Positions 1-20,000 of a DNA stretch of 20,000 nucleotides are shown here, in pieces. A model generated the notes under the pieces. That model made no database searches and was not told the DNA's origin. It saw only the letters and a program-made list of their open reading frames with translations. Positions within the stretch are counted from its first letter, which is position 1. Every line of letters starts with the position of its first letter. The stretch is taken from the IMG/VR virus record IMGVR_UViG_3300029305_004206; one strand, written 5' to 3'. This DNA is from an uncultured virus (IMG/VR IMGVR_UViG_3300029305_004206). Its lineage: Duplodnaviria; Heunggongvirae; Uroviricota; Caudoviricetes. Position numbers and translations under genes: made by a program.

Positions 1-1071
1 GTCATATTTATTATAATAATATTTAGTCTTATCGTGATCTTCGTTTCCACCCATATCTATAAATGAATCTTCATATCCAGTTCCTATATTAAATGAACCA
101 TTACTATAATTAAATGCTTTTTTAATTCCTTGTATAGATAATACCTTTATATCATTACCATAAATTTCTTTATTTAATTGATCTTCTGGTATTATCGTAA
201 CATCATTATTTAAACGAATGACATATCTCTTATTATCATGATCAGTATAACAACCAAGATTAAATGGAGTATCGTTTGCAGCATCAGCTATATTAATTAA
301 TACATTTTCATATTCTTTATTAGATACATTTACAGTAGTTAAATCTTTAGATAAGATATAAAGATAATTAAAATCTTGATACAATCTTAATCCCAACTTG
401 TATATACCATAAACATTTTGTAAATAATAAATAGAACTTGCAAACTGTAATGGTGGAATTACAATTTGTCGATAAGCAGTTGAATTATTTGGATTATCTA
501 TAATTACAGAATCACAACCTATTTTATTTAATATATACCCGATTGCATTATAAATATCTACATTATTTAATACTGTATTTACGATAGTTTTACTTTTATC
601 AAAGTGAGATGTATTAAATAAGTAAACATCTGTAGTCCTTGAGTATTCATTAGATTCATTAGTTTTATCTTCATCTACTCTTGATGGATGATTTTCTAAT
701 TCTTCTAATGGATTTTTTGTACAATCAATATAAATTGGTTGGAATACCATATCTGTTATTATATCTTCACCAAATGTATCAAAAGATGAGAAATATGTTT
801 TATCTGGATCTCTATCTTCTAAAAATTCAACCTTATTTATAGATATTTTAAATTTAACTTTTGTTTTTTGTTCTTGTAACTTAATCATTTCTTTATTAGT
901 AAGAGAAATAGATAATTTAGTTACAGGTAAAAAGTTTTCTTCATACTTATTATCAATAACTAAAGCAGCAACTTGTGGAGCATCTAAAGTTACAATTTCA
1001 TCAGTAAAGAGAATTGATACACTAATCATATACTTATATTGAGATATAAGATTTAATGATTCTTCAGTCAT
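1..1071 (-). CDS. Probable virion structural protein (baseplate-hub-like, phiKZ/AR9-type); truncated by the window edge and absent from the ORF track
   Basis: Manual translation from ATG at 1071 stays open to position 1 (357 codons: MTEESLNLISQYKYMISVSILF...YRQIVIPPLQFASSIYYLQNVYGIYKLGLRLYQDFNYLYIL...). SD AAAGGAG lies about 9 nt upstream, and there is an 8-nt ATGACTGA overlap with the upstream gene. The 'QIVIPP...YLQ..YGIY..G' motif recalls jumbo-phage hub-like virion proteins (recalled, not searched). Confidence 0.65.
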   Translation of the reverse strand, partial: MTEESLNLISQYKYMISVSILFTDEIVTLDAPQVAALVIDNKYEENFLPVTKLSISLTNKEMIKLQEQKTKVKFKISINKVEFLEDRDPDKTYFSSFDTFGEDIITDMVFQPIYIDCTKNPLEELENHPSRVDEDKTNESNEYSRTTDVYLFNTSHFDKSKTIVNTVLNNVDIYNAIGYILNKIGCDSVIIDNPNNSTAYRQIVIPPLQFASSIYYLQNVYGIYKLGLRLYQDFNYLYILSKDLTTVNVSNKEYENVLINIADAANDTPFNLGCYTDHDNKRYVIRLNNDVTIIPEDQLNKEIYGNDIKVLSIQGIKKAFNYSNGSFNIGTGYEDSFIDMGGNEDHDKTKYYYNKYD

Positions 1072-1405
1072 AGTGAATTTCTCCTTTCACTGCATTTAAA
1101 CCATATTTCTTATTGATGTAATTAACACATAAACAATATCCATCTGGTGTTCTCATGCAATATTCAGGACAGTAATTTTCTAATATTGGATAACATTTTC
1201 GAACAGTTCTCTGACCGCATATATGCATACCATTCGGAGGATCAATGTCAAAACCTGTTCCTTTGTAATTATTATATGCAGATACATATTCTGTAATGTA
1301 TTTACATGAAAAGCTACCCATTTTTTCAAATACTTCCTTATCAAGATGTTTACAGTATATTACGGAGAGTTCATCTCTAGATACCATAGATATTTTTTCA
1401 CTCAT
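1064..1405 (-). CDS. Cys-rich hypothetical protein (113 aa)
   Basis: ORF with SD GAGGGGG, tightly coupled to both neighbours. It has 8 Cys, including CPEYC and CLC clusters. Confidence 0.7.
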   Translation of the reverse strand: MSEKISMVSRDELSVIYCKHLDKEVFEKMGSFSCKYITEYVSAYNNYKGTGFDIDPPNGMHICGQRTVRKCYPILENYCPEYCMRTPDGYCLCVNYINKKYGLNAVKGEIHYD

Positions 1406-1407
1406 AA

Positions 1408-2523
1408 TTATACCCCCTCAATAAGTTCCTGAGTCATCAATGGAGAGTTCTTAAAATAAACTTCATTTACTTCCATTACACTCTGCCAGTTATTAATATC
1501 CTTTACTTGCTTCATTATATTATAATATTCTTTCTCTGTCATACTATTCTTTATAGTTTCATAATCAAACATCTTAAAATTATTTCTGATAAAACCTTTA
1601 TCATCATCAGATAAATTTTCTATATTATCTAAAATAATATCTATATCTGAATATGGAATATTTGAGATTTTACCAGAATCAATTAACTTCTCTAATGCTG
1701 TTATAGAACGAGAATAGCCAAATCCTTTTTTACCTTCAAGATTATATTTTTTATAACCTGACATAGCTAAAATTATACGATAAAAGCTGCTATCTAAAGA
1801 TGATTTATCTTTACTTTTAGTTTTAGTTAAAAGTGAATTAATTAACTCATCTTCATATATAATCTTACTATTATCAGATCTCATACTCATTACATAAGTC
1901 TTCTCAAGATTGCAACATTGATACTGAACTGTATCATTTGTCATAATAAGATTAATATAATTCTCATTACCAGAATAATCTATCATATCAGATATAGCAA
2001 AATATGGAAATACAGTATAATTGAAGGATTTAGTATTAAAGAAATATACATTTGGAATATAATCAATAATTAATTTAGCAAGTTTTATATTTTTCTTTAT
2101 AATTCCGTTAAGAGCATAATGTTCACTATTTACATCTTCATATAAAATCTTATTATAGAAATCTCTTCTATAAGTATCATTAAGAGATGTATTAAATTCT
2201 GCTTCTTTATCAGAATAATAGTAATAGAAATATGTTCTTATTCCATAACGAGACCAAAAGAAATGACGATAGTGAGCAGCGATATTTATTAACTCTGCAC
2301 ATATCTTATATTTTTCATTTACAGATATATTCTTAAAAGAATCCTGTAATGTTGATTGATAGAAGTTTGATAGAACAGAGTGAACATCTATGAATATATT
2401 CACTTCTGTAATATCACCCTGAAAGGTTTTATTTATCATCTCTTGAAATATTTTATATTTTACTTTCTTGAGATTCATAATAGGTTGAATTAAACCTATG
2501 TTTGGATTAATATCTTTATCCAC
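1408..2523 (-). CDS. 5'-3' exonuclease/flap endonuclease (PIN + H3TH)-like protein, apparently catalytically degenerate
   Basis: N-terminal strand NIFID, then IMTNDTVQYQ, then an H3TH-like LAMSGYKKYNLEGKKGFGYSRSITAL. GTG start with SD AAAGGAG. Confidence 0.6.
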   Translation of the reverse strand: MDKDINPNIGLIQPIMNLKKVKYKIFQEMINKTFQGDITEVNIFIDVHSVLSNFYQSTLQDSFKNISVNEKYKICAELINIAAHYRHFFWSRYGIRTYFYYYYSDKEAEFNTSLNDTYRRDFYNKILYEDVNSEHYALNGIIKKNIKLAKLIIDYIPNVYFFNTKSFNYTVFPYFAISDMIDYSGNENYINLIMTNDTVQYQCCNLEKTYVMSMRSDNSKIIYEDELINSLLTKTKSKDKSSLDSSFYRIILAMSGYKKYNLEGKKGFGYSRSITALEKLIDSGKISNIPYSDIDIILDNIENLSDDDKGFIRNNFKMFDYETIKNSMTEKEYYNIMKQVKDINNWQSVMEVNEVYFKNSPLMTQELIEGV

Positions 2524-2543
2524 AGATGAATCACTCCTTTCTT

Positions 2544-2951
2544 TTATAAATTATTAGCAGATCTAATCATCTTCATAAGACGATTTAATATCTTATGTCG
2601 TTTTTCCATTAATATAGAAAAATATGTATTACCTTCTTCTTCATTAAATGTAGTAATGGTTACTAAAGACCAGTTTGGTTGATTAGATTTAGTAGATATT
2701 CGTTTAAATACAAAAACGAAACTATGATAAAATCTAAATGATTCATCTTTATAATCACCTAACCATTTACTCTTCTTAAGATGAATAAGAATATCTTTTT
2801 TTGCTCTCTTAATAGGAACATTGGATATTCTTTCTCTATATCTTTGAATAGCATGATTTGTTAAGATAAACTTTCCAATATCTTTTCCGAATTTATTTCT
2901 TTCATTAATCATCTTCAGATAATTAATATATGTTTTATATGCTTTAGACAT
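2544..2951 (-). CDS. BECR/RelE-like (DUF4258-type) fold protein, possible ribonuclease
   Basis: LTNHAIQRYRERI matches the T-x-H-A-x-x-R-x-x-E-R motif, followed by FVFVFK and LVTI strands. The protein is basic. Confidence 0.55.
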   Translation of the reverse strand: MSKAYKTYINYLKMINERNKFGKDIGKFILTNHAIQRYRERISNVPIKRAKKDILIHLKKSKWLGDYKDESFRFYHSFVFVFKRISTKSNQPNWSLVTITTFNEEEGNTYFSILMEKRHKILNRLMKMIRSANNL

Positions 2952-3336
2952 TAAAGACCTCTATAAAACAATTTGGAATTTCTTGAGGATTATTTAACAA
3001 ATCTTCATATTCAGAATATAAGAATGAAAATGGTCTAAAGTTAGATGAAATATACTTTACACCATCAACCACAAATTCACAATTTAATAATTGTGATATA
3101 ATTAGACAGTCTTCATCTTTCCTATACTTTAATGGTAATACACTTTCTTTGATTTTTACAAGAAGAATAAGTCTATCTCCTTCGCCCATATTTTTGTATG
3201 GAAGAGCATGAAATTCTATATCTTTCTTCATATCAAATGGAAAACTAAGATTTCTATTTTTATGACGATATCTCATAATACCATCATTTAACTCGAAATC
3301 CTTTGGAAAAATAATATTTTCTTTTTTTACTAACAT
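2944..3336 (-). CDS. Hypothetical protein (130 aa)
   Basis: ORF with SD AGAAGGTG and an 8-nt overlap with the downstream gene. Confidence 0.75.
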   Translation of the reverse strand: MLVKKENIIFPKDFELNDGIMRYRHKNRNLSFPFDMKKDIEFHALPYKNMGEGDRLILLVKIKESVLPLKYRKDEDCLIISQLLNCEFVVDGVKYISSNFRPFSFLYSEYEDLLNNPQEIPNCFIEVFNV

Positions 3337-3383
3337 TTATTACACCTTCTTTACGTTTTTCTATTATCTCTAATAAGGATAAT

Positions 3384-3395
3384 TAAAAAAATGTT
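3384..3395 (-). promoter_or_regulatory. Putative phage late promoter, AACA-N6-TA
   Basis: The minus strand reads AACA-TTTTTT-TA, between the 3419-3455 hairpin and the 3336 start. This matches the AR9 non-virion RNAP late consensus AACA-6N-TA/G, but it is a short motif in AT-rich DNA. Confidence 0.45.
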
Positions 3396-3418
3396 TTTCG
3401 GTGTCTTAAAGGTTAAAG

Positions 3419-3455
3419 GTTCCATAAGGAGATGTATAATTTCTCCTTATGGAAC
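3419..3455 (-). terminator. Perfect 14-bp hairpin with 9-nt loop; putative terminator or processing site of the middle operon
   Basis: GTTCCATAAGGAGA-tgtataatt-TCTCCTTATGGAAC lies just after the PC4 gene stop, with only a weak U-tract on the coding strand. Confidence 0.7.
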
Positions 3456-3466
3456 ACAGAAAATTA

Positions 3467-3763
3467 TTATTTCTTTTTCTTTTTAGTGTATAATCCCTGC
3501 TCTATCAAAGCATCACAAAGGTTAATCGCTTCTTCTCTTGTTAAAGAAACACCTTTACCAATACGAGGTTCATCTAAAGATCTATTCCAAGAACGAATAT
3601 CAATCTTTGCGTTATCAATATCGTCAAGGTCTTTCTTACCTTTTTTATCACCCCATGTTAGTAAGTTAACTTCAAGAGTCCAGTCAGATTTTTCACTTTC
3701 GCTTAATATAGCGATATGGTCATGAATTTTGTAAGATAATGGTTCAAATGCCATTGGATTCAT
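3467..3763 (-). CDS. YdbC-family PC4-like ssDNA-binding protein
   Basis: HIAILSE...WTLEVNLLTWG...KIDIRSW...IGKGVSLTREEAINL is the characteristic YdbC/PC4 signature. The true start is probably the ATG at 3754, given SD spacing. Confidence 0.9.
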   Translation of the reverse strand: MNPMAFEPLSYKIHDHIAILSESEKSDWTLEVNLLTWGDKKGKKDLDDIDNAKIDIRSWNRSLDEPRIGKGVSLTREEAINLCDALIEQGLYTKKKKK

Positions 3764-3789
3764 TCCTTTCCTAAATATTATTCATCTGT

Positions 3790-5670
3790 TTATGTCGCAG
3801 ACTTAAGAACTTCTTTCTCTGCTAATTTCTCTGTTTCCTTTGTAATTGCATTGAAAATCTGTAGGATAATTAAATCCAAATTATTTATGTTAACATGAAT
3901 AAGTGGTTTATTATATCTTTCACAGAGTTCTTTTGTATATCTGTACATCTTATGAGAAGCATGTTTAGTATGTGTAAATACATAATCACAATTTTTAACT
4001 TGTTCAGGTTTCAAATGTAGATAATCTTCCATAGAAACTAAAGCATATAAATTAGGAATTCTTTCATTAATCATTGAAATCATATTACTATGACCACCGA
4101 TAAATACTACTTTATGTTTGTCACATAAATCTCTTATTTGTTCATTAGTGATATATGTATTTTCTTCTTTAAGAACTTTCTCCTCATCTGGAACTTTCCT
4201 TTCCAGTTCAAATATTTTGTCCTTTAAGAAAATAACTTCATCTTCCAATGAAATAATTTCTTCAGATAATTTTTTATTCTCCGATTCAACTTTATGATTC
4301 TCAGATGATAACTTCTTAACCTGTTCTTTATTATAATTATCTACAGAAACACCTTTCTCATATTCCTTGATTTTGTCGTTTAGTTCTTTGATCTCTTCAT
4401 CTTTATCATCAACAACCTGTATCAAAAGTTGACTAAAATGACATCCCATGTGATGACGGAAAATTGCATTATTACAGAATAAATAATAATCTAAATTACT
4501 TCTTCCTGTAATCTGCACTTTCAAAGCTGCTTGATAGTCTATATAACAGCTATTAATAAAGGCAACTATATCTTTCTTTCCAGACTTTTTAAAGAATACA
4601 TTTTTCTTAATCTTTGCAATACTAATTTCTCTTCCCAAAGGTTGAATATGGTAAGATATAATTGCTTCTATAATCTGCACTAAATCAAATGCAGTAGGAA
4701 GCACTTTCTTATTACTCAATACAAATGACTTTACAAGAATATTGAATAGGAGATTATACCAACTATCAACCATTAGTTCAGCACAAGAATAAAATATATT
4801 AGAAGATGCATTATCTGAAAGTAAAGTTTGATAAGAAGATTGAATATTTTGTCTTATATTAGCAAAAATTGACATATGACGATTTAATTCTTTCTTAGGA
4901 ATAAAATCATCTGGAGATATATAACCATAAATATGATGATTTAATTCTCCCCATTGATTTAACTGCATAAATTCCATTGCTTCTTTAGCATACTTATCAA
5001 TAAATTTCTTACTCTCTTCTCTCAGTTCTATGTATTGATGTGTAGCTTCTTTTACAAATTTATCTGTATTTTTATCTACATTTTTCATTTCTGCATCTGT
5101 TAATGAAGGAATCTTAGCAATACATTTATAAAGAGCAGAACTCACTTCTTCTTGCATTGCATTAACTTTATCACTTGGTCTTATTGAGAATAAGCTTCCA
5201 TCTAATGATCTATCTTTATCTCTCTGGAACCTTGCTAATAAATATATATCAATATCAGAAGAATTCATTCTTTCAGAAAATAAATCTGCCATAAAATCAA
5301 ATTCATCATCTTCAGTTGCTTTTCCTATAAATTCACATACAATATTCATATTATCTCTTGCATGTTTATCTGTTAGGAAACCACCTTCTAAATATAAAGA
5401 AATCATTCTTTTGAAGTAGTCATTTATTGCTAAACCAAGATTTGTTATCTTTGCTTCATATTTTCCTATGAGTTTAAGTTCACCTTCATAATTAAAGAAC
5501 TTTTTCATAAGTTTAATAACTTCTTCATTGACGCAATCTTTATTACAATTCTCAAGTAAATTTCTAAATTCAACAAGGTAAGATAAAGAATCAGATTTTG
5601 TTTGAAGTATTGTTAAGTATGGGATGAACTGATTATTTTTAAGAAATAAACTTTCAGGATCATTCTTCAC
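3790..5670 (-). CDS. Coiled-coil plus C-terminal DUF2325 domain protein; probably the 3' part of a gene starting at 5932
   Basis: C-terminal VVFIGGH...CDYVFTHTKHASHKMY...CERYNKPLIHV (DUF2325) is preceded by a heptad-rich segment. The GTG at 5670 has no SD, and the frame stays open up to 5748. Confidence 0.75.
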   Translation of the reverse strand: MKNDPESLFLKNNQFIPYLTILQTKSDSLSYLVEFRNLLENCNKDCVNEEVIKLMKKFFNYEGELKLIGKYEAKITNLGLAINDYFKRMISLYLEGGFLTDKHARDNMNIVCEFIGKATEDDEFDFMADLFSERMNSSDIDIYLLARFQRDKDRSLDGSLFSIRPSDKVNAMQEEVSSALYKCIAKIPSLTDAEMKNVDKNTDKFVKEATHQYIELREESKKFIDKYAKEAMEFMQLNQWGELNHHIYGYISPDDFIPKKELNRHMSIFANIRQNIQSSYQTLLSDNASSNIFYSCAELMVDSWYNLLFNILVKSFVLSNKKVLPTAFDLVQIIEAIISYHIQPLGREISIAKIKKNVFFKKSGKKDIVAFINSCYIDYQAALKVQITGRSNLDYYLFCNNAIFRHHMGCHFSQLLIQVVDDKDEEIKELNDKIKEYEKGVSVDNYNKEQVKKLSSENHKVESENKKLSEEIISLEDEVIFLKDKIFELERKVPDEEKVLKEENTYITNEQIRDLCDKHKVVFIGGHSNMISMINERIPNLYALVSMEDYLHLKPEQVKNCDYVFTHTKHASHKMYRYTKELCERYNKPLIHVNINNLDLIILQIFNAITKETEKLAEKEVLKSAT

Positions 5671-5743
5671 TAAATTATTTAAATCATCAAGTTTTTCATC
5701 TTCATTTTTATTCTCTTGCTCTGATATAACCTTTACTATATTC

Positions 5744-5932
5744 TTAACTTAATTCCAAATCATCTTTGAATGTTTCATATGTACCATCTTCTATTAGGAT
5801 CTTTGTAAGAATACATTCTAAAAGATTAGGATTTCCAAATATAAGATTATTAGATAAAGAACCTTGATAATTTGTAAGTATTGCTTTTTTAATAAATGTA
5901 TGTCTCTTGAATTCTATTTTATTATTGCTCAC
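5744..5932 (-). CDS. 62-aa ORF, likely the N-terminal part of the DUF2325 gene separated by a 1-nt frameshift
   Basis: GTG start with SD GAAAGGA. The stop sits at TTA AGT TAA, exactly where the downstream frame opens (GTT AAG AAT ATA...). Confidence 0.55.
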   Translation of the reverse strand: MSNNKIEFKRHTFIKKAILTNYQGSLSNNLIFGNPNLLECILTKILIEDGTYETFKDDLELS

Positions 5933-5948
5933 ACTTTATCAAATCCTT

Positions 5949-6059
5949 TCATAATATTTTATTTAATAGAATTAGTACAGCTGCTGTGATTGTTATAAAT
6001 CCTTTAAAGTCATCTTGAGATAATCCAATAAAGAATAAAATTAAAGCAATCAAAATCAT
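5949..6059 (-). CDS. Small membrane protein (36 aa), not in the ORF track
   Basis: SD AGGAGG followed by MILIALILFFIGLSQDDFKGFITITAAVLILLNKIL*. Two hydrophobic segments flank a charged loop, and the ORF fills the intergenic gap. Confidence 0.7.
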   Translation of the reverse strand: MILIALILFFIGLSQDDFKGFITITAAVLILLNKIL

Positions 6060-6101
6060 ATTATGTCTTTCCTCCTAATTCAATTAGTAATGGGAAGATG
6101 A

Positions 6102-7628
6102 TTAATTCTTCCCATTACTTCTTAATTTATCTCTGTCAAATATTCTGACAATTCCGTATGGTTCTCTTAATGAGATGCGACCTTCTTTATGAGTTGTAAC
6201 CCATATAGTTCTGAAATGAGATGGTTTTACTGTAAGTTCAGATTCACCATAACCATCGGTTAGATATATCAAGATATCATTTTTAAGGTTATTCTTCTTA
6301 AGGTACTCAAATACAGGACTAAATTCGGTTCCACCATTACCATTACGAGTTACCTTCTTAACATCTTTTGCAGATTTAAGAATCTCTATTGACTGGATAT
6401 CAGCATCACATTGAATTACAGTTATCTCTTTATTTTTAATTCCTTTTAATATAAAGAGAATTTCATTCAAAAATGCACTCATATCATCATCAGATATTGA
6501 ACCTGATACGTCAATGGCAACTACAATTTTAACCTCATGATTAGATAATCTTCCTTTGAGTTCTATTCTATGAGGTTGTCTTCTATCATTTCTCATAATA
6601 GATTTTTTATAAGGAACTGGAACTGAACCTGCAAACTTCTTAAGATAATCTTGCCACTCTAAAACAGGTTTCTCATTAAGTTGGTTAATAATTGTCATAA
6701 TATGACTTGGAACATCACCTTTTGTCTTATTTCGAGCATCATTTAATAAACCTTTTAATGCTTCTTTAGACATTTTTCCGTCAGACTCTGACATTTCCCA
6801 ATGATGTTCAAATGGATTTTCTCCACCTTTGTTAATCATATCGTTTCTATTCTGGTATGATTTTCTGTTCCCACCAGAACCACCATTTCCTTCTCCTGAT
6901 GTTCCCTCGCCATTCCCTTCTGTATTTCCAGATTGATTGCTTTGATTTCCCAAACCATTCTTTTCAATGTATTCCTGAATCATTTGTTGCATCTGCTGTT
7001 TGATTTGTTGGAGATTTTGATGTGCTTTACTCTCTTTAATGATCTCCATATAATATTCGAAACTTTCCTTATGTTTTATAGATTGACCTTTTTCATCATC
7101 TTCATTCTGAAACATTTCTTTGAAAGTTTCTAATGTAATACTACCATCTGGCATCATAGGAAGATACTGGTTTACAACTGTGTCAAGAGCAATATTCATC
7201 TCTTCATGAGAAAACGTATTTTCAAAATCTTTCATTCTTATTGGATGTTGCCATATCATATGATATAATTCATGTTTGATAACCTGAACCATTTCAAGAA
7301 TAGATAACCTAAACAGAAAATATGGATTAAATAGAAATGTCCATTCATTATTTATAAATCCCATAGCACAAGTTTCTATTCTATAATTAACTACTCTCTT
7401 TACCTTAATTAAAATATAAGATAAAAATTCATTATCTTCTCTTAATCTATAATCAGATTGAGAAGTTGGCATTAACATAGAAAATACTACATAGTTAAAT
7501 AACTTAAGACATTTCTGTTCAAATCCAGCAGGTAATTGACTGATTCTATCAGTTTTCTCTATAATATTTAGTATTGCCTGTTTTTCTGTATTAAGGTCAT
7601 AATTCTGGTCTATAATATAATTTGCCAT
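6102..7628 (-). CDS. DUF2201-type protein: HExxH metallopeptidase-like N domain, Gly/Asn/Gln linker, vWA domain
   Basis: IKHELYHMIWQH (HExxH), MIDAS VAIDVSGS, GGTEF and YLTDGYG motifs. Adjacent to a MoxR-like ATPase. Confidence 0.9.
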   Translation of the reverse strand: MANYIIDQNYDLNTEKQAILNIIEKTDRISQLPAGFEQKCLKLFNYVVFSMLMPTSQSDYRLREDNEFLSYILIKVKRVVNYRIETCAMGFINNEWTFLFNPYFLFRLSILEMVQVIKHELYHMIWQHPIRMKDFENTFSHEEMNIALDTVVNQYLPMMPDGSITLETFKEMFQNEDDEKGQSIKHKESFEYYMEIIKESKAHQNLQQIKQQMQQMIQEYIEKNGLGNQSNQSGNTEGNGEGTSGEGNGGSGGNRKSYQNRNDMINKGGENPFEHHWEMSESDGKMSKEALKGLLNDARNKTKGDVPSHIMTIINQLNEKPVLEWQDYLKKFAGSVPVPYKKSIMRNDRRQPHRIELKGRLSNHEVKIVVAIDVSGSISDDDMSAFLNEILFILKGIKNKEITVIQCDADIQSIEILKSAKDVKKVTRNGNGGTEFSPVFEYLKKNNLKNDILIYLTDGYGESELTVKPSHFRTIWVTTHKEGRISLREPYGIVRIFDRDKLRSNGKN

Positions 7629-7652
7629 CTTGTTATAACCTACTTTCTTTGA

Positions 7653-8990
7653 TTATGCTTTTAAATCATAAATTCTCTGTTCAAGAGATGTGAACCCTTC
7701 AACAAATTCAGGAATTTCAAGCATATTTTTCCAAAGCTTTGATTGTCTCTTACTACCATTAGAAGCAGTCATTTCTCTTCTCTGAATCTCGTGATAAATA
7801 GTATTAATCATATCAGTCGGGAAAGAGTGCATTACTTTAATATAAGTAAGGTATTCTTCCTTAACATACTTTCTACCATCAAGATATTTAAGAAGTCTTT
7901 CATTAAATACCAGAAGTCTGATAGGACTTTCACTCTCAACATATTCTGCTACTTCTTCGTTAAGATCGTCACTCATCTTCTTAATGAGATTTTCTTTAGC
8001 GAACACTTCTTCAGGAGTCATCATTTTCTTAGCTTTCTCTTTTGTAAAGTTAAGGAATTCTAAAGCAGTAGTTCCACCGATATTACCCTTAACGATATTA
8101 AAGAATATATCTTGAGATGAAATATATCCATTCTTATAAAGATAATATGCTCTCGAAACTCTTTCCCAAGCTCTTGGTGTAGGAGTTTTATCTTCTGTTG
8201 TATTGTTCACCAATACATTAAGACTTTCAGGGAATGTAGCGATATATTCAAGAATATCTGTATGGATGATTGATCCTGTATCGTTAAAGTTTGGTTTATC
8301 CTTAACAAGTGATCTAAAGTTCATCTCGATTTCCTGATTACCCCACTTAATCCATTCCTCAACATCTGTATCAAGTTCAAGGAAACAAAGTCTATCACTC
8401 TGAGCAGCATCAAGTTCCAATGTTGAGAACTCTGTATCTTTAAAATTCTCAAACTTACTTGAAGGGTTCATGGCTGCAACGATATATACATTTTCAGGAA
8501 TTTCAAATCCATTGATGTTTCTCTGAAGAATGATATTCATTAATTCCTGAAGAACCTCATTTGAACATCTGTTCAATTCATCAATGAAAAGAAGAATCTT
8601 CTTATCAGGATCTTCTTCTGTAAGCTTTCTTAAAGCTTTAATTGTATGGAATGGTGCATACTTAACTTCTCTTGAACTTGAATTTGTATTATCAATAAGA
8701 GAAGCACATTTTACAGTTTTCTGTTTCTCTGTAAGTTCTTCGTCTTTAATAATTTTATATAAACTATTTTTAAGACCTTTACTATCCATCGACAGATCTA
8801 TAAATGGCATACCCCCAGCTTCACCTTCCTTAAGAAGATTACCTTCCATAACAAAGAGTTCCATATCAAACTCTTCTGCAATATCTTTCATCATACTTGT
8901 CTTACCAATACCTGCAGTTCCAATAATTACAGGAACATCACCAGCAGTCATTGTAACTCGTATTGCTTCTTTAGCTGCACTATATTTCAT
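7653..8990 (-). CDS. MoxR-like AAA+ ATPase
   Basis: Walker A GTAGIGKT, Walker B LFIDELNR, sensor-1 AAMNP, Arg finger SDR and sensor-2-like TPRAWE. Confidence 0.92.
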   Translation of the reverse strand: MKYSAAKEAIRVTMTAGDVPVIIGTAGIGKTSMMKDIAEEFDMELFVMEGNLLKEGEAGGMPFIDLSMDSKGLKNSLYKIIKDEELTEKQKTVKCASLIDNTNSSSREVKYAPFHTIKALRKLTEEDPDKKILLFIDELNRCSNEVLQELMNIILQRNINGFEIPENVYIVAAMNPSSKFENFKDTEFSTLELDAAQSDRLCFLELDTDVEEWIKWGNQEIEMNFRSLVKDKPNFNDTGSIIHTDILEYIATFPESLNVLVNNTTEDKTPTPRAWERVSRAYYLYKNGYISSQDIFFNIVKGNIGGTTALEFLNFTKEKAKKMMTPEEVFAKENLIKKMSDDLNEEVAEYVESESPIRLLVFNERLLKYLDGRKYVKEEYLTYIKVMHSFPTDMINTIYHEIQRREMTASNGSKRQSKLWKNMLEIPEFVEGFTSLEQRIYDLKA

Positions 8991-9013
8991 AATAAATCAT
9001 TTCTCCCTTTCAT

Positions 9014-9298
9014 TTAATCTAATTCATAAAAAACTTCGTTATTCTTGATGAAATACTTTTTAATATCTTTAGATAAGTTAAATGTTTCACCATCTTTAAG
9101 TAATTTTCCGTTAATAGCAAAACCATCTTTATCTTCTAGAAAACGAATGTAATATGCATCCCAAGATAATCCCTTACTATCTCTACTTGCAAAGAATATT
9201 CTTGGAAGTTCAACACAAGGAAAACTATCTATTTCGTTTCCTTCTTCATCTTCTATTGATATACTCGGAAGTCTATCGCAATAAGCTTTTAAAATCAT
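9014..9298 (-). CDS. Hypothetical protein (94 aa)
   Basis: ORF with SD AGGAG, packed within the operon. Confidence 0.75.
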   Translation of the reverse strand: MILKAYCDRLPSISIEDEEGNEIDSFPCVELPRIFFASRDSKGLSWDAYYIRFLEDKDGFAINGKLLKDGETFNLSKDIKKYFIKNNEVFYELD

Positions 9299-9302
9299 AT
9301 TA

Positions 9303-10127
9303 TTACTCCTTTACATATTGTATCATCATCTGTTTAGAGTCGTTTTTTAACATTTCTGCAAATTCAGAGAACTTCATCTCTATACACATGTTAAGATCAG
9401 CTCTTGTTTTCTTACAGAATCTATTTCCCACTGATGGTGAAATAACCAAATCAAGATGATATGTTTTATCTTTACCTTCATATTCATGATATGGCTTAAA
9501 GATTACTGTTTGTTCTCTTTCAAGTTCTGTAAATCCCATTGATGTATTCATAGTTATAGCATGATCATTTCCTGAATAATCATCATGAGAACAATATTTA
9601 GGAATAATCATTTCAAACACTTCACCTAATTTTTTAGATGATATAAATGTCATATTCCTCTGATTGTCATGAACAAATACAGGTCTGATATCTAAAAAGA
9701 ATAGTAAACCCTTCAGATCCATATTATTAAGGAAATACCATAATTGATGGTCTGTAAAGTCTTTTAATTCATTTCTTTTTGATAACATAATGAATTCTTC
9801 TCTTCTCATAATATAATAATTCTGACAGTTTATTATATCACCGCCATAGAAGAAATGAAAATAATTAATAGTATCTGTAGGATACTTTATCTCTACATCG
9901 ACCATAGTATTCTCAACATTATCATACACTTTAAGTGTATGAGTAACAGTATCATCTTTCTTAATATTTTCGATATGTCTTGACATATTATTCATAAGAA
10001 TATCTTCTACTAAACTAGATGATAAATTGGTTACGCTATAATCTACATATACAAGACTTCCATCTGAAAGTTTGTAATAGTAGATATACTCTAAATTATT
10101 AAATCTGAGCAAATTCTTCATCTCCAT
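9303..10127 (-). CDS. Hypothetical protein (274 aa; probably about 299 aa with a true start at 10201)
   Basis: Long ORF with no SD at 10127. The SD-led ATG at 10201 is out of frame by one base. Confidence 0.75.
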   Translation of the reverse strand: MEMKNLLRFNNLEYIYYYKLSDGSLVYVDYSVTNLSSSLVEDILMNNMSRHIENIKKDDTVTHTLKVYDNVENTMVDVEIKYPTDTINYFHFFYGGDIINCQNYYIMRREEFIMLSKRNELKDFTDHQLWYFLNNMDLKGLLFFLDIRPVFVHDNQRNMTFISSKKLGEVFEMIIPKYCSHDDYSGNDHAITMNTSMGFTELEREQTVIFKPYHEYEGKDKTYHLDLVISPSVGNRFCKKTRADLNMCIEMKFSEFAEMLKNDSKQMMIQYVKE

Positions 10128-10218
10128 TTCATTTAATTTGATCTCATAATGAATCAGTTTTATGTCGTGATTCAGGACTTAAGTTTGACTTGAATCTTCA
10201 TATGTACTTTCTCCTTTC

Positions 10219-10524
10219 TTAATTATTTAAAGATTCTCTTAATCTGTCAATAGCTCTTTGAGCCGCACCATCACCGTTATCACGATCATACAGACAATCA
10301 TCAAAGGTTGAATCATTAGAGTTTAAATTAATCTTCATAACTCTACCTTTAACATAATCGAACCATAAGTCACCTTTACGTTCTTCGATCATCCCTTTGG
10401 CTTCTGCTTCTGTCATATCTTCAGGTGTAAAATGTAAAAATCCTAAACCTTGAGGTTTTGAAGCATTATACAGAGCCATTAAAACCTGTTCCTTTGTTAA
10501 ACCTTCGTAATTTACTTTTGCCAT
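10219..10524 (-). CDS. Conserved small hypothetical protein (101 aa), first gene of the operon
   Basis: Strong SD GAGGAGG. The pattern L..LYNAS.PQG.GFL...FDY.KGRVMK..L.....D..LYDRDNG.GAA looks like a widespread uncharacterised family (recalled, not searched). Confidence 0.85.
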   Translation of the reverse strand: MAKVNYEGLTKEQVLMALYNASKPQGLGFLHFTPEDMTEAEAKGMIEERKGDLWFDYVKGRVMKINLNSNDSTFDDCLYDRDNGDGAAQRAIDRLRESLNN

Positions 10525-10615
10525 CTTGAGTTCCTCCTCATAAAATAAAATTTGTATTTAATATCTTTTTGTAGAGTAATTTTTATTTTTTATTCTACAT
10601 CTTGATATCACTATA

Positions 10616-10623
10616 ATAATATA
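10616..10623 (-). promoter_or_regulatory. Putative phage early promoter TATATTAT
   Basis: The minus strand reads TTTATATATTATTATAG about 90 nt upstream of the 10524 start. It resembles the TATATTA(C/T) early motif of phiKZ-related virion RNAPs, but is low complexity. Confidence 0.4.
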
Positions 10624-10779
10624 TAAATAAAAAATTATTAGATAACAAATAAATATTGCATAATAAGTAGTGCAATGGTTTTTCTTTTTTTTACTGTTTT
10701 CATATATTCATATGAAAATGTACCTTTCGTTGATTGTACGATTTCATTTTATTCTCCGAAATATGATAAAATGAGCATT

Positions 10780-10818
10780 AATCCCCTAATGAGACATTTC
10801 GCATCTCATTAGGGGATT
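10780..10818. terminator. Perfect 15-bp hairpin with 9-nt loop downstream of the giant gene
   Basis: AATCCCCTAATGAGA-catttcgca-TCTCATTAGGGGATT lies 10 nt after the stop at 10829. The T-run is on the + strand side. Confidence 0.75.
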
Positions 10819-10828
10819 TTTGTTCTCT

Positions 10829-13800
10829 TTATGAAATTAAAGCTTGAATCATCTTCTTAAAGCCTTTTACATTGTCTGTAGTGATTTTGATTGTATCTTT
10901 ATAATATGGAGATTCTTCATAATATTTAGAAAAATCAAATCCAGGTTCAAATGTTAAGATAAATTCAAGAGTTTGATAAATTTCATTAAGAATAAATGAC
11001 TTCGCTTTAATAGCTTCATTCTGAAGTTCTTTAAACTTTTCGTTATTAGGAGTTCTCTTAGGATTAATATAATACTTTTCAATTACTATATACATAAACC
11101 AAAGTTTACATAATTCATGTTTTAATCCATCTAAGTTTTTCGCTTTCTTATATATCTTGATAAGTTTATGTGAAAGATTATATTTAGACATAAAGTCAGT
11201 CTTTTCTCTTGTCTTAATGATAAGACTTCCTTCAGCATCTATATTAAAGGATGCTTCAGAAAGATAAGAAATAACTTCTTTAATTTTTTTAATCTGAGTT
11301 TTATTTCTACTACATAACTCATTAATACTACTATCTAAATATATAGAAAGTGTTTCCTTTACTAAAGGATTTTTCTTTAACTTCTTATCAATTAATGATA
11401 ATGAGATCAATGAGAAATATTTATATTCAGTATTTTTCTCAACAAACTCAATCATCTTGCGATATGATAAGAAAACTTGTTTACAAGATAGATTATTTCG
11501 TACTATATACTTTTCTTTAGTATCTGCTAATGCACGAATTTCTTCTTCAGTATATAATAAATATCCTGATTTAATATATTTAAGAGCTTCCTTAGAACTA
11601 TCAAACACATTATATTTATCCATATTTTTCTTGAAAAGCTTCAAGAAATCTTTAGTCTGATTATATGAAATTATATTATGCACAATATGATAATCACTAT
11701 CAAATTTAATACAATCCATAATATATCCAATTAGAGATCTTTCTCTAATAACGACTGGTTCAGATTTTAATAATGATGAGTCAAAGAATACAACTCCAGA
11801 TCCATAGATTATCATTCTCTGTCCTTTATATCTTTCTTTAATAAAGTTAAAGAGATTATAATAGAAGTTATAATAATCTTTTTCTTTAAATTTGATATCC
11901 TGCTTCTCCATCATTTCGATCTTAAGATCATCAAGATTTCTCATAAAGCAATTATATTGCTTTGTATAGTCTGCGATTGCACTTTCATCTGTGAATCCAG
12001 TAATCCAAAGAATATCTTTATCTTTTTCTAACCAAAGATCGATATTATATTCTCTATCATCTTCACCAAAGAATACTTGACCTTCAGAAAACACATTAAG
12101 ATTTTCTTTAGCATAATTATCTAAAGAAATCTCTCTATTAAGATAAGCACATTCATCAAATAAGAAACCTTCTGATGGCATATCATAGTCTAAATCATTA
12201 ATAGACTGATCTGCAGATAATTCATCTAAATAAGATAAATCAGGTTTATTATTTTGAGAAGAACCAGACACATTTGCAGCTAAACCTGCAATAGATGATT
12301 CCATAAACGCAGCTTCAGGAGCATGAATAACAAGATAAGTCTGTAAATTTGAGGGGTTCATATCCATCTCAACTTTACATCTTAATTCTTTAGCCATTTC
12401 ATCTACAAATTGATGAAGTTTAGCTTGAACTTGTAAGAAAGTTTTAGAAGATGAATAAGCTGGATCTCTCATAGTATTATATCTTTCATACTCGAATAGA
12501 TATAATTTACATTCATGGATATCTCCCATAATGTATCTATCATAATCCATTTCCATTCCTAATTTTCTTACGAAACCTCTTTTAAGTATCTTGAAATCAT
12601 ATTTATTAATGAGATTTTTATAGGATTTGGTTGCAGCTTGTAATTGCTTTCTCCTTAATTTACCATCCACATCAAGAACTGATGCTTCACTATATTGGTA
12701 TTCATAATAATTATCTTTAGGAAGATTTACATTTGCATTTCTTAAGTATTCTTCAAAAGAGTAAACTCTCTTTGTATGACCTAAGAATACATTAATATGC
12801 TGACCTGATTTTTTCAAATCAAAATGAGAATTAAGATAATCTTTGTGATAATGACCACATATATTAATCAGATTATTATCTACTGGATAATGAGTAAATA
12901 TAATTCCTTTATAATTTATACGATGAGCCATCTTTTTAACACCAAGTTCAGCATATTCATCGTTAGATAATAAATCGTGATTACCAAATACAAGCCAAAT
13001 ATTCTTACATTTTAATGAGTCTAAGAATTCTTTTGTTCGTTTATAGATACATTCATCTTTCTTATAACCAATATCACCTAATATTAAGAGTGTGTCATTT
13101 TCATGTACATCTCTATTTATGATTTCGATAGCTTCATTCATAGGAACTATGTCTTCATCTTCTCTCCCAATATGAATATCAGATGTAATAAATAAATTTT
13201 CTGGAAGCTCATCTAAAGTTATCTCTATAACTTCATCCATCATTATATCTTTCTTTACTCTATTTTGATTTATATTTCCACCGAATTCATATAAAGGCTC
13301 TGGATTAATTCTATAAGCCTTTTCTTTAGATTCATTTCTGAACATTTCAGGTCTATCATCCTCAGAATGATATTTTACATTTAAAGATCCAGAATTATAC
13401 TTTAATTCAAAATATCCTTCATCTAATTCTCTCATAGCTATATAAGAATGATCATTAGATGAACGATTTTTGTTTACTATTCTGTAACCTGTAAAATGTG
13501 CAAGACCAGATGGGTATAAGAAAGTTTTATCTCTTTCTTGAATCTCTAAAAGTCTCTTTAATTCATTCTTTTCTTGTTCCTTTACAGTAAGAATAGGATC
13601 TATTTTATTATCTAAAGATATAGAAATTACACTTCCGTCTTCTGATAAAGATTTAAGTTCTTTAGACTTTAATCTCCATTCTTCTGTTGAGTAGAATATA
13701 AGTCTCTCCATAATATTATTATATGAAGCAAAGTCACCTAACTTACCTTTCTTGAATTCTTTAAATAATTTCATAATCTCTTCAAAAGGTACATATTTTA

Positions 13801-16800
13801 TATATCCTGCTATATCTTTATATGAATATACATATATCTTATCTGGTTTAACTTCAATATCTAATGTATATTCCTTTGCAGCTACATTATGTCCTCTTCC
13901 AATATACTTCTTATCAATAGTTTTTTCATATAAATAATAATTAGATTTCTTAAGAATTCTTTCTACTTCATCTTTATATTCTCTTGCTATGATAATACCA
14001 TTTCCTTCATATAAAGGAGTTAAAGTACATATAGAATCATTAAAATTATCTGTAATAACCTGATGAATAGCAAACATAAGGGGTTCTTCTTTATCTAAAC
14101 ACCAAAAAGATGATAATCTTAGGGAAGATAATTTTGTACCAATATTTCTTGCTGTTGGTTTAATTGTACTTAACTTTAATGATGAACCATGATATAAAGT
14201 TACACTTTTTGGAAGGAAAGGTTTTGTAAGTGTTGTTTCTATAGATTCAGAAAGTTTACGAAGTTCATTTATTCTTCCATTAATATGAGGAGCAACTTTC
14301 TTATCATAATATTCTATTGTAAGATCAATATCCTTACTTGTTACTCCTTTCTTTATTAAATTGTCTAATAGACGATTTTTCTTTTCAGGATTTTTTCTAT
14401 ACTTTTCAAGATTTTCCTTTAATTTAGTAAATTGTCTTTTAGCCAAATATAAATCTTTTCGCATATATTCTAAATCTTCTATTTTCTTAGTCTTATCAAT
14501 AAGATTATAGAAACCAGGATATTCATGTTTCTTTAAAATTTCCCACATTTCTAAACGAGGATGAATTTTAAGAGCCATAAATGTTTGACTTAAAGTATAT
14601 TCTTGTAATAAATCTGCATTTTCATTAAGACTCATTGTAATAGTGGTTTCTCCTTCATCTATTTTCTTAAATCCATGCTTATTATAAAGATGAATCGCTA
14701 TTTCATTATCCTTATATACATGAAGACTTTTAGCATCCATTTTCTTTACAGCATAATCAAGAATCTGATCTGATAGACCATGATTTCTATATTCTGGATA
14801 TACATATAATGGACAAATAAATCCATCACAAACCATAATATACGCAACAGGTTTATTTTTATCTATAAATAGATAGCCTTTTGTATTATACTTTAAAAGA
14901 TTATTAACTTTTTCTTTATCCCATCTTTTATCATCCTTAAGATAAGATAAGAATGAAGAGTCTGATAAAGATATTTTCTTATAAGAATTTAAATTATATC
15001 TTTCTTTAGGTTTATAACTTTTATCTAAAGTAGATTTATCATTAGACTCTTGAATCAATGGGTCAAAATTATCTACACTACTCATAACCAAACAATTTGC
15101 ATTGTCAGTTATAGCATCTTTATAAGCATAGTTCTTTAATATAATACCAGATTCACTTTTATTTTCCATTTCACGTTTTTTCTGTTGTTCTTCTAATTTT
15201 TGCTTAAGATAATTAACAGAACGTGTTTGTGTATCTGTGTTATATTTAATTGCATTTGATATGGATTTACAAGCTTTACTAATCTCTACATTAATCTCGT
15301 TGATATCATTAACAGACTTTTCTTGAACAGAAACCTTAGAACCATCTGGAGAAACATTGATAAACCCAACTTTAACTGGTTTTTTGGTTTTAGTTGATTT
15401 ATCGCCAGATATTTTTTCTTTAATTTTTAGAAAGAAATCTTTAATTTTATTCCATATCCACCTAAAGAATTCTATAACTTTTTTCCATAGATATACAATA
15501 AATTCAACAAGTTTTTTTCCTATATCTTTAATACTGTCTAAAAATTTTCCTTCGAGAAGAATATTTTCATCTAAAGAATTAACATATTCAAATGATTCAA
15601 TAAGTATTTCATCATTAAAATAATCTATACCATTTTCCTTACAGAAAGATATAAGATTATCTCTTGCTTCATTTAAAGAAATCATTATTTCATCAGTTGA
15701 ATCTTCTAATAAAGTTTCTATTTCTATATCTTCTGCCCACATAGACACTGTACCATGAAATATCTTAACATCTTTAGCTTTTTGGATATCTTTTGCTAAT
15801 TCATGGTGACCAGGATTACATGATTGGATATAAATATTTTTAAATCCATCTTTTATTAATCGTCTTACTAGTGCATTTACTTCTTGATATTCCTTCCCAT
15901 GATACTTAATTGGTTGAATTGTCCATAATTGAACTTCTTTAACAGACGAAGCAGATTTATTAATTTTTTCATCTTCTTCGTTATCATCATAATCTTCAAA
16001 TTTTTCAGACTTTTCTTTTATATATTTAGTATATTTCTGGTTAAATTCGTAAAGGTTAGCAAGACGTATAAGATCGTATGTTTTGTTATTATAATCAATA
16101 TCAGTTGTCATTGAAGTGATATTCATTTCAAAATTCATAATCTCTTCAAGTTTATTCTTTCCAAATTTTTCCCAAATTTTTTCTATAATTAATTTTGAAA
16201 GTCTAATATAAGTTTCTAGAATTTCTTTACATTCATTTTTAAATTTTTCTTTTTCAGAAGAAGAATATTTATAAACCTTATCTCCTCCTTCACCTTGCGT
16301 TGAATTTACTATTCTATCAAGAAATTCTTCTCTTTCGTCATCATCATAATTTTCATCAAACATTTTTCTAAGAACCGTTAAAAATTTACCAATGTATTCA
16401 TTATCAGAACCACCATTATGCAAATCATAAATACGATTAAAGAATTTTTCGATATCATCTGGATTAACTAAAGATGAAAGTTCAGAATAATTACGAAATT
16501 CTGAGTCTTTCCTTGATTTTTCCATATTTTTTCGTCTTTGATTTTTTTCAATCAATTCTGTATTAGTTTCATCATTTCCATGACAAATAACCATACAATC
16601 ATATCTAGATATTTTTTGTAACCATTGTGAAGCAAAGTTATCTTTATTAAGTTGTGTTTCTGCACCTTCGAAATTTGTAGTTCCAAGAATTAATGGACCA
16701 CCAACTTTCCTTAAGTCAATAGTTCCTGCTTCCTTATCAACACATTTATCATATAAATTTGTAATTTTATTATTGATAGCTTCTCTTGCTTTTTGTTGTC

Positions 16801-17671
16801 TCTCTGTATCGTCACTTTCGATATCTTCTATTAAAGCAAAAGCTTCTTTTGTAGAGAATCCCATTGACTTATAATTAAGTCTAAGAAATTCAACCAAATA
16901 GGATTTCATTGTTTTATTAAATGCAATTTTAGCTGTAATAAATGCTCTTAATTCATTTTCGTTAGCAGAATCAACATTTGGCATGAAGTTTTTATTTAAA
17001 AAATTCTCTATATCACTTTCAGAAAAACCTGCTTCTGATAAAGTTTCTAGAGCACCCTTTAAATGACTTATTGAAGAGTGAACTGATGGAAAGAAATCTG
17101 AGGAGTAATGACTATTTTCCGCTTCTTTCTCAACTTTTTGTACTAACTTTTCAATCTGTCCTTGAAAGAATAATTGAAAATCTTCACAAAGATTTTTAGA
17201 TGCTAATAATTCTTCCATTCTTTTAGTTTCCCAGTCTGCAATATTCTTACTCATTATATCTTCTATAAAATCAGAATTTTGCATACCATAACCAATATTA
17301 GAATCATCATCATCATTATTTGAATAGGTTTCTTTATCCTTATCTTTACTTTTTCTAATATAGTCCTCAACATCTTCGACTCTTCGCTTTTCATTGGTAA
17401 TTTCAGCTTCAGATAAATTAACACTTTCATCTATATTGTCATCAGTAAATGGACTACTTGGAATATAATTAAAGAATCTATTCTTTTCGCTTACCTTAAT
17501 ATCAGTTATATTAAAATATGCCAAACGATTTAAAAGATTTTTAGCAAGAGTTTCTTCGTCTTCCTCGTCTACATAGTTAAAGAACTTAACTGCAGAACGA
17601 ACATGCTTCTCTGTATCCAAAGGAAACTTTCTTTTAGAAGGAACTCCATAAAACATTTCTTTTTCTGACAT
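10829..17671 (-). CDS. 2280-aa polyvalent protein, probably virion-packaged: DUF6582-like, clan-CD peptidase-like, internal-head-like helix, GNAT, ART-like, calcineurin-like phosphoesterase and degenerate P-loop modules
   Basis: Motifs in order: YGVPSKRKFPLDTEKHVRSAVKFF; VICHG...IQSCNPG; LLEGKFLDSIKDIGKKLVEFIVYLWKKVIEFFRWIWNKIKDFF; LYVYPEYRNHGLS...NEIAIHLYNKHGF; LYHGSS...SSFW...KEYT; SDIHIG/LGDIG/GNHD/THYP/GHYH; ILWITGF. SD AAAGGATGTG. Confidence 0.85.
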   Translation of the reverse strand: MSEKEMFYGVPSKRKFPLDTEKHVRSAVKFFNYVDEEDEETLAKNLLNRLAYFNITDIKVSEKNRFFNYIPSSPFTDDNIDESVNLSEAEITNEKRRVEDVEDYIRKSKDKDKETYSNNDDDDSNIGYGMQNSDFIEDIMSKNIADWETKRMEELLASKNLCEDFQLFFQGQIEKLVQKVEKEAENSHYSSDFFPSVHSSISHLKGALETLSEAGFSESDIENFLNKNFMPNVDSANENELRAFITAKIAFNKTMKSYLVEFLRLNYKSMGFSTKEAFALIEDIESDDTERQQKAREAINNKITNLYDKCVDKEAGTIDLRKVGGPLILGTTNFEGAETQLNKDNFASQWLQKISRYDCMVICHGNDETNTELIEKNQRRKNMEKSRKDSEFRNYSELSSLVNPDDIEKFFNRIYDLHNGGSDNEYIGKFLTVLRKMFDENYDDDEREEFLDRIVNSTQGEGGDKVYKYSSSEKEKFKNECKEILETYIRLSKLIIEKIWEKFGKNKLEEIMNFEMNITSMTTDIDYNNKTYDLIRLANLYEFNQKYTKYIKEKSEKFEDYDDNEEDEKINKSASSVKEVQLWTIQPIKYHGKEYQEVNALVRRLIKDGFKNIYIQSCNPGHHELAKDIQKAKDVKIFHGTVSMWAEDIEIETLLEDSTDEIMISLNEARDNLISFCKENGIDYFNDEILIESFEYVNSLDENILLEGKFLDSIKDIGKKLVEFIVYLWKKVIEFFRWIWNKIKDFFLKIKEKISGDKSTKTKKPVKVGFINVSPDGSKVSVQEKSVNDINEINVEISKACKSISNAIKYNTDTQTRSVNYLKQKLEEQQKKREMENKSESGIILKNYAYKDAITDNANCLVMSSVDNFDPLIQESNDKSTLDKSYKPKERYNLNSYKKISLSDSSFLSYLKDDKRWDKEKVNNLLKYNTKGYLFIDKNKPVAYIMVCDGFICPLYVYPEYRNHGLSDQILDYAVKKMDAKSLHVYKDNEIAIHLYNKHGFKKIDEGETTITMSLNENADLLQEYTLSQTFMALKIHPRLEMWEILKKHEYPGFYNLIDKTKKIEDLEYMRKDLYLAKRQFTKLKENLEKYRKNPEKKNRLLDNLIKKGVTSKDIDLTIEYYDKKVAPHINGRINELRKLSESIETTLTKPFLPKSVTLYHGSSLKLSTIKPTARNIGTKLSSLRLSSFWCLDKEEPLMFAIHQVITDNFNDSICTLTPLYEGNGIIIAREYKDEVERILKKSNYYLYEKTIDKKYIGRGHNVAAKEYTLDIEVKPDKIYVYSYKDIAGYIKYVPFEEIMKLFKEFKKGKLGDFASYNNIMERLIFYSTEEWRLKSKELKSLSEDGSVISISLDNKIDPILTVKEQEKNELKRLLEIQERDKTFLYPSGLAHFTGYRIVNKNRSSNDHSYIAMRELDEGYFELKYNSGSLNVKYHSEDDRPEMFRNESKEKAYRINPEPLYEFGGNINQNRVKKDIMMDEVIEITLDELPENLFITSDIHIGREDEDIVPMNEAIEIINRDVHENDTLLILGDIGYKKDECIYKRTKEFLDSLKCKNIWLVFGNHDLLSNDEYAELGVKKMAHRINYKGIIFTHYPVDNNLINICGHYHKDYLNSHFDLKKSGQHINVFLGHTKRVYSFEEYLRNANVNLPKDNYYEYQYSEASVLDVDGKLRRKQLQAATKSYKNLINKYDFKILKRGFVRKLGMEMDYDRYIMGDIHECKLYLFEYERYNTMRDPAYSSSKTFLQVQAKLHQFVDEMAKELRCKVEMDMNPSNLQTYLVIHAPEAAFMESSIAGLAANVSGSSQNNKPDLSYLDELSADQSINDLDYDMPSEGFLFDECAYLNREISLDNYAKENLNVFSEGQVFFGEDDREYNIDLWLEKDKDILWITGFTDESAIADYTKQYNCFMRNLDDLKIEMMEKQDIKFKEKDYYNFYYNLFNFIKERYKGQRMIIYGSGVVFFDSSLLKSEPVVIRERSLIGYIMDCIKFDSDYHIVHNIISYNQTKDFLKLFKKNMDKYNVFDSSKEALKYIKSGYLLYTEEEIRALADTKEKYIVRNNLSCKQVFLSYRKMIEFVEKNTEYKYFSLISLSLIDKKLKKNPLVKETLSIYLDSSINELCSRNKTQIKKIKEVISYLSEASFNIDAEGSLIIKTREKTDFMSKYNLSHKLIKIYKKAKNLDGLKHELCKLWFMYIVIEKYYINPKRTPNNEKFKELQNEAIKAKSFILNEIYQTLEFILTFEPGFDFSKYYEESPYYKDTIKITTDNVKGFKKMIQALIS

Positions 17672-17698
17672 ATCTTCACATCCTTTCTTTATTATTTT
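17671..17698. repeat. 28-bp direct repeat, copy 1 (RBS of the giant gene plus stop of the ART gene)
   Basis: tatcttcacatcctttctttattatttt, identical to 18618-18645. Confidence 0.95.
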
Positions 17699-18616
17699 TC
17701 AAATAAGTATAGATAGTTTTCAGGTATTTTTAAATCTTTATAGTGAAAAGAATTTAATTTTAACGAATAACCAACTACTATAAAATACTTTTCAGAAATT
17801 TCTTTCATTAGCTCTAATTGTATTGAATCATCTTTTTCTTTCATAGCATATTTAATTGCTGTATTAAAGAATTCAATTAGTTTTTCATTGTTTTTCTTCT
17901 GAGGTTCATTATAATAAGGAAATCCTATTCCATCATCATATTTCTTTTCATCTTTTTTAGAAATTTTTTCTTGTTCTTTTTTAATTATAAAATTATTGTA
18001 TTCATCTTTAGATAAATATTTTATATATTTTTTAAAATAATTATATTTAAGAACTTCTTTAGTATCTGGTACTACTTCTCTATCAATAGTATATTCACTT
18101 GAATTGTGCCATCCTGCACCAGTTTTATATCCTTTAATTTTTAATCCATATAAATAGATAGGATTATTGTCTATATATTTTCTAATAACACTTTCAGGTG
18201 CTATATCCGAATTTATATAAAAGATTCCACCAGATTCTCTACGGTATTTTTTGTATATTTTAGTTCTTTCTTTTCTATCTCGATCTAAAGTTAAATCAAT
18301 ATTCTCTTTATTTATAACAAAAGATGTTAAAGCAATTCTTAAACCATATATATCACACCATTCTTTTTCTCCAGCAATCCAAAAAGAAGAAAATCTCGGT
18401 TTGGATAATTTAGTACCTGGATTAAAAGAATAAGGTTTAATCGTCTCTGTATTATATTCAGATACTCTCCATAATTGTATCTTTGAAAAAAAACTCTTTT
18501 GGTCCATGAGCTATTAATGATTCAAATTTTTCATTTAATATTTCTTCTGATGGATTTACAGATTTTAAGAATAATGAATTTTCTTTAAGTTCTTTTTGAT
18601 TTTCATTTAAAACCAT
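17692..18616 (-). CDS. Stand-alone ADP-ribosyltransferase-like protein with MVLNENQ leader, interrupted by a frameshift in a T8 run (track ORF 17692-18507 is the 3' part)
   Basis: The SD-led ATG at 18616 gives MVLNENQKELKENSLFL...GPKEFFFKDTIMESI* (stop at 18458). Removing one T at 18486-18493 joins it to FSKIQLWRVSE...SSFW...SEYTID (307 aa), which is clearly homologous to the ART-like module of the giant protein. Confidence 0.7.
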
Positions 18617-18617
18617 T

Positions 18618-18645
18618 TATCTTCACATCCTTTCTTTATTATTTT
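18618..18645. repeat. 28-bp direct repeat, copy 2 (RBS of the ART gene)
   Basis: Identical to 17671-17698. Confidence 0.95.
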
Positions 18646-18648
18646 CAT

Positions 18649-18660
18649 TAATAGTAAGTT
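18649..18660 (-). promoter_or_regulatory. Putative late promoter AACT-N6-TA
   Basis: AACT-TACTAT-TA lies between the hairpin and the RBS repeat. Similar motifs occur at 19946-19957 and 19272-19284. Confidence 0.4.
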
Positions 18661-18686
18661 CCGAATATGATTTTAAGGATTAATAT

Positions 18687-18719
18687 TCCCCTATGAGTCG
18701 TTTAATAACTCATAGGGGA
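18687..18719. terminator. Perfect 12-bp hairpin with 9-nt loop, sequence-related to the 10780-10818 hairpin
   Basis: TCCCCTATGAGT-cgtttaata-ACTCATAGGGGA lies 6 nt after the stop at 18726. Confidence 0.75.
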
Positions 18720-18725
18720 TATAAA

Positions 18726-19220
18726 TTATCTTTCTGAAGTTCTGTTAATAGTTTCTTTAATTTTATTAGCCATTTCTTCGAATTCTTTTTTCTTCTTAGG
18801 ATCTTTAGTTTTCGCTGCAACTCGCTGTAAATCTTCCATAATATAAATTGCATCTTTTTTACAATCTTCATATTCAGATGTTTCAGCTAAGTGTACTAAA
18901 GCACGATCAATAGCTGCGACAATCCACCCAAAGAATAGAGAAAAAGGTCCAAAGATAATTTGTAAGGTAGCATCCAAATTGAAGTAAACCTGAACTATTT
19001 TTCTAAATACACTTAAGCCTTGAGATCTATTTGATCTAATACTAAATTCATCGTTACTTCTTGCAATTCTTTCTGCTTTTTCAATATCTCTCTTTAGAGC
19101 TTCAATATCTGGATGATCCTTTGCAAAATTTCTAAAGCTTCCCCAGAAATCATACTTTACAGCTTCTGAAAGGAACATAGAATTTTCCTGAAGAATTCTC
19201 TGGTTTTCATTTAAAATCAT
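18726..19220 (-). CDS. MILNENQ-leader protein with a hydrophobic segment; putative internal head/ejected protein
   Basis: MILNENQRILQENSMFLSEA leader, hydrophobic LQIIFGPFSLFFGWIVAAI, and a C-terminal charged helix. SD AAAGGGAG. Confidence 0.75.
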   Translation of the reverse strand: MILNENQRILQENSMFLSEAVKYDFWGSFRNFAKDHPDIEALKRDIEKAERIARSNDEFSIRSNRSQGLSVFRKIVQVYFNLDATLQIIFGPFSLFFGWIVAAIDRALVHLAETSEYEDCKKDAIYIMEDLQRVAAKTKDPKKKKEFEEMANKIKETINRTSER

Positions 19221-19305
19221 TTCTTTTCATCTCCCTTTATTAGATTATTTTATCTAGATATATAATCTACTTAATATATTAGTTAAATAGATATAAAAAA
19301 GTACT

Positions 19306-19920
19306 TTATTTTTTCCTTCCACTAGCTAAAAATACATTTGACCCTATTTCAAAATCTTTAGAATCAACAAAACTGTTTTTCCAAACATAATGAAGATATA
19401 CTTCAACTTCATTATTTTTTACTTTATGAGTAATTATTGCGGAATATAATGGATAAATTTTACTATCATTACCTTCTACAAACTGGGTGAATATAGTACA
19501 ATGTTCTTCATTAGTCTTGCTATTCTTAAATGTAAGAAGAGTTGCATAGAGACCATCATTAATAATTTCATCTGTAATATGACGAGCTACATAAAGTGCG
19601 GTAGAACCTTCATCAGAATCCATTTTTGAAATAATTAAATTCTTAGATTTTAAATTTCTTTCTATATTATTGATGTCCTTTAGAATTTTATTTATTTCAT
19701 CATTATGTGTTGGTGTTTTAGAAAATAAGCCTTCTGATAAAAATACATCTTCCTTTAGAATTTTATTTCTTAAATCTTTAATCTTATTATTAACAGCTGA
19801 TATAACTATATCTCTCTTTTTCTTAAATCTAACAGGAACAGATCTGAAGAAATCCCTAATACCTTCATTAAGAAAAATAGATTCAGATTTAAGGTTAATC
19901 TGGTTTTCATTAAGTATCAT
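19306..19920 (-). CDS. MILNENQ-leader protein; putative internal head/ejected protein
   Basis: MILNENQINLKSESIFLNEG leader with an internal echo ILKEDVFLSEG. SD AAAGGAAGTG. Confidence 0.75.
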   Translation of the reverse strand: MILNENQINLKSESIFLNEGIRDFFRSVPVRFKKKRDIVISAVNNKIKDLRNKILKEDVFLSEGLFSKTPTHNDEINKILKDINNIERNLKSKNLIISKMDSDEGSTALYVARHITDEIINDGLYATLLTFKNSKTNEEHCTIFTQFVEGNDSKIYPLYSAIITHKVKNNEVEVYLHYVWKNSFVDSKDFEIGSNVFLASGRKK

Positions 19921-19945
19921 ATTTTTTCACTTCCTTTCATATACT

Positions 19946-19957
19946 TAATTATAAGTT
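19946..19957 (-). promoter_or_regulatory. Putative late promoter AACT-N6-TA (contains TATAAT, so a host sigma-A -10 box is an alternative)
   Basis: The minus strand reads AACT-TATAAT-TA, about 25 nt upstream of the 19920 start. Confidence 0.4.
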
Positions 19958-20000
19958 TTGTATTATGAGAACAAAAAAAAATCTTTAGATGATTAAAAAT

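Follow-up and report, generated by a model that had tools for sequence, protein, structure and literature searches.

In the stretch of DNA analysed here (20,000 nucleotides; the window), we found a giant gene whose product (P0001) may serve a jumbo phage related to AR9/PBS1 as a polyvalent cargo protein, a reading that carries about half of our confidence. P0001 probably enters the capsid as cargo and is then cleaved and injected, because it contains a module resembling internal head proteins and bears a cut-site pattern of the T4 head-protease type at its joints. The features are listed in Table 1.

Mosaic composition of the giant protein

The contig has a GC content of 24-33% and resembles AR9/PBS1-like jumbo phages. 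Its ATPase is 32% identical to that of AR9 across 91% of the length (E 5e-48), and two more genes are 28% identical each to AR9 g218 and g220. The phage was regarded as AR9-like because of these matches. Its own protease and capsid genes lie beyond the window, which was counted against the main reading.

The giant gene was found on two contigs, the longest of which is 77,294 bp. A sequence-only reading had described one long ORF encoding a mosaic multi-enzyme protein of the polyvalent kind. The ORF proved to be real, and comparison with relatives backs the predicted mosaic. The swapping of modules expected among homologues was also found: P0002-P0008 and 40 scanned relatives contain modules of P0001 in different arrangements, with partners that include SNF2 helicase, HAD, endonuclease, DUF362 and GNAT modules.

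The enzymes that had been proposed as an effector cocktail were examined by profile searches. PF00583 identified the GNAT module at aa 921-1001 (38 bits; cut-off 20.7), and an RNHGLS motif begins at aa 962. The metallophosphoesterase was identified with PF00149 (29.2 bits against 21.5) and phrog_547 (E 1.7e-17), and its motif set is complete (DIH1498, GD1532, GNHD1563 and GHYH1606). The supposed ART-like module (H1161...E1267) is a discrete unit, but it matched no ART profile in Pfam, NCBIfam or PDB. Its stand-alone homologue P0009 (218 aa, 50% identity to aa 1140-1345) keeps the equivalents of both residues and has its C-terminus precisely at SLSE↓D; LLNES occurs close to its own start. The degenerate P-loop was not upheld, as the region lacks a Walker A motif and scored 0.0 bits (aa 1868-1937) with a P-loop HMM derived from relatives. 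Since ART and P-loop were unsupported, the cocktail consists of two identified enzymes, one conserved Cys/His module and several other modules. Profile searches gave no family for aa 1018-1142, and they detected no zincin MPTase, MuF, portal, DarA-N or LPD domain in P0001.

At the N-terminus, aa 4-73 matched DUF6582 at 22.4 bits, under the Pfam cut-off of 27.3; a local HMM gave E 4e-31, and BLAST matched P0003 and P0005. This module is internal in 16 relatives. P0001 lacks the N-terminal leader of the family and begins with the DUF6582 module, which counts against the main reading. Residues 83-175 are collinear with family N-termini, for example that of P0035 (E 5e-4, without composition correction).

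Table 1. Features of the giant gene and its surroundings (↓, candidate cut position)
Feature	Residues	Position	Strand	Remarks
Zincin-like peptidase + VWA		6102-7628	giant gene's strand	with AAA ATPase, 3 kb from giant gene
AAA ATPase		7653-8990	giant gene's strand	
GC-rich hairpin		10782..10816	-	directly past giant gene's stop codon
Giant ORF (P0001)	1-2280	10829..17671	-	single unbroken frame, 2280 aa, 268 kDa
Conserved C-terminal module	2140-2280	10832..11254	-	last module in 8 other proteins, always
Module, formerly degenerate P-loop	1864-2139	11255..12082	-	ends in YLSE↓A
Acidic low-complexity linker	1792-1863	12083..12298	-	pI 4.1; ends in FSE↓G
Module	1663-1791	12299..12685	-	ends in FME↓S; no family matched
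Metallophosphoesterase	1488-1662	12686..13210	-	ends in YSE↓A
Module	1345-1487	13211..13639	-	no family matched
Discrete module, formerly ART-like	1143-1344	13640..14245	-	flanked by KLSE↓S and SLSE↓D
Module	1018-1142	14246..14620	-	pI 9.4; ends in KLSE↓S
GNAT acetyltransferase	876-1017	14621..15046	-	ends in SLNE↓N
Candidate cut site LIQE↓S	872-876	15044..15058	-	before GNAT
Candidate cut site KSE↓S	838-841	15149..15160	-	module A C-terminal border
Module A (hub)	136-838	15158..17266	-	common to 255 cluster representatives
phiKZ internal head protein-like stretch	672-810	15242..15658	-	amphipathic helix GKKLVEFIVYLWKK...
Candidate cut site LLE↓G	705-708	15548..15559	-	strongest candidate; Glu invariant
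C618-N-P-G	618-621	15809..15820	-	after hydrophobic stretch (IYIQSCNPG)
Lys/Glu-rich helical insert	366-582	15926..16576	-	between His and Cys
D358...H364-G365	358-365	16577..16600	-	end of hydrophobic stretch (YDCMVICHG)
Candidate cut site NLSE↓A	85-89	17405..17419	-	aligned with family's N-terminal leader site
DUF6582-like module	4-73	17453..17662	-	Pfam, local HMM, BLAST
271-aa ORF		17692..18507	-	directly upstream of giant gene, 20-base gap; no family matched
52-aa ORF		18458..18616	-	leader MVLNENQ...
GC-rich hairpin (CCCCTATGAGT...ACTCATAGGGG)		18688..18718	-	upstream of two-gene unit
Upstream gene 2		18726..19220	-	leader MILNENQ...FLSE↓A
Upstream gene 1		19306..19920	-	leader MILNENQ...FLNE↓G

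Module A and its Cys/His core

Module A was previously unnamed, and it matched no Pfam or PHROG family. Its profile gave reciprocal matches to phiKZ gp95 and gp162, whose annotation is internal head protein, and to the AR9 virion protein g216, which adjoins g218/g220. PF12699 matched aa 672-810 at 21.8-23.2 bits, under the cut-off of 27; within the family, 16 of the 71 members matched it, with a best E of 5.2e-7, whereas other Pfam families were matched by one member each. The hhalign probability for module A against the phiKZ internal head proteins was only 5%, which, like the PF12699 scores under the cut-off, counts against the main reading. These results suggest a weak, reciprocal resemblance of module A to this group. 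One relative, P0129, carries module A in fusion with a homologue of the AR9 virion RNA polymerase beta subunit g189.

The Cys/His core of module A was nearly or fully invariant in a 90-sequence alignment at D358 (82/85), H364 (84/85), G365 (82/85), C618 (90/90), N619 (90/90) and P620 (88/90), and a hydrophobic stretch precedes each motif. P0002 lacks the insert between His and Cys, and its His-Cys spacing is about 45 residues. The HG...SC pair (H364/C618) read from the sequence is therefore present and conserved in the family, but its assignment to a peptidase found no profile match in Pfam, PDB or NCBIfam. In a language-model search with the core, the second-ranked entry was a C80 cysteine peptidase cluster (score 0.88), which is a lead only.

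If this core were a clan-CD (C80-like) cysteine peptidase, the polyprotein could process itself. Within the capsid or once ejected, the peptidase would cleave its own chain at the Glu-[S/A/G] joints and, in trans, those of proteins packaged alongside it, much as the MARTX cysteine protease domain releases effectors. This is unlikely. The conserved core, the C80 lead and the invariant E707↓G708 just downstream favor such cutting, and the peptidases described in polyvalent proteins (zincin, assemblin-like, DD and LonC) include self-processing ones (PMC5512222). However, besides the missing profile match, the joints also occur in P0003, P0005, P0008, P0009 and the L003 GNAT protein, all without module A, so that self-processing cuts would need to act in trans. 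The joint motif is also exactly the gp21 rule, and C80 domains cleave behind Leu rather than Glu.

The glutamate motif at module joints

It had been claimed that [LIFS]-x-E motifs fall at or near most module boundaries and fit known prohead-protease rules. Within P0001, such a motif lay within 6 aa of 6 of the 10 homology-defined boundaries (random mean 3.3, P = 0.07). As P0001 holds 69 of these sites, and 90 hydrophobic-x-E sites, the motif is too common to carry much meaning in P0001 alone. A sharper motif was present at 7 of the 10 boundaries (P = 1e-4), although it was defined after looking. The part of the claim that stood is the conservation of Glu-[S/A/G] joints across relatives. Of the two rules cited, the T4-type L/I-x-E fits, and the phiKZ-type S/A/G-x-E was found at only 2 of the 10 boundaries.

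Individual sites were then compared among relatives. At ILLE↓G (707), E707 was kept in 90/90 sequences and position 708 was small in 83/85 (G 67, S 8, A 8). NLSE↓A, LIQE↓S, KLSE↓S, SLSE↓D and YLSE↓A also gained comparative support; LIQE↓S aligns with VITE↓A of P0003, and the string YDNEVITEA is also found in P0002. SLNE↓A (668) is not a conserved site (E in 53/90; P1' mostly T, A or L), and near the proposed LLE↓D the invariant Glu is E647, not E656. KSE↓S (840↓841) had been absent from the original list. At this C-terminal border of module A, E[SAG] was present in 54/61 relatives (background 0.39), compared with 11/61 for D[SAG] and 22/61 for K[SAG]. Hydrophobic-x-E[SAG] stood ahead of the internal DUF6582 copies in 12/16 cases (background 0.20) and immediately before the C-terminal modules in 7/8 (background 0.13). 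It was also seen near the N-terminus, with 50/94 family proteins carrying it within their first 30 aa (background 0.22), and these leader sites had L (22) or I (13) at P3 and A at P1' in 40/50. As the relatives are homologous, these counts are not independent, and a motif kept at a module edge could be structural.

Linkers and domains were compared in 18 proteins, and linkers were enriched in E[SAG], which occurred 2.49 times per 100 aa in linkers and 1.41 times in domains (P = 0.0013). All 25 inter-domain gaps contained E[SAG], and the linker/domain ratios of the D and K controls were 0.45-0.79. The enrichment is only 1.8-fold, which counts against the main reading.

These data bear on whether P0001 is packaged uncut and works as one chain, like the N4 virion RNA polymerase or P1 DarB, with the Glu-small motifs as conserved helix caps or linker features. 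The N4 polymerase is described as packaged unprocessed (PMC5512222), and the abundance of hydrophobic-x-E in P0001 would suit such a chain. We nevertheless consider it quite unlikely, as the enrichment is Glu-specific and extends to neither Asp nor Lys, G, S or A invariably follows E707, the stand-alone P0009 stops at the motif, and unrelated proteins carry leaders ending in L-x-E↓A.

The joint pattern, with Leu/Ile at P3, Glu at P1 and a small P1', matches the T4 gp21 type, whose rule is L/I-x-E, Glu-Ala bond included (PMC9026906). It also matches the capsid-protein propeptide of AR9, which belongs to the nearest cultured relatives: the precursor g117 has five L-x-E[SAG] within its first 85 aa, and AR9 g114 is a gp21-like protease (PF03420, 26.4 bits).

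Neighbouring genes and known packaged proteins

The three upstream genes have in common only a leader of 17-20 aa, with similarity confined to the first 46 aa (E 5e-5). Across a T8 run (18486-18493), the 52-aa ORF leads into the frame of the ORF that follows, and contigs from two runs bridge this run without an indel. The shared leader resembles a capsid-targeting sequence, and the description of such sequences in T4 fits common leaders of this kind (PMC9026906). It is very improbable that P0001 is a cytoplasmic, non-virion multi-enzyme made after infection, perhaps with the zincin-VWA/MoxR pair or some other protease cleaving it: the zincin-VWA and ATPase genes are close by, an annotated early promoter precedes the AR9 counterpart pair (which counts against the main reading), and polyvalent proteins are usually processed by zincins (PMC5512222), but module A is tied to internal head proteins and a virion RNA polymerase, the upstream genes share a leader, and the genes downstream of the giant gene lie beyond a hairpin terminator.

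Iyer, Burroughs, Anand, de Souza and Aravind described in 2017 the polyvalent proteins that phages and conjugative elements encode (PMC5512222). P0001 is like them in joining unrelated enzyme domains in one giant phage polypeptide with mosaic sharing, in placing GNAT beside other protein-modifying modules, and in its predicted delivery with DNA and processing into units. Unlike those described there, it matched none of the domains searched for above, its hub is an unnamed Cys/His module akin to internal head proteins, and its joints bear a prohead-protease-type motif. T4 IPI-III and Alt, the latter an enzyme injected for host takeover, are similar in their short common N-terminal leaders on otherwise unrelated proteins, in L/I-x-E followed by a small residue, and in basic cargo (PMC9026906). 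The T4 cargo is encoded by separate small genes with a leader each, whereas P0001 chains many modules in one precursor with internal sites and no N-terminal leader. The internal head (ejection) proteins of phiKZ and SPN3US (PF12699) are cut by gp175/gp245 under the rule S/A/G-x-E, unlike the L/I-x-E joints of P0001 (PMC5694885, PMC10052503). As described, they comprise no enzymes, and SPN3US prohead-protease substrates lose N-terminal propeptides only, with no cutting into many enzymes (PMC10052503), a point against the main reading. The likeness lies in jumbo-phage hosts, a paralogous head-internal family, conserved N-terminal leaders, and a weak reciprocal similarity over about 140 residues with an amphipathic helix after a conserved Glu.

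MARTX toxins are giant chains of effector modules with a built-in C80 cysteine protease domain. P0001 is likewise a giant effector-module chain with a His...Cys module and a C80 lead, but its core has no C80 profile match, and host and context differ. The N4 virion RNA polymerase and P1 DarB are huge proteins of several domains that are packaged in the head and injected, as P0001 would be; in contrast to the course proposed for P0001, they are not known to be cut at inter-domain joints or to have a recurring Glu-small motif.

In the polyvalent-cargo reading, we infer the following course. Module A would be a distant relative of phiKZ-type internal head proteins, to which GNAT, metallophosphoesterase and other modules were fused, with the conserved C-terminal module closing the chain. 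The chain would enter the prohead core, where the phage's T4 gp21-type prohead protease would cleave it behind the Glu of [L/I/hydrophobic]-x-E↓[S/A/G] joints. The products would be about 8 to 10 mostly basic fragments (predicted pI 8.1-9.7) and a few acidic linkers (pI 4.1-4.2). The fragments would be ejected with the DNA and act early, and the acetyltransferase and phosphoesterase may modify host proteins or degrade nucleotide signals.

Mosaic architecture of the giant chain

The giant gene encodes P0001 as a single unbroken ORF. The long ORFs of the window were all on the minus strand, with a GC content of 24-33%. The best matches of three neighbour genes of the giant gene came from AR9-like jumbo phages, as expected of a protein encoded by a phage, and these neighbours place the contig in the AR9/PBS1-like group of jumbo phages. 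Some relatives of P0001 were found on contigs of 250-325 kb. An identical protein was recorded on two contigs, the longest of 77,294 bp. The window DNA was present in four sequencing runs labelled as animal faeces metagenomes, and no RNA run was among the sequencing runs listed as carrying it. Searches of 50,697 phage records with P0001 (tblastn) and with the window (megablast) gave zero matches, and no relatives were found in IMG/VR and GTDB genomes. At least two loci were present among the 586 pattern matches listed for JGI metagenomes.

Features of the window (nt) and of P0001 (aa)
Feature	Position	Observation
Two ORFs	1-1071 and 1408-2523	about 28% identity to AR9 g218 and g220
626-aa protein	3790-5670 (-)	coiled-coil stretch; C-terminal DUF2325-like region (30.5 bits, below the cut-off of 33.6)
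MoxR-like AAA ATPase, followed by zincin-like peptidase+VWA (DUF2201)	6102-8990 (-)	order shared with AR9 g028/g029
AAA ATPase of this pair	7653-8990	32.4% identity to AR9 g028 over 91% of length, E 5e-48
Repeated element, two copies	10755-10767 and 18660-18671 (-)	ATCATATT(T)CGGA
Hairpins	10782-10816 and 18688-18718	flank the two-gene unit of the 271-aa ORF and the giant gene
Giant gene (P0001)	10829-17671 (-)	2280 aa, 268 kDa
Identical 26-base leader, two copies	17671-17696 and 18618-18643 (-)	AATAATAAAGAAAGGATGTGAAGATA, before the start codons of the giant gene and the 52-aa ORF
271-aa ORF	17692-18507 (-)	
52-aa ORF	18458-18616	MVLNENQ leader
T8 run	18486-18493	read through by the 52-aa ORF, which then stops
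N-terminal stretch of P0001	aa 83-175	collinear with family N-termini
Module A (Cys/His module)	aa 136-838	common to P0001, P0002, P0004 and P0007
PF12699-like stretch	aa 672-810	21.8-23.2 bits, below the gathering cut-off of 27
GNAT	aa 921-1001	Pfam 38 bits (cut-off 20.7); RNHGLS at aa 962
Module shared with P0009	aa 1140-1345	H1161, E1267
Metallophosphoesterase	aa 1494-1636	Pfam 29.2 bits (cut-off 21.5); PHROG 547, E 1.7e-17
C-terminal module	aa 2140-2280	last module in 8 other proteins
Predicted cuts	aa 88, 707, 840, 875, 1017, 1142, 1344, 1662, 1791, 1863, 2139	

The sequence-only reading had named five activities in P0001. The GNAT call was upheld, since the domain exceeded the Pfam cut-off and kept an intact acetyl-CoA motif (R/Q-x-x-G-x-G/A/S). 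The metallophosphoesterase also passed its Pfam cut-off and carried all four calcineurin-like motifs (D-x-H, GD, GNH[DE] and GH-x-H; 4/4), with the metal motifs intact. The stretch called ADP-ribosyltransferase (ART) proved to be a discrete module, 50% identical over its full length to the stand-alone protein P0009 (218 aa) and common to that protein only among 155 related proteins checked. H1161 and E1267 were both kept in P0009, which is the sole homologue, so that two sequences are compared. No ART family profile matched in Pfam (E<=10), NCBIfam (E<=1) or PDB (E<=10), leaving this call without support, and a LYHGS likeness to the related protein P0003, considered as a sign of an ART, was not significant. 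The degenerate P-loop was not borne out either: the Walker A motif was absent, and a P-loop model from relatives scored 0.0 bits. PDB sequence searches with P0001, the module A alignment (A3) and a second alignment (A2) returned nothing meaningful. From the Pfam, motif and conservation results, two of the five named activities are therefore confirmed, one corresponds to a conserved but unassigned Cys/His module, and two are unsupported.

Polyvalent protein architecture is described by Iyer et al. (2017, PMC5512222). P0001 combined two unrelated enzymatic domains, GNAT and metallophosphoesterase, in one chain, and its domains recurred in varied orders in relatives. A DUF6582-like module was N-terminal in P0001 and internal in 16 relatives; fusion partners in the relatives included a SNF2 helicase, a HAD hydrolase, DUF362, an endonuclease, a crotonase-like module and further GNATs. 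On a 288-kb metagenome contig of 52% GC (L003, 214-12061), modules of the P0001 type were split over five adjacent genes. Three of these genes were module A paralogues, and the others carried an endonuclease module and a GNAT joined to two copies of DUF6582. Glu-small joints like those of P0001 recurred in all five, although the GC content is so unlike that of the window. Neither DUF6582 nor the C-terminal module was found in AR9 or phiKZ, and DUF6582 had one marginal phage match. Judged by its domain matches, P0001 has the architecture of a polyvalent protein, in agreement with the earlier claim of a mosaic multi-enzyme chain. Unlike typical polyvalent proteins, it gave no zincin MPTase, MuF, DarA-N or LPD match in Pfam. 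A further module, with conserved strings FSH..I and CS.FV, was shared by the related proteins P0002, P0005 and P0052 and absent from P0001.

Glutamate motifs at module joints

The sequence-only reading had seen short hydrophobic-x-E motifs, to be tested as [LIFS]-x-E, at or near most module boundaries. In P0001 alone, [LIFS]-x-E occurred at 69 sites and lay no more than 6 aa from 6/10 homology-defined boundaries, where random placement gave a mean of 3.3 (P = 0.07). The phiKZ rule S/A/G-x-E fitted 2/10 boundaries (P = 0.34) and was rejected. A sharper motif, hydrophobic-x-E-[SAGDN], was found at 7/10 boundaries (P = 1e-4), but it was defined after looking. Among individual sites (the arrow marks the candidate cut), LIQE↓S aligned with VITE↓A of P0003. 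SLNE↓A at 668 was discarded, as the Glu was present in just 53/90 sequences and the next residue was variable; KSE↓S at 840 was a candidate absent from the earlier list. The predicted cuts would yield basic modules with pI 8.1-9.7 and acidic linkers with pI 4.1-4.2.

Comparison across relatives served as an independent test of the joint motif. At the C border of module A, E[SAG] was present in 54/61 proteins (background 0.39), against 11/61 for the control D[SAG] (background 0.30) and 22/61 for K[SAG] (background 0.38). Hydrophobic-x-E[SAG] preceded 12/16 internal DUF6582 copies (background 0.20) and 7/8 C-terminal modules (background 0.13), and it occurred in the first 30 residues of 50/94 family proteins (background 0.22). 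In these 50 N-terminal sites, P3 was Leu in 22 and Ile in 13, and P1' was Ala in 40/50. In a set of 18 proteins with domain annotation, E[SAG] was present in every inter-domain gap no longer than 140 aa (25/25). Its density was 2.49 against 1.41 per 100 aa (Fisher P = 0.0013), and the Asp and Lys controls were depleted (ratios 0.45-0.79). P0009 ended exactly at SLSE↓D. These counts are not independent, because the relatives are homologous, and a structural role is another possible reason for a motif at the edge of a module. The claim of Glu motifs at boundaries was weakly borne out in P0001 alone and was sustained across the relatives, where E[SAG] was enriched at joints and in linkers.

Candidate proteases and links to the head

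The rule for T4 gp21 is given in PMC9026906 as L/I-x-E, first seen as a Glu-Ala bond, and the joint motif of the P0001 family equals this rule. L/I-x-E sites stood at predicted propeptide or fragment borders, as in substrates of gp21-type (Peptidase_S77) proteases. AR9 encodes a gp21-like protease, g114, which carries the annotation prohead core scaffold protein and protease and scores 26.4 bits with PF03420 (cut-off 27). Within the first 85 aa of the AR9 capsid precursor g117 lay TLKE↓S, ILGE↓G, VLSE↓A, KLVE↓G and ILQE↓S. PF03420 had no match in phiKZ. SPN3US gp245 is described in PMC10052503 as preferring A/S/G-x-E with Ser after the cut and as taking off N-terminal propeptides only; cutting a chain at each of its joints would therefore be a novelty for this protease class.

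The main rival to cutting by a gp21-type prohead protease is that the Cys/His centre of module A does the processing itself. A profile of the four proteins sharing this module (P0001, P0002, P0004 and P0007) retrieved 255 cluster representatives at E<=1e-3 and 143 at E<=1e-30, with lengths of 211-2523 aa, and no Pfam or PHROG family spanned the module in any of 40 members scanned. In the 90-sequence alignment, C618, N619, E647 and E707 were kept in 90/90, H364 in 84/85 and D358 in 82/85, and position 708 was G, S or A in 83/85. A hydrophobic stretch preceded both the His-Gly (MVICHG) and the Cys (IYIQSCNPG), the His before the Cys; in P0002 the two were about 45 residues apart. A hydrophobic strand with His-Gly followed by a hydrophobic strand with Cys is the clan-CD pattern, which speaks for the rival. 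In a language-model search with the module A core, the second-ranked entry was a cluster of C80 cysteine peptidases (score 0.88), a lead only. Against the rival, no clan CD, C80 or other peptidase profile matched module A in Pfam or PDB. The peptidase-like call at H364/C618 accordingly stood for the conserved residues and lacked a profile match. We consider it unlikely that module A is a Glu-specific caspase/C80-like cysteine peptidase, a capsid-borne polyprotein hub that would free the enzymes instead of or with the prohead protease, perhaps only after ejection. The chains would then be phage counterparts of self-processing MARTX toxins, and the internal head proteins of the phiKZ type would be related proteins from which the peptidase has been lost.

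As for the head, PF12699, the family of phiKZ internal head proteins, was matched by 16/71 family members at E<=0.01 (best 5.2e-7), and other Pfam families by one member each among the 71. When the module A profile was run against the whole phiKZ genome, the only matches were gp95 (E 0.008) and gp162 (E 0.005); both are annotated as internal head proteins and listed as pfam12699 members (PMC5694885). In AR9, the profile matched g216 (E 1e-4), a virion protein encoded next to g218/g220. A comparison of the module A family with six phiKZ proteins (gp92-97) by hhalign gave 5% probability. The similarity of module A to phiKZ internal head proteins, as seen in these profile matches, is suggestive only. 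The related protein P0129 has 1995 aa and lies on a contig of 101,483 bp. Here, the C-terminal half of module A was followed, through Glu-Ser joints, by a homologue of the AR9 virion RNA polymerase beta subunit (g189).

Support for packaging of P0001 in the head and for its Glu-specific processing is comparative and consistent but indirect. The observation in the sequence-only reading is partly confirmed, and its interpretation of a head-packaged effector polyprotein cut by the prohead protease is partly supported.

Upstream leaders, regulatory signals and implications

A leader, M(I/V)LNENQ..L.ENS.FL, started two genes further upstream as well as the 52-aa ORF, and in two of the three leader-bearing ORFs it was followed by SE↓A or NE↓G. 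The two full genes were alike over the first 46 residues only (E 5e-5), and similar MIL.NE starts were seen in members of the module A family. Comparable cases are the capsid targeting sequences that T4 internal proteins have in common and SPN3US gp53 and gp54, whose N-termini are identical. P0001 was without such a leader. The collinearity of its N-terminal stretch with family N-termini (E 5e-4 without composition correction, modest evidence) would place E88↓A89 on the leader site.

One T fewer at the T8 run would join the 52-aa ORF to the 271-aa ORF. At low depth, the T8 run was crossed unchanged by contigs from two sequencing runs, X1 and X3; it is therefore a real frameshift/slippage site or a shared homopolymer error. 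The repeated element ATCATATT(T)CGGA, with 0.01 occurrences expected, lay about 15-30 bases after a GC-rich hairpin in each case. The repeat may function as a promoter element in this phage, and it is unlike the AR9 early and late promoter consensus. The AR9 early-promoter motif was not enriched in the window (13 matches against 15.2 expected), and sigma-70-like sites were below the level in shuffles (118 against 143.6). A late-promoter-like AACT-6N-TA upstream of the operon departed from the consensus and was set aside. In AR9, the g028/g029 pair sits after an annotated early promoter.

Most of the full-text literature searches found no published description of such chains. If the cargo polyprotein reading is true, jumbo phages would deliver, in a single precursor, whole sets of enzymes for host takeover or anti-defence, with the head protease as the releasing enzyme for the cargo. 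This would link two separately studied fields, polyvalent proteins and capsid maturation, and would name a large unannotated family with an invariant Cys/His centre. The rule of a leader plus L/I-x-E before a small residue would then predict the injected cargo of uncultured phages.
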